Source of the DNA: Leptospirales bacterium
GTDB lineage: Bacteria; Spirochaetota; Leptospiria; Leptospirales; Leptonemataceae
Length of the DNA: 48,808 bases
Assembly (NCBI GenBank): GCA_050295715.1
Contig: JBNKQE010000001.1
Location: 1-48,808 of the forward strand
Direction: 5' to 3'
In this document: one piece after another, positions 1-48,808 of the stretch
Layout of the letters: each line of letters begins with the position of its first letter
Position numbering within the stretch: position 1 is the first letter of the stretch
Program-made: the position numbers and the translations under genes
The notes under the pieces: model-generated
Database searches by the model: none
Told to the model about the DNA's origin: nothing
The model's input: only the letters and a program-made list of their open reading frames with translations

Positions 1-394
1 AGAAAAGAGTTTTAAGAAACATTAAAACCAATTACCTTCATAACGGCTATTTTCTATCAGTTCGGGGCCACAATCATTAGCCTCCTTTCCTGCACACCAC
101 AAAAGAGGTATATTTTTATTTCTTGCACGTTAGTGACCCTTCCAGTACTATGTTATCTAATCGGGGCCCGCGAAAGTTAATGGGGCTTTCCGAGTCCTTA
201 AGCGGTCCATGACATGCAACAATTTGGTTTATCTCTCACGGAGTGGTTCTAATGAAATGCTTTTTCATCTTTTTTTCTGGGCTCGTCATGCTCCCGAGTT
301 TTCTTAACGGGTCCCGATTTCATAGAACACATCGAAGAAAAACAATGTATGTTCGATCTTATGAATTGATCCGAACAATAACAGAGGGTTCAAT

Positions 395-3300
395 ATGAAT
401 CCTGTTATCAATATCCTGCACTTACTAAACAATCCAGTGGATGCTGAACCTGCCAGGGCCACTCTTGAGGAGGCGAGCTTTACTTGCCGTATTACCCTTG
501 TTCATACAAGTGATGAGTTTCATGGGGCACTGCAATTTACTGAGATAGATTTAATCCTCTCAGATTACAACCTGAAGATGTACGACGGTATGTCTGCACT
601 CAAGCTTGCATGTGATTTGTGTCCACAAGCCCCCTTTATCTTCGTGTCCCATTCTCCGGGAGAGGAGGCCATTATTGAAGCTATGACGCATGGTGCGACC
701 GATTTCGTCCTCAGGAATAATATAAAACGTCTTGGATCTTCCGTGAAGCGGGCCCTGCAAAAAAAGAGCGATACTGCCTTACACAAGCAGAATTACCGCA
801 GCCTGGTAGAAAGCTCACCGGATCTCATTATCCGTTACGACCTCGAACATCGCATTCGCTACCTCAATAACCGTCTGGTCAAGGATCTTGGGATTGCCAG
901 TGCGGACGAGGTGATCGGCCGCCGACCCATTGATATGTGGCCTGACGGCCGTTTCGCCGATATTGTCGAAGCCGCGCAGTGGGCGATTGCGACAGGATGC
1001 CACGAGACCATTGAAATGTTATGGCATACAAAAGGCGGCCAGACCTACATCGACCGGATCGTCGTCGTGCCGGAGCGCGACGTGGCAGGAAAAATCATCG
1101 GCACCCTCGCATTTGGCCGCGATATCACCGAGCGCAAGCAGATGGAAAAGTATGAACATTTTCGCAGTATGACCCTGGAGCGGCTTTCCAGAGGCGATCC
1201 GCTCTCAGCCATACTCGAGGGAATTGTGCGCAGCGTGGAGCAACTTTGTCCCGGGACGATTTGCAGCATCCTGTTGCTGGACAGTCAGGGCAAACGACTC
1301 GGCGAGGCTATCGCTCCAGGCCTGCCAGATTTTTATAACGCCGCGATCGATGGGATAGAGATTGGCATTGGCGTCGGCTGTTGCGGGACGGCCGCCGCCA
1401 CCGGGGAGCGCGTCATCATCGACGACATCATGACGCATCCCTACTGGGCGCCCTACAAAGAGGTCGCGGCCAGGGCTGGATTGGGCGCATGCTGGTCTGA
1501 GCCTATCCGTTCTTCCGCCGGCCAGGTGCTGGGCGCATTCGCCATATATCATCGTGAAGTGCATTCGCCTACGGAATTCGACATTTCTCTCATCGAAAAA
1601 TCCGTCCATCTGGTCAGTATTGCCATTGAGCGCAAACAAGCATCAACCCTACTGGTACAGCGTGAGCGTGAGTTCCGCAGTCTGGCAGAGAATCTGCCGG
1701 ACAACATTGTCCGCTACAATCGGCAAGGTATTACGGTATACGTCAATCCGGTGCTTGAACGCACTTTAGGAAGCAGTGCTGCCGCAATGATCGGCACAAC
1801 CCCACGCGAGTATTATCCCGATGGATCATACGAAGATTACGCGCAATTGCTGGATACCGTAATTGCCAGCGGTGAGGCAGGAGAGATTGAAAAAGTAATC
1901 CTGGGCCCAGACGGAGATGCACAAATTCATCTGATACGCATGTTTCCTGAACGTAGTGAGAACGGCGAAGTGGTCGGTGTTATTATGATTGGAAGCGATA
2001 TTACCGAGCGCAAACGCATGGAGGAAGTAAGTCTGGCTCATTTGCGCTTCTTTGAATATTTGGATCGGATCAATCGCGCCATACAGGGTACGAATGATAT
2101 CGAACAGATGATGAGCGATGTACTGGATGTCGTGCTTGCTATCTTCGACTGTGACCGGGCATTCCTTGTCTATCCCTGCGATCCCTGCGTGGATGGGTTT
2201 CGGGTGCCGATGGAACGCACCCGACCCGAATATCCCGGTGCCCTTGCCCAGGGGAAGGTTGTACCGATGGGAAAAGAAATGGAGGGTTTATTTCGCATTG
2301 TGCTGGGCATTGACGGCCCGGTGAAGTTCGGGCCCGAAGGTGAATATCCCCTCCCTCCATTCCTGTCAGAACAGTACTCTGTCAAGTCACTAATGTTAAT
2401 GGCCTTGCATCCCAAACAGGACAAACCCTGGCAGTTCGGACTGCATCAGTGTTCCCATTCCCGTGTCTGGTCTGGTGAGGACGAAAGGTTACTTCAGGAG
2501 ATCGGCCGGCGGCTGGAAGAAGGACTGACCAGCCTGCTTATGTATCGGAACCTGCAGGCCAGCGAGCAACAATTCCGTTCCCTGGCAGAGAATTTGCCTG
2601 TCTCCCTTGTTCGTTATGACCGCGAAGGCCGCCGCACCTATGTCAATCCCACACTGGAGCGTCTCTCTGACGTCAAGGCCGAGCAAATGCTCGGCAGGAC
2701 GCTGCGGGAAACCAATCCCGCCTCGACAACGGAAGCCTATCAGCGTATGCTGGAACACACGCTCGCCACAGGTGAGAAACGCGAGTTTGAAATGCGACTA
2801 CCCGCACCAACGGGCGAAGTAAGTACCGGCATCGTTCTCATCGCACCCGAGCACGGAGCAGACGGGCAGATATGCGGAGCCATTTCTATCGGTCGCGACA
2901 TCACCGAGCGCAAACAGGCGGAGGAGTCCATCCAGAAGCTTTATCAGGTAGTTGAACAAAGTCCGGTCTCTATCATGATCACCGATCTTTCCGGTAGAAT
3001 GGAATTCGTTAATACAAAATTCACCCAGGTTACCGGATATACTCATGCAGAAGCCCTGGGAAAGAACCCAAGAATCCTTAAGTCCGGTAAAATACCGGCC
3101 GCAGAGTATAAACGACTGTGGAGTATCATTAGTTCGGGGGGAATCTGGCAAGGAGAGTTACACAATCGGAAAAAGGACGGTGAGTTATTCTGGGAACAGG
3201 CGACCATCTCGCCGATTAAAGATGCAGAAAATAACATTACCCATTATGTAGCTATCAAAGAAGATGTGACCGAAAAAAAAATACTCGAAGAGAAGTTTCT

Positions 3301-4483
3301 TCACTCCCAGAAGATGGAAGCCGTCGGGCAATTGGCTGGCGGTGTGGCCCATGATTTAAACAATATGCTGGGGGTGATCATTGGATGCGCAGATATGGCC
3401 ATGGAAGACGTAAACATTGATGATATGGCCATCGATGCACCTTTTCGCGAAAATATTGAAGGAATCCTGACAGCCGGTCTTCGTTCTGCAGAAATAACAC
3501 GGCAATTGCTGACGTTTTCCCGAAAGAAGACCATTACCCCTGAGATCCTGGACTTGAACAATACTGTTGAGGGAATGCTTAAGTTACTCCGGCGGCTTAT
3601 TGGCGAGGATATCGAACTGGTATGGCTGCCAGGGGCAGATTTATGGCCAGTCAAAATGGATCCCTCCCAGATCGACCAGATTATGGCAAACCTGTGTGTC
3701 AATGCCAGGGATGCTATTGTCCATACAGGCCGGGTCACTATCGAAACGGATAAAGTGACTTTCGATGACGCTTACTGTGCCGAAAAAACAGAATTTTCAC
3801 CAGGCGAATATGTATTGATATCCGTGAGTGATAATGGCTGTGGCATGAACAAACAAACGATGAACAGAATCTTCGAGCCTTTTTTTACTACCAAAGGAGT
3901 GGACATAGGGACCGGACTGGGGTTGGCTACAGTCCATAGTATCGTTAAAGAGAATAAAGGTTTCATCAATGTTTATAGCGAACTGGAACATGGTACAACC
4001 TTCAAGATTTACTTGCCCCGACATGCTGTTTATTCTGATCTTCCGAGGGAAGAAATCCCTATTAACGTTGCCTCCCGGGGAACTGAAACGATTCTACTGG
4101 TTGAAGACGAGCCCGTAGTTCTGAACATGGTAAAACGAATGCTGGAAAATCTCGGATATGTGGTGTTATCCTCTACAACACCGGAAGTGGCTATACGTAT
4201 AGTGATTGAAAACTCCGACGATATAAAGTTGCTTATGACAGACGTGGTCATGCCTGAAATGAACGGTGGGAACCTTGCAAAAAAAGTGAAGTCTTTTTAT
4301 CCGGATCTCAAATGCCTGTTCATGTCCGGCTATACGGACGAGGTTATCACTCGACAGGGTATATTGAAAGAGGAGGTCCATTTCATTCAAAAGCCGTTTT
4401 CAAAAACTGTACTGGCAGCAAGATTACGCGAAGTACTGGATAGCAATCCAAAGATTGAAGATATCGGAACATTTCTTCATTAG
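395..4483 (+). CDS. Hybrid sensor histidine kinase / response regulator (REC, repeated PAS and GAF modules, HisKA, HATPase_c, REC)
   Basis: 1362-aa ORF with AGAGGG about 8 nt upstream of the ATG. N-terminal receiver (LILSDYNLKMYDG). Three PAS-end linkers of the form DITERK. H-box GGVAHDLNNMLGVI, N-box NLCVNARDA, G1 DNGCGM, G2 GTGLGLA. C-terminal receiver LLMTDVVMPEMNG. Confidence 0.9.
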   Translation: MNPVINILHLLNNPVDAEPARATLEEASFTCRITLVHTSDEFHGALQFTEIDLILSDYNLKMYDGMSALKLACDLCPQAPFIFVSHSPGEEAIIEAMTHGATDFVLRNNIKRLGSSVKRALQKKSDTALHKQNYRSLVESSPDLIIRYDLEHRIRYLNNRLVKDLGIASADEVIGRRPIDMWPDGRFADIVEAAQWAIATGCHETIEMLWHTKGGQTYIDRIVVVPERDVAGKIIGTLAFGRDITERKQMEKYEHFRSMTLERLSRGDPLSAILEGIVRSVEQLCPGTICSILLLDSQGKRLGEAIAPGLPDFYNAAIDGIEIGIGVGCCGTAAATGERVIIDDIMTHPYWAPYKEVAARAGLGACWSEPIRSSAGQVLGAFAIYHREVHSPTEFDISLIEKSVHLVSIAIERKQASTLLVQREREFRSLAENLPDNIVRYNRQGITVYVNPVLERTLGSSAAAMIGTTPREYYPDGSYEDYAQLLDTVIASGEAGEIEKVILGPDGDAQIHLIRMFPERSENGEVVGVIMIGSDITERKRMEEVSLAHLRFFEYLDRINRAIQGTNDIEQMMSDVLDVVLAIFDCDRAFLVYPCDPCVDGFRVPMERTRPEYPGALAQGKVVPMGKEMEGLFRIVLGIDGPVKFGPEGEYPLPPFLSEQYSVKSLMLMALHPKQDKPWQFGLHQCSHSRVWSGEDERLLQEIGRRLEEGLTSLLMYRNLQASEQQFRSLAENLPVSLVRYDREGRRTYVNPTLERLSDVKAEQMLGRTLRETNPASTTEAYQRMLEHTLATGEKREFEMRLPAPTGEVSTGIVLIAPEHGADGQICGAISIGRDITERKQAEESIQKLYQVVEQSPVSIMITDLSGRMEFVNTKFTQVTGYTHAEALGKNPRILKSGKIPAAEYKRLWSIISSGGIWQGELHNRKKDGELFWEQATISPIKDAENNITHYVAIKEDVTEKKILEEKFLHSQKMEAVGQLAGGVAHDLNNMLGVIIGCADMAMEDVNIDDMAIDAPFRENIEGILTAGLRSAEITRQLLTFSRKKTITPEILDLNNTVEGMLKLLRRLIGEDIELVWLPGADLWPVKMDPSQIDQIMANLCVNARDAIVHTGRVTIETDKVTFDDAYCAEKTEFSPGEYVLISVSDNGCGMNKQTMNRIFEPFFTTKGVDIGTGLGLATVHSIVKENKGFINVYSELEHGTTFKIYLPRHAVYSDLPREEIPINVASRGTETILLVEDEPVVLNMVKRMLENLGYVVLSSTTPEVAIRIVIENSDDIKLLMTDVVMPEMNGGNLAKKVKSFYPDLKCLFMSGYTDEVITRQGILKEEVHFIQKPFSKTVLAARLREVLDSNPKIEDIGTFLH

Positions 4484-4620
4484 AAAATAAAACTCAAATA
4501 GTCTCTCATGGGGTAGAAGTCGGAGTTATCAGAAGCGAACAATTGATTACGGACCCAGAACGGACCTGAAATAACCGTCATAAAGAGTAAAATTATTTCT
4601 GATGTTTCGGAATACTCTAC

Positions 4621-4650
4621 CTGACTGATACGAAAATACAATTGTATAAT
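4621..4650 (+). promoter_or_regulatory. Candidate upstream sigma70-type promoter for copA (CTGACT-N18-TATAAT)
   Basis: CTGACT at 4621-4626 and a perfect TATAAT at 4645-4650, 18-nt spacer. If used, it would place the CsoR-like dyad in a roughly 70-nt 5' UTR. Confidence 0.35.
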
Positions 4651-4690
4651 CAACTCCGTTTCACAATCTCTATTTCATTATTATTTTTTC

Positions 4691-4719
4691 TTGCCCTTGA
4701 TACCCTCTGGGGGTATTAT
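4691..4719 (+). promoter_or_regulatory. Candidate proximal sigma70-type promoter for copA (TTGCCC-N17-TATTAT), predicting a leaderless mRNA
   Basis: TTGCCC at 4691-4696, 17-nt spacer, TATTAT at 4714-4719. The ATG at 4726 lies 7 nt after the -10 element and has no Shine-Dalgarno sequence in front of it. Confidence 0.45.
4700..4716. promoter_or_regulatory. CsoR-type copper-repressor operator-like dyad ATACCC-TCTGG-GGGTAT
   Basis: ATACCCTCTGGGGGTAT is a GC-cored pseudo-palindrome in the spacer of the proximal copA promoter. From memory it resembles the TACCC...GGGGTA operators bound by CsoR at Firmicute copZA promoters. Confidence 0.5.
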
Positions 4720-4725
4720 AGTAAT

Positions 4726-6948
4726 ATGAGTTCAACAGCAGAATCCACTCTGTCCGATCCGAACAAAATCAAAGTAATAGAACTATCTATTACGGGAATG
4801 ACATGCGCTGCCTGCTCTGCTCGTATAGAGAAGGTACTGAATAGAAATGATGGTCTTGAAGTTGCCGTTAACCTGGCCTCTGAAAAAGCAAGAGTACTTG
4901 TAAAAGATAACAGTAGCGCCTCCGAAATAATCTCGGCTATTGAAAAAATTGGCTACGGGGCAGAAGAGATCAATCCTGAACGATTGATCGAAGAGCAGGA
5001 GAAAGAAGAGGTCCGAAAGAAAAAGATCTATCACAAAGAGCTTACAATTTTTGCAGTTTCGGCAATTCTGACCCTCCCACTGCTGGCCCAAATGATCCCC
5101 ATGCTGCTTGGAATGAGTTTTGAGCTGAACCGATGGATACAGCTGGCACTGGCAACTCCCGTTCAGTTCATTGTTGGATATCGCTTTTACCGCGGTGCAT
5201 TCAAATCGCTCCGAAGCGGTGCTGCAAATATGGATGTACTCGTGGCACTGGGAACATCCATGGCATATTTTTTCAGTCTGTTTGTTGTCATCCTCAACCT
5301 TACTCTTCATGTGTATTTTGAAGCAGGCGCTGTAGTCATTACGCTTGTACTTCTGGGCAAAATTCTAGAAGCTCGTGCGAAGAGTAAGACATCAAATGCA
5401 ATAAAAGAACTATTACATCTGCAACCCAAAATGGCCCGTGTTGAAATTAACGGTGAAGTTGTCGAAATCCCTTCTCTGCAAATGATGCCCGGTCAAATTT
5501 TTCATGTTCGTCCCGGCGAAAGCTTTCCTGCAGACGGTAAGGTTATTGATGGGACCTCATCTGTGGATGAGGCAATGCTTACCGGTGAAAGCATACCTGT
5601 TGATAAAAGAGATGGAGACAGGATTTTCGCTGGAACAATCAATCAGCAAGGAGCCCTTCGGGTTGAAGCCGAAGGTATTGGATCTGAAACTGCGCTTGCT
5701 GGCATTGTTCGTCTTGTAGAACAGGCCCAGGGTACTCACCCACCCATACAGCGTCTGGCTGACAGGATCTCGGGGATCTTTGTACCGGTGGTTGTCAGTA
5801 TAAGCATTTTAACATTCTCCGGATGGTTCCTGTTTGTCGGTGATTTTACTCTGGCTCTTATTAATGCTGTCGCAGTCCTTGTCATCGCCTGCCCCTGTGC
5901 TCTGGGGCTTGCGACCCCCACAGCCATAATGGTCGGCAGTGGACTGGGTGCAAAATCAGGAATTCTTGTGAGAAATGCCGTAGCTCTGGAGACTGCAGAA
6001 AAAATCAAAACAGTGATTATGGATAAAACCGGAACTCTTACGGAAGGGAAACCTTCTGTAACTGAAATTCTGCCGGCAGCGGGATACTCAGAAGTAGAGG
6101 TCGTCCGGATAGCAGCGAGCCTTGAGCAATCATCTGAACATCCACTCGCACATGCTGTCATGGTATATGCTGATACGCTTCAGATAGTTCCAAATCCTGT
6201 GCAATCATTTCGTTCCGAGACAGGTAGAGGTGTAACCGGTACTGTGAACGGAAAATCAATTGCTCTTGGCTCACCGGATTTCCTGAAAAATAGAAACCCA
6301 TCGCTGGATCTGCCGGAACTGTACAGCGATGTAATTTCTCAAGGAAGAACAATAATTGGAATTGCTGAAGAGGAACATATACTTGGTTATATTGCTATCG
6401 CCGATAAACTGCGAAAAACATCTAAAGAAGCGATATCCCAACTGCGTTCAATGGGAATTAAAACAGTAATGCTGACGGGTGACAATGAACAGACAGCTGC
6501 AGCCATCGCTGCCGAATCAGGAGTTGATGAATTTCGCGCAGGGATTCTTCCCGAAAACAAAGCAAAGGAAGTGGAAAAATTAAGATCTCAGGGTGAGATT
6601 TGCGCCATGGTCGGTGATGGAATCAATGATGCACCGGCTCTTGCCTCGGCAGATGTGAGTTTTGCTATTGGAGCCGGGACAGATATTGCCATCGAAACCT
6701 CTGACATTACTTTAATGAGAAATGACCTGCTGAGTCTTGTGGATGCTATTCGCCTGTCCCGAGCGACACTGGGAAAAATCAGACAGAATTTATTTTTTGC
6801 ATTTATCTACAACATACTGGGTATCCCGCTTGCTTTTTCCGGCATGCTAAATCCGGTCATTGCTGGAGCTGCCATGGCAATGAGTTCCGTCTCTGTTGTG
6901 TCCAGCTCATTATTATTAAAGCGCTGGAAACCAATTACCGGTAAATAA
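4726..6948 (+). CDS. copA: Copper-translocating P1B-type ATPase
   Basis: N-terminal HMA domain GMTCAAC, transmembrane CPC motif (ACPCALGLATP), phosphorylation site DKTGTLT, hinge GDGINDAP. Start moved to ATG 4726 (MSSTAEST) because the ORF-track TTG start at 4642 overlaps promoter elements. Confidence 0.95.
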   Translation: MSSTAESTLSDPNKIKVIELSITGMTCAACSARIEKVLNRNDGLEVAVNLASEKARVLVKDNSSASEIISAIEKIGYGAEEINPERLIEEQEKEEVRKKKIYHKELTIFAVSAILTLPLLAQMIPMLLGMSFELNRWIQLALATPVQFIVGYRFYRGAFKSLRSGAANMDVLVALGTSMAYFFSLFVVILNLTLHVYFEAGAVVITLVLLGKILEARAKSKTSNAIKELLHLQPKMARVEINGEVVEIPSLQMMPGQIFHVRPGESFPADGKVIDGTSSVDEAMLTGESIPVDKRDGDRIFAGTINQQGALRVEAEGIGSETALAGIVRLVEQAQGTHPPIQRLADRISGIFVPVVVSISILTFSGWFLFVGDFTLALINAVAVLVIACPCALGLATPTAIMVGSGLGAKSGILVRNAVALETAEKIKTVIMDKTGTLTEGKPSVTEILPAAGYSEVEVVRIAASLEQSSEHPLAHAVMVYADTLQIVPNPVQSFRSETGRGVTGTVNGKSIALGSPDFLKNRNPSLDLPELYSDVISQGRTIIGIAEEEHILGYIAIADKLRKTSKEAISQLRSMGIKTVMLTGDNEQTAAAIAAESGVDEFRAGILPENKAKEVEKLRSQGEICAMVGDGINDAPALASADVSFAIGAGTDIAIETSDITLMRNDLLSLVDAIRLSRATLGKIRQNLFFAFIYNILGIPLAFSGMLNPVIAGAAMAMSSVSVVSSSLLLKRWKPITGK

Positions 6949-7009
6949 TTGCAGCATTCATTAGATTATTTCTACTGAAAAAAAACTACATAAAAATTAG
7001 GAGAGAGTT

Positions 7010-7222
7010 ATGACAAAGGTTGAATTAAATGTAAAAGGAATGAGCTGTAATCACTGTGTTATGAGTGTAAAAGGGGCTCTTAAAGAGCTATCTGGAGTAG
7101 ACCAGGTGGATGTAGATCTGGAATCCGGTCATGTTACAATTAATTTTGAGGGAGATGACTCTCGAATCCCTGAGTTTAAACTGGCAATTGAGGGTCAGGG
7201 ATATGATGTAGAACAAAATTGA
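7010..7222 (+). CDS. copZ: Copper chaperone, heavy-metal-associated domain protein
   Basis: 70 aa with the GMSCNHC metal-binding motif. AGGAGAGAG Shine-Dalgarno upstream. Immediately downstream of copA. Confidence 0.9.
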   Translation: MTKVELNVKGMSCNHCVMSVKGALKELSGVDQVDVDLESGHVTINFEGDDSRIPEFKLAIEGQGYDVEQN

Positions 7223-7571
7223 AAATCTGGCATTACCGTTTCCATAAAGCAATCTGAGTCAAGAAACAGATTCATGGTTTAATCAAGTCCAAATGGTATA
7301 AATTCGCTGAAATAATCGTCAATTTTTAAGGAAAATAGTTTGATCAACCGGTTTGCAGAATATCAGATTGATGTTATTTGCTTTAAAAGTAAGTCTTATA
7401 ATGAAAGCATGGGTTATTGACCGATAATTTATGAAAGGGAGTCTTTCATTAAGAACGCTAAGATAACCAACTTAAATAATTGATTTTAACTTGATCGTAC
7501 GGTTGTCAGTAGTAAACAGCGAAAGACTTCCGATAGATCCATGACCGAATATATTACCTGGACTACCTGTT

Positions 7572-8891
7572 ATGGAAGACTCAGTTTCCGTTGATTTGAA
7601 AGAAAAAAATCTGCTAAGAAACCTGAAAAAGGTCTCTGTGCTGTATGTAGAAGATGAAGAATATCTGAGGGAGCGGCTTGCACGTATTCTTGAAAGAAGA
7701 ATTGGAAAACTTTATCTCGCTACCAATGGAAAAGAGGGTCTTGAGCAGTTTAAGAAAATCCAGCCGGACATAGTAATAACCGATATTCGCATGCCTATAA
7801 TGGATGGGCTTGAGATGGCCCGTGAAATTAAGAAAATTGGCGAAGACATTCCAATAATGATCACAACTGCTCATAATGATGAGGAGTTTCTTATTAGAGC
7901 AATAGATGTTGGAATCGATAAGTATCTAAAAAAACCTGTTAACAGAAATGACCTGGTTAAAATGCTGAGTGATGTAGCTCGTTCCATTATACAGCAAAAA
8001 GAAATTGAAGCAAAAAACGAATTTATTCGCATGATTATGGATAACTCTCCCGAGTTTTATCTCATTTGCGATGACCTGGAGATCAGCTATCTTAACAAAT
8101 CAATTTTAAGTTTTTTTGGGTGCCAGACTTTCGAAGATTTCAAAAAACAAAATATAAGACTGGAAAACCATATAGAGCTGGAAGGAGAAGATCAACCTGA
8201 GTCTGAGGGTGGTTTCTGCCAGCAAATAATACAAGTCTCAGATAATGCCGATCAGGATACAATTGTCAGAATGTGGACGATTGACCAGAGCTCCGAAGAC
8301 GCTCGCTCTTATCTATTACGAATCAACAGGCTGCCCGGTCATACGGAAATGCTGGTCATACTTTCCGACGTAACGGGAATCGACAGGCAAAAACGACATT
8401 TTGAAGACCTCTCAACCCGAGATCCTCTGACAGAAATTTTCAATCGCAGCAAATTCAGCACTGAATTGCTAAAAGAAGTGGACAGAGCCAGACGATACGA
8501 AAGACCCATTGCATTGATAATGATGGATATTGACTTTTTCAAAGCAGTCAATGACAATTACGGACACCAGGTGGGCGATGATATACTTCGCGAATGCGTG
8601 GAAATTATTAACCATAATATACGGAAAACTGACTTCTTTGCTCGTTACGGAGGAGAAGAGTTTGTTTTACTATTACCTGAAACCTTGCTCAGTGATGCTA
8701 TTGATCTCGCTGAAAAACTCAGAGAAAAAATTTCTACCCACAAATTTCCTACTATTGATAAATTGACGTGCAGTTTTGGAGTCAGTAAACTGTATGATGG
8801 CGAAGATGGCTTCAAGATGCTTAATCGTGCCGATGCAGCATTGTATAGAGCGAAGAATAATGGAAGAAACCGTGTTGAGGAAGCCGAGTAA
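7572..8891 (+). CDS. Response-regulator diguanylate cyclase (REC, PAS-like, GGDEF)
   Basis: Receiver domain (VITDIRMPIMDG). C-terminal GGDEF domain with an intact GGEEF active site (RYGGEEF). RKTD (RxxD) I-site five residues upstream of it. Confidence 0.9.
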   Translation: MEDSVSVDLKEKNLLRNLKKVSVLYVEDEEYLRERLARILERRIGKLYLATNGKEGLEQFKKIQPDIVITDIRMPIMDGLEMAREIKKIGEDIPIMITTAHNDEEFLIRAIDVGIDKYLKKPVNRNDLVKMLSDVARSIIQQKEIEAKNEFIRMIMDNSPEFYLICDDLEISYLNKSILSFFGCQTFEDFKKQNIRLENHIELEGEDQPESEGGFCQQIIQVSDNADQDTIVRMWTIDQSSEDARSYLLRINRLPGHTEMLVILSDVTGIDRQKRHFEDLSTRDPLTEIFNRSKFSTELLKEVDRARRYERPIALIMMDIDFFKAVNDNYGHQVGDDILRECVEIINHNIRKTDFFARYGGEEFVLLLPETLLSDAIDLAEKLREKISTHKFPTIDKLTCSFGVSKLYDGEDGFKMLNRADAALYRAKNNGRNRVEEAE

Positions 8892-8908
8892 ATTATCCAG
8901 AGACAAAT

Positions 8909-9265
8909 ATGGCATTATTTGAAAGACGAAAATACGAAAGATTTGATTTCCTGAAGGAACTTATCATTTTTGCTGACAACCCTCTTAACAAAAAAGAAAT
9001 TCAGTACTATGCAAAAACTTTAAATATAAGTCGCGGTGGACTTCTTATTTACACAATCGCACAATTTAAAGAAAAAACGAAATGTATTGTTCATTTTCGC
9101 TCAAACAAACTCGAGCTTATTGAGAGAAAAGGGACGATTCTTCGTGTCGTTACAAATGATCGTCCCGACTATCTAAAAGATAGTGAAACTATGTACGCTT
9201 TTGAGTTCAATACTCCGTTCTCCACAGATGATGTTGTTGGAATTATTGAAAGACTTGGAACCTGA
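8909..9265 (+). CDS. Stand-alone PilZ-domain c-di-GMP receptor
   Basis: 118 aa. RxxxR motif (RKYER) near the N-terminus and (D/N)xSxxG motif (NISRGG). Starts 17 nt after the cyclase gene. Confidence 0.8.
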   Translation: MALFERRKYERFDFLKELIIFADNPLNKKEIQYYAKTLNISRGGLLIYTIAQFKEKTKCIVHFRSNKLELIERKGTILRVVTNDRPDYLKDSETMYAFEFNTPFSTDDVVGIIERLGT

Positions 9266-9607
9266 GCCCATTGATAATGTAATCTGACATTTATTCAATT
9301 CCTGCAGATGGCTCGCAATCAATTCATACCGCTACCTGCATTTACTGCAGTCGAAATGTTTTGTGTAGACATATATAGAAGATCGTTAGCTCTGTGAATG
9401 CAAAGGATCCTGGTGACCTGGAAATAAATTGCACAGTTGGTAATTACTTACTATTTTTATTTATGAAACGGAAAGTATTTCCAGTGGAAAGTAAAGACCA
9501 AAAGTGAAAAAACCGTTTATATATAATAAGGTCTATCTACTGGTCGGACATGGCAGCCTTTGCTCCGGAACGAAAATAGAGACTCTGATTACACACCCTG
9601 TAGAACT

Positions 9608-11662
9608 ATGAGCACAGAGAATGATAAAAATAATACCGAAAACACTTCGGTCTACAAATCAAGCCGGCTGGAAAGTCTGGATAAGGTCTGGCTTCCCGCT
9701 GAACAAAGTCTTGCAGATTACTCTGTTGTAAGAAACCTCCTTTCTCAATTTCCTCCACAGGTTTCAAATGATATTCTGGCTGTTGAAAAGGGCATGGAAA
9801 ATTTCATGCTATTTAATGAATCTCATATGGCTCTTTTTGAGCAGGACAACCTGGAACATATTCCTGTTGAGGCTATAGAGCCACTCAGCAATCGAAAAGT
9901 GTTCTCCCGATTTCAATTTTTTACAATTAATGAAATGGGTGATCTTACGATTAAGAATATACTTATACGACCGGCATCGCTGAGAGGAGATTTGATTTCA
10001 CGTGCCAAAAATGCATGTATCAGGGGCAGTGCCATAGCCCTGATTAAGTATATAATACATAGAAACGCTTTTTTCAGAGACCTGGATTTACAGGGAAAAC
10101 TTAAAGATGTAATTACCAGCCGCTTAAAAAACAGTCCTGATCTCAATCCCGGGGACTCTCTGGATCAGCATCTCTCAATGGAAAACCTTCATAATCTCTC
10201 TTTTGATTTTTTGCTGGAGATGGAGCATCGGCCAAATCTTCAATTACTGCAATCCGTTCTGCATTACCTATCCTGTGATGCAGCATTAATCCTTGAAGAC
10301 CTGAAATCCAACTCCGACCTGGTGGATGACATTGCCGGTTTCCTCCGGGCACAAAAAGAAAACCCAGTTCTTCTGAGGCTGGCACCTGATTTTCACATAC
10401 CTCTTCCGGCACTGGAAGGACTCATTGAGGCTACAAATACGGATTCCCGTGAAGTTCGTTCTGAAATGGAATGGGTCTATTTGATTTTTGTGAAAACAGC
10501 ACGAAAGATTATTCTAACACAATTTCCGGAAGATAAAACACAGTGGATTGAGAAAGAGGGAACTTCTCAGGATAAGAAATACCTGGATGAGTTAATTCGT
10601 TATCCGTTCCTTGTTAAAAATGAAGATGGCCCGGACTTTTTCATTGAAGCGTTTGAAAGGCTGATTCAGGAGGTTAGAATATACAGTTCAATCAGAAGTC
10701 GACTGGTACTGGAGCTTATTGTTTCAGAAACGCTTAAAGCATTGAATGGACTATTTGAGCCATATCACTTTGATACAAATTCATTAAAAATACCCGACTC
10801 GCTGCAAAAACGTTTTCGTTCAAAAACAGATCTGTATCCAAAAATTCTAAAAAGAATCAAAGAAAATCCCGAAGTCCTTATTTCAGAAAAGAAGTCTCAA
10901 GAAAATAGTGATTCTGCATATCTACTTTATACTTATAATCTTCCTCGGGCTTTTATTCGAAATAAAAACATTCGATCGATGCTACACTCGATGGCAAAAA
11001 AAAGCGGATATGATAACGGTGTATATAATTTCCTGGTAAAAGTAAGCGAGAGCACGCATCCTGCATCCATAATTAATGAACAACTGGATTTTGCAAAAGC
11101 TATTCGCGAATGGGAAGAAGACATAGAAAAACAAAATGAGAAGAAGAGAAAAAAACAACAAAGTATTCTGGACAGGTTAGTTAACGTTATTGCGAACATA
11201 ATCGAATCCCTGTTCAAAGTGCAGCAACCTGGAAAACCTCAGAAGACAAAAAAAGGGACTCCTGAAAAAGAAGAAACGACAACGGATGAGTTTGAGGGAC
11301 CAAGAAGAACCGGAGTTATCATAGGACCAAAGGAAAAACGAGCACCTTTACCTACGAAAGTACTGAAAGCAGCTGACTATGTTGAACGAAACAACCATGG
11401 ACTTATATGGCTGGACCGTGTTGTGAACACACTTGCTTCCGTAAAATATAACGAAAATATTGTAGGCGATTATCTATTTTACGACAAACAGGCAAGATAT
11501 GTGGAGATCAAAAGCATGGTCAACGTTCGACGTGTCTATGTAAGATTGGAAAATCATGATAACGAAACCTGGAGAAAGTCGCTCATTGAATATCTGGAGA
11601 ATGTTTCAAGTCCGGGCCCGGAGACTCTCGCATTACTGAGTTATTACCGGACAATATCATAG
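9608..11662 (+). CDS. Large hypothetical protein with no recognisable domain
   Basis: Long uninterrupted ORF. ATG at 9608 preferred over the TTG at 9560. Lys/Glu-rich low-complexity linker (EKQNEKKRKKQQ, QQPGKPQKTKKGTPEKEETTTDE) separates a roughly 530-aa N-terminal region from a roughly 110-aa C-terminal domain. No catalytic or nucleotide-binding motif seen. Confidence 0.7.
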   Translation: MSTENDKNNTENTSVYKSSRLESLDKVWLPAEQSLADYSVVRNLLSQFPPQVSNDILAVEKGMENFMLFNESHMALFEQDNLEHIPVEAIEPLSNRKVFSRFQFFTINEMGDLTIKNILIRPASLRGDLISRAKNACIRGSAIALIKYIIHRNAFFRDLDLQGKLKDVITSRLKNSPDLNPGDSLDQHLSMENLHNLSFDFLLEMEHRPNLQLLQSVLHYLSCDAALILEDLKSNSDLVDDIAGFLRAQKENPVLLRLAPDFHIPLPALEGLIEATNTDSREVRSEMEWVYLIFVKTARKIILTQFPEDKTQWIEKEGTSQDKKYLDELIRYPFLVKNEDGPDFFIEAFERLIQEVRIYSSIRSRLVLELIVSETLKALNGLFEPYHFDTNSLKIPDSLQKRFRSKTDLYPKILKRIKENPEVLISEKKSQENSDSAYLLYTYNLPRAFIRNKNIRSMLHSMAKKSGYDNGVYNFLVKVSESTHPASIINEQLDFAKAIREWEEDIEKQNEKKRKKQQSILDRLVNVIANIIESLFKVQQPGKPQKTKKGTPEKEETTTDEFEGPRRTGVIIGPKEKRAPLPTKVLKAADYVERNNHGLIWLDRVVNTLASVKYNENIVGDYLFYDKQARYVEIKSMVNVRRVYVRLENHDNETWRKSLIEYLENVSSPGPETLALLSYYRTIS

Positions 11663-12949
11663 TCATCGCGGCCGGGTGCACAGACTATTTACGACAGGAA
11701 GAGAATTCCAGTCAGTTGTGTAGTCGGGACTTTTTCGCGCCGCTTTTGTTTTCCATCGATCTTCTTCTCTTGAGAAACGTGAAGCAGGATACAATATTAC
11801 TCCGTCTTTACGAAGCGCCGTAACCAGCTGTTCCTCTTTTAACATTTTCTCGTAGCCAAACAGATCAAGCTGACTTCCCTCGGATTCTGACTGCAACCCT
11901 TCGAGAATTACTCCGGCTTTGCTGTATGCAAAACCTTTTCGATATATAATTGACAGACCTTCAAGTGCAAGCCCCGTTATAACTCTCGGATTGTTTGTTG
12001 CTCCTACGATTCCCAGTTTCACGCGATTGAAATATCCAGGCCCTCTTGAAAAACGATCTGTGGAAATAAATACAGTAACCGAACTGGCCTTCAGCATTCG
12101 TCGAAAAAGTTTATCGGCTGCAAGCCTTGAAAAATATTCAATGGATCTCCCCAGTGATTCGCTGTCGTAAACATTGCTTGCAAAGGAGCGGCTGGAGGTT
12201 ACCGCCTGCTTCATATTTCGCATATCTTCCGGATTCCATGCGGACTCCCCTCTCAACTCAAGAACTGTGCGAAGTCCGGAAAGAGTCAGCTTTTTTCTTA
12301 TCCAACGATCATCCTGCAAAATAAGCCCGGCAGCTGTATGCACTCCCTCTTCATGAAGTAGAGCAGCTCTTGCAGGACCAATCCCCCAGATACTGTTTAC
12401 AGAAGTTTCTTCTAAGAATGGAGAGGCGGCTTCATTGTCCGGAATTAATTGAACTCCGTCCCCTCTTTTTGCATACTGTGCTGCGAGTTTCGCCAGAGTC
12501 CGGGTGCGTCCGCATCCTACGCTTACAGGTATTCCGGTATAACGGTAGGTTGTATCTCTTATCTTTCTGGCAAGCTCAACGATTCCGCTTATTTTCGTCC
12601 CTCGAAGAGGTATAAATGATTCATCAATCGAATAGACTTCCGTTTCACCGGCGAGATCCTTCAGGACGGACTGAACCCTTTGCGACATATCGCCATACAG
12701 CCGATAATTTGAGGAGAGTATTCGACCATCGTTTTGCTCGAGAAGTTCTTTAACCTGAAAAAAAGGGACACCCATACCAACACCAAGGTCTTTTGCTTTT
12801 TTTGACCTGGCAACAATGCATCCGTCATTGTTTGATAAAACTACAACGGCCCGACCCAAAAGAGATGGATCAAACACGCTCTCACAGGAAGTATAAAAAT
12901 TATTGCAATCTACAAGAAGAAAGTGTGTGTTTTTATTTGCACCGACCAC
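11663..12949 (-). CDS. umuC: Y-family translesion DNA polymerase, UmuC-like
   Basis: N-terminus LLVDCNNFYTSCESVFDP...VVVLSNNDGCIVARS is typical of UmuC. GTG start at 12949 with AAGGGTG Shine-Dalgarno. 428 aa. Confidence 0.9.
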   Translation of the reverse strand: MVGANKNTHFLLVDCNNFYTSCESVFDPSLLGRAVVVLSNNDGCIVARSKKAKDLGVGMGVPFFQVKELLEQNDGRILSSNYRLYGDMSQRVQSVLKDLAGETEVYSIDESFIPLRGTKISGIVELARKIRDTTYRYTGIPVSVGCGRTRTLAKLAAQYAKRGDGVQLIPDNEAASPFLEETSVNSIWGIGPARAALLHEEGVHTAAGLILQDDRWIRKKLTLSGLRTVLELRGESAWNPEDMRNMKQAVTSSRSFASNVYDSESLGRSIEYFSRLAADKLFRRMLKASSVTVFISTDRFSRGPGYFNRVKLGIVGATNNPRVITGLALEGLSIIYRKGFAYSKAGVILEGLQSESEGSQLDLFGYEKMLKEEQLVTALRKDGVILYPASRFSREEDRWKTKAARKSPDYTTDWNSLPVVNSLCTRPR

Positions 12950-13019
12950 ACACCCTTATATATGTTATGCCATTGTATGTTAAGTATTTTTCTATTTTTT
13001 CAGCAATACTGGATGATGA

Positions 13020-13874
13020 TTAAAATCTTGCTCCGGCGCTGAAAAAGATACCCATGGTTCCCATTGTAAAACTGCTGCGTCCCTGAATTGGGGGAATATA
13101 ACTCTGATAATCAGAACCGGTTACACTTTCCGGCGCTATGAGGGTTGTTATATTTTCCGTGATTGGCACAATCCCTCCATTTCCCATTACATAGTATCCT
13201 CCATTCAATCCCTGAACACTTCCGCTCATGGATGAGATATTCAAATAATCCAAAGAGAGTCCGATTCTATAGAATAAATGACGGTTGAACATGCGGCTGA
13301 GCCCGGCTTCCAGTCTTAGTAAAGTTCCAAAATTTGACTCCTGGTAAGCGGATTGTTCCGTATAATTGCCATCCTTGATTCGGTACCCATAGCTCTTCCA
13401 GGATGCATTGGGAGCGTATCCGAACCCTCCTCCAATCTCCGGTCTCCATCCCCAGAGAAATCCCCTGCGCCCTCGTTCAAATGCATAGTGATATGTGAAC
13501 ATAAGATATGTGGCTCGAAAATCCCAGTTTGCATGATACACTTCCGGACCATTTCTATATTCATCAAGAACTACCGAGGGTATGTAATAATTTCCGATAG
13601 CCAACCCAAAATGACTTTCATCACCTATGACACCGGAGAAACGAATCCAGGCCTCCATAACTCCCAGGGCCTTGATTCCATCAGATTTTAATATTGTGGG
13701 CTCAGAATTTGTAAGGGACGATCTGAAATTTTCAATACCAAGGTCAAATTTATCACGAAATCGATAGTCTCCCCGAACCTGAAGCCCCACTTCAAATGGA
13801 ATAGCATGAGAAACACCAAACGGTAAAAATAAAAAGAAAGTGATAAAAAAGGCGGTTATTCGCTTCATAGTCAT
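13020..13874 (-). CDS. Putative outer-membrane beta-barrel protein
   Basis: Signal peptide MTMKRITAFFITFFLFLPFGVSHA. Alternating aromatic/Gly-rich strands. C-terminal ...SAGARF with a terminal Phe. Start set at ATG 13874, preceded by AGGGGA. Confidence 0.7.
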   Translation of the reverse strand: MTMKRITAFFITFFLFLPFGVSHAIPFEVGLQVRGDYRFRDKFDLGIENFRSSLTNSEPTILKSDGIKALGVMEAWIRFSGVIGDESHFGLAIGNYYIPSVVLDEYRNGPEVYHANWDFRATYLMFTYHYAFERGRRGFLWGWRPEIGGGFGYAPNASWKSYGYRIKDGNYTEQSAYQESNFGTLLRLEAGLSRMFNRHLFYRIGLSLDYLNISSMSGSVQGLNGGYYVMGNGGIVPITENITTLIAPESVTGSDYQSYIPPIQGRSSFTMGTMGIFFSAGARF

Positions 13875-13958
13875 TAAATTTCCCCTTTCAGTCCTTTCAT
13901 AGCGAAAGGATAGTGTTGTATACAATTTATCTGACTCCGGGAAGAATGTGGTTACCTA

Positions 13959-16181
13959 ATGAATTTGCTAGAGTTACGTGATAGTTTAAGCTACCCTTAT
14001 ACCGGGCTCATTTTTATTGTCGGACTATTTCTGACAGTACAGCTCAGAGGCTTTCAGATCCCTCATTTTCTACTGGGGGTGAAAATAGCTTCCGGGGCAC
14101 TGGATGCAAGGGGAAAAAAAGGATTGATAGCACCGGGCCGTGCTTTTGCTACAGGGGCTGCATCTTCAATAATGCCAGGTGCGTTGATTGGAAGTATGCT
14201 GGCACTCAGCATTGCCGGTACAGGTATTCTTTTCTGGATCTGGATTACATCACTTTTGAGCATGGCAATTCAATTTGGATCATCCACGCTTTCACTGCGC
14301 TACAGAAAGATTAACGGTCACAAAGACTTCCTTGAAAGTGGACCGGCAATGTTCATTGAGAAGGTTCTGAATGCAAGATGGCTTGCATGGATGATTGCCG
14401 TTCTGATTATAATCCACTCACTCCTTCAGGGGAATGTTCTCATGAGCGCGGTTCTCAATGGAGCAATGGCTGTATCACCGCTTCGCATACCGCCCATTAC
14501 TATCGGTGCAGTTCTATTTGTTATTTTAACTCTGGTCCTGCTTGGTGGTATCAAAAGACTTGGCCTTGTATCGAGCAGAGTCTTCTTACCCGGACTTATT
14601 TTTCTTGGAACATCACTGATCCTTGCCTTAAAAGCATGGTCTCAATACAATGAAGTATCTGTTTTTATAAGCTTTGTTTCATTACTTGATCAGGCACAAA
14701 CCTCATTTATTCCTGAATCCCAAACGGGCTGGGGAAGGCTTTTTTCTGCAATTGCCGTTTACCATGTAATGGTAGAGACCGGACAGGGGAAATTCGCAAG
14801 TATTGCAGGATCTGTAAGAACTGACCATCCAGCCAAACAGGGTCTGGCAAATATGATGGTTCCCTTCATCGAAGGATTTATTGTTACCACTTCTGCATTC
14901 TTACTTTATCATGTATCCGGAACAGGATTTGACCTTTTTAACCCGATTGATTTCGAAGGGACTGATCTGGCCAGCAATACATATATGCAATACTCCTGGC
15001 TGTTCTTTATGGTTGGTCTTTTCGCATTCACACTGGCCGGTATGGGCGGCTGGTCCTTTGCGGGAAGACAGGCTGCGGCGTATCTGGGAGGGCGACGTGT
15101 CGCACAAATGTATCTGATCGTTTATCTGTTAATAATATTCGTTGGCGGATTTGTCTTTCGCTTTGACGATGTCGGGCACCGTGCTCTGGCTCTCAATGCA
15201 ACAATAGTATCAGGCCTGATTACATCTCTTATTCCACTACTATCTCTTCTGTTAATGTCAAAGCATATACGATATGAATACAATAGATATCTCACTCAGG
15301 AACCGGTAGCCTATGAGATATCCAGAGACCTGTTCGTTCTGCTTCTTGTTCTTATGCCCAAAAACCTTGTAAGCAGAATGTTTGGCTGGTTGACATACAT
15401 TCAATTACCGCGATTCCTTATGGTTCCGGTAATACAGGCGTTTGCACGATTTTATAAAATCAACGTGGATGAAGCGGAACTTCAAATTAAAGATTATCGT
15501 TCACTGAACAAGTTTTTTACGAGAGCACTAAAAAAAGGAGCTCGTGTCGTAAATAGAACTGACCGTGTCATAGTATCTCCCGTCGATGGAAGAGTTTCGA
15601 TGTTCGGAGAGATTACCGATGGTAAAATGATTCAGGCAAAGGGAATAAGATATGACCTTGATGACCTTCTGGAATGGCCTGAATTTACTGAAAAGTTTCA
15701 GGGCGGTAAATATATGGTTATCTATCTCAGTCCTCAGGACTACCACCGAATCCATAATCCTCACGAAGGAGATATTGTCGCACTGGGTTATACACCAGGA
15801 AAACTTTTTACAGTAAATCGAGTATCGGTTACAGGTGTTCAGGATCTTTTTCCAAAAAATGAACGTCTAACAAGTTATTTTTCTACGGATTATGGAATGA
15901 TGGCTGTAATCAAAGTTGGTGCAACCAATGTTGGGAGAATTCGAGTAACCTACGACAAACTGATTACGAATCGCTGGGTTCGTTTTCACAGGCGCAAAGA
16001 ATACAAAGAACCGATTTTTATGGATCGTGGCGATGAGCTTGGCCGATTTGAAATGGGTTCTACAGTCATTCTATTATTTGAGAAAGATATGATGGATTTT
16101 GATTCGAGTATTGTAGAAGGACAAAAAGTTCGCTATGGTGAACAGATTGGGTGTTTTCGTTCTACCGGGGAAGACGGTTGA
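13959..16181 (+). CDS. psd: Fusion protein: AGCS-family (sodium:alanine symporter-like) membrane domain plus phosphatidylserine decarboxylase
   Basis: Residues 1 to about 450 are polytopic and colinear with alanine/glycine:cation symporters (AGTGILFWIWITSLLSMAIQFGSSTLSLRYR compared with GGPGAxFWMWxxAxxGMxxKxxExxLAxxYR). The C-terminal roughly 270 aa is PSD (VSPVDGR, YLSPQDYHRIH, self-cleavage motif FEMGSTV). Confidence 0.85.
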   Translation: MNLLELRDSLSYPYTGLIFIVGLFLTVQLRGFQIPHFLLGVKIASGALDARGKKGLIAPGRAFATGAASSIMPGALIGSMLALSIAGTGILFWIWITSLLSMAIQFGSSTLSLRYRKINGHKDFLESGPAMFIEKVLNARWLAWMIAVLIIIHSLLQGNVLMSAVLNGAMAVSPLRIPPITIGAVLFVILTLVLLGGIKRLGLVSSRVFLPGLIFLGTSLILALKAWSQYNEVSVFISFVSLLDQAQTSFIPESQTGWGRLFSAIAVYHVMVETGQGKFASIAGSVRTDHPAKQGLANMMVPFIEGFIVTTSAFLLYHVSGTGFDLFNPIDFEGTDLASNTYMQYSWLFFMVGLFAFTLAGMGGWSFAGRQAAAYLGGRRVAQMYLIVYLLIIFVGGFVFRFDDVGHRALALNATIVSGLITSLIPLLSLLLMSKHIRYEYNRYLTQEPVAYEISRDLFVLLLVLMPKNLVSRMFGWLTYIQLPRFLMVPVIQAFARFYKINVDEAELQIKDYRSLNKFFTRALKKGARVVNRTDRVIVSPVDGRVSMFGEITDGKMIQAKGIRYDLDDLLEWPEFTEKFQGGKYMVIYLSPQDYHRIHNPHEGDIVALGYTPGKLFTVNRVSVTGVQDLFPKNERLTSYFSTDYGMMAVIKVGATNVGRIRVTYDKLITNRWVRFHRRKEYKEPIFMDRGDELGRFEMGSTVILLFEKDMMDFDSSIVEGQKVRYGEQIGCFRSTGEDG

Positions 16182-17023
16182 AATTTGTCGTTTTAGACGA
16201 CACCCTGGTTAATGAAAATGAAGTTTCCATTCCTCTTACAGACAGAGGATGGAGATTTGGAGATGGAGTTTTTGAAACCATCCGTCTTGATCATGGACTA
16301 CCCTGGCAGTGGAAACTTCATATGGAGAGACTGGAACGCGGAAGACTGGCTCTGCGGCTTCCTGGATATGAGTTTCCTTTAGATACTCTTGCCAGGCAAC
16401 TCATATCCGCAAATGGCATTTTAGATGGATTTATTCGTATTGCACTAACACGCGATGCGAAAAGTGCCGGATATATTCCCTTGATCGAACATCAAAAAAT
16501 TCGCTTGATCATGGAGACAATCCCTCTTGCACCCTACGATAACGAAGCAAAAAAACTCAAATTATCTTCCTGCACGAAAATACCATTGAGCTCCCTGCCT
16601 GTATCAGTCAAGACCATGCAGGGTGTAAATTCTATGCTTGCCAGGTGGGAAGCAATTGAGTCGGATTGTTATGATGCATTGCTCCTTACAGTAGATGGAT
16701 ACATAAGTGAAACATCGTCAGGAAATATTTTCTGGATAAAAGACGAGCATATATACACACCTTCCGAAGATTGTGATATATTACCAGGTACGGTCAGATC
16801 AGCGATAAAGCGGCTCAGTCCCTGGCAAATTCATGAAGGAAAGTATAGAACTCCGGATCTGGAAAAAGCTGATCATGTTTTTATAACGAATGTCGCCCTG
16901 GATGCTCTGGATATAAGTACAATTGACGGTGTAGCAAACACATTCTGCGAGTCCCACACAATTACGAAAACTCTGAGAGAACTTCTCGTGCAGGACAGAA
17001 AAATTCATGCCGGATTCTTCTAA
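16151..17023 (+). CDS. pabC: Class IV aminotransferase-fold protein, probable aminodeoxychorismate lyase
   Basis: GDGVFET and ETSSGNIFW motifs. Sits directly upstream of, and overlaps, pabB. The GTG at 16151 overlaps psd by 31 nt. An in-frame TTG at 16178 overlapping the psd TGA is an alternative start. Confidence 0.75.
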   Translation: MFSFYRGRRLKFVVLDDTLVNENEVSIPLTDRGWRFGDGVFETIRLDHGLPWQWKLHMERLERGRLALRLPGYEFPLDTLARQLISANGILDGFIRIALTRDAKSAGYIPLIEHQKIRLIMETIPLAPYDNEAKKLKLSSCTKIPLSSLPVSVKTMQGVNSMLARWEAIESDCYDALLLTVDGYISETSSGNIFWIKDEHIYTPSEDCDILPGTVRSAIKRLSPWQIHEGKYRTPDLEKADHVFITNVALDALDISTIDGVANTFCESHTITKTLRELLVQDRKIHAGFF

Positions 17024-18350
17024 AAGCGATTACAGCATAATACACTCACCTCTGACTCCTTTAGATATAGCCTTTCGTGTTACGGAAGGAGAGTCCGGTT
17101 ACGCATTTTTACACTCAGGTTCTCAAGGAAATTCAAGCGAAGGAGTATCCATTATTGCACTTCGCCCCGAAATGATTTATGAAGGCGAGAATTTTTCTGA
17201 TTTCGAATCTATATTAAAAAATAACCTGAGCAATTCTACAACTATAATTGGATATATTGGATATGAACTGAAAAATTCTCTTGAGATACTGCCTGTTGAT
17301 GAAGAGAGTTATATTGAAACTCCTGTATTTCGACTCATACAGTATTCCTGTCTTCTTGAATTATACCCCGAAAAGAACGAAATACTTGTATTTACAGAAG
17401 ACGCATCTCTCCGGCAAACCGTTGAAAAAAGAATCAATACGGAAGCGAAATCTGCGAACTCATTAAATGCATACGATGATGATTATTTTCCCGGCATAAA
17501 AGAACTCCATTCAAACTTTACGGGCAAAAGTTACAAAGATGCTGTTGAAAGAGTTCGCCAGCATATAATCAGAGGAGATATTTATCAAGCGAACCTGACC
17601 CGTAAATTTACAGGCAGGACAACCGATATCGTTGATCCTCTGATCCTTCACGCACGCCTTCACGATGCGAGTCCCGCACCCTACTCTGCAGTGCTCAAAT
17701 ATGAGGACTTCAGTGTGGTATCATCCAGTCCGGAATTATTCCTAAACATACGGGGAAATAATATAACAACGGAACCAATCAAAGGCTCCATATCCGCGAT
17801 TCCTGGTAACAATCAAGAAAATGCAAACGCGAAACAAATCTTAAAAAACAGCACAAAGGATCGCGCTGAAAACCTTATGATTACCGATCTTATGCGAAAT
17901 GACCTGGGACGTTTCTGTAATATCGGAAGTATTGTTGTTGATGACATTTTTCGCGTGAAGTCATACCCCACAATCCATCATATGAGTTCTGTAATTAAAG
18001 GAGTATTAAAACCGGGTACTACAATTGCTGATGTTGTAGCATCAACTTTCCCGCCTGGATCGATGACAGGCGCACCAAAAATACGGGCAATGAAAATATG
18101 CTCCGAAATGGAAAAAGTGAAACGCGGGGTTTACAGCGGTGCTCTCGGTTACATTTCCGGCTCTGAGAAATTATCTCTGTCGGTCGTAATTCGCACTATC
18201 CTTGTTTCTCAAAACAAATTTGAATTCCAGGTAGGCGGAGGGATTGTATATGACTCCACACCTGAAGGAGAGTGGGAAGAGACTCTGGTTAAAGCACGCG
18301 GATTATGCAGTGCACTTGGAATCGATCCGGCTCGATTACGGGATCTATGA
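17007..18350 (+). CDS. pabB: Aminodeoxychorismate synthase component I (chorismate-binding enzyme)
   Basis: Chorismate-binding family motifs: SSPELFL, PIKGS, SMTGAPKIRAM, GGGIVYDS. Confidence 0.85.
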   Translation: MPDSSKSDYSIIHSPLTPLDIAFRVTEGESGYAFLHSGSQGNSSEGVSIIALRPEMIYEGENFSDFESILKNNLSNSTTIIGYIGYELKNSLEILPVDEESYIETPVFRLIQYSCLLELYPEKNEILVFTEDASLRQTVEKRINTEAKSANSLNAYDDDYFPGIKELHSNFTGKSYKDAVERVRQHIIRGDIYQANLTRKFTGRTTDIVDPLILHARLHDASPAPYSAVLKYEDFSVVSSSPELFLNIRGNNITTEPIKGSISAIPGNNQENANAKQILKNSTKDRAENLMITDLMRNDLGRFCNIGSIVVDDIFRVKSYPTIHHMSSVIKGVLKPGTTIADVVASTFPPGSMTGAPKIRAMKICSEMEKVKRGVYSGALGYISGSEKLSLSVVIRTILVSQNKFEFQVGGGIVYDSTPEGEWEETLVKARGLCSALGIDPARLRDL

Positions 18351-18388
18351 AGCTTCTGAAATCGTGAAACAAATAGTAGTTTAAAACA

Positions 18389-18416
18389 AAAAAACCGGTT
18401 CAAAACCGGCTTTTTG
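18389..18416. terminator. Bidirectional intrinsic terminator between pabB (+) and the 5S rRNA gene (-)
   Basis: AAAAAAACCGGTTCAAAACCGGCTTTTT: a short CCGGTT/AACCGG stem flanked by an A-run and a T-run. Read on the minus strand, the stem is followed by eight T residues. Confidence 0.5.
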
Positions 18417-18440
18417 TTTGATGATATTTATAATAGCAGA

Positions 18441-18556
<116 letters not shown>

Positions 18557-18562
18557 AAATCC

Positions 18563-18591
18563 AACTTAATTCTACCTCTGAACCGGGTCAA
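18563..18591 (-). promoter_or_regulatory. Candidate dedicated promoter of the 5S rRNA gene (TTGACC-N17-TAAGTT)
   Basis: On the minus strand, TTGACC (18591-18586), 17-nt spacer, TAAGTT (18568-18563). It ends 6 nt before the mature 5' end of the 5S gene. Confidence 0.45.
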
Positions 18592-18783
18592 TCCTTTTTA
18601 TTATCCAGGGTATAAATATTTTTCATTTTTCAGGCAGCCTGAATTGCTTAATATAATTAGTATAATTGGCCCGGTAGTTAAATTATGTCGTATAATATCC
18701 CTTTTGATCATTCTTAATGGAGATGATCAATATTCAATATGAACTCATACAGAAGGGGGAGTGTAATACAGGATAGAACACTC

Positions 18784-19602
18784 TTATTCATTGGGAGTTG
18801 AGAAATTATCTTTCCAGAATCTTGTATCCGGTAGCTCCTGAATATGCACATTGGAAAGCGATTTCAGCAGTGAATCTTTGAGTCCCGCATACTTATAATC
18901 AAGTTCCAGCAAGAGATCTTTTATTTCTTTTCGCTTAAAACCACTATCAGCCTCACAAAAACTGCATGTGACTGTCTCCAGATTCAGCAGATTTGCATAT
19001 TCTCGAATTTCATCTTCGCGGCAGAGGTAAAGGGGCCGAATTACATGAATGTTATTTTTCCTCGAGAGATAATGAGGGGACATACTCCCAAGCTTACCGG
19101 CAAAAAAGGCATTCAATAAAAAGGTTTCCATCAAATCATCACCGTGATGGCCCAGAGCCAGTTTGTTGCAGTTATTTTCGGTAGCCAGGCGGTAGAGAAC
19201 TCCTCTTCTCAGCCTTCCACAAACGGCACAGGGCGTATCACCCGGTTTCGATAATCTCTCAATGGCTTCATGTATCTCCTGCCGTTCAATTACGAAAGGA
19301 ATTTCAAGCTCTTCCAGCAACCCTCTTACCCTGGAGGCTCCCTCGTTAAACGGTCCCCCTTGATCCACATGAGCAGCCAGGATTTCAAATGATACCGGAG
19401 CTTTTCTTTGAAACTCCTTAAGATATCTCAATAAGATCAGACTATCTTTACCACCGCTCACAGCAATAAGTATTCGATCTCCTTCTCCGATCAGGTTACA
19501 TTTATCAATGGCCTGCCCTATTTTACGATTGATAGAGTTGTAAATCTTTTTCTTTCGATGATCTGATTTATTATTATCAGCGGTTATCTCATCCCGACTC
19601 AA
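18784..19602 (-). CDS. ttcA: PP-loop ATPase, tRNA 2-thiocytidine synthase TtcA-like
   Basis: SGGKDS PP-loop and CxxC motifs (CAVCGRLRR, CSFCE). 272 aa. Confidence 0.85.
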   Translation of the reverse strand: MSRDEITADNNKSDHRKKKIYNSINRKIGQAIDKCNLIGEGDRILIAVSGGKDSLILLRYLKEFQRKAPVSFEILAAHVDQGGPFNEGASRVRGLLEELEIPFVIERQEIHEAIERLSKPGDTPCAVCGRLRRGVLYRLATENNCNKLALGHHGDDLMETFLLNAFFAGKLGSMSPHYLSRKNNIHVIRPLYLCREDEIREYANLLNLETVTCSFCEADSGFKRKEIKDLLLELDYKYAGLKDSLLKSLSNVHIQELPDTRFWKDNFSTPNE

Positions 19603-20129
19603 CTATCCTGCTCTCCCGGATTGATTTTCTGTACGGATAAATTCATATAAGCGCGTCCCAGATATGTCTTCTTTTTAATGTGTTTCAGAAAGAAGATCAC
19701 AGAATAGTTACGATACCGATTCATATCAAGCGGCATTATCTTATGATCGCACTCAATAGAGGAAACCATTTGCCAGCCAAGATCCGCTTCAAGCATTTCA
19801 ATTTGTATAGCTTCAAAAAAAACACTGACCGCTCTTGAAATAATCGCTTTCGCATCAACTCTTCCGGTCAACTGGTCTCGATAATGACTTACAAGCAAGG
19901 GCAATATTTTCAAACGCGTATATCCGTCAAATCCCAGATAAAGTGCACCGGATATGACTCCGTCAAAATGAATCATGTTGCAGCTTTCGTAACAAAGACC
20001 TTCATTTCTTGTTGGCCCGTATGCTTCTATTGTAGCTTCAATTCCCAGATCCTGTGTTAGATAATCTTCAAAACTTCGCATAAATATGATAAGAAGTCTT
20101 TCATCCAGTAACTCACTCATGCGCCGCAA
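19599..20129 (-). CDS. Hypothetical protein, possibly CheX-like fold
   Basis: 176 aa. Its stop overlaps the ttcA start (ATGA). The segment MIHFDGVISGALYLGF resembles the CheX-like phosphatase fold, but the assignment is weak. Confidence 0.55.
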   Translation of the reverse strand: MRRMSELLDERLLIIFMRSFEDYLTQDLGIEATIEAYGPTRNEGLCYESCNMIHFDGVISGALYLGFDGYTRLKILPLLVSHYRDQLTGRVDAKAIISRAVSVFFEAIQIEMLEADLGWQMVSSIECDHKIMPLDMNRYRNYSVIFFLKHIKKKTYLGRAYMNLSVQKINPGEQDS

Positions 20130-20149
20130 ATCTCCTTATCTGTAAATAC

Positions 20150-21568
20150 CTACGAAGCACTAACCTTTCGCATCCGTGGGAATTGAAGTACACCTGATTG
20201 ACTTCGATAGACAAGCATCAAATCAGAATGATCGGAACACTCTTCAAGTGCAAGTCCGGCCTGCCGGAACCACGAGTCGGAATCGGCAATATCGAGTGTC
20301 AGTACACAGGCACCTGTACTGAATACAATCCTTCCGGATTGAGAGAGATTGATTCTATATTTGTCAACAAGATTGGCCATTCCGCTTTCACCGGGATCAG
20401 GTCCCATTACTGCAAATACATCACATGCAATTCGATACAAACGGAATTCACGTGGAAATGAGGAGCGAAGTATCATACCGGGAATACTCATATTCTCGGC
20501 ATCACAACCATCGCTGAATTTTATTAATAATAGAACCGGAGGCTGACGAAAGCTCTCCCTTTTAAAAACAGTATCACCAAGATCTGTATGAAATTGCATT
20601 CCATTATAAAGGGTTGAGACAGGATCCTTTGTGAATTGTTCGTAAGCTCGAGCTTGATAGAGAAATTCACCATATTTGCGAATATCATTCCATGCACGGT
20701 CTATATGAGTCTGATTGAACATGGGTGCGGAGGAATAAACAGCCAGTGCTCCCAGGTTACCGGCAGAACTGAACAAAGGAAGATAAAGAGTATGTCCTTC
20801 ATTATCCAGAACGGGAATTTCAGCCGATAACCGACCAACAATGTACTCTGGCATTTTTTTTTGAATAGCTTCGCCTGATATATATACAGATCCCTTTCGC
20901 TGAAGTATCGGATGATACTCCTGTCTTTGATTTATGAGGTATAGAGTTACTCTCTCTTCACGAAATCCCCAGTTTTCTGTTGCATCAAGGAGACTTCTAC
21001 AATATGCTTCCACGTCAGAAAAAACCATACCATTTGAAGGAAGATCTTCAAATCGGTATGTATAATGATTGAATAAAGTGCCTTTTTTATATGAGTGTTG
21101 ATATTGCTCGGCAGGTGTATTTATATCACTGCTGTCTATGATAACAGGTCGGATGGATAAAAAACCAGGAAGAGCCCATCGCTCCTGTTCGAGAAAAATA
21201 TCCCGGGAATCGTTCATAATATGTCGATTACGATTAGCACGTTCTTTTTGGGAACCGGCAGCCTCTGTATCATTGATTACAAAATTTGAGCCCTTGTTTT
21301 TCGAGGTTTTACTATTGTTGCGAAGACTATCTACTCGATGAGTTGTATGTACAGATCGTTTCTTTAACTGTTGTTTATTGTAACTTCTGAGTATATAATA
21401 GATTCCAAGTATAACAAAATATATCGCCACCAATATGAATAATATCTCTTTTAATCTTCCAGCTGGAATATTACCGGTATAAGGAACAGAATCAATATTT
21501 TGCGCACTCAAAGGATACAACCAGAGTAATTGAAATATTGAAAGTATTCCTATGATAATTTTTTTCAT
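20150..21568 (-). CDS. Membrane-anchored protein with a degenerate (inactive) GGDEF-like C-terminal domain
   Basis: Signal/TM segment MKKIIIGILSIFQLLWLYPLSA plus a second TM helix. The C-terminus is colinear with the GGDEF fold (DPVSTLYNGMQF...LLLIKFSD...YRIACDVFAVM...STGAC...AGLALEEC), but the GGDEF motif is replaced by IACDV and there is no RxxD site. Confidence 0.7.
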   Translation of the reverse strand: MKKIIIGILSIFQLLWLYPLSAQNIDSVPYTGNIPAGRLKEILFILVAIYFVILGIYYILRSYNKQQLKKRSVHTTHRVDSLRNNSKTSKNKGSNFVINDTEAAGSQKERANRNRHIMNDSRDIFLEQERWALPGFLSIRPVIIDSSDINTPAEQYQHSYKKGTLFNHYTYRFEDLPSNGMVFSDVEAYCRSLLDATENWGFREERVTLYLINQRQEYHPILQRKGSVYISGEAIQKKMPEYIVGRLSAEIPVLDNEGHTLYLPLFSSAGNLGALAVYSSAPMFNQTHIDRAWNDIRKYGEFLYQARAYEQFTKDPVSTLYNGMQFHTDLGDTVFKRESFRQPPVLLLIKFSDGCDAENMSIPGMILRSSFPREFRLYRIACDVFAVMGPDPGESGMANLVDKYRINLSQSGRIVFSTGACVLTLDIADSDSWFRQAGLALEECSDHSDLMLVYRSQSGVLQFPRMRKVSAS

Positions 21569-21897
21569 ATAATCACCGCTATTATAACAGTAAGCTGAAC
21601 ATATAGATTAGCGATTTCCGTAAATCTATGTTCAAGCAGGCCTCTGACTCCTCGTATAATTATTGGGGACGAGTCAGAATTTGTAAGCAAAATATCCCTG
21701 CTCTTATTAACGGATACTCCGGAAAAAACGCTGATAAAAAACTGGCACAAACATTTATTTTTAAGGTTCTTCTGAATCTGAGACGCCCTGCCTGTAAATC
21801 TCCGGACAAATATATGTTCCATCTGCTGCACATTTGCTACCTTGTACAGTGGAGTAAGAGAATTTAACACAAGAAGTCTGCTGAAGATTTTTTCCAA
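21565..21897 (-). CDS. Small hypothetical protein (doubtful)
   Basis: 110-aa ORF whose TGA overlaps the ATG of the downstream gene (ATGA). No recognisable motif. An alternative ORF exists on the opposite strand. Confidence 0.3.
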   Translation of the reverse strand: MEKIFSRLLVLNSLTPLYKVANVQQMEHIFVRRFTGRASQIQKNLKNKCLCQFFISVFSGVSVNKSRDILLTNSDSSPIIIRGVRGLLEHRFTEIANLYVQLTVIIAVII

Positions 21898-21967
21898 TTG
21901 TTTTAGCCTGTACTCCGGAGAAACAGAATATTTCTCAAATTACAAGAAGTGGCAGGAAGTAAGCTGG

Positions 21968-22861
21968 ATGAATAATTATAAGCAGAAATTTATTACATTT
22001 CTCTCTCTCTTACTTATTATCAATTTTAGTATTCGCAGCGAAACTAAAAATAATTTTCAGAGGAAATACAGTACCCCTGTGGGTTACTTCCCGGGAGATC
22101 CTCTCCAGGATCATGTTGTATATTTGACCTTTGATGATGGACCTGCAGATTGGACTCCCGAATTGCTTTCAATATTGAAAAAATATAATATAAAGGCAAC
22201 ATTCTTTCTCTCGGGAGGGTATCGATCAAAATATGACGGTAAGCTGAAAAATAAATTACTGCTCCACAACGATACAATCAAACGTATGGTTAAGGATGGT
22301 CATGTAATTGGAAATCATAGCGCTTCTCATCGAAAATTTACAGGAGTAACAGAGTCCGAAATTCTATTCGATTTAAGAAAAAATCAGGAATTTCTATATG
22401 ATGTACTCGGTATACAGACTCCTCGCATGACGTTGATTCGCCCTCCGTGGGGATATCCCTGGCTCGGAGATGGATCGCCTGAAGAGCATGTAATCGCCGC
22501 TCGAGCTGTTGCAAAACTCGGACTCGTCATCCTGTGGTCAAAACACTTTAACTCCCTCGACTCAAAGGAGTGGGTCAAAGGAGACTGGTTTGAAGAGAAT
22601 CCCAGGGTAGAAATTTCCGAAGAGGAATTTCAACAGAAAATGGAGCAAACTTATCATCGCTTGATAAAAAAATCTAACGGACAGGGTATGGTTGTCCTGT
22701 TTCACGACACCCATCTGACGACTGTAAAAATTCTCCCAAGAATAATTGAAGAGCTTCAAAGACGGAAATATACTTTCGCCACTATGGAAGACTATGTTGT
22801 ATGGCGATGGAATATGTCGAGTTTTCAAATCTTAAAATCACGTTCAACTCCAGCGAAATAA
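21968..22861 (+). CDS. Polysaccharide deacetylase (NodB homology domain), secreted
   Basis: TFDDGP and GNHSASH motifs. Signal-like MNNYKQKFITFLSLLLIINFSIRS from ATG 21968, preferred over the ORF-track start at 21842. Confidence 0.9.
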   Translation: MNNYKQKFITFLSLLLIINFSIRSETKNNFQRKYSTPVGYFPGDPLQDHVVYLTFDDGPADWTPELLSILKKYNIKATFFLSGGYRSKYDGKLKNKLLLHNDTIKRMVKDGHVIGNHSASHRKFTGVTESEILFDLRKNQEFLYDVLGIQTPRMTLIRPPWGYPWLGDGSPEEHVIAARAVAKLGLVILWSKHFNSLDSKEWVKGDWFEENPRVEISEEEFQQKMEQTYHRLIKKSNGQGMVVLFHDTHLTTVKILPRIIEELQRRKYTFATMEDYVVWRWNMSSFQILKSRSTPAK

Positions 22862-23884
22862 CTTTAAACCGGCCAGAAATGTAGCACCGCCTGTTGCAAA
22901 AAGTATAGCAGACGGAACCAGGACTTCTTCAATTCCGACACCCTCAAGAAATATGGCGCGCAGTGAATCGGTCAAAAGCGTCAGCGGAAGATATCGAATC
23001 ACTTCCACAGCCCAGGATGGAAAATTTTCATAACTAAAAAATATCCCGGAAAGCAGCATCATAGGTATGCTGACAGCATTTATTAATCCATTTCCAATTC
23101 TTGAATTATCCGTTCTCGACCCGATTCCGATTGCAATTCCATTAAATGCAAAATTTCCTGCTAAAAATACAATTAAAAGTTCCGTTACGGATCCGGAAAA
23201 CGGAAGATCAAACATGAAGCTGGCGAAAATCCATAAAAAAGAGAATTCCAGACTACTTAATAAAAGACGTGTCAAAATATGACCGAAAAAGAACTCCCAT
23301 TTTCGCATTGGTGTCGCTGACATCCGGCGCAAAAGTTTCTTCATTCGATACTCTATTAATGTCCAGCCGGATCCCCAGAGTGCCGCATTCATTATTCCCA
23401 TTGCCAGAAGGCCGGGTATGAGAAAATCTATATATCTCTGCCCTGTTGCTTTCAATGCAATTATATCTTCCTCTCCATCGTTTTGCAGCTGTTTCTTAAA
23501 TATCATATAGGCTAAATGCGATTGTTCATTAACAGGATCAAAACTATATTGAAATTCGTCTATCTTTACTCCTCCCGTAATATAGAATGATATACGTCCC
23601 TTCTGCATCAAACGATTGGCTTCATTTTTTGTTTTTACAAATTGAATTCTAAACTGATCCCTGTCTACATCGCGCAGAGAATCCTCCAGTTGAGGCGTGC
23701 TTCTATCATCCAGCACAACGGCAATCGTATAGCCCCTGGAGCCCTCACCGGAAAACGCACCGCCCAGAACAACCGTCATAAGTAAAGGAAATCCCAGGGC
23801 CCAGAAAAGAACGCCCGGATCGCGAATAAATTCTTTTACCTGAATGGAGAATATTTGTAAAATCGGAGTTTTGAATAATTTCAT
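22844..23884 (-). CDS. ABC-2 type transporter permease
   Basis: 346 aa with an N-terminal TM helix, a large loop and five C-terminal TM helices, typical of ABC-2 permeases. Downstream of the ATPase gene. Confidence 0.85.
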   Translation of the reverse strand: MKLFKTPILQIFSIQVKEFIRDPGVLFWALGFPLLMTVVLGGAFSGEGSRGYTIAVVLDDRSTPQLEDSLRDVDRDQFRIQFVKTKNEANRLMQKGRISFYITGGVKIDEFQYSFDPVNEQSHLAYMIFKKQLQNDGEEDIIALKATGQRYIDFLIPGLLAMGIMNAALWGSGWTLIEYRMKKLLRRMSATPMRKWEFFFGHILTRLLLSSLEFSFLWIFASFMFDLPFSGSVTELLIVFLAGNFAFNGIAIGIGSRTDNSRIGNGLINAVSIPMMLLSGIFFSYENFPSWAVEVIRYLPLTLLTDSLRAIFLEGVGIEEVLVPSAILFATGGATFLAGLKLFRWS

Positions 23885-23920
23885 TATTATTATACCGGTC
23901 CAGGAATGTCTGTATGAATA

Positions 23921-24916
23921 TTAACCTTTCTGTGAAATTGTAGTATTTTCGCCACGCAATCTTTTTCCGGTAAGCCGCAAGAAGAGATCATCCAGGTTTA
24001 CACTGCGACACTCCAGACCCTGTATCTCCACTCCATTGTTTTCCATAATCTTAAAAAAATCGGGAAGAGCCTTTTTCATATCCTTGACCATAATACGGCC
24101 TGAGTGAGCACCGGGGTTCCATGTATAATTTATCATTCCACTCACTTCTTCCGCTTTTATTTCCGGGTGATCCTGTGATGCTTTATATTCAATCACATCA
24201 AACACATCACTTGTTCGCAATAGCTCTTCTTTTTGTCCACCTGCAATGATTTTTCCATTATGCATAAACAAAATCCTGTCGCAGAGATATTCAGCTTCTT
24301 CCATGTAATGAGTTGTAATTATAAGTGTTATTCCATTTCTCTTCAACGACATGAGAATATCCCAGATCTCCCTTCGCGCACCAGGATCAAGACCGGTTGT
24401 TGGTTCATCCAGTAATAATAGCTCCGGTCTATTGATTAGAGAGACTCCCAGTGCAAGCTTCTGTCGCTGTCCCCCTGAAAGATTGTTTACATACGATTTT
24501 CGCTTTTCAGTAAGATTTATCTGTTCCAGGATTTCGTTATTTGAAAGACGCGATGACCCATAAAAACTTCCGAAAAGATCAAGAATTTCATCGACTGTTA
24601 CCTTTTCTAGAAAACGTGTCTCCTGAAGGGCAATACCAATTCTCTTTCGTATACTGTGTTCTTTATTTTTCCACTCCAATCCGAATAATTTGATATGTCC
24701 ATCGTCCGGTTTTTGTATTCCCTCAATCATTTCCATCAGCGTTGTTTTTCCGGCGCCGTTAGGACCGAGTAATGCTACAAATTCTCCACGATTTATTACA
24801 AATTCGAGTTGATCAACAGCGCGAAGACTTTTAAAACTTTTTGAGATTGAAAAAACTTCAACTACGGGACTTTCTGAAATGCTACTGTTTGAGGAAGTGG
24901 GAAAATCGGAATTCAT
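23921..24916 (-). CDS. ABC transporter ATP-binding protein (DrrA-like, with C-terminal extension)
   Basis: Walker A GPNGAGKTT, signature LSGGQRQK, Walker B LLLLDEPT, H-loop TTHYM. Confidence 0.95.
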   Translation of the reverse strand: MNSDFPTSSNSSISESPVVEVFSISKSFKSLRAVDQLEFVINRGEFVALLGPNGAGKTTLMEMIEGIQKPDDGHIKLFGLEWKNKEHSIRKRIGIALQETRFLEKVTVDEILDLFGSFYGSSRLSNNEILEQINLTEKRKSYVNNLSGGQRQKLALGVSLINRPELLLLDEPTTGLDPGARREIWDILMSLKRNGITLIITTHYMEEAEYLCDRILFMHNGKIIAGGQKEELLRTSDVFDVIEYKASQDHPEIKAEEVSGMINYTWNPGAHSGRIMVKDMKKALPDFFKIMENNGVEIQGLECRSVNLDDLFLRLTGKRLRGENTTISQKG

Positions 24917-25053
24917 AGTCCTTATATAGGACTTTCGGATAAAATATTACAATCACTTTCTGAATCATGCGTCGGATAGCCGAGAGAAACAGGCGATCAC
25001 AGGTTGAAAAAGAGAAAAATACTGAAGATGACAGAGAGAAAAAACAAAGGATC

Positions 25054-25137
<84 letters not shown>

Positions 25138-25319
25138 GGATTAACCTTATGATTGTCATAATTATTTGATTCGAATTCGGGTCGAGTCTTTTTCTAATGG
25201 AGTGACTCAAAATCATTCAATCCGTAAAAACTGCCCCGGTGGTTTTTATTAAAACACAGCTTCAAAAAGCAGACATAATATTTCTTGACCGTAAATCAAT
25301 AAAGCTGCATCGATCAGGT

Positions 25320-26786
25320 ATGCTGGATAAAAACCTCTCCGAAAAACTTTTTTCTCATGGAACCAACCGTCCCGGTGATCTTATGATCTCCGTTTCGGGT
25401 ATTCGCGGAACAATTCCAGGCGGCCTTGATCCACTCAACATTGTACTTTTTACAATGGCATTCGCACGAATTACAGGTAAAAAAATAATTCTGGCCAATG
25501 ACGCAAGGGCTACCGGACCGTTTATGAAGCAACTGATATCGGGAACCCTGATGGCGGCCGGCAAAGAGGTGATTGATATTGGTCTTGCTCCAACTCCAAC
25601 CGCCAAAGCAGCCGTCAAGTCCTGGAAGGCGGATGCCGGGATTATGATTTCAGCCAGCCACAATCCTCCTGAATGGAATGCATTCAAGTTTATTGACAGG
25701 GGTGGTTTTTTCTTCGATAAAAACCGAATAGAAGAGATCAAGGCAGTATTGAAATCAGGAGAGGCTTACAATACTACTGTGAATTATAAAAAGACCGGAT
25801 CAATAAAAACCGGTCATGGAATTCAGAGTCATATAATGTCAATTATGGACTCCATCCCGAATGTAAAAGCAATTAAGAAAATGAGATACCGGGTTGTTGT
25901 GGATGCTGTCGGCGGAGCCGGTCGAGAAGGACTTCCTGAGCTTCTTCGGGCCCTGGGCTGTGAGGTTACCGGTCTTTTTTGCGATCCACATCCAGGCGGG
26001 ACCTTTCCAAGGCCTCCCGAACCCACTCCAGCTTCACTCAAGAAGTTTGACTCCCTTCTCCGCTCTTCCGGTTATGCAGCCGGTTTTGCACTGGATCCGG
26101 ATGCTGATCGACTTGTCATTGGGTCAAAAGAGAGGGGCTGCATCAATGAAGAGTATACGGTTCCCCTCGCCATGCTTGGATTACTCGGCGCTGATTCACT
26201 CCATCAAATTTCAGGAAATAAGATCAAAAACTCAAACCATAAAACTCCTCAAAAGGGAACCGTCGTTGTAAACCTTTCCACAGCCAATCTTGTTGATGAT
26301 CTGGCATCCAGAGTTGGATGGAAAGTTGTCCGTTCAGCAGTTGGAGAGGCAAATGTTGTTGAGAAAATGAAGAAGGTAAAAGCCATTTACGGGGGAGAGG
26401 GCAATGGTGGAGTGATTCATCCACGTATTCCTTCTTACGGAAGAGATTCACTGGTTGGTGCAGCCTTAATCCTTTCGGCAATGACCACTCTGGGCTGTAA
26501 GAGTGTAGATGAGCTTATGGAGTTACTGCCGCCGCTCTTTATGCAAAAAACTAAATTCCCGACTGGCGGAAAACAACTCAGTGCGTTACTAAATCAGCTG
26601 AAGAAGTCATTTCCTGATGCTGTAGTTAATGAAGAAGACGGGCTTTATCTCTCATTCCCGGATGGATCCTGGGTTCATACAAGGGCCAGTAACACAGAAC
26701 CAATCATTCGTGTCATTGCTCAGGCCCCCAACAAAAAAGAACTTAAGAGCCTGATTCAGAAAATTCAGAATATTCTTCATACATGA
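25320..26786 (+). CDS. glmM: Phosphohexomutase, phosphoglucosamine mutase-like
   Basis: Active-site loop ISASHNPPEWNAFKF, metal loop ALDPDADR, sugar-binding GGEGNGG. ATG at 25320 preferred over the ORF-track GTG at 25239. Adjacent to glmS. Confidence 0.8.
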   Translation: MLDKNLSEKLFSHGTNRPGDLMISVSGIRGTIPGGLDPLNIVLFTMAFARITGKKIILANDARATGPFMKQLISGTLMAAGKEVIDIGLAPTPTAKAAVKSWKADAGIMISASHNPPEWNAFKFIDRGGFFFDKNRIEEIKAVLKSGEAYNTTVNYKKTGSIKTGHGIQSHIMSIMDSIPNVKAIKKMRYRVVVDAVGGAGREGLPELLRALGCEVTGLFCDPHPGGTFPRPPEPTPASLKKFDSLLRSSGYAAGFALDPDADRLVIGSKERGCINEEYTVPLAMLGLLGADSLHQISGNKIKNSNHKTPQKGTVVVNLSTANLVDDLASRVGWKVVRSAVGEANVVEKMKKVKAIYGGEGNGGVIHPRIPSYGRDSLVGAALILSAMTTLGCKSVDELMELLPPLFMQKTKFPTGGKQLSALLNQLKKSFPDAVVNEEDGLYLSFPDGSWVHTRASNTEPIIRVIAQAPNKKELKSLIQKIQNILHT

Positions 26787-26877
26787 TGCCTCCGGGGTTG
26801 AAATACCTGGATTGCAGAAAGTTCGAATATAGATTTCCTTGTTGAAATTAAAGACCGGGTCACAATCTTTGTGTGTT

Positions 26878-28710
26878 ATGTGTGGAATAGTTGCCTATAT
26901 CGGCAAAAAATCTGTAGATTCAGTCCTGATTGTGGGACTGACAAGACTGGAATACCGGGGTTATGACTCAGCAGGGATTGCTGTTATTGATCGCGGTGAA
27001 CTGGTTATCCGCAAAGAGAAGGGAAAGATCAAGGATCTTGAAAACCTTCTGCAAGTACAGCCCATAGAGGGTTCCATGGGAATTGGCCACACTCGCTGGG
27101 CGACTCATGGGGCTCCCTCAAGAACCAACGCACATCCTCATATCGATTGCCGCGGAAAAATTGCAATTGTCCACAATGGAATTATTGAAAATCATCAGAC
27201 ACTCCGTTCCCAGCTTCAGGAAAAAGGTCATGTTTTCAAAACAGAGACAGACTCGGAAGTGGTTGCCCATGTTATTGAAGAAGAGATGAAATCAGGATGT
27301 CCTGTTTCAGAGGCCTTGCTTCGCACGGTAAAGCAGCTGGAAGGGAAGTATGCCTTCTCAATGGTTTATGAGGGAGATCCGGATAATATCTTCTTTGCCC
27401 GGGATGGATCTCCGCTGGTTTTCGGACGAGGTAACGAGGAGTCATTTCTCGCCAGTGATGTATCAGCCATAATCCCCGCTGCAAAAGAACAATACTCTAT
27501 TGAAAACTGTCAATGGGGATGGATCAGTAGAACCGGATTGCACCTGTTTGATGCTGCAGGCCACCCTGTCACATTTGAACTTTCAAAGATAAATATGGAT
27601 GTGGAGCAGCTGGATAAACAGGGTTACGACCACTTCATGCTCAAAGAGATCTATGAACAGCCTGATATAATGCGTCGGATAATCAGCGAAAGAATGGATG
27701 ATACAGGCAAGATCCTCTTCCCTGAAATGAAAATTCCTCTTGATATTCAGGGAAAAATCAGTCGTATTCTAATTACAAGTGCCGGAACATCCTGGCATGC
27801 AGGACTCGTTGGTCGACTGTTTCTGGAAAAATATGCAAAAGTCATGACAGAGGTCGACATTTCATCCGAGTTTCGATATCGCAATCCTATTGCAGAAGGC
27901 GATACACTGGTTATCGCAATCTCTCAAAGCGGCGAAACCGCCGATACTCTTGCAGGTATCCATGAAGCAAAATCCAAATTTATGCGGGTTCTGTCGTTTG
28001 TTAACAATCCCCACTCTACAATGGCTCGTGAATCCGATGCATTTATCAACCTGATGGCAGGTCCCGAAATCGGTGTAGCCTCTACAAAGGCCTATACGGC
28101 CCAGGTCTTGAATCTATTGTTTTTCTCTATGTTTTTATCCGGGATCAAATGGGTCATATCCAAAGAAGAACGTTTGGAGATGTTTCGAGAGATTCGACAG
28201 TTACCCGAAAAAATAGAGAAAATATTGAAAAGGGCCGACGAAATAAAAAAATGGGCCTCCGCTCTCAAAGATGCTCGAGATTTCGTTTTCCTGGGACGTA
28301 ATTTTAATCATCCAACAGCTCTGGAAGGAGCTTTAAAACTCAAAGAGATCTCATATGTACATGCATCCGGTTATGCCGGCGGTGAGTTCAAACATGGACC
28401 AATAGCTCTCATTACGGATGAAGTTCCGGTTGTGGCGATAGCTCCCATGACTGAAATTTACGAGAAAATGATTTCCAATATTGAAGAAGTAAAAGCCCGA
28501 AAAGGTATTATTTTATCCGTCTATACGGAGGGGGACGAAAAGGTTCCTGCCATGTCAGATTTCAGCTTTGCTATTCCGGAGGCGCCTGATTATCTGACAC
28601 CGATTCTTGCAGCTATTCCGCTTCAACTTCTTGCCTACTATATGGCTATTGAACGTGGCTGCGAACCTGATCAACCCAGAAACCTGGCCAAGTCGGTTAC
28701 CGTAGAGTAA
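26878..28710 (+). CDS. glmS: Glutamine--fructose-6-phosphate aminotransferase
   Basis: Ntn-type start MCGIVAYIG (ATG 26878), two SIS domains, canonical C-terminus NLAKSVTVE. Confidence 0.97.
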   Translation: MCGIVAYIGKKSVDSVLIVGLTRLEYRGYDSAGIAVIDRGELVIRKEKGKIKDLENLLQVQPIEGSMGIGHTRWATHGAPSRTNAHPHIDCRGKIAIVHNGIIENHQTLRSQLQEKGHVFKTETDSEVVAHVIEEEMKSGCPVSEALLRTVKQLEGKYAFSMVYEGDPDNIFFARDGSPLVFGRGNEESFLASDVSAIIPAAKEQYSIENCQWGWISRTGLHLFDAAGHPVTFELSKINMDVEQLDKQGYDHFMLKEIYEQPDIMRRIISERMDDTGKILFPEMKIPLDIQGKISRILITSAGTSWHAGLVGRLFLEKYAKVMTEVDISSEFRYRNPIAEGDTLVIAISQSGETADTLAGIHEAKSKFMRVLSFVNNPHSTMARESDAFINLMAGPEIGVASTKAYTAQVLNLLFFSMFLSGIKWVISKEERLEMFREIRQLPEKIEKILKRADEIKKWASALKDARDFVFLGRNFNHPTALEGALKLKEISYVHASGYAGGEFKHGPIALITDEVPVVAIAPMTEIYEKMISNIEEVKARKGIILSVYTEGDEKVPAMSDFSFAIPEAPDYLTPILAAIPLQLLAYYMAIERGCEPDQPRNLAKSVTVE

Positions 28711-28774
28711 TTTCAATTACTCAGGAATCTCACAACTTCCGACGGGTCATGTTTACCAGGAGCATTCGACTGTT

Positions 28775-29908
28775 ATGACCGATCAAAAAAGATTTCTTCT
28801 CCTGGACCGGGCTCCGAACTGGTTATTCCCGCTTACCAGGTTCAGATCCTCTTTTACGCAAAGAACCGGAATATTTTCAGCAAGGGAAAGATTGAATCTC
28901 TCTTCTGAAGTGTCTGTTATTTTCGCAAGTATGGATCCCGACTACGAAAAACTCATAGCTGAATCCGAAAACATGACTCCCCTGCGAAGCATTGAAGGGG
29001 AAGATTTTCGTGAATACGACCCTGCTTACCTTACAAAAATATATAATGTTTTAGACTCTCGAGATGACAATCCAATGGATGTCCTCGAAGACATGGAAAA
29101 CAGAATTGTCCATGATTTGCCACTGCTTCTTGGCTCTGATTCACGATTTATACAGGGACTTGACCATCCATCCCTGAGCAAGGTATCCGTAGTCGGAAAA
29201 GTAAATTCTGTGTATATAAATGAAACGGCAACGCTTCTTCCTGGTTCTGTTATAGATACGAGAAATGGCCCTGTAATCATAGATGCGGATACTGAAATTT
29301 CTCCTTTTAGCTACCTGGAAGGCCCCCTCTATATTGGGAAAGGTTGTAGAATTGATGATGCAAGGATTACGGGGGGATGTATAATCGGCCACAGTGTTCG
29401 TATCGGTGGCGAAGTGGAAAATTCAATTTTTAACGATTATTCAAACAAGCACCACGAAGGATTTATTGGACACTCTATAGTTGGAAGCTGGGTCAACCTG
29501 GGAGCTCTTACGACAACCTCCGATCTTAAGAATAATTATGGCGAAATACGTTTAAAATATCCTTCAAGTTTAAAGTATACCGATGATGAACCACTCTGGA
29601 ACAATCTTCATCTTGAAGAGTACAATACAGGTCTTATCAAATTCGGCTCCATTATCGGTGACGGGGTCAAAACTGCAATAGGTACAATGATCAATACAGG
29701 TACTGTAATTGATGCCGGTGCAAATATTTTCGGTTCATCTCCTGAAAAATATGTTCATCCCTTTCAATGGGGTGCACCTGGCGCCCTGTATGACCGTAAC
29801 CGTTTTCTTTCCGATATAACGTTGATTATGGGACGCCGGAAACAAAAACCTTCATCCTCTTTTTCAGAGCTGGTGGATCTCCTCTACAAAGGGGGACACT
29901 CACGTTGA
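28775..29908 (+). CDS. Putative sugar nucleotidyltransferase/acetyltransferase with left-handed beta-helix (alternative GlmU-like family)
   Basis: The N-terminus FLLLDRAPNWLFPLTRFRSSFTQRTGIFSARERL matches, from memory, the pattern of the alternative bacterial GlmU family. The C-terminal half has hexapeptide repeats (IGKGCRIDDARITGGCIIGHSVRIGGEV). Lies in a glmM-glmS context. Confidence 0.7.
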   Translation: MTDQKRFLLLDRAPNWLFPLTRFRSSFTQRTGIFSARERLNLSSEVSVIFASMDPDYEKLIAESENMTPLRSIEGEDFREYDPAYLTKIYNVLDSRDDNPMDVLEDMENRIVHDLPLLLGSDSRFIQGLDHPSLSKVSVVGKVNSVYINETATLLPGSVIDTRNGPVIIDADTEISPFSYLEGPLYIGKGCRIDDARITGGCIIGHSVRIGGEVENSIFNDYSNKHHEGFIGHSIVGSWVNLGALTTTSDLKNNYGEIRLKYPSSLKYTDDEPLWNNLHLEEYNTGLIKFGSIIGDGVKTAIGTMINTGTVIDAGANIFGSSPEKYVHPFQWGAPGALYDRNRFLSDITLIMGRRKQKPSSSFSELVDLLYKGGHSR

Positions 29909-31413
29909 AATCCGATGGAAACCGAACCGGGACTACCGTAAGATCTGTCAAACTGGAACAGCTCTTTGAGATGCATCCGGATGAATTTATTGATTTTATT
30001 TTTCCATATTTGATCAGCAGTTCACCGCTGTACAAAAGAAATCTACTTTATGAGATGAAACTGGGGCGTTTTGGACGTCTGGAGCTGGCCTCCGCTGCAG
30101 TCTATTACAGTCAGAGCCGGCAGGACCAACTTGAAATTGAAGGGCTAACAGACCCTGCACTTATCTATGCAACATCACGAAACCTGGAAGACCTGATTCG
30201 ATCTTCCACGGAAAACTACTTTGAATCTCATATAAGTATTAAAGATTTCGATATATTCTCTGATCCGGAATTCATTCATCAGGCATATCGTCTGATTCTG
30301 AATCGCGAACCTGATCCTGCCGGATTTCACTTTTATATGGATTCTCTTGCGAAAGGACATTTAACGAGAAATCAAATTCTTGGAATGTTGTATTTTTCTC
30401 CGGAAACGGACCAGTCACGCATTAAAATTCAAGGCGCCGTTATCAGCGGGTTACTGGGAAGAATTTCAAGAAAATTCCCTATTCTGAGACCACCTGTCTA
30501 TTTACTGAATCGTTTTATCGAATTACCGCTCCTTATAAATCGATTGATTCATATACTTGATCTGATTCGCAGAAGCGGTGAGACAGCCTCCCTTCTTAGA
30601 ACCCGAAATAACATGCTTGAAAATCATGTTACAAAAATAATTGTTGAGAATAGAAAAAAGATCGAGTTACTGGAAAACAAAATTCGTGCATTCAGTCCTT
30701 CCACTGTAAAAAAATCCCAAAAGACAAAAAAGAAGACCGTGACGAAATCAGAGAGTCAAAGGCATCTTGAAATGGATGCGGTATATGCAGCAATGCACAG
30801 TAAGTTTAACAGTGACCCGGAGACAACTTTAGCGAGGCTTGAATCCTACCTGCCGCGCATACATTCCTGCGAATCGATAAATAAAAATTATCCCCTTATA
30901 GATCTTGGTTGTGGTAAAGGAGAATTGCTGCACCTTCTTCATGATGATGGAATACCTGCAGTTGGTGTGGACTCTAACATATTATTTATTAAGGAGCTTG
31001 TTGAAGCAGGCTTTCAAGTTGAACACCAGGGAATTCAGGAATTTATGGAAGAGTATCCTGATGAGAGTGCCGGTGGGATCAGTGCCCTTCATCTGATTGA
31101 ACATCTAAATTTCGAACAGCTTTTTAATACTCTATATAATGCATATCGCGTTCTGGCTCCAGGTGGAATATTAATTCTTGAAACGCCCAATCCGGAAAAC
31201 CTTCTTGTAAGTTCCAGACAGTTCTATATTGATCCGACTCATAAAAATCCCATCCATCCGCAAACGCTTCTATTCTTACTGGAACAAATCGGGTTTTCCA
31301 ATCTGGAAATCATCAGACTGAACCCTGCAGGATTTCCTCCTCCATATACAAGCCCTATCCAGGAGATGCTGGATACCTACCAGACTTATGCCGCGATAGC
31401 CTGGAAGAAATAG
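29905..31413 (+). CDS. DUF4214 domain, coiled-coil and class I SAM-dependent methyltransferase protein
   Basis: DUF4214-like segment IHQAYRLILNREPDPAGFHFYMDSLAKGHLTRNQILGMLYFSPE. Central heptad-like region. SAM motif I LIDLGCGKGELL and post-I/II motifs. TTG start overlaps the upstream TGA (TTGA). Confidence 0.8.
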   Translation: MKSDGNRTGTTVRSVKLEQLFEMHPDEFIDFIFPYLISSSPLYKRNLLYEMKLGRFGRLELASAAVYYSQSRQDQLEIEGLTDPALIYATSRNLEDLIRSSTENYFESHISIKDFDIFSDPEFIHQAYRLILNREPDPAGFHFYMDSLAKGHLTRNQILGMLYFSPETDQSRIKIQGAVISGLLGRISRKFPILRPPVYLLNRFIELPLLINRLIHILDLIRRSGETASLLRTRNNMLENHVTKIIVENRKKIELLENKIRAFSPSTVKKSQKTKKKTVTKSESQRHLEMDAVYAAMHSKFNSDPETTLARLESYLPRIHSCESINKNYPLIDLGCGKGELLHLLHDDGIPAVGVDSNILFIKELVEAGFQVEHQGIQEFMEEYPDESAGGISALHLIEHLNFEQLFNTLYNAYRVLAPGGILILETPNPENLLVSSRQFYIDPTHKNPIHPQTLLFLLEQIGFSNLEIIRLNPAGFPPPYTSPIQEMLDTYQTYAAIAWKK

Positions 31414-31414
31414 T

Positions 31415-33130
31415 ATGAATGTCTTTCTGGTTGCAGTACCCTCGGATGATCCTTTTTTTGATGGTTGTATTCATATACCGGAACAACTGCGAAATGAGAA
31501 TATTACAGTCGTAGGTCCTGGAGAAACAGGTACGGAAAGTTTCCTGATTGAGTCAGATTTCCCGTTCAAATCCTATACGGTCCCATGCCCCGGTCTGAGA
31601 GATACATTGCTTACTGCATATGAGAATTACAGTCTGCTTCCATCAGCCGGAATTCCCTACAGTATGATGCCTCCGGTAAATTTTATCGAAAGCATAATCA
31701 AGATATACAATGCAACACCCTTTTTTCGTACTCTAAAGGAACTGGCAACAGGAAGTCGAATTATAGTAGCTTCTCCATATCATCCAGTTGCCATGGCTGC
31801 GGCAAAACTGCTTGTGAATAATTATGATCTGTTACTCCAGAGCAGCAGGATACTGAATCCTTCTGAATTCTCATCCATTTCTCTTGATCACATTTACAGA
31901 GCTCGTTCCATTTTGATATCGCAAGAATCTCTGGATATATTTCGCAAGTTTTACGGTCCGGGATTGGATGCGAAGCTTCAATTGCTTGATAGTCCGAAAG
32001 AATTTGAAAAAACGAATGATACTGAAATATCAAATGTAATGACTCGCGGAAAAAATGTCTTAAAGTTGAAGCGCATCTATCAGGTTCTAACGTCTCTTGT
32101 CCCGGGAGATGCAATATCTGATCAGGCTATTTTCATTCACAAACTTCTATTGAGCAGAGGCATCGAATCTTCCATTATTGCGGATTATTATGATCCTGTT
32201 TTCTCGGATTTCACTGAAAGCATTTCCCAGGCAAAGATAAAAAAAGGAAGTGGTTTGATTTACCACCATTCCATTGCTTCAAGTGCTACGGAGTTCGTTA
32301 AACATCGTAATGAGGCTTCGCTTCTTATCTATCACAATATTACACCGCCGCATTTTTTTAAATTCTATAATGAGGAACTGGCAGATCGTCTTTATAAAGC
32401 CGAAAATGAGTTATCCAATCTTGCAGATAAATTCAAAGCAAGCGCAGGAGTTTCTCATTTTAATATTCAATCACTTATTGATAATGGATTTGAATCTCCG
32501 GATTATCTACCACTACCCGTTTCCCCGCACCGATGGAACATACCCCCAGATCCGGCTACCCTGCGAAAACTGGACGATGGACGAATTAATATAACTTTCG
32601 TGGGAAGACTTGTTCCCAATAAACGTATTGAAGATCTTATTTTAATGGTAGACGAACTGCGATATGAGAGACCGGAAATAAGGCTGTGTCTTCCCGGCGA
32701 AGCTGTAATTCCATCCTATTTTCAAAAAGAGATCGCTTCGCGAATACGCGAATCAGAATTGAATCATCATGTTCATATTCCTGGTAAAGTGACCCAGTCT
32801 GAACTGTTAGCCTTTTATCTGAAAAGTCATTTCTACGTGTCGATGAGTCAGCATGAAGGATTCGGTGTTCCATTAATTGAAGCTATGTGGTTTGACATTC
32901 CAGTAGTTGCAAAAAATGCGGGAGCCATTGCCGAAACGCTGGGAAATTCAGGATTGCTTCTATCGGAAACAGCCTCACCGGTTGACTGCAAAAATGCACT
33001 TCTATCGTTACTGTCTTCCCCTGGAAGAGTCAAAAAAATTATTGAGCAGCAAAGAATACAGCGTGAAAAGTTCCTTCCGGTTAATCTTGAAGAGAATTAC
33101 ATGAATATCATAAAAAGACTGTTCTACTGA
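31415..33130 (+). CDS. Glycosyltransferase family 4 (GT-B) with a long N-terminal extension
   Basis: C-terminal GT4 signature SQHEGFGVPLIEAMWFDIPVVA with a preceding Rossmann half (ITFVGRLVPNKR). The ATG lies 1 nt after the upstream stop. Confidence 0.85.
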   Translation: MNVFLVAVPSDDPFFDGCIHIPEQLRNENITVVGPGETGTESFLIESDFPFKSYTVPCPGLRDTLLTAYENYSLLPSAGIPYSMMPPVNFIESIIKIYNATPFFRTLKELATGSRIIVASPYHPVAMAAAKLLVNNYDLLLQSSRILNPSEFSSISLDHIYRARSILISQESLDIFRKFYGPGLDAKLQLLDSPKEFEKTNDTEISNVMTRGKNVLKLKRIYQVLTSLVPGDAISDQAIFIHKLLLSRGIESSIIADYYDPVFSDFTESISQAKIKKGSGLIYHHSIASSATEFVKHRNEASLLIYHNITPPHFFKFYNEELADRLYKAENELSNLADKFKASAGVSHFNIQSLIDNGFESPDYLPLPVSPHRWNIPPDPATLRKLDDGRINITFVGRLVPNKRIEDLILMVDELRYERPEIRLCLPGEAVIPSYFQKEIASRIRESELNHHVHIPGKVTQSELLAFYLKSHFYVSMSQHEGFGVPLIEAMWFDIPVVAKNAGAIAETLGNSGLLLSETASPVDCKNALLSLLSSPGRVKKIIEQQRIQREKFLPVNLEENYMNIIKRLFY

Positions 33131-33292
33131 ATCATTATGTGAAACAAAATAAGATTCCAATCATAATCCGAATCAATGATAAAAACATTACTTCCGGTTT
33201 GAAGTATTGGCTAAAATCATAAACACTATAAATATTATTAAAATTCAATCCCGGTTTGCTTATTATTCAGATCAGGCAGAAAACATCGGACC

Positions 33293-33330
33293 TGTAGTTC
33301 CCTCTGGAGAACAGGAAGATTGTAGTTCCC
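33293..33330. repeat. 10-nt direct repeat TGTAGTTCCC x2 upstream of xseB
   Basis: Exact copies at 33293-33302 and 33321-33330 (28-nt period), 67-104 nt upstream of the xseB ATG. Confidence 0.6.
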
Positions 33331-33396
33331 ATATAATTGTATTTCTAACGGCCTGGTTATGACTTATCATCAATAAATTTTCTTGTAACCAGACTC

Positions 33397-33690
33397 ATGT
33401 CTTCCATACTCGACCCTGAAGTTATGGCTAAAAAGCAAAAAGAACCAACTTTTGAAGAAGCACTGCAGGAACTCGAAGATATAACAAGATCTCTTGAGAG
33501 CGGCAGTCTTACTCTGGACGAATCGATCCAGTCCTATGAGAAAGGAATGGAACTTCGAAAAATCTGTATGAAGATGCTTGAAAAGGCTGAGAAAAAGCTG
33601 GAGTATCTGGAAAAACAGGAAGATGAGACCCTCGTAAAACGCCCCATTGAAGAGGCTGATGAAGGGGATCTTCAGGATGGTCTATTCTAA
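33397..33690 (+). CDS. xseB: Exodeoxyribonuclease VII small subunit
   Basis: 97 aa. FEEALQELEDITRSLESGSLTLDESIQSYEKGMEL is the typical XseB helical hairpin signature. Confidence 0.85.
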   Translation: MSSILDPEVMAKKQKEPTFEEALQELEDITRSLESGSLTLDESIQSYEKGMELRKICMKMLEKAEKKLEYLEKQEDETLVKRPIEEADEGDLQDGLF

Positions 33691-33720
33691 ATCCTTTCGT
33701 AAAAGGCTTATGTCCTGCGT

Positions 33721-34884
33721 ATGCCAGCCGGTGATAAATATACAATAAATATTCTGCGGCATGTCCAGAATGGATATACAATCTCGCATCTACCGGATGG
33801 GAAACCGGTATTTGTTCAGGGAGCACTTCCCGATGAAACTGTTGAATGCATAATTCTCAAAGAGAATAACAAACATGCTTTTGCTCTTACAACGGAAGTA
33901 TTAAACTCATCACCGCGAAGAATTGAATCGGACTGCAGTGTATTCCCGGCCTGCGGTGGATGTGCTTACAGACACATTAGCTATACAGATGAAATTCAGC
34001 TTAAAAGAGATCTCTTAAGTGAGATGAATCAGCTTGCGGAGATCCTCGAACGCTTGAATCCTGCAATTGAAATCGCCTCGCCGGATCACAGCCGAAATCA
34101 TATACAACTCCAGTTTGACGGAGAATCTCGCGGATTTTTCCAGATACACTCAAATAGAGTTATCCCCCTCCCTCCTTCCGGCTGTCGTCAGGTGAATGAT
34201 ACCCTGAATGAATCAATGAAAAGTTATCCCCTCAAAAAAAGAGGAAAGTATCCATTCCGGTTAAATAACGAGAAAGTTATAACTCCCGATGATATAGGGA
34301 AAGGTGTCATATTAAAAGAGTACATATCTGATACTGCCAACACATTCTGGTCATTCCCGTCTGACGGTTTTTTTCAGACCAATCGCTTTCTAATTCATCC
34401 CTGGCTCTCTTTTATAAGTGAACAGACCAGACGGATAAACGGGGGAAAGACAGACCGCAAAGCACTCGAATTATTTTGCGGTTCGGGAATCATTGGTGGA
34501 TCAATTGCTCCCCTCTTTTCAGAATATACAGGAATGGAGAGCGACTCCCGTTCTCTCAAGCTTGCCAGAATAAACTTTAAGGAACATAATGTATCCGGAA
34601 AGTTTTCCAGAATGGATCTCTATAATAAAGTTCCTGATATGTCCGGTGTTGGAACAGTCATTGTTGATCCTCCTCGTGCCGGTTTAAACAGGCCGGTACA
34701 GACCTCTCTTGCCCGCAACGAGTCTGTTAAAAATATTATATACTCTTCCTGTAATCCTCATACACTGAATAGAGATATAAAAGCTTTAAGCGATCAGGGA
34801 AGTTTTCAGGCTACTTCTGCAAAGATATTTGACTTTTTCCCGAGGACCGCACACCTGGAAATGGTAGTCGTACTCGAGCGCTGA
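33721..34884 (+). CDS. RumA/TrmA-family RNA (uracil-5-)-methyltransferase
   Basis: N-terminal TRAM-like region. Fe-S Cys cluster CSVFPACGGCAYRH. SAM site ELFCGSGIIG. DPPRAGL. Catalytic SSCNP. Confidence 0.9.
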   Translation: MPAGDKYTINILRHVQNGYTISHLPDGKPVFVQGALPDETVECIILKENNKHAFALTTEVLNSSPRRIESDCSVFPACGGCAYRHISYTDEIQLKRDLLSEMNQLAEILERLNPAIEIASPDHSRNHIQLQFDGESRGFFQIHSNRVIPLPPSGCRQVNDTLNESMKSYPLKKRGKYPFRLNNEKVITPDDIGKGVILKEYISDTANTFWSFPSDGFFQTNRFLIHPWLSFISEQTRRINGGKTDRKALELFCGSGIIGGSIAPLFSEYTGMESDSRSLKLARINFKEHNVSGKFSRMDLYNKVPDMSGVGTVIVDPPRAGLNRPVQTSLARNESVKNIIYSSCNPHTLNRDIKALSDQGSFQATSAKIFDFFPRTAHLEMVVVLER

Positions 34885-35008
34885 AGAGATACCGGTCATA
34901 ATTGCATCAGTCAATCTAATTAAATTATGGATTCCCTGCATACGGGCCCTGTAATATGCATGCATTGCACATTTCATATATGTATTTGGCAGGTAGTGAA
35001 TTTTAAAC

Positions 35009-35662
35009 ATGAATCGTTCTTATGAACAAATACGAATTATAGATTGGAAACCATCCGTAAATGCTATCAAATCGATAGTTATCTCCCTGGCTGGATTGAT
35101 CACTCTTTTCTCCTGTCATCCTTCTGAACTCCTTTACAAAGAACATGCCCTGTATAATTTTAAAGACCAGGGTTTTCTTTCAAAAGACCTGCTGCAGACA
35201 ACAGCGAGCTCTCCCTATCCACAGATGGATCTGGGAAGTCGCGGCATTCGCCAGGTATGTATAGACGAGGCAATAAGGACGGCTAAAAAAAGAGTGCTCA
35301 GGGTCTTTTTACATACTTATTTCCGTATCCCACCGACAGATTCCGTTTTCCTTTATGATGAGCAGCAATTTTATAGAGATTATCCAGTAGAATTTTCAGG
35401 ATCCGACTATATCCGGGCAGAAATTGACTTTGCGCCACTGCTGAAGAATGGATTCATTGCTTTACAGGACTCTCGTGGTTCCGAAGATTGCTATGTTGTT
35501 TTTCGAATAATAGAATCGGATCTTCCAAATAAAATCAGATCCAGCACAGTATCGTTTATTCCGGATGCAATAGAAAAAGACTACTCTCTACCAGGAATTC
35601 GAGTTTTTAATCCTGTAAATAAGAATCGTTTACCAGAAGACATATTAGAGAAGAAACAATGA
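35009..35662 (+). CDS. Hypothetical lipoprotein
   Basis: Hydrophobic region IVISLAGLITLFSC with a spirochaete-type lipobox. The stop overlaps the next gene's start (ATGA). Confidence 0.6.
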   Translation: MNRSYEQIRIIDWKPSVNAIKSIVISLAGLITLFSCHPSELLYKEHALYNFKDQGFLSKDLLQTTASSPYPQMDLGSRGIRQVCIDEAIRTAKKRVLRVFLHTYFRIPPTDSVFLYDEQQFYRDYPVEFSGSDYIRAEIDFAPLLKNGFIALQDSRGSEDCYVVFRIIESDLPNKIRSSTVSFIPDAIEKDYSLPGIRVFNPVNKNRLPEDILEKKQ

Positions 35663-36072
35663 AATCTGTATGTAAATTTGCAGTTGTATCAGTTACTCTT
35701 TTCACCCTTAATGCGTGCATGACAATCCCTGAACCGACAGGATTTGTCGCGGATTCAATGCCTGAAGTATTTCGTCGTGACGGGATGATCAGCAGTTCCA
35801 GTTACCAGGTTTATGTTACAACATCTGCAGACACTGAAGAAAAGGCGATGATAAACGGAGAAGCTCTTGCCCGTTCCGTTATGCTTGAACTATTGATGAA
35901 TGAATCATTCGCAAGGGTTCGCATATCAGAATATGGAAAAAAGAGATTGATAAATTTGATAAAAGAGAGCGGGAAAATTGTTCGCACAGCCCACCTGGAA
36001 AAGAGCAAGTGGGGTATATCATATCAAATCAATAGAATTGGATTACGCGAATATCTGCAAACGATAAGATAA
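35659..36072 (+). CDS. Hypothetical lipoprotein (possibly LPP20-like)
   Basis: MKSVCKFAVVSVTLFTLNAC signal peptide with lipobox LNAC. 137 aa. Confidence 0.6.
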   Translation: MKSVCKFAVVSVTLFTLNACMTIPEPTGFVADSMPEVFRRDGMISSSSYQVYVTTSADTEEKAMINGEALARSVMLELLMNESFARVRISEYGKKRLINLIKESGKIVRTAHLEKSKWGISYQINRIGLREYLQTIR

Positions 36073-36127
36073 TTAGATACGGATTTTTTATCCATCAAAA
36101 TATGTAATACAAAATGGAATTAAGAGT

Positions 36128-37690
36128 ATGACCGACGCCAGCAAGAAAGAAGTTAGAACAAGATTCGCACCATCACCAAGCGGATTCCTCCATGTTGGAG
36201 GAGCACGAACTGCACTATTTAATTATCTGTATGCGAAAGCATGCAATGGAGAATTCATTCTTCGAGTGGAGGATACTGACCAGGAACGTTCTTCTCCTGA
36301 GTCGGAGCGGATAATACTTGAGTCCCTTAAATGGCTTGGTATTTATGCTGACGAAGGTGTCGAAGAGGGTGGTAATTTCGGCCCCTATCGCCAATCGGAA
36401 AGGCTCGGTATTTACGGACCTTACACACAGAAGCTTCTTGATAAGGGTGTAGCTTATCCCTGTTTTTGCAGCGATGAGGAGCTGGAAATCAAACAGGCAC
36501 AGTCAAGAAAACTGGGAGTACCTCATGTTTATGATGGAAAATGCAGAAACCTCAGTAATGCTGAACGCGATGAGAAAATAAAATCAGGCGAAAAGTATGC
36601 AATTCGCTTCAAGATTGATCCGACGGATATTGTTGTAGAAGACGTAGTACAGGGAAAGGTAAAATTTGACGCCCGTCTTATTGGAGATTTTATAATTGTG
36701 AAATCCGACGGATTTCCTTCATACAACTATGCAGTAGTCATTGATGACTATGAAATGAAAATATCCCACGTTATTCGTGGAGTCGGTCATCTTTCCAACA
36801 CTCCACGGCAGATTCTAATCCATGAAGCACTCGGATTTGAGCTTCCCGTTTATGCACATATCTCTGAAATTGTTGGAACAGATAAAAAGAAACTCTCAAA
36901 AAGACGTGGAGCCACTTCGGTCCTCTTTTTCAGAGATCTTGGTTATCTTTCTGAGGCTTTCGTAAACTACATGGCACTGCTTGGCTGGTATCCAGATGAC
37001 GGTGTTGAGTTTATGCCTGACGGAAAACTGGCTGAGAAATTTGATGTAGCACGATGCTCAAAAAGTCCTGCGATGTTTGATTTTTTCCTTACGGAGAAAG
37101 CTGAAAAAGAGGGTGGTGCCGAGTTTGATCCAACAGGAATGAGCCGTGAAGAACTGAAGAAATTCATTAACAATAAGACAAAACTAAACTGGTTGAATAA
37201 CAAGTATATTCGGCACGTTGAGCTGGAATCGATCTGGTCTCTTGCAAAAGAATTTATCTCAAAGGATGAGAGTATTTCAAAACTTTTAAAAGATGACGAA
37301 GAGAGAATCAAAATGACTTTTGATACACTTCGCGTTTATCTGGATACAATGGATGATGCTGTTCCCTATATGAAGGAAATTTTCCATGAGAAAATTGAAC
37401 CGGATTCCGAGGCGGCACTCAATCTTATCAGACAGGAGGAATCCATTACAACGGTAAAAGCTTTTGTCGAAGTTCTCGGGGAGACAAAGCCGGAAGATCC
37501 GGAGTCTTTCAGTACTGCGATGAAGGAAGCTGGGAAACGGGCCGGAACAAAGGGGAAAGGATTATTCATGCCGATTCGTGTTGCAAGCACCGGTAGTATG
37601 CAGGGGCTTGAATTGCCAACATTCTTCACAATCATAGGATACGAATCAGTTATTAAACGTATTGACCAGGCACTGGCAAATCTTTCGTAA
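36128..37690 (+). CDS. gltX: Glutamate--tRNA ligase
   Basis: RFAPSPSGFLHVGGART (HIGH motif), KLSKRRG (KMSKS motif), class I catalytic core and C-terminal anticodon-binding domain. Confidence 0.97.
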   Translation: MTDASKKEVRTRFAPSPSGFLHVGGARTALFNYLYAKACNGEFILRVEDTDQERSSPESERIILESLKWLGIYADEGVEEGGNFGPYRQSERLGIYGPYTQKLLDKGVAYPCFCSDEELEIKQAQSRKLGVPHVYDGKCRNLSNAERDEKIKSGEKYAIRFKIDPTDIVVEDVVQGKVKFDARLIGDFIIVKSDGFPSYNYAVVIDDYEMKISHVIRGVGHLSNTPRQILIHEALGFELPVYAHISEIVGTDKKKLSKRRGATSVLFFRDLGYLSEAFVNYMALLGWYPDDGVEFMPDGKLAEKFDVARCSKSPAMFDFFLTEKAEKEGGAEFDPTGMSREELKKFINNKTKLNWLNNKYIRHVELESIWSLAKEFISKDESISKLLKDDEERIKMTFDTLRVYLDTMDDAVPYMKEIFHEKIEPDSEAALNLIRQEESITTVKAFVEVLGETKPEDPESFSTAMKEAGKRAGTKGKGLFMPIRVASTGSMQGLELPTFFTIIGYESVIKRIDQALANLS

Positions 37691-37730
37691 TTTTGAATTC
37701 TCTAAAATTCATTTAATTATACTGAGTCCA

Positions 37731-37778
37731 AACGTCTGGCATTTTACTTTTCAATTTAAGAAGTAAATGCCAGACGTT
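37731..37778 (+). terminator. Long stem-loop downstream of gltX (about 18-bp stem, one bulged T)
   Basis: AACGTCTGGCATTTTACTT - 11-nt loop - AAGTAAATGCCAGACGTT, 40 nt after the gltX stop. There is no clean T-run after it, so its terminator function is uncertain. Confidence 0.5.
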
Positions 37779-38046
37779 CCTCTATATATTTAATATACCA
37801 TTATTAAATCTTTATTCATTTCTGATTTATTATTTATCACGAACTGCAAATTCTATCGCTTCAAATTAGAAACTATCTGCATAAAAACTCTTTTCATTCA
37901 AAATTGGCTCTGATATAATCCATCAGTCTATTGAGCAAGGTTCAACTTTACCATTTGGACCTGCAGTAACAGTGCAATCCTTTGTGAGCGGCCGATTTTT
38001 TTTTGAATTATCCGGGAATTTCTGAACTTTTCATACACTGATTTGT

Positions 38047-38529
38047 ATGAAAGAACAAATTCGAGTGATTGGTGAGCCCTTCTCAAGCTCCCGTTCGACC
38101 CTGCTGATTCCAGGTTCCTACTACGAACGGTTTTTCAGTGGATATGTGAGATACAGGAAGGTGAGGAATCTTCCTCTCTCTTTTTATTTGCAATGTTTGC
38201 TGGACGATTCTCTACTGCACCATAAGCTGAGTTTTCTTAAAACGCCGAAGTGGAAGAAAGTATATCAGTCCGAGGGGCAGGATCTTCGTCGTGTTAATTT
38301 TTATCCTGATGAGAGGGACTGGGCCCGTCTTTCGGCCATTTCGAATGCTACTGGTTTTTCCCGTTGTTACATTTTTGTTTTTCTGATGCTTGTTGATATG
38401 GGCGTTCTTTCTCTGGAAAATGGTGGAACTAATCCAGATCTCGGAAGGAGAGTGTGGAATCCTTTGACCTTTTGCTCGATTAAACTCGACTCAAGAGAGA
38501 GAAAACTAACAAGGATACTCCAAACATAG
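38047..38529 (+). CDS. DUF1564-like hypothetical protein (Leptospira-associated paralogous family)
   Basis: 160 aa. The segments STLLIPGSYYERF, YQSEGQDLRRVNFYPDERDWARLSAISNATGFSRCYIFVFLML match my recollection of DUF1564 signatures (LLIPE..., YQ..., W..L...GVSRCYLF). Confidence 0.6.
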   Translation: MKEQIRVIGEPFSSSRSTLLIPGSYYERFFSGYVRYRKVRNLPLSFYLQCLLDDSLLHHKLSFLKTPKWKKVYQSEGQDLRRVNFYPDERDWARLSAISNATGFSRCYIFVFLMLVDMGVLSLENGGTNPDLGRRVWNPLTFCSIKLDSRERKLTRILQT

Positions 38530-38672
38530 ACTACACACCTCGAGAAGAGTAACCTGCGGCTGATTCCGGGGTAAAAAGCAACAAACTCGTTATATTTGTC
38601 GCAGGCGGGATTTCATAAAATTACGAATAGGTATTCCTGATGCTTGCTCAGCAGCGTGATTAGTTACTAATT

Positions 38673-38708
38673 ACTATACTGCATACTATCAAGGATTTGC
38701 AGTATAGT
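38673..38708. repeat. 11-bp perfect inverted repeat with 14-nt spacer in the DUF1564/DUF59 intergenic region
   Basis: ACTATACTGCA (38673-38683) and TGCAGTATAGT (38698-38708). No T-run follows on either strand. Confidence 0.6.
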
Positions 38709-38885
38709 CAGAGGAACGAACCTATGAAAATATAACATCATCGTTGCAATATCCAGCGAATGAATCTTCGTAATCGCCGCATATTGAAAATCATAAAACA
38801 AGAGATAAAAAGGTCTGAATCTTCACTCTAAAAGCAGTTGAAAATCATTCTCAATGTCTTTTTATTGGATAAACAGGGGACGTAT

Positions 38886-39200
38886 ATGACAAAAGAAGAG
38901 ATGGAAAAAGCTGTATGGGAAGAGGTGGCAACCGTTGTGGATCCTGATCTACGAATGAGCCTCAAAGAACTTGGACTTATCTATGGTGTTGATATTATGG
39001 AAAATAACAAGGTCTTCATAACCATGACCCTAACATCAATGGCATGTCCGGCCGGTCCTTTCCTTATGAGTTCACTGGAAGAAGCTGCTAAAAGAGTTGA
39101 GGGCGTTACAGATGTTCAGGTTGAGGTTGTCTGGGAACCACGGTGGGATCCACGAATTATGGCTTCAGAAGAAGCACAGACGAAACTTGGTTTACTCTAA
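38886..39200 (+). CDS. DUF59 / SufT-like metal-sulfur cluster assembly protein
   Basis: VVDPDLRMSLKELGLIYGVDI...TMTLTSMACPAGP is the DUF59 signature. ATG at 38886 preferred over the ORF-track start at 38838. Confidence 0.8.
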   Translation: MTKEEMEKAVWEEVATVVDPDLRMSLKELGLIYGVDIMENNKVFITMTLTSMACPAGPFLMSSLEEAAKRVEGVTDVQVEVVWEPRWDPRIMASEEAQTKLGLL

Positions 39201-39209
39201 TATAGTATA

Positions 39210-40400
39210 TTGTTTGTATCTGTGGATTTAAAGGAATTGCCCGGGAGGAGTGCTGTGTTAGACAGGAGTGCATCTATATGCGAACGATATATATTGAAAC
39301 CAGCACTTATCTATACTGCGGTATTGGTATTGTTCGTCATGAATGGTTGTGCCACAAGCGCAGGGGGAGTTTTCTTTCGCCCCGAGGGGACCACAACCGA
39401 GCTCTATTCGACAAATCCAGAGAGACTGAAGATAACCGTTTATCCTGAAGTAGTCTCTTACGGGCAGCATAAGGGAGCTATTCTTTTTGTTCATGGCGGA
39501 GGCTGGGAGACCGGTGGATCTGATCTTCCTCTTTACTCTGACTGGGAACCGTACATCAACAGGGCTGGTCTGCGAGCATTTTCAATAGAGCATCGTCTTG
39601 CACCCGAATACCATGGAAGAGCTCTTATTGAAGATGTTTTATCAGCAATTGGGTATATAAACAGGAATGCAAAAAGGTTTAACATCCCTGACAGTACCAT
39701 TCACCTTGTTGGTTTTTCTTCCGGCGGACACCTGGCATTGAGTGCAGCCCTTCAACTCGATGCATCCAGTAAACGTTCACCTGTTCGTTCTGTATCAGCT
39801 TTTTACGCTCCAACAAATCCTGCAGGCAGGTATTTTACTGCTCAAGGAAAACTGAAGAAGTATCTTCACAATTATTTACCGGAAACGGATCGCATGGATA
39901 GGTTGATTCACTCCATAGAAGAAATCGAACATGATATTCAAAAAAAAGATCCGATGGGAGCACAATTGATAAAAGATAATCATTTTTCCATGAATGATAT
40001 AAGTGTTTCAATGGCTTCCATTGAGAGTAATGGGGCTCTCCTTTTGAAATTACAGGGACAGCTCTCTTCTGCTGTTGCGGATCGTTCGGCTTTAATTTCA
40101 CTCCAGGAAAAACTTGCAAAAAAATATTCAGAAGCAAATGAGATACTGGATAAGTGGAAAGATATCTCTCCAATCTTTCTTCTAAAAAACGGAAGGACTT
40201 CCATTTTTCTTATTCATGGGAAAGACGATGAACTTGTTCCTGTAGAGGATTCACGCGCTTTTATAGAGAGAGCCAGAAATACAGGGAGAAGAAATGTAGA
40301 TTTTCTTGAGGTAAATAACGCAGGGCATAATTTTGTTATATCAAGAAGTCAGTGGGCATCTGACATCAGGCAGAAAACAATACAATTTATGTCTCCATAA
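39210..40400 (+). CDS. Alpha/beta hydrolase (esterase/lipase type), probable lipoprotein, with a large helical insertion
   Basis: Oxyanion motif HGGGW, nucleophile elbow GFSSGG, downstream GKDD and AGH. Possible lipobox VMNGC. The start codon is uncertain (TTG 39210, or an internal TTG giving MKPALIY...). Confidence 0.8.
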   Translation: MFVSVDLKELPGRSAVLDRSASICERYILKPALIYTAVLVLFVMNGCATSAGGVFFRPEGTTTELYSTNPERLKITVYPEVVSYGQHKGAILFVHGGGWETGGSDLPLYSDWEPYINRAGLRAFSIEHRLAPEYHGRALIEDVLSAIGYINRNAKRFNIPDSTIHLVGFSSGGHLALSAALQLDASSKRSPVRSVSAFYAPTNPAGRYFTAQGKLKKYLHNYLPETDRMDRLIHSIEEIEHDIQKKDPMGAQLIKDNHFSMNDISVSMASIESNGALLLKLQGQLSSAVADRSALISLQEKLAKKYSEANEILDKWKDISPIFLLKNGRTSIFLIHGKDDELVPVEDSRAFIERARNTGRRNVDFLEVNNAGHNFVISRSQWASDIRQKTIQFMSP

Positions 40401-40509
40401 TAGTAATTTTCAGTGAATGTTTTATCTATGCATCGTCCTGAATTGAAGAAGCGAACCGTCTAATAATGTAACTATAGATGGTAGAGTCTTTAATTAATGA
40501 GGAATCGAA

Positions 40510-41481
40510 GTGAGAGATAAAAATTATACAGACCTTATTGTACGTTCCATGGGAGAGGGTATTCATGGCCCGGGCCTGTTTGTCATTCTATCTTTTTTGC
40601 TTCTTATTATCGTTCTTGTTTATTTTTATATTCAGCGTCAAAAACAACTGTCACTTGCCCGAGAGAAAAAGACTCTCAAAAGATCGGATGAAAGATTTAA
40701 TCAGATGTGCAGGCAGTACAGGTTGAGTGAACAAGAAAAGGGTATGATTCGTAAATTGCATGCCCATCTTGATATGAACAAATTTCTAATTCATACTTTG
40801 CTTGAAGATGCGATAATTTTTCGTAAAGCCGCCTTTCGTGAAATCAAGGAAAACAGAAAATCATTGAAAATTATTTCATCTATACGATCTCGACTGACCA
40901 ATATGCGTACTCCCATCGGAAGGGTTCTTATACTTACGGCTGAGCTTCCAGTTGGAACAGAGTTACATCTGGAAGGTTACGATGTTTTTTTGAAGGTTAC
41001 AGGAATAGATCCTCGAGGGCTTCTCCTGAAAAAAGATATGGAGATTCCTGAATTCCCATCTGATGGTCGTCCCCCGTTATGGAGAATAACGCGTCCGGAA
41101 GGACTTTATTTTTTTTATGCCAGGGTGATTCGAGAAAATGAAAATGCAATTATTATTGAACATGCGGCATTTCACAGGGTGCAGAAAAGGGAGAGCATCC
41201 GCCAGGAAGTTGCATTATATGCTCAGGTTGACGGTAATGAATGTACGATCATAGAAATGAGTGGAAACGGTTTAAGCCTCCGTTTTTTTGATCGCGTTCT
41301 TGTTGCGAAAGATGAACATGCATTTCTTGCATTTCGTCCTGGAAATGAGAATATGGTTCATATGACTCTTCAGGTTTTGCGTGTAAACGATGATAAGAAA
41401 ACTGCTCACTGCCGTTTTGTTCACGGAAATCCAGGCGATCTGGACAAAATTCATAGATTTCTTGCCCGGCTGGCAAGGTGA
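40510..41481 (+). CDS. Membrane-anchored PilZ-domain protein
   Basis: GTG start preceded by GAGGAA. TM helix GLFVILSFLLLIIVLVYFYI. C-terminal PilZ with RxxxR (RESIR) and a near-canonical ExSxxG (EMSGNG). Confidence 0.7.
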   Translation: MRDKNYTDLIVRSMGEGIHGPGLFVILSFLLLIIVLVYFYIQRQKQLSLAREKKTLKRSDERFNQMCRQYRLSEQEKGMIRKLHAHLDMNKFLIHTLLEDAIIFRKAAFREIKENRKSLKIISSIRSRLTNMRTPIGRVLILTAELPVGTELHLEGYDVFLKVTGIDPRGLLLKKDMEIPEFPSDGRPPLWRITRPEGLYFFYARVIRENENAIIIEHAAFHRVQKRESIRQEVALYAQVDGNECTIIEMSGNGLSLRFFDRVLVAKDEHAFLAFRPGNENMVHMTLQVLRVNDDKKTAHCRFVHGNPGDLDKIHRFLARLAR

Positions 41482-41614
41482 ATTTGGACGTCTTCATATC
41501 GTTATGAGAAATATTGGACACCTGCATGATCATATTTGCAGAGGAATACAAAAATAAAATTATATATACTATATAACTAACATGGTTTATAAATATTCGA
41601 TCGGGAACGAAAAA

Positions 41615-41643
41615 GCCCTGTGTCTCAAGTGAGATTACAGGGC
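41615..41643 (-). terminator. Intrinsic terminator of the DUF3332 gene
   Basis: GCCCTGT/ACAGGGC 7-bp stem. On the minus strand it is followed by TTTTT. Lies 83 nt downstream of the stop at 41726. Confidence 0.6.
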
Positions 41644-41725
41644 CTTCTGTAAGAAGAAATCGCATTGACGAGATCTTATATTATCTTTCGAGTTCTAATT
41701 AATATCTGTAGATTTCTATATTACA

Positions 41726-42346
41726 TTAGAATACAGTAGTGTTCGATGTTACGGCTGCCATGTTACTGTCAACCTTTGTGTTGAAACGACTTTCCAGAGC
41801 CAACTTCTTAGCCGCAAATTGTATAGAATTAACAGTGCGAGATTTGTAAAAACCTTCGCTTTTCAAGCTGATTGTCGTTTGGCCGTTTTCTTCAGTTACA
41901 CTGGTATTCACAGGAGTATATTTTCCGTTTGATTGGATGTATAGTATACCCGGTTTGTCTTTGAATGCAAAAAATGTCCCTTTTCCATTTTCGCCTTTAA
42001 TTTCAATGCGAAGCCTTTCATTGAAAATGCCTTCTTCTGTCATTGCCACGCTGCTATCGCCTTTCGCATTATTAATCGCGACCGGATTGCTTCCGGTCCA
42101 GAATTCAATCAGGTTTAGGACTACTGCATCGACAACAAACGTAAGTGTATAAATTTGTACAAAAAAGAGAACATACAAGATAATTGAATTGATTACACCA
42201 CCAACTTTTGTATTTCTATCGCCAATACTACCATTAAACTTGTAAAGTAATCTTACCAGGCTGAAATTTCCGTAGCAACTACTTAGTGTGGTCGCGAGTA
42301 TTAAAGCCGAAAGTATGGCTGCAACAGGTTTTTTTATTCTAAACAT
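41726..42346 (-). CDS. DUF3332-like lipoprotein
   Basis: Lipobox LSSC followed by YGNFSLVRLLYKFNGSIGDRNTKVGGVINSIILYV, which matches the DUF3332 N-terminal pattern. GGAGGA Shine-Dalgarno. Confidence 0.75.
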   Translation of the reverse strand: MFRIKKPVAAILSALILATTLSSCYGNFSLVRLLYKFNGSIGDRNTKVGGVINSIILYVLFFVQIYTLTFVVDAVVLNLIEFWTGSNPVAINNAKGDSSVAMTEEGIFNERLRIEIKGENGKGTFFAFKDKPGILYIQSNGKYTPVNTSVTEENGQTTISLKSEGFYKSRTVNSIQFAAKKLALESRFNTKVDSNMAAVTSNTTVF

Positions 42347-42382
42347 ATCATCCTCCAGATTACCTTTAGTCTTAGTTAACGT

Positions 42383-42410
42383 ATTCTAAAAGCAATCGAA
42401 ATTTGTCGAA
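42383..42410 (-). promoter_or_regulatory. Candidate promoter of the DUF3332 gene (TTCGAC-N16-TAGAAT)
   Basis: Minus strand: TTCGAC (42410-42405), 16-nt spacer, TAGAAT (42388-42383), about 35 nt upstream of the ATG. Confidence 0.35.
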
Positions 42411-42491
42411 AAATTAAAATTGTTAAAGTGCATATTAGACGAAAATTTGATAGTTTTCTGGGAGAAAAAATAATTCTGAAAAATCGTTGAG

Positions 42492-42520
42492 AAAAAAATC
42501 GCAGAGGCAATAGCCCCTGC
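42492..42520 (-). terminator. Intrinsic terminator of the alpha/beta hydrolase gene
   Basis: The minus strand reads GCAGGGGC-TATT-GCCTCTGC (one mismatch) followed by GATTTTTTT. Lies 18 nt after the stop at 42538. Confidence 0.6.
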
Positions 42521-42537
42521 ATGAATGTAAATGTATA

Positions 42538-43692
42538 TTACTGGATTGCAGATAATACTTCTTTGATAAAATCTTTTGAGTAACTTCGAAACGGATTCAT
42601 TCGATGGAAGGCGGCACTCATATCAGTCTGGCTTCTTATACCTTTTTCTTGAAGGAAATGGTCCACTCCCTTAACAATTTTTACATGATATGAAGCCTTT
42701 GTATTCCCGGCATTTATTGCAGTGGAGAGTTGAACGGCAGTGTCTACTTCATTTTGTGGGGTTTCATCATCGGCTCCACCTATTATGGAATAAACATTAA
42801 TTCCTCTGGAAAGTGCTTTTTTAAGGAGTGAGTTGAATTCAATTTCCTGGGCTTTTTGACTCCAGGAAGCCATCTCAGCTGAGTCCATATATTCAAGCGC
42901 TCTGTAAAAAGCGATTAAATCGGGGTGAAGTTTCGTTGTCTTGCTACTCTCATCCTCAGGTGCAGATTCATTTTTTTCAATTGCTGATTTTTCACCAGCT
43001 AATTTGACAGTAGTGTTGAAGGAATGATTCACTTCCCAGTCTGCAAGTTCTTTGCGGGCGAAAGCAAGATGTTCTGCAGAGACACCTGCTCTCTCCATAT
43101 TGTGCATCAATCGTTCACCCCAGTTGTGAAGAAGTGTTCCGGAATACGCACAATTGATAAGCAAAATACTTTCTGGTTTCAAAGAATTTCTTTCTGATGC
43201 ATACAATGCTGTGATACATGATTCCCCATGACCGAGGAGTACAATTTCATCAGCATCCAGGTTATTAACGGCCCATTTGTTGATACTGGAAAAATCCGCA
43301 GAAAGGTTTCCCATGTCGGGTACATTTCGTCCGGAGATAAGGCTGTTTCCCGTCCCGCGTTGATCATAGCGAATTACAGCAATTCCATTTGAGGCGAGAG
43401 CATCTGCCATATACTCACCGGAAAACATAGTCATCCCTTTTGAATTCCAGTTGCGATCAAGTCCACGATCGGCTGCCATAATGACTGCTTTAGTATATTT
43501 ATAATCTTCCGGTGTAAATACATCAACAGGGAGGATCGTCCCATCTTCACCATATATCTCATATTCTTTTATGGAGACTTCGTAATCACCTCCATAGTTA
43601 TCCGAGGCTCCCATCCTGGGTAAGGCCATAACAACTATCAGAAAGGCAAAAAAACCAACCAAAGTGACCAGAATTATATTTTTTGAATTCAT
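42538..43692 (-). CDS. Membrane-anchored alpha/beta hydrolase fold protein
   Basis: N-terminal TM helix IILVTLVGFFAFLIVVMAL. YDQRGTGNS motif typical of the fold. The nucleophile region LLGHGESC is atypical. Confidence 0.7.
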   Translation of the reverse strand: MNSKNIILVTLVGFFAFLIVVMALPRMGASDNYGGDYEVSIKEYEIYGEDGTILPVDVFTPEDYKYTKAVIMAADRGLDRNWNSKGMTMFSGEYMADALASNGIAVIRYDQRGTGNSLISGRNVPDMGNLSADFSSINKWAVNNLDADEIVLLGHGESCITALYASERNSLKPESILLINCAYSGTLLHNWGERLMHNMERAGVSAEHLAFARKELADWEVNHSFNTTVKLAGEKSAIEKNESAPEDESSKTTKLHPDLIAFYRALEYMDSAEMASWSQKAQEIEFNSLLKKALSRGINVYSIIGGADDETPQNEVDTAVQLSTAINAGNTKASYHVKIVKGVDHFLQEKGIRSQTDMSAAFHRMNPFRSYSKDFIKEVLSAIQ

Positions 43693-43769
43693 TTTAATTT
43701 TCCATTATATCCAGTTATTGAAATATTTATAATACTGTAAAATATCCGACAGTTAATGTAGAGTTTTAG

Positions 43770-44873
43770 CTATTGTTTGCTATCATTTTGAATAAGATCA
43801 TTCTCAATATTGCGAATCAGGAAATCCGTAAAATCATGAAAACAATATCCTGCCATATGACTTGCATCGTAAAACATATCGCAGGCTATTGTTTTTTCAA
43901 AATTCATATCTATTATATCAACATTGTATTTCTGAGATATGCGTTGCATTGAAGGTTCCCATATTTCCCTGACGGTCTTTTTTCGGGAGTAGTCTATTAC
44001 AGGTTCCTCATTTATTAATCTGCGCAATTCCGGTCCTACTTTTGCCCAGAGCAGAGCTGATCGAGAACCAATCTGATTTGCAATTTTTACGCAGTCATCA
44101 GTGAAGTCTACCTGTCCCTGCGAAAGTTTGAATGGATTGAAAAAAGTTCTAAAAGTATTTCGAGCATCCTCTACAAGGAAGTTCTCATCCTCATGACGAA
44201 CAGTGGAGTCAATGTTATAGGGAACGGAACCTCGCTCTCTTATGAGCTGATCCCTTGTTCTTTCTACAAATAAATGATATGTCTTTGCAAACTGAGAATC
44301 ATTTTTAATTCTTCTGGATATTTCTGCGGGACGTGGCCTGTTTCTGTAGGACCAGAAAGTTTTTTTCGCCAGGTAATTGGTTAGTTCATCCAGTGTATAG
44401 CGATCAAAGTGTTTTAATATAAAAGTGAAAGAAAGACCATTTAAAATTACTTCATCCATTGCAATGGATGGAACAAGATTGAATCCTTGAGGAGTGACTG
44501 CAAACAATATATAATCCGGAGAAATTCCCTCCTCCTTAAACTTTTCCATATGGTAAGCATATAAGTCTGAGGTTCCGCCAGGGACTGAAAAATTGAAAAG
44601 TATCCAGTCCGGATACTTCTTTTCAAAATACGTATTATCAAATGACATTGTGCGCGAATTGCCAAAAATTACGAGAGTCTTTTTTCTATCTTTTTTGCTC
44701 AGATAATTTTTAAGTTCTTCGCGAAGAACTTCTTTGTGGTCGTAATTAAGAAATGACGCAGTGCGAAGAAAGTAATCCGGAAAGTCACCGATGAAGAATA
44801 CTTTGTCAAATAGAAACGCTGCCATAAAAAGCAGGAATGGAAAAAGCATATACAGTCTGAATCTTAAATCCAT
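43770..44873 (-). CDS. DUF1574-like protein (SGNH/AlgX-AlgJ-like partner of MBOAT)
   Basis: Start set at ATG 44873 (MDLRFRLYMLFPFLLF...), 10 nt after the MBOAT stop, with GGTGG upstream. Single N-terminal TM helix. The family is recalled as Leptospira DUF1574, usually adjacent to an MBOAT gene. Confidence 0.7.
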   Translation of the reverse strand: MDLRFRLYMLFPFLLFMAAFLFDKVFFIGDFPDYFLRTASFLNYDHKEVLREELKNYLSKKDRKKTLVIFGNSRTMSFDNTYFEKKYPDWILFNFSVPGGTSDLYAYHMEKFKEEGISPDYILFAVTPQGFNLVPSIAMDEVILNGLSFTFILKHFDRYTLDELTNYLAKKTFWSYRNRPRPAEISRRIKNDSQFAKTYHLFVERTRDQLIRERGSVPYNIDSTVRHEDENFLVEDARNTFRTFFNPFKLSQGQVDFTDDCVKIANQIGSRSALLWAKVGPELRRLINEEPVIDYSRKKTVREIWEPSMQRISQKYNVDIIDMNFEKTIACDMFYDASHMAGYCFHDFTDFLIRNIENDLIQNDSKQ

Positions 44874-44883
44874 TACAGCCACC

Positions 44884-46413
44884 TCAGAAAACAAAGTAAA
44901 TAAATTGATGCGCGCCGGAAACATTTAGAGGAATCAGAAATCCTCCGATCAGCGCTGCTGCAATAATCAAAAGTACCGGATCATACTTTCTCCAGCTTTC
45001 GAGAAATCCCTTTCGGTATTGAATCACATGAAAGAAAAATAACAGAAGAAACATTGCGATTAAGGAATCATACGTTCCAATATGTACGGTTTCAAATAAT
45101 TCATTGCCGAATATACTTAGAAGTAATTCCGGATCGCCCCCGGATATTTCGTATTCGTGTTCGATTAATGACGGGCCATGTGTGAAAATTCCCGAAAGCA
45201 TGGTTCCCATTATATCCGCTGAAGTATGAATGTGATCGCCATGATTGACCTTCTGTGAACGAAACATTATAGCGCCGATGGAGAATAAGAGAAACATTAT
45301 AAGGATTCGAATCCCTCGGTAGAAGCGATTGGAATCTGGCAGGAACTTCCATCCGAGATCTTTTTCAATAAATCTCTCAAGAGCTAGAAGAAATCCCCAC
45401 ATCGCACCCCAGGCAAGAAAGGTATAGTCAGCCCCGTGCCACAGTCCACCCAGAGTAAATGTAATAAACAGGTTTATATAATTTCTAAATTTCCCAACCC
45501 GGCTGCCGCCCAATGGGATGTAGATATAGTCACGAAGCCAGGAGGCAAGCGTGATATGCCATCTCTGCCAGAGTTCTCTCGCTGATTGCGAAAAGAATGG
45601 CGCCAGAAAGTTTTCAGGAATATCGTAACCGAGAAGTCTGGCAGATCCGCGGGCAATATCCGTATAACCGGAAAAGTCTCCGTAAACCTGGAGGGAAAAT
45701 CCCATCCCCGCTACAAGTAGGGACCACCAGTCATAGACTCCTGGATTATAGAAAATTGGTGCGATGATCCCGCCCATGGGATCTGCAAGTAATATCTTCT
45801 TGGTTAACCCGCCAAGGATCAACCAGCTTCCATCAAACATAGCTCTTTTATTAAAAACCGGTTTATCAATCTGATCCATAAAATCCGTGGATCGCATGAT
45901 AGGCCCTGCAATAAGCTGGGGAAAAAAGAGAATGAATAAGAAAAAACGAGCAGGGCCTGAGTCTTCATCAATGACGCCACGGTAAACATCTACGCCATAA
46001 GCCATTAACTGGAATGTATAGAAACTCAGAGCAAGTGGAAGGAAAAAATCAATGCCCCTGTATTCTTCAGGAATGGGAAGATTCAGATCAAAAAATACAC
46101 GGGTGAAAAAACCAATATATTTGAAAACTATCAGGTTAACAAGATCAACAGTTACCAGAGAAACAAAATAGATTTTTTTCCTGGAAGGATCGGTTAACAT
46201 CCTGCGTATGAGCAGGTAATTGATAGCGATCATCCCGGCGAAGTGAATTGTCCATCGGAGGCCTGGAAGTCCTTCCCTCTGGAGACCCCATGCGGCGTAG
46301 AACACAATAGATGCGCCGATCAGTAAATACTGACGTGCCCTTCCACGCAAGTTCCAGTAAAGGAGGTATACTACGGGAAAAAATAATAGATAAAGAACCG
46401 AGTTAAATAGCAT
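44884..46413 (-). CDS. MBOAT-family membrane O-acyltransferase (AlgI/DltB/PatA-like)
   Basis: Polytopic protein with signature WQRWHITLASWLRDYIYIPLGGSR and the conserved His in GGLWHGA. Confidence 0.95.
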   Translation of the reverse strand: MLFNSVLYLLFFPVVYLLYWNLRGRARQYLLIGASIVFYAAWGLQREGLPGLRWTIHFAGMIAINYLLIRRMLTDPSRKKIYFVSLVTVDLVNLIVFKYIGFFTRVFFDLNLPIPEEYRGIDFFLPLALSFYTFQLMAYGVDVYRGVIDEDSGPARFFLFILFFPQLIAGPIMRSTDFMDQIDKPVFNKRAMFDGSWLILGGLTKKILLADPMGGIIAPIFYNPGVYDWWSLLVAGMGFSLQVYGDFSGYTDIARGSARLLGYDIPENFLAPFFSQSARELWQRWHITLASWLRDYIYIPLGGSRVGKFRNYINLFITFTLGGLWHGADYTFLAWGAMWGFLLALERFIEKDLGWKFLPDSNRFYRGIRILIMFLLFSIGAIMFRSQKVNHGDHIHTSADIMGTMLSGIFTHGPSLIEHEYEISGGDPELLLSIFGNELFETVHIGTYDSLIAMFLLLFFFHVIQYRKGFLESWRKYDPVLLIIAAALIGGFLIPLNVSGAHQFIYFVF

Positions 46414-46506
46414 ATATCAACCCCACGGGTTGCGCTCAACATACTCAGACAAGATTTATAGAGGGATTTTCTCGGTCCAGTGTAATACTGTTATACTTAG
46501 CAAAAA

Positions 46507-46600
46507 CCGTAACTATTCACCACGTAGTATGTTAAGAGGAACTGAAGCCTGTTTCATTATCCGAGCAGACGAGCATCCTTGCCCGGCTGCTCGGAAGAGG
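46507..46600. repeat. Structured direct repeat, copy 1 (94 nt)
   Basis: Matches 46741-46834 with 5 mismatches (3 in the 87-nt core). Contains hairpin B, CCGAGCAG-N18-CTGCTCGG (46561-46594). Confidence 0.9.
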
Positions 46601-46640
46601 CCCGTCCATGGACCTCAGTAATGAAACAGGCTTCAGTTCC
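46538..46640. repeat. Perfect 22-bp inverted repeat (103-nt stem-loop) built on repeat copy 1
   Basis: GGAACTGAAGCCTGTTTCATTA (46538-46559) and its exact reverse complement TAATGAAACAGGCTTCAGTTCC (46619-46640). They enclose hairpin B and the palindrome GTCCATGGAC. Confidence 0.9.
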
Positions 46641-46740
46641 CAAACATAATAGAAGTTCCAGTTATAGGGCGACTTGATGAAAAATTTCGAGCCGTAGCCA
46701 ATTATCTTTTATCAGTCTATACTGATATTCTCACTTACAT

Positions 46741-46834
46741 CAGTAATTATTCACCACGTAGTATGTTAAGAGGAACAGAAGCCTGTTCCATTATCCGAGC
46801 AGACGAGCATCCTTGCCCGGTTGCTCGGAAGAGG
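46741..46834. repeat. Structured direct repeat, copy 2 (94 nt)
   Basis: Direct repeat of 46507-46600. Has a perfect hairpin A, GGAACAG-AAGC-CTGTTCC (46772-46789), and hairpin B (46795-46828, one G.T pair). Ends 13 nt from the nrnA stop. Confidence 0.9.
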
Positions 46835-46847
46835 TATAAATTTGATT

Positions 46848-47846
46848 TCAGGGTTGAATATTGAGAGTTCGTAACAGGTGAGGTATAAACTCTTCGATCG
46901 CTGCACTCATTTCTTTTTTAATTGAGGCGCCACAGGCATTCTTATGCCCTCCTCCCCCAAACGGTTCTACCGCAGGCAGCAGGTCAGTATCACCTTTAGA
47001 TCGAACGGATACTTTTGTCAGACCTGGATTTCGTTCTGTGAAAAGGGCTCCCACTTTGATCTGAGTCGGTTCAATGAGTTCATTTACTATGCCTTCGAGA
47101 TCATCAAAGGTAAGCTCCAGCTTTTCCAGGTCTTTCCAGGAGATCTGAAACCAGGCAACACTTTCCGTGGCGTCCAGCTCCAACCGATTGTATAACTGTT
47201 GTTTCATTCTTAATCGGGCAAGGGGACCATGGAATTGAATCTGGTCATTGATGAAATCCGGTCTTACACCAGCCTCCAGGAGGTGGGCGGCTATTTCATG
47301 AGTGCGTGGTCGAGTTTTTCTGTAACGAAAATTTCCGGTGTCCATAATGATTCCCGTATACAGTGCCATAGCAATATTGACCGGGATTTGCAGTCCTGAA
47401 ATATTATAGATCTCAAAAATGATTTCACTGGAAGAGCTAATCCCCGGGAATTGAAAAAGGTTTTTATAATCGGCCTGTGCATTGTCGTGGTGATCTATGA
47501 TGATCAGGTTGGAACGATCCTCTCGAAGATATTTTGAAACATCTCCAATTCGATCAATTTCAGAATTGTCAACACAAATAACTGTTTGACCATTCACTTC
47601 CGGAATCCCTGTGGATTCGCTGATACTGGAAGTATTTCTGTTTATATCCAGGAAGCGTATCTTTTCCGGCACCTTTTCCTGGTTGAGTATGTGAACATCC
47701 GCACCTCTATTCTTGAACAGGTCATACAGTGCAAGTTCAGCACCAAGTCCATCGGCGTCAGGAGTACGATGAGTCGTTATTATAACGTTCTTCTCATCCT
47801 TAATCCTATCATAAAGGAGTGAATACTGTTCCCGGAAGTCCATCAT
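46848..47846 (-). CDS. nrnA: DHH/DHHA1 phosphoesterase, NrnA-like nanoRNase / pAp phosphatase
   Basis: DHH motifs (HRTPDADGLG, IIDHHDN) and the DHHA1 motif GGGGHKNACG. Confidence 0.85.
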   Translation of the reverse strand: MMDFREQYSLLYDRIKDEKNVIITTHRTPDADGLGAELALYDLFKNRGADVHILNQEKVPEKIRFLDINRNTSSISESTGIPEVNGQTVICVDNSEIDRIGDVSKYLREDRSNLIIIDHHDNAQADYKNLFQFPGISSSSEIIFEIYNISGLQIPVNIAMALYTGIIMDTGNFRYRKTRPRTHEIAAHLLEAGVRPDFINDQIQFHGPLARLRMKQQLYNRLELDATESVAWFQISWKDLEKLELTFDDLEGIVNELIEPTQIKVGALFTERNPGLTKVSVRSKGDTDLLPAVEPFGGGGHKNACGASIKKEMSAAIEEFIPHLLRTLNIQP

Positions 47847-48064
47847 TGTATTATCGTATATGGAACCCCGTTAAATAAACTCAGGGTATCAGATTCTTTT
47901 CCTTTTTTTTAGTATTTCGTTGAAATCCTGACCGATACTGATTAGCCAATAACTTACCTGACCCCGATCTTTTAACAACCTAAAAAGAAAAAGTTTTCAT
48001 AAAAAGTAAACAGAGATACTGTTTGTATGCGTCATCTGCTATTCACTAATATTAGTAAGTAAAT

Positions 48065-48107
48065 CCTGTATATGCACTGGATTAACGTATTATGTCTTAT
48101 ATACAGG
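48065..48107. repeat. 9-bp inverted repeat with 25-nt spacer upstream of nrnA
   Basis: CCTGTATAT (48065-48073) and ATATACAGG (48099-48107). Confidence 0.5.
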
Positions 48108-48145
48108 CGAATTCACGAATGGATTTACAACAATAATCGAGCTTG

Positions 48146-48808
48146 TTATATTTTTTCGATTATTTTACGAGCGGCTTCTGATAACTCTTCAGGAGTATTC
48201 GGAAGATCTTCTGATTTTACGCGTTCAAGAAGCTGTTTGAGTATGTCTCCCATAGCAGGCCCCGGTTCTACTCCCATATCCATAAGAGAGTGTCCGTCTA
48301 TGGTAAGGTCTTTTACTTTGAGTTCAGCTTCCTGTTTGCGAACATCTTCCATATGGCGCATCAGTTCTTTAATAGCACGTGGAAGGGCCTGCTTTTTGCC
48401 GCTTCCTTTTCTATCTGCCAGACGAAGGGAGATCAGGTCTTTTAGATCTTCCTGACCTATCTTGCGCATAAACCTGCGAATAGCTCGGTCGGACCACTCT
48501 TGAGTGTAATGAAACATATGGTTTCTGACAAGAAAGCGAACCCTTTTTCCGGTTTCTGTTGGATAGGCGAATCTTCTCATTATTCTTTCGGCATGTCTTG
48601 CACTGACAAGTTCATGATTGTAGAAAGTTACCTCACCATTCTCTTTTTCTCTACGTGTTTCCACTTTCCCCAGATCATGAAATAGACCCGAGAGACGAAC
48701 TTCCAGAACAGCCGGTTCCACATGGTCACAAGTATAAAGGTTATGATAAAAAATATCATAACTGTGATATTTGTTTTGCATCAAACCCTGGCCTGCAGCC
48801 AGCTCCGG
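48146..48808 (-). CDS. HD-domain C-terminal part of a CCA-adding enzyme / poly(A) polymerase family protein (5' end lies outside the window)
   Basis: HD motif (LFHDLGK) and YNHELVSARHAERIM. The reading frame stays open from 48784 to the window edge (PELAAGQG...), so the gene is truncated by the window. Confidence 0.75.
   Translation of the reverse strand, partial: PELAAGQGLMQNKYHSYDIFYHNLYTCDHVEPAVLEVRLSGLFHDLGKVETRREKENGEVTFYNHELVSARHAERIMRRFAYPTETGKRVRFLVRNHMFHYTQEWSDRAIRRFMRKIGQEDLKDLISLRLADRKGSGKKQALPRAIKELMRHMEDVRKQEAELKVKDLTIDGHSLMDMGVEPGPAMGDILKQLLERVKSEDLPNTPEELSEAARKIIEKI

Follow-up and report, generated by a model that had tools for sequence, protein, structure and literature searches.

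A sole phosphatidylserine decarboxylase fused to an AGCS-derived domain in Leptospirales, with a possible role for a pseudo-carrier as its membrane scaffold

Background

Why should a phosphatidylserine decarboxylase (PSD) be encoded in one reading frame with an amino-acid carrier, and is the carrier half likely to transport anything? The question is raised by an open reading frame in the window, a stretch of 48,808 nucleotides from a draft genome of a Leptospirales bacterium (contig JBNKQE010000001.1). PE is the dominant membrane phospholipid in most diderm bacteria, which as a rule obtain it from Psd alone. The Leptospira class includes the agents of leptospirosis, and in its sampled genomes the only Psd is fused to an uncharacterised LeuT-fold carrier domain.

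The original prediction knew of no described example of such a protein. This holds for the literature, in which a full-text search found no paper on the fusion, but not for the databases, in which the architecture is already named. Leptospira proteins are listed in RefSeq/UniRef as [quoted passage not shown], and further names are [quoted passage not shown] and "archaetidylserine decarboxylase". The one paper found that links Leptospira and PSD states just that L. biflexa has the enzyme.

Domain structure of the fused ORF

The ORF begins with ATG, contains no internal stops and encodes 740 aa. Its features are the following:

13959..16181, + strand: whole fusion ORF, AGCS-derived domain followed by PSD proenzyme, 740 aa and stop (ORF list, translation, Pfam)
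14115..15302, + strand: AGCS-derived LeuT-fold polytopic domain (Na_Ala_symp aa 53-448; agcS alignment aa 15-444; Foldseek to 6CSE)
14172..14198, + strand: degenerate TM2 unwound segment, aa 72-80 (M72 P73 G74 A75 against canonical G77 T78 G79 N80)
14769..14792, + strand: TM7 unwound segment, aa 271-278 (M271 for S274; E273 is the kept E276; K278 for S281)
14871..14873, + strand: codon of E305, which stands for the Na+ ligand D308 of AgcS
15051..15053, + strand: codon of W365, the kept cytoplasmic-gate Trp (AgcS W370)
15303..15503, + strand: linker and the PSD's own N-terminal amphipathic helices, aa 449-515 (alignment to E. coli PSD residues 9-60)
15504..16151, + strand: PSD catalytic core, aa 516-731 (PS_Dcarbxylase; D543, Y589, D594, H596, H599; Foldseek)
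16056..16064, + strand: G700-S701-T702 autocleavage motif, invariant in 132 fused proteins

Both halves were recognised by profile searches. Na_Ala_symp (Pfam PF01235) matches aa 53-448 with 139.4 bits (E 2.5e-40, profile 9-383/392, cut-off 24), and PS_Dcarbxylase (PF02666) matches aa 516-731 with 208.7 bits (E 8.8e-62, profile 1-197/198, cut-off 22). Among the NCBIfam models, PS_decarb TIGR00163 is exceeded (211.6 bits, cut-off 111.75) and agcS TIGR00835 is not reached (163.8 bits, cut-off 272.65). The in-frame fusion proposed from the sequence is thereby borne out, as are the AGCS ancestry of its N-terminal domain, which also shows the AgcS fold (TM 0.81), and the completeness of the PSD proenzyme, whose catalytic residues and GST motif are all there. 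Every motif quoted in the original prediction was located in the translation (IMPGALIGSM at 71-80, VSPVDGR at 539-545, QDYHRIH at 593-599, MGSTV at 699-703). Precomputed annotations give PF27523 for the window protein.

The full-length AF2 model has a pLDDT of 90.4 and a pTM of 0.78, with the linker at pLDDT 66-71. A complex prediction of the N-terminal domain (residues 1-450) against the PSD module (451-740), with 116-row alignments, gave 0.00 in both runs against a mark of 0.32, a score that we count neither for nor against a contact between the two.

The source genome is a draft of 672 contigs, in which neighbouring agcS and psd genes might have been merged through an error of sequencing or assembly around 15300-15350; this is an a priori possibility, nothing more. 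Against it, the unbroken frame recurs in over 130 protein clusters that come from independently assembled genomes, complete chromosomes of 3.4-4.1 Mb among them, and the linker residues P467, S472, G476 and P484 are invariant across the fused family. Because the frame is kept in independent assemblies, a frameshift artefact at the junction is excluded, and we regard the probability of two merged genes as negligible; the stop or frameshift that the original prediction had considered at this place is countered by the conserved single frame.

The decarboxylase half

The fused ORF is the sole match to PF02666 in the genome (4.99 Mb), whose completeness of 89.7% leaves some chance of a second Psd. 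A PssA homologue is also present; it scores 106.4 bits by itself and 107.3 once neighbouring matches are counted in, the cut-off being 107. D543, Y589, D594, H596, H599 and G700-S701-T702 are invariant among 116-132 fused proteins; the first five and G700-S701 correspond to D90, Y137, D142, H144, H147 and G253-S254 of E. coli PSD, in which D90 and D142-H144 serve maturation and catalysis and Y137 serves phosphate recognition (PMC7952604). Of the phosphate-recognition residues, Y589 and V619 (E. coli Y137 and V167) are invariant and S166 has become T618; the carboxyl-recognition residues are also kept. Helices 453-465, 468-480 and 485-498 of the model correspond to the region of residues 9-60 in E. 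coli PSD. Since the ORF is the only Psd homologue, PssA is present, and the catalytic and phosphate residues are invariant, it is most probably the housekeeping enzyme that turns PS into PE in this organism.

The original prediction had also considered a decarboxylase that does not act on PS. Such a pyruvoyl enzyme might, for instance, use a free amino acid that the carrier supplies, in analogy to PsiD-type or arginine decarboxylases, which have this fold too. The identity of the fusion partner as an amino-acid carrier would suit this, and there are distant structural matches to the PsiD tryptophan decarboxylase and to a fungal arginine decarboxylase. However, the PsiD-type matches are weak (TM 0.44), whereas the identity to E. 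coli PSD extends across the whole beta chain, lipid-binding helices included, the equivalog cut-off of PS_decarb is exceeded, the phosphate ligands are conserved, and the genome combines PssA with this single PSD candidate. We therefore consider a non-PS substrate very improbable.

The carrier half

According to the crystal-structure paper on AgcS, Na+ is bound by N80, S274 and D308, the carboxylate by the backbone of G77/T78 and the side chain of Q170, and E276 and W370 are the amine ligand and the cytoplasmic gate. In the window protein the Na+ ligands are replaced by A75, M271 and E305, and the carboxylate contacts by M72/P73 and M162. The divergence of the GTGNIAG segment noticed in the original prediction (here IMPGALIGSM) is thus confirmed, with N80 and G77/T78 both replaced. 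The gate pair is retained as E273/W365; among the fused proteins E273 is near-invariant (94/95; 99/100) and W365 occurs in 99/100. K278, which replaces S281, is clade-specific (89 K and 5 R in 100 fused proteins), and the position of E305 is occupied by 78 E and 11 Q. R287-T288-D289 and the glycines of both unwound segments (TM2 and TM7) are near-invariant. The buried polar residues that are kept are E273, K278, R287-T288-D289 and E305. Elsewhere in the same genome a separate canonical AGCS scores 487 bits on PF01235, compared to 139 for the fused copy.

The N-terminal part stays at about 450-485 aa across the fused family. Family-wide counts of TM segments from hydropathy are noisy and over-count, giving 14-21 segments for stand-alone AGCS.

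Distribution and decay of the carrier site

All 75 genomes sampled from the neighbouring family (Leptospiraceae, as judged from the names of protein matches) carry the fusion, and so do 4/4 genomes that belong to the class but not to the order of the window. Elsewhere in the phylum Psd stands alone, with a length of about 290 aa, and no named match to the fused protein was found outside Spirochaetota. A partial protein of 514 aa from a "Hydrogenedentota" MAG is 57% identical to the carrier part of a clade of fusions with canonical carrier domains. In quick trees with SH-aLRT support, the fused PSD domains group together (SH-aLRT 90).

The two halves differ in their conservation. Across the fused family the PS_Dcarbxylase score is steady at 197-211 bits, whereas that of Na_Ala_symp falls from 436 to 184, 139, 90 and 46 bits and finally becomes undetectable. 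The ratio of N-domain to PSD identity is 0.93 in the canonical clade, as against 0.61-0.78 in the derived clades. Both domains are under purifying selection, with median dN/dS values in Leptospiraceae of 0.052 for the carrier domain and 0.018 for PSD; for the derived carrier domain this selection is strong. In a Turneriella-like clade the same site has decayed with different bulky replacements (I165W, D308Y), and in the P0089 lineage E273, K278 and E305 are lost together. The carrier site has decayed independently at least twice. None of 20 sampled Leptospiraceae genomes has a Na_Ala_symp homologue besides the fused copy.

In five genomes from the same family as the window, Psd is encoded by itself (about 290 aa), and no polytopic ORF adjoins it. 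The quick PSD tree places these enzymes on long branches, apart from the fused cluster. [quoted passage not shown]

Discussion

As a whole, the protein is best read as the sole housekeeping PSD joined to a repurposed pseudo-carrier scaffold, an interpretation that we hold with moderate confidence. A gene for a genuine AGCS symporter and psd would have been fused once, in the ancestor of the Leptospira class. Autocleavage is predicted at G700/S701, where S701 would become the pyruvoyl group, leaving a beta chain of aa 1-700 that includes the carrier domain and an alpha chain of aa 701-740. [quoted passage not shown] The beta chain of the enzyme is expected to run on, in one covalent chain, from a LeuT-fold domain of 11 TM helices at its N-terminus. 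The C-terminus is cytoplasmic in the canonical AGCS topology, which would place PSD and its three amphipathic helices on the correct side. With the Na+ and alpha-carboxylate sites lost in this lineage, the import of alanine or glycine has most likely gone, and we infer that the carrier domain persists as a conserved integral-membrane scaffold for PSD. The original prediction of a non-transporting anchor is in this respect favoured by the replacement of N80, S274, G77/T78 and Q170, but a dN/dS of about 0.05 points to more constraint than a passive anchor would lead one to expect. Purifying selection and the kept buried polar residues exceed passive-anchor needs and fit a working binding pocket; PSD also has its own membrane-binding helices, so that the need for an anchor is not obvious.

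A truly bifunctional protein, in which the N-terminal domain goes on transporting as a secondary carrier, with a change in its coupling, its substrate or both, and PSD works independently at the C-terminus, is conceivable but rather unlikely. The low dN/dS of the N-terminal domain would fit it, as would the confidently retained AgcS-like fold in the model, the near-invariance of E273, K278/R, R287-T288-D289, E305/Q, W365 and the glycines of the unwound segments, and the lack of any other Na_Ala_symp homologue in the sampled Leptospiraceae. Bifunctionality is also the likely ancestral state, since the 12 AgcS sites of the canonical sister clade are canonical or nearly so. Possible variants are a Na+-independent carrier with the ammonium of K278 in place of Na+, or a carrier for an amine that has no alpha-carboxylate. 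Other carriers with the LeuT fold, ApcT for example, can have a basic side chain in place of Na+, which here provides a lead. Nevertheless, none of the three carboxylate contacts is left, two of the three side chains that bind Na+ are missing, T78P takes away a backbone NH, and the site has decayed elsewhere by bulky replacements in the Turneriella-like clade and by the loss of E273, K278 and E305 in P0089. Some family members have a domain below Pfam detection, and the window genome possesses its separate canonical AGCS.

Selection on the pocket could alternatively reflect sensing or the handling of substrate or product, with a small amine or the head-group of PS/PE bound in the pocket and the domain regulating the maturation or activity of PSD or handing over PS. 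The original prediction had likewise allowed for a module that may deliver substrate. The pocket keeps the amine-binding Glu, has lost the elements that bind the carboxylate and has acquired a conserved Lys, which together with the strong purifying selection is compatible with such a module, and the pTM of the model hints that the two domains are arranged in a defined way. On the other hand, the pLDDT of the linker is low, and we know of no lateral opening of LeuT-fold pockets to the bilayer. A precedent for control of maturation comes from Plasmodium, where anionic lipids are indicated to regulate that of PSD (PMC10172927). On balance we judge a sensing or handling module unlikely. More specifically, the AGCS-derived domain might be a binding module for a head-group or amine (the head-group of ethanolamine or serine, or else free ethanolamine) coupled to PSD, a proposal that we consider distinctly unlikely; the coupling would then consist of product feedback on PE synthesis or of substrate hand-off. 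If true, a pseudo-transporter would have turned into a regulator of lipid synthesis in all Leptospira, pathogens included.

The scaffold reading, which we prefer, bears on annotation and on further work. The label "bifunctional ... sodium/alanine symporter" is ill-advised in Leptospirales, and the right clade in which to ask about bifunctionality is now identified. On an unchanged enzyme, the fused family presents a natural series from a canonical carrier (436 bits) through a remodelled pocket to an unrecognisable domain. This series is suited to the study of how a transporter changes into a pseudo-transporter, and of what use such a domain is to a monotopic lipid enzyme.

Comparison with known systems

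The C-terminal 286 aa align with beta-chain residues 9-253 of E. coli Psd (7CNW/7CNX/6L06) at 34-36% identity, and in Foldseek comparisons the predicted model reaches a TM (by target) of 0.87-0.90 to 7CNX/7CNW. The D90/D142-H144-S254 maturation residues, the phosphate Tyr, the GST motif and the three amphipathic helices all have counterparts in the fused ORF. E. coli Psd is monotopic and has 322 aa, whereas the predicted beta chain of the window protein carries about 450 extra N-terminal residues with a polytopic LeuT fold.

AgcS of Methanococcus maripaludis (6CSE; TC 2.A.25, PF01235) is colinear with the N-terminal domain over about 400 residues (E 2.3e-25), and the Foldseek TM (by target) of the predicted model to it is 0.81-0.82 over 442-458 columns. 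Both proteins have the TDHP motif, the gate pair E276/W370 and, in the unwound segments of TM2 and TM7, the glycines. In contrast to AgcS, the window protein lacks the canonical Na+ and carboxylate ligands, scores under the agcS cut-off and is fused to an enzyme.

Closest in kind are the Leptospira proteins in RefSeq/UniRef (about 713-750 aa), with the same two domains, a similar length and a likewise degenerate site (typically L-P-A...P...S-E-K-E-S-W), which share 40-44% identity with the window protein across 96-99% of its length. The latter comes from another family of the same order, and its best match is only 59% identical. It has also diverged further, with M at S274 and with M rather than P at Q170, and it scores 139 bits on Na_Ala_symp, compared to 160-200 for the Leptospira proteins.

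The canonical-type fusions (P0119 group, 773-890 aa, from "Spirochaetia bacterium" MAGs; families f3-f5 of the same class) share this architecture, and in the tree the PSD domain of the window protein groups with theirs. They differ in their carrier part, in which the scored AgcS sites are identical in 13/21 proteins and which is 47-50% identical to alanine/glycine:cation symporters of Bacillaceae. Unlike the window protein, these fusions are probably truly bifunctional.

Domain content and gene neighbourhood

One open reading frame of the window, 740 aa long, joins a carrier-like part to a phosphatidylserine decarboxylase (PSD), as the original prediction had it. ORF listing, translation and Pfam agree on this, and every motif quoted there is present in the translation (IMPGALIGSM at residues 71-80, VSPVDGR at 539-545, QDYHRIH at 593-599, MGSTV at 699-703). 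The C-terminal part exceeds the NCBIfam PS_decarb equivalog cut-off (211.6 vs 111.75), and the N-terminal part stays below that of the agcS subfamily (163.8 vs 272.65). The two Pfam domains do not overlap.

Features of the psd region (window positions)
13020-13925, - strand: 301-aa ORF without Pfam family, upstream of and divergent from the fusion
13959-16181, + strand: 740-aa fusion ORF, opening with ATG and free of internal stops
Residues 53-448 of the fusion protein: Na_Ala_symp (Pfam, 139.4 bits, E 2.5e-40, nearly the whole profile)
Residues 516-731 of the fusion protein: PS_Dcarbxylase (Pfam, 208.7 bits, E 8.8e-62)
16151-17023: class-IV aminotransferase (PabC-like), 290 aa from GTG, overlapping the fusion by 31 nt
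17007-18350: chorismate-binding (PabB-like) gene, overlapping the PabC-like gene by 17 nt
18395-18409: terminator-like hairpin after the PabB-like gene

This arrangement looks like a psd-pabC-pabB operon without lipid-related partners. The 301-aa ORF may encode an outer-membrane beta-barrel, since its product begins with a signal-peptide-like segment and ends in an aromatic residue (…GARF); a Y-family DNA polymerase likewise lies upstream on the opposite strand. Elsewhere in the window, at 7572-9265, a 439-aa protein of response-regulator receiver and GGDEF type is directly followed by a 118-aa ORF with PilZ-like motifs read by eye (RRKYERF ... ISRGG), and the two may form a c-di-GMP synthase/receptor pair. 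The 768-aa P-type ATPase at 4642-6948 (+), with an N-terminal heavy-metal-binding GMTCAACS and a CPC motif (by eye), is probably a copper exporter.

Distribution of the fusion

When 401 genomes of the phylum were searched in all six frames, the fusion proved to be a class-level trait and its junction to be real. It occurs in 75 of 75 genomes of the neighbouring family of the same order (Leptospiraceae by named protein hits; each genome with one match, in an open frame of about 742-826 aa) and in 4 of 4 genomes from other families of the class (780-801 aa). The remaining spirochaete families have Psd in frames of about 283-326 aa, which matched only residues ~455-735 of the fusion protein. A split into two genes, masked by an assembly error or frameshift, is contradicted by the recurrence of the same single frame in all genomes of both sets.

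A protein search recovered more than 100 full-length clusters with both Pfam domains, 35-59% identical to the window protein and for the most part from Leptospira or Leptospiraceae. The original prediction knew of no described example. Databases do name the architecture ('sodium:alanine symporter family/phosphatidylserine decarboxylase [L. interrogans]', 'bifunctional phosphatidylserine decarboxylase and sodium/alanine symporter [L. ryugenii]'), but full-text literature searches found no paper describing an AGCS-PSD fusion; the one paper mentioning both Leptospira and PSD states merely that L. biflexa has the enzyme. Because the architecture is named in databases and universal in sampled Leptospira genomes, the window protein is a new and rather divergent member (best match 59% identical) of a known, uncharacterised fusion family.

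In five genomes of the window's own family (G405, G409, G411, G412, G423; loci L018-L022), Psd is a separate protein of about 290 aa without an adjacent polytopic ORF. In the PSD tree these proteins fall outside the fused cluster, their branches being long (up to 6.7 substitutions per site), and they may reflect loss of the N-domain, xenologous replacement or mis-binning.

The decarboxylase module

The last 286 residues align (E 5e-43) to E. coli PSD, starting at its residue 9 and ending at the Gly of the cleavage site. The aligned region takes in three N-terminal amphipathic helices, which in E. coli form a monotopic anchor required for maturation (PMC7952604). Superposed on E. coli PSD, an AF2 model of the fusion protein (pLDDT 90.4, pTM 0.78) gives a TM, normalised to the target, of 0.87-0.90.

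E. coli PSD residues and their counterparts, scored across 116-132 fused proteins
D90, D142, H144 (maturation and catalysis): D543, D594, H596, invariant
G253-S254 (cleavage): G700-S701, invariant
Y137, V167 (phosphate ligands): Y589, V619, invariant
S166 (phosphate ligand): T618, conservative change

The window's genome (4.99 Mb, 672 contigs, 89.7% complete) yielded no second PF02666 match and has a PssA-type PS synthase homologue at the family cut-off. From these two observations, the invariant residues and the fold match we conclude that the module is predicted to be the housekeeping PS-to-PE enzyme. A substrate other than PS, as had been proposed, is unlikely on the same genomic grounds and given the retained catalytic residues and phosphate ligands. 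Cleavage at G700-S701 would yield a beta chain of residues 1-700, carrier domain included, and an alpha chain of residues 701-740.

The carrier domain and its decay

The N-terminal module aligns over about 400 residues (E 2.3e-25) to AgcS, the Na+/alanine symporter of Methanococcus maripaludis, and the AF2 model matches its structure (6CSE) with a TM of 0.81-0.82. Canonical AgcS has 11 TMs, with TM2 and TM7 the counterparts of LeuT TM1 and TM6 (AgcS structure paper); by analogy with this topology, the last carrier helix would end in the cytoplasm, the correct side for PSD. The functional residues defined in the same paper were mapped via a HMMER alignment and a 100-sequence MAFFT alignment including the genome's own canonical AGCS.

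AgcS sites and window protein residues
Na+ ligands: N80, S274, D308; A75, M271, E305
Carboxylate contacts: G77, T78 (backbone), Q170; M72, P73, M162
Amine ligand/gate pair: E276, W370; E273, W365
Hydrophobic pocket: I165, F273, T366; Q157, V270, G361

On this mapping, the protein keeps the gate pair but has lost the Na+ site and every carboxylate contact; the divergence noted earlier for the GTGNIAG segment is borne out by G77/T78/N80 having become M72/P73/A75. The stand-alone AGCS of the same genome (G000:C29:9720-10895, L002, ~454 aa) has all functional residues intact and scores 487 bits for Na_Ala_symp vs 139 for the fused copy.

Twelve AgcS sites scored across 132 fused proteins give four states. 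In group A (21 clusters of 773-890 aa) all twelve sites are canonical or nearly so, 13 of the 21 being identical to stand-alone AGCS; its carrier part shares 47-50% identity with alanine/glycine:cation symporters of Bacillaceae and reaches 436 bits for Na_Ala_symp. Group B, including a protein named Turneriella sp., reads N-A-V-W-Q-V-A-E-I-Y-A-W, with N80, S274 and D308 gone and the pocket occupied by the bulky residues Trp and Tyr. Leptospiraceae and the window's family make up groups C and D, which share changes at N80 (A/S/T), Q170 (P/N/M), S281 (K/R) and D308 (E/Q). A quick ML tree of the PSD domain places the fused proteins together, apart from every stand-alone Psd (SH-aLRT 90), with group B nested within group A, which corresponds to the other families of the class; in the N-domain tree, B (3.0 substitutions per site) and C/D both sit on long branches. 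Site states and both trees fit a single ancient fusion between psd and a working AGCS, after which the carrier site apparently decayed at least twice independently.

PS_Dcarbxylase scores 197-211 bits in all fused members tested, and Na_Ala_symp 436, 184, 139, 122, 92, 90, 63 and 46 bits, being undetectable in two proteins; several genomes of the window's own family give just 30-52 bits. In the PSD proteins P0110 (705 aa) and P0116 (663 aa), Pfam detects no Na_Ala_symp within the N-terminal ~440-480 aa, which makes them candidates for end-points of this decay or for substitution by another domain. P0139, P0140 and P0157 (447-510 aa, the length of stand-alone AGCS) nest within the canonical fused clade of the N-domain tree and may be fusions cut off at contig ends or the products of secondary splitting.

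Constraint and possible function

Mean pairwise identity ratios of N-domain to PSD are 0.93 in group A vs 0.61-0.78 in the derived groups. The derived domain is nevertheless not drifting: its median dN/dS is 0.052, against 0.018 in PSD (Nei-Gojobori, eight congeneric Leptospiraceae pairs with dS below 1.5, yet mostly near saturation). Its membrane core holds near-invariant polar residues (E273, clade-specific K278, R287-T288-D289, K293, E305/Q, W365). Among 20 sampled Leptospiraceae genomes, all 20 have no Na_Ala_symp homologue besides the fused copy. The joint loss of E273, K278 and E305 in the P0089 lineage (A/T/A), a single case, hints that the three may form one charge network. P0089 itself (L013, G422:C8) has an unusually long frame of 1024 aa and may combine a fully apolar pocket with, possibly, an extra N-terminal extension.

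The choice among functional readings rests on the residue mapping. We lean towards the fusion protein being the PSD of the cell, its beta chain permanently held in the inner membrane by a re-purposed AGCS domain that would no longer perform Na+-coupled alanine/glycine uptake and that selection would retain as a scaffold of the enzyme, structural or organisational. The main rival, a less likely reading of the retained gate pair and membrane-core charges beside the lost Na+ and carboxylate sites, is a carrier still active with altered chemistry, for instance with K278 in place of Na+ or with an amine substrate; a sensor or head-group hand-off module appears improbable on the same mapping.

The fusion as such is unsurprising, yet this trait of an essential lipid enzyme, in a class that includes pathogens, is unexplored. 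New here are the canonical-to-degenerate series, the two decays that are putatively independent of each other and the strong purifying selection acting upon a degenerate domain, which make the fused family a ready-made comparative system. Compared with known systems, the PSD module resembles E. coli PSD in fold, catalytic residues, cleavage site and amphipathic helices, and the carrier domain resembles AgcS in fold and in the E276/W370 pair but differs from it at the Na+ ligands and carboxylate contacts.

Follow-up and report, generated by a model that had tools for sequence, protein, structure and literature searches.

The window, by which we mean the whole 48.8 kb stretch of DNA analysed here, carries an unusually repetitive spacer between the gene for an NrnA-like DHH/DHHA1 phosphoesterase and the gene for an MBOAT-family O-acyltransferase, and the question it raises is what kind of sequence these repeats are: an earlier note on this DNA had read them as structured RNA or DNA elements under constraint. 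Both flanking genes lie on the minus strand, the phosphoesterase gene upstream (46848-47846, Pfam PF01368 and PF02272, with homologues named NrnA) and the acyltransferase gene downstream (44884-46413, Pfam PF03062, E = 3.6e-32, its start codon supported by a conserved MLFNS N-terminus), and the repeats do sit, as had been described, in a non-coding gap of 434 nt between them (46414-46847). The same spacer measures 21, 21, 106, 127 and 185 nt in five relatives, the last value being that of the nearest relative, and the gene order HD-nrnA-MBOAT-DUF1574 is kept in four of the five relatives examined (L007 has nrnA-MBOAT-DUF1574 only). In relatives the spacer is short and, at its shortest, clearly intra-operonic. 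The MBOAT-proximal 70-95 nt of the spacer can still be aligned with the closest relative, the native part (46414-46484, minus strand) through CACTGGACCG and CTGAG motifs, and the extra spacer length therefore corresponds to the repeat block. This block has a GC content of 0.55 vs. 0.355 in the remaining 4.6 kb of the window's intergenic DNA, and none of the relatives' nrnA-MBOAT spacers contains GC-rich hairpins of the two types proposed for the repeats (hairpins A and B). We conclude that the block at 46485-46834 is lineage-specific, GC-rich palindromic repeat DNA which enlarges the nrnA-MBOAT spacer.

No direct repeat and no inverted repeat elsewhere in the window is as long as those in this block, and in pattern searches for the parts of the repeats within the window 0.00-0.01 matches were expected by chance. 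Re-counting the direct repeats at 46507-46600 and 46741-46834 gave the same figures as the earlier note, 5 mismatches in 94 nt and 3 in the 87-nt core, located at positions 46508, 46513, 46543, 46554 and 46587 (copy 1/copy 2 differences of the types C>A, C>T, T>A, T>C and C>T), and the best core found by blastn pairs 46509-46600 with 46743-46834 (92 nt, 95.7% identity, 4 mismatches). Copy 1 is composed of a 29-nt leader (46509-46537), an arm (L1) and a hairpin (B1) and ends in AAGAGG; copy 2 has the corresponding leader (46743-46771), arm (L2) and hairpin (B2), yet is a half-copy with no inverted partner arm, its end lying 13 nt from the stop codon of nrnA. A repeat search extended the pair leftward to 46485 and 46719 (116 nt, 89%), through a degenerate stretch (46485-46508, counterpart 46719-46742) in which 15 of 24 positions are identical; this similarity exceeds chance (random-walk p about 0.002), and the extension is more diverged than the core (Fisher p = 7e-5). 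The 234-nt periodicity spans 350 nt only, equal to 1.5 units, and a simple tandem duplication was rejected, as the segment 46601-46718 has no counterpart at 46835-46952 or at 46367-46484.

A perfect 22-nt inverted repeat (46538-46559/46619-46640), absent from the earlier account, changes how copy 1 is read. Arm L1 (46538-46559, GGAACTGAAGCCTGTTTCATTA), a quasi-palindrome itself, forms the left arm of a 22-bp stem, whilst arm R (46619-46640), 59 nt downstream, is its exact reverse complement; all 22 positions pair with 0 mismatches, where 0.01 matches would be expected by chance, and the complementarity continues imperfectly to about 46652 (TATTATGTT-TG vs. TAGTATGTTAAGA). Both of the hairpins that had been assigned to each unit exist, hairpin B being longer (36 nt) than described, but hairpin A does not stand as a structural unit of copy 1: its bases pair 22/22 with the distal arm R instead, and with this perfect distal partner copy 1 becomes the left half of a 103-nt hairpin. 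Hairpin B1 (46560-46595) is an imperfect palindrome with 14 of 16 pairs and a TCCT loop; one of its mismatches, A.C on the plus strand, becomes G.U on the minus strand. Hairpin B2 (46794-46829) is the same palindrome with one C-to-T change at 46821. Hairpin C (46597-46616, GAGGCCCGTCCATGGACCTC) is present in copy 1 only, where it makes 7 pairs on the minus strand including one G.U, which is a C.A mismatch on the plus strand. From L1 through R, enclosing B1 and C, the sequence makes a 103-nt three-way-junction hairpin, and the complete compound palindrome, with the L1:R stem and the two side hairpins, covers 46525-46652 (minus strand). Arm L2 (46772-46793) lies 131 nt beyond R with its own hairpin B copy; it has 2 differences from L1, is 91% complementary to R and folds as a perfect local 7-bp hairpin. 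A quasi-palindromic module of ~35 nt is therefore present three times, in the direct-inverted-direct order L1, R, L2.

No 120-nt fold in the window is more stable than the compound hairpin at -75.3 kcal/mol, the runner-up being a fold of -53.8 kcal/mol in coding DNA with a GC content of 0.675. As RNA the hairpin folds to -76.6 kcal/mol on the minus strand and -68.1 kcal/mol on the plus strand (z -10.8 to -11.0), and as DNA it reaches a z of about -13 with the strands equal; copy 2 folds with z = -5.4 on the plus strand (-32 kcal/mol) and -5.7 on the minus strand. The strong structure ascribed to the repeats is borne out by these values, z being about -11 for the complete copy-1 hairpin. The inference drawn from that structure fares less well. 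The differences between the copies preserve structure, as had been observed, but what was described as the repair of a T.T mismatch and a G.T wobble reflects two different pairing contexts, and the substitution pattern had been taken as a sign of constraint although 3 substitutions are too few to establish selection. That all 3 core substitutions fall in stems has a p of about 0.04-0.13, stems making up 35-50% of the core, and hairpin-templated repair would leave such a pattern with no selection at work. Substitutions that respect the structure, seen between a pair of local repeat copies, are not on their own a sign of an RNA gene.

Searches for further copies covered genomes, metagenomes, mobile elements and proteins. 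No second copy was found within the window by blastn, and exact-pattern scans for the 22-nt arm in GTDB representative genomes, JGI metagenomes and IMG/VR returned no true copy, only isolated matches with unrelated flanks which we took as chance. Similarly, a degenerate hairpin-B pattern had no match in IMG/VR viral contigs, the repeat block had none in plasmids and phages by blastn, and a six-frame translation of 46503-46658, aimed at spurious open-reading frames called over other copies of the element, had none among 5.8 billion predicted proteins. Look-ups of the exact MBOAT and DUF1574 proteins, meant to reveal further assemblies of the organism, gave no record. A covariance model based on both copies, searched against 105 kb of the relatives' syntenic loci, recovered the window only (best foreign E = 1.4), and blastn of the spacer against all fetched relatives' loci gave no meaningful match. 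In agreement with the earlier note, a covariance-model search matched no Rfam family in the spacer at the gathering threshold, and across the whole window it found a 5S rRNA and a tRNA only. At E up to 10, eukaryotic miRNA-precursor models fell on the repeat block below threshold (E = 0.15-1.4), matches which merely detect the long hairpin, and three unrelated sub-threshold matches lay in flanking genes. A tRNA or tmRNA identity for the block was likewise rejected on search. Pfam searches of the window (7 open-reading frames unmatched) found no transposase (including Y1_Tnp), RAYT, integrase or reverse transcriptase. The best NrnA identity to the collections' proteins is 57%, and the collections hold no close relative of the organism, so the lack of a second copy is weak negative evidence. 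No homologue for a covariation analysis was found in the collections or at the syntenic loci.

The reading we favour, tentatively, is that of a lineage-specific palindromic repeat, present as one complete copy and one half-copy, which forms passive stem-loops in the sense nrnA-MBOAT RNA. Its origin is most likely a small non-autonomous palindromic repeat element with a MITE/REPIN-like architecture, and the block has the look of ordinary palindromic DNA, selfish or rearranged, and is not demonstrably a new small-RNA gene. A REPIN is defined as a pair of inverted REPs, each an imperfect palindrome, which have a 34-110-bp spacer between them and form a hairpin; singlets are decayed remnants (PMC3337134). 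The L1/R pair has this structure, an inverted imperfect-palindromic pair with a spacer that folds into a hairpin: the palindromes of REPINs are short (18-22 nt) and inverted, those of L1/R likewise, pairing 22/22, the 59-nt L1-R spacer is within the REPIN range, and the whole folds to a hairpin of ~100 nt in an extragenic position between co-directional genes. As with REP singlets, the nearby unpaired copy (L2) is more diverged than the paired arms. However, the spacer makes two side hairpins at a three-way junction rather than extending the stem as in a REPIN, only one locus is seen in 48.8 kb, with no RAYT gene seen in the window, and the half-copy, unlike a REP singlet, also has the inner hairpin B and a 29-nt asymmetric leader. 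In REPs, moreover, the stem is directly flanked by an unpaired tetranucleotide, GTAG or CGTC (PMC3733652); here 10 nt separate a GTAG (46524-46527) from the stem, CTAT stands at the matching place of the inverted arm, and CGTC occurs only inside the hairpin-B stem.

By the definition of a MITE (terminal inverted repeats, 50-500 bp) the element qualifies, with terminal inverted repeats of 22 nt (perfect) to ~35 nt (imperfect) spanning 103-128 nt. It is also MITE-like in its size of 100-180 nt, in terminal inverted repeats of 22-35 nt, in lying intergenic and within an operon, in its predicted co-transcription and folding in the mRNA, and in being confined to one lineage and absent from the relatives' syntenic sites. 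Bacterial MITEs and long palindromic intergenic repeats include ERIC/IRU, Correia/NEMIS and RUP. Unlike MITEs, it has no target-site duplication (none was seen on reading the sequence at 46525/46652, 46538/46640 and 46509/46688), no parent IS with matching inverted repeats was found, and it is seen at one locus and resembles no database entry in sequence. Of all bacterial orders, Leptospirales are reported to be the richest in MITEs, at about 154 per genome (PMC11602168), so one such locus per 48.8 kb is to be expected.

In the proposed mechanism the element, having no promoter or intrinsic terminator of its own, is probably transcribed from the minus strand within the nrnA to MBOAT-DUF1574 message, where very stable stem-loops are predicted to form. 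These stem-loops would protect the upstream nrnA segment from 3'-5' exonucleolytic decay, and the perfect 22-bp duplex may offer a potential RNase III cleavage site, at which cleavage would partly uncouple nrnA from MBOAT-DUF1574 expression. A comparable partial uncoupling of gene expression is caused by REP, BIME and ERIC elements in enterobacterial operons. Any such effect on expression is a by-product of insertion and does not count as evidence for a dedicated RNA gene. Should the element belong to a dispersed family, it would define, for a deeply branching and uncultured lineage of Leptospirales, a new MITE/REPIN-like element, and would be a clean case of palindromic DNA splitting the conserved nrnA-MBOAT-DUF1574 string, with mRNA processing possibly affected.

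Outside the palindrome both copies have in common the 29-nt asymmetric leader and the weakly similar 24 nt, features which fit a local duplication at least as well as transposition. It is possible, if on balance unlikely, that no mobile element was involved and that the block arose in situ, by two replication template switches at quasi-palindromes that produced a direct-inverted-direct triplication. In such a history one unit (leader, arm and hairpin B) already lay downstream of nrnA in an ancestral spacer of ~200 nt, deletion and decay reshaped the junctions afterwards, hairpin-templated repair kept the perfect 22-bp stem homogeneous, and the product is neutral or mildly regulatory. Direct-inverted-direct triplications of this kind are the tandem inversion duplications of Salmonella, and tandem inversion duplications and quasi-palindrome template-switch rearrangements are known from Salmonella and E. 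coli genetics. The module order here is the same and, as in those cases, the outer copies are contiguous with native flanks, copy 1 on the MBOAT-proximal side and copy 2 at the nrnA end. Subtracting one 234-nt period from the 434 nt leaves 200 nt, near the 185 nt of the nearest relative. Hairpin B, an ideal snap-back quasi-palindrome, lies at the first junction, exactly between L1 and the inverted segment, and a small palindrome (ATCAGT-CTAT-ACTGAT, 46711-46726), which folds as a hairpin within the full spacer, has its centre where the copy-2 extension starts (46719) and is a possible second rearrangement junction. A repeat that reaches weakly into 24 nt of AT-rich ordinary spacer (p about 0.002), with no further copy found in the window or in the GTDB, JGI or protein searches, also fits a local origin. 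However, the central segment shows no detectable inverted similarity to the unit past ~35 nt (p = 0.12-0.6 in shuffle tests), and a simple snap-back at B does not predict the 23-nt hairpin C that separates B from the inverted arm. The scale is ~100 nt, whereas tandem inversion duplications measure kilobases, the uneven divergence (0/22, 4/92 and 9/24 differences) requires added assumptions, and hairpins A and B are absent from relatives, so a foreign or de novo origin of the unit would still be needed. If the block is purely local, it represents a neat small-scale direct-inverted-direct template-switch rearrangement.

Rather less probable, and in our view improbable, is a selected cis-regulatory RNA in the sense message, in which the three arms are mutually exclusive helices that set the ratio of nrnA to MBOAT-DUF1574: R' would pair with L2' first and switch to the perfect R':L1' helix once L1' has been transcribed, the switch acting in processing, attenuation or translation. 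The predicted folds agree with this order of events, as a partial transcript from 46847 to 46612 folds R' on L2' (-87.2 kcal/mol, z = -8.9) whilst the full spacer folds R' on L1'. The G.U wobbles favour the minus strand, the arm differences are structure-consistent in both contexts (L1/R perfect, L2 self-perfect), and the core is far better conserved than the 24-nt extension. Alternative pairings are automatic in any direct-inverted-direct repeat, however, and neither helix is followed by a U-tract, the minus-strand sequence after the hairpins being UAAUGG or UCUUAAC; no Rho-independent terminator was called on either strand in 46300-46950. The block resembles the sRNAs and cis-regulators of Rfam in its statistically exceptional secondary structure in a non-coding gap, yet unlike them it has no Rfam model match, no promoter or terminator and no conservation in relatives: those with the same gene order have spacers of 21-185 nt with nothing similar, and homologues for a covariation analysis were not found. 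That the arms and the duplicated hairpin B make up a new kind of intra-operon RNA switch, with an R':L1' helix cleavable by RNase III, is very improbable; if true, it would tune the envelope O-acyltransferase pair (MBOAT-DUF1574) relative to the nanoRNase NrnA.

We give as little credence to the model of the earlier note, in which the copies are plus-strand sRNA genes of ~70-110 nt, antisense to their neighbours and structurally selected, with copy 2 driven by TTACAT-N18-TAGTAT. Both copies do fold well on the plus strand, the C-to-T change in hairpin B of copy 2 makes a G.U pair there as against C.A on the minus strand, and in each copy a TAGTAT hexamer stops 6 nt short of where the 22-bp stem begins. 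The proposed promoter agrees with TTGACA/TATAAT at 2 and 4 positions, 6 of 12 in all, and was not called by a consensus scan of the region, which gave 2 promoter-like sites vs. 1.8 expected and no sigma-70-like promoter at the repeats; no terminator follows either copy. The deduction of a plus-strand transcript is contradicted by the two wobble positions, in hairpin B (both copies) and in hairpin C, which favour the minus strand, and by a minus-strand fold that is 8.5 kcal/mol better. Copy 1 does not fold into the proposed hairpin A, neither an Rfam match nor a homologue was found, and no related copies turned up in any relative, as far as the databases allow, an outcome which is part of what the note itself had named as counting against its model. 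An identity of the block as an intrinsic terminator or a sigma-70 promoter was rejected, no such site having been called at the repeats. Both copies contain open-reading frames, MLRGTEAC(F/S)IIRADEHPCP... on the plus strand and M(K/E)QASVPLNILRGE on the minus strand, but small-protein coding was rejected, with no ribosome-binding site, no homologue and 1 synonymous vs. 2 non-synonymous substitutions.

A function of the block as a DNA-level site, either as operators for a dimeric regulator or as a cruciform, recombination or topology site, is extremely unlikely: the 9-bp perfect inverted arms TCCGAGCAG/CTGCTCGGA occur twice, 234 bp apart, as candidate operators, in a palindrome that is repeated with a single substitution and folds equally as DNA on both strands, but there is no adjacent regulator gene, the 18 nt between the arms pair too, as is usual for hairpin elements but not for operators, the motif lies upstream of no other gene in the window, and integron attC core sites are absent. 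An attC site would carry, on an imperfect palindrome, the core sites R''(RYYYAAC)...R'(GTTRRRY), with intI close by, and was rejected as GTTAAGA and CCCAAAC are off the core consensus and the window has no integrase. A TR/VR pair of a diversity-generating retroelement would show adenine-specific differences, a VR in a coding region and a reverse transcriptase nearby; this too was rejected, the differences not being adenine-specific, the copies being non-coding and no reverse transcriptase being present in the window.

Finally, it is hardly credible that the 234-nt period is an assembly artefact, a de Bruijn-graph loop caused by strain variants or by a repeat elsewhere, with a true spacer of ~200 nt. 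The window is a metagenome contig, the spacer is of normal length after removing one period, and an independent Logan unitig breaks at 46791, where the next 31-mer is common to both copies. Against this, the unique middle segment (46601-46718) is joined to repeat copies on both sides and must therefore lie between two copies in real DNA, and the 4 core differences, together with the diverged 24-nt extension, suggest paralogues rather than alleles. The unitig itself (L001, SRR36185845), 100% identical over 1993 nt, covers the right half of copy 2 including its T variant and confirms the junction between copy 2 and nrnA.

The MBOAT gene (44884-46413) and the NrnA-like DHH/DHHA1 gene (46848-47846) both lie on the minus strand and are separated by 434 nt, as the earlier note had it, and the direct repeats it placed in this gap at 46507-46600 (copy 1) and 46741-46834 (copy 2) are found at those positions, differing at 46508, 46513, 46543, 46554 and 46587. 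The feature is real, and a striking one. No direct repeat of the 48.8-kb window is longer than this pair; the best blastn alignment gives a core of 92 nt at 95.7% identity (46509-46600 vs. 46743-46834), and a repeat search extends it leftward to 46485/46719 (116 nt at 89%). The 24 nt so added are identical at 15 of 24 positions, which is above chance (p about 0.002), and show much greater divergence than the core (Fisher p = 7e-5). A palindrome, ATCAGT-CTAT-ACTGAT (46711-46726), is centred exactly on 46719, the start of the degenerate extension of copy 2, and is a possible rearrangement junction. An independent Logan unitig from SRR36185845 matches the window at 100% identity over 1993 nt, takes in copy 2 over its right half, and ends at 46791, precisely where the next 31-mer becomes common to both copies.

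Copy 1 is predicted to make up the left half of a hairpin of 103 nt with a three-way junction, since its arm L1 (46538-46559, GGAACTGAAGCCTGTTTCATTA; 22 nt, the previously described hairpin A plus CATTA) pairs with its perfect reverse complement R (46619-46640) and encloses hairpin B (46560-46595) and a small hairpin C (46597-46616). No inverted repeat of the window is longer than L1 and R, whose complementarity runs on imperfectly for ~13 nt more before it is no longer significant. Hairpin B, correctly noticed before, is really a 36-nt imperfect palindrome with 14 of 16 pairs and the loop TCCT. Copy 2 has hairpin B and an arm (L2, 46772-46793) without a partner, so that the modules run direct (L1), inverted (R), direct (L2); here hairpin A does exist as a perfect 7-bp self-fold of the arm, whereas in copy 1 its bases have the perfect distal partner. 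As RNA, the compound hairpin has a predicted folding energy of -76.6 kcal/mol on the minus strand (z = -11.0) and -68.1 kcal/mol on the plus strand (z = -10.8); as DNA, either strand gives about -44.5 kcal/mol (z about -13). Of all 120-nt windows scanned on the two strands, it gives the most stable fold (-75.3 kcal/mol), the runner-up (-53.8 kcal/mol) lying in coding DNA with a GC of 0.675. An AAGAGG followed after 8 nt by ATG (46609) opens a 13-codon open-reading frame (MDLSNETGFSSQT; 46595-46649, plus strand) across hairpin C and arm R, which occurs in copy 1 only and has neither a counterpart in copy 2 nor a protein homologue.

The window is ordinary chromosome of an uncultured Leptospirales lineage, it encodes the Leptospira-type families DUF1574 and DUF1564, and its best NrnA relative shares just 57% identity. 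Of the five relatives examined, four keep the gene string HD/CCA-like, nrnA, MBOAT, DUF1574, and the fifth (L007, GCA_050305915.1) has a different gene upstream of nrnA. The nrnA-MBOAT spacers measure 21 nt in two relatives (L008, L009), 106 nt in L010, 127 nt in L007 and 185 nt in the closest relative, L005, vs. 434 nt here; as the MBOAT-proximal 70-95 nt can still be aligned with the nearest relative, the excess length is the repeat block, whose palindrome has a GC of 0.55 vs. 0.355 in the other intergenic DNA of the window. A canonical hairpin and T-run terminator follows nrnA in L007 (6985-7025), and set beside the two 21-nt gaps this shows that the operon status of nrnA-MBOAT varies across the lineage. 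Immediately before the MBOAT start codon, a 6-bp hairpin (CAACCC-GUG-GGGUUG; 46414-46440, minus strand) holds the only G-rich Shine-Dalgarno-like stretch and is not obviously conserved in L005.

The feature had been flagged as matching no recognised element, rightly so; searches for related copies and an Rfam family found none. There are no other copies in the window (blastn), no related element in IMG/VR or among plasmids and phages, and no related Rfam family; a covariance model built from both copies detected nothing related in 105 kb of the relatives' syntenic loci, and a six-frame translation, aimed at open-reading frames miscalled over other copies, found nothing among 5.8 billion proteins. 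GTDB genomes and JGI metagenomes gave just isolated matches with unrelated flanks, which we take as chance. In an Ignavibacteriae MAG (PMCM01000176.1), 38 nt (L002, 3379-3416) lying within GC-rich, probably coding DNA are 84% identical to L1 and the start of hairpin B without an inverted partner; the similarity extends ~16 nt past the searched pattern, but given that 596 Gb were scanned we take this match, too, as chance. These searches show no more than that the element lacks a wide distribution, in collections that have no close relative of the organism.

REPINs consist of two imperfect-palindromic REPs, inverted, with a 34-110-bp spacer, forming a hairpin overall with decayed singlets nearby (PMC3337134). 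The compound hairpin with its half-copy matches that architecture, here at one known locus, and the match to MITEs, of which Leptospirales is the most rich order reported (about 154 per genome; PMC11602168), and to long palindromic intergenic repeats is looser. The stem is not adjoined by the GTAG/CGTC head of a REP (PMC3733652), no target-site duplication is seen at the repeat block, and Pfam finds no transposase, RAYT, integrase or reverse transcriptase among the predicted proteins of the window, seven open-reading frames having no Pfam match. The feature is best classed as a new example of intergenic palindromic repeat DNA, known so far from this single locus, and we tentatively favour its origin as a palindromic element over an origin in situ. 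A serious rival, if a somewhat unlikely one, is that template switching at quasi-palindromes produced the direct-inverted-direct order in a rearrangement confined to this locus: hairpin B lies at the first junction, the palindrome at 46711-46726 at the second, and removal of one 234-nt period leaves a 200-nt spacer like those of the relatives, but the central segment is recognisably inverted over just ~35 nt.

The pairing favours the minus strand: an A.C mismatch of hairpin B in both copies and a C.A mismatch of hairpin C become G.U there, and the minus-strand RNA folds 8.5 kcal/mol better. This speaks against a plus-strand RNA, which had been deduced from one stem pair, a G-C that is G.T in copy 2. 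A scan of the repeat region found no terminator-like site on either strand and did not call the proposed promoter, TTACAT-N18-TAGTAT, which has just 6 of 12 consensus positions. Because of this lack of promoter and terminator, and the wobble pairs, the palindromic block is probably transcribed within the nrnA-MBOAT message, where it would form passive stable stem-loops that may protect the 3' end of the nrnA mRNA, the 22-bp duplex being a possible RNase III site. Such by-product effects are well known for REP, BIME and ERIC elements. A dedicated sense-strand RNA switch, its sole basis the predicted pairing of R' with L2' (the arms as read in the sense transcript) before L1' is transcribed, is possible but unsupported, and we think it improbable. 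The hairpin-A substitutions, read earlier as repairs, are better seen as two pairing contexts: the T,T state of L1 has its exact complement, A,A, in the distal arm, and the A,C state of L2 makes the local hairpin perfect. This is structure-consistent evolution that does not require RNA selection; hairpin-templated DNA repair, or the need of a mobile palindrome for matched arms, would give the same pattern, and three substitutions in stems covering 35-50% of the core carry p about 0.04-0.13. A reading as an RNA gene has no support from strand, promoter, terminator or conservation, and the plus-strand small RNA of the earlier note is unlikely.

Elsewhere, a 433-nt gap contains a 5S rRNA gene (18440-18556, minus strand, 95 bits) by itself, the window having neither a 16S nor a 23S gene; Leptospiraceae are known for their unlinked rRNA genes, a trait in keeping with the taxonomic placement. 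The gene of a hybrid histidine kinase of 1362 aa with PAS/GAF and receiver domains (395-4483, plus strand) reaches a GC of 0.58-0.675 in sub-windows, especially at 870-2790, vs. about 0.41 in the rest of the window, and its internal DNA periodicity of ~880-900 nt (a 51-nt repeat family with members at 1099, 1975 and 2875) is consistent with repeated PAS modules. The window ends within a conserved HD/tRNA_NucTran2_2 (CCA-adding-like) gene (48146-48808, minus strand), and the Logan unitig ends 25 nt short of the window's end, both assemblies breaking at nearly the same place in a coding region. Other unusually long intergenic gaps, at 6949-7571 (623 nt), 37691-38046 (356 nt) and 38530-38837 (308 nt), have no Rfam matches; the second contains, just downstream of the gene for a class I tRNA synthetase of the Glu/Gln type (36128-37690), a 14-nt inverted repeat with perfect arms (37731-37744/37765-37778), probably a terminator-like hairpin.
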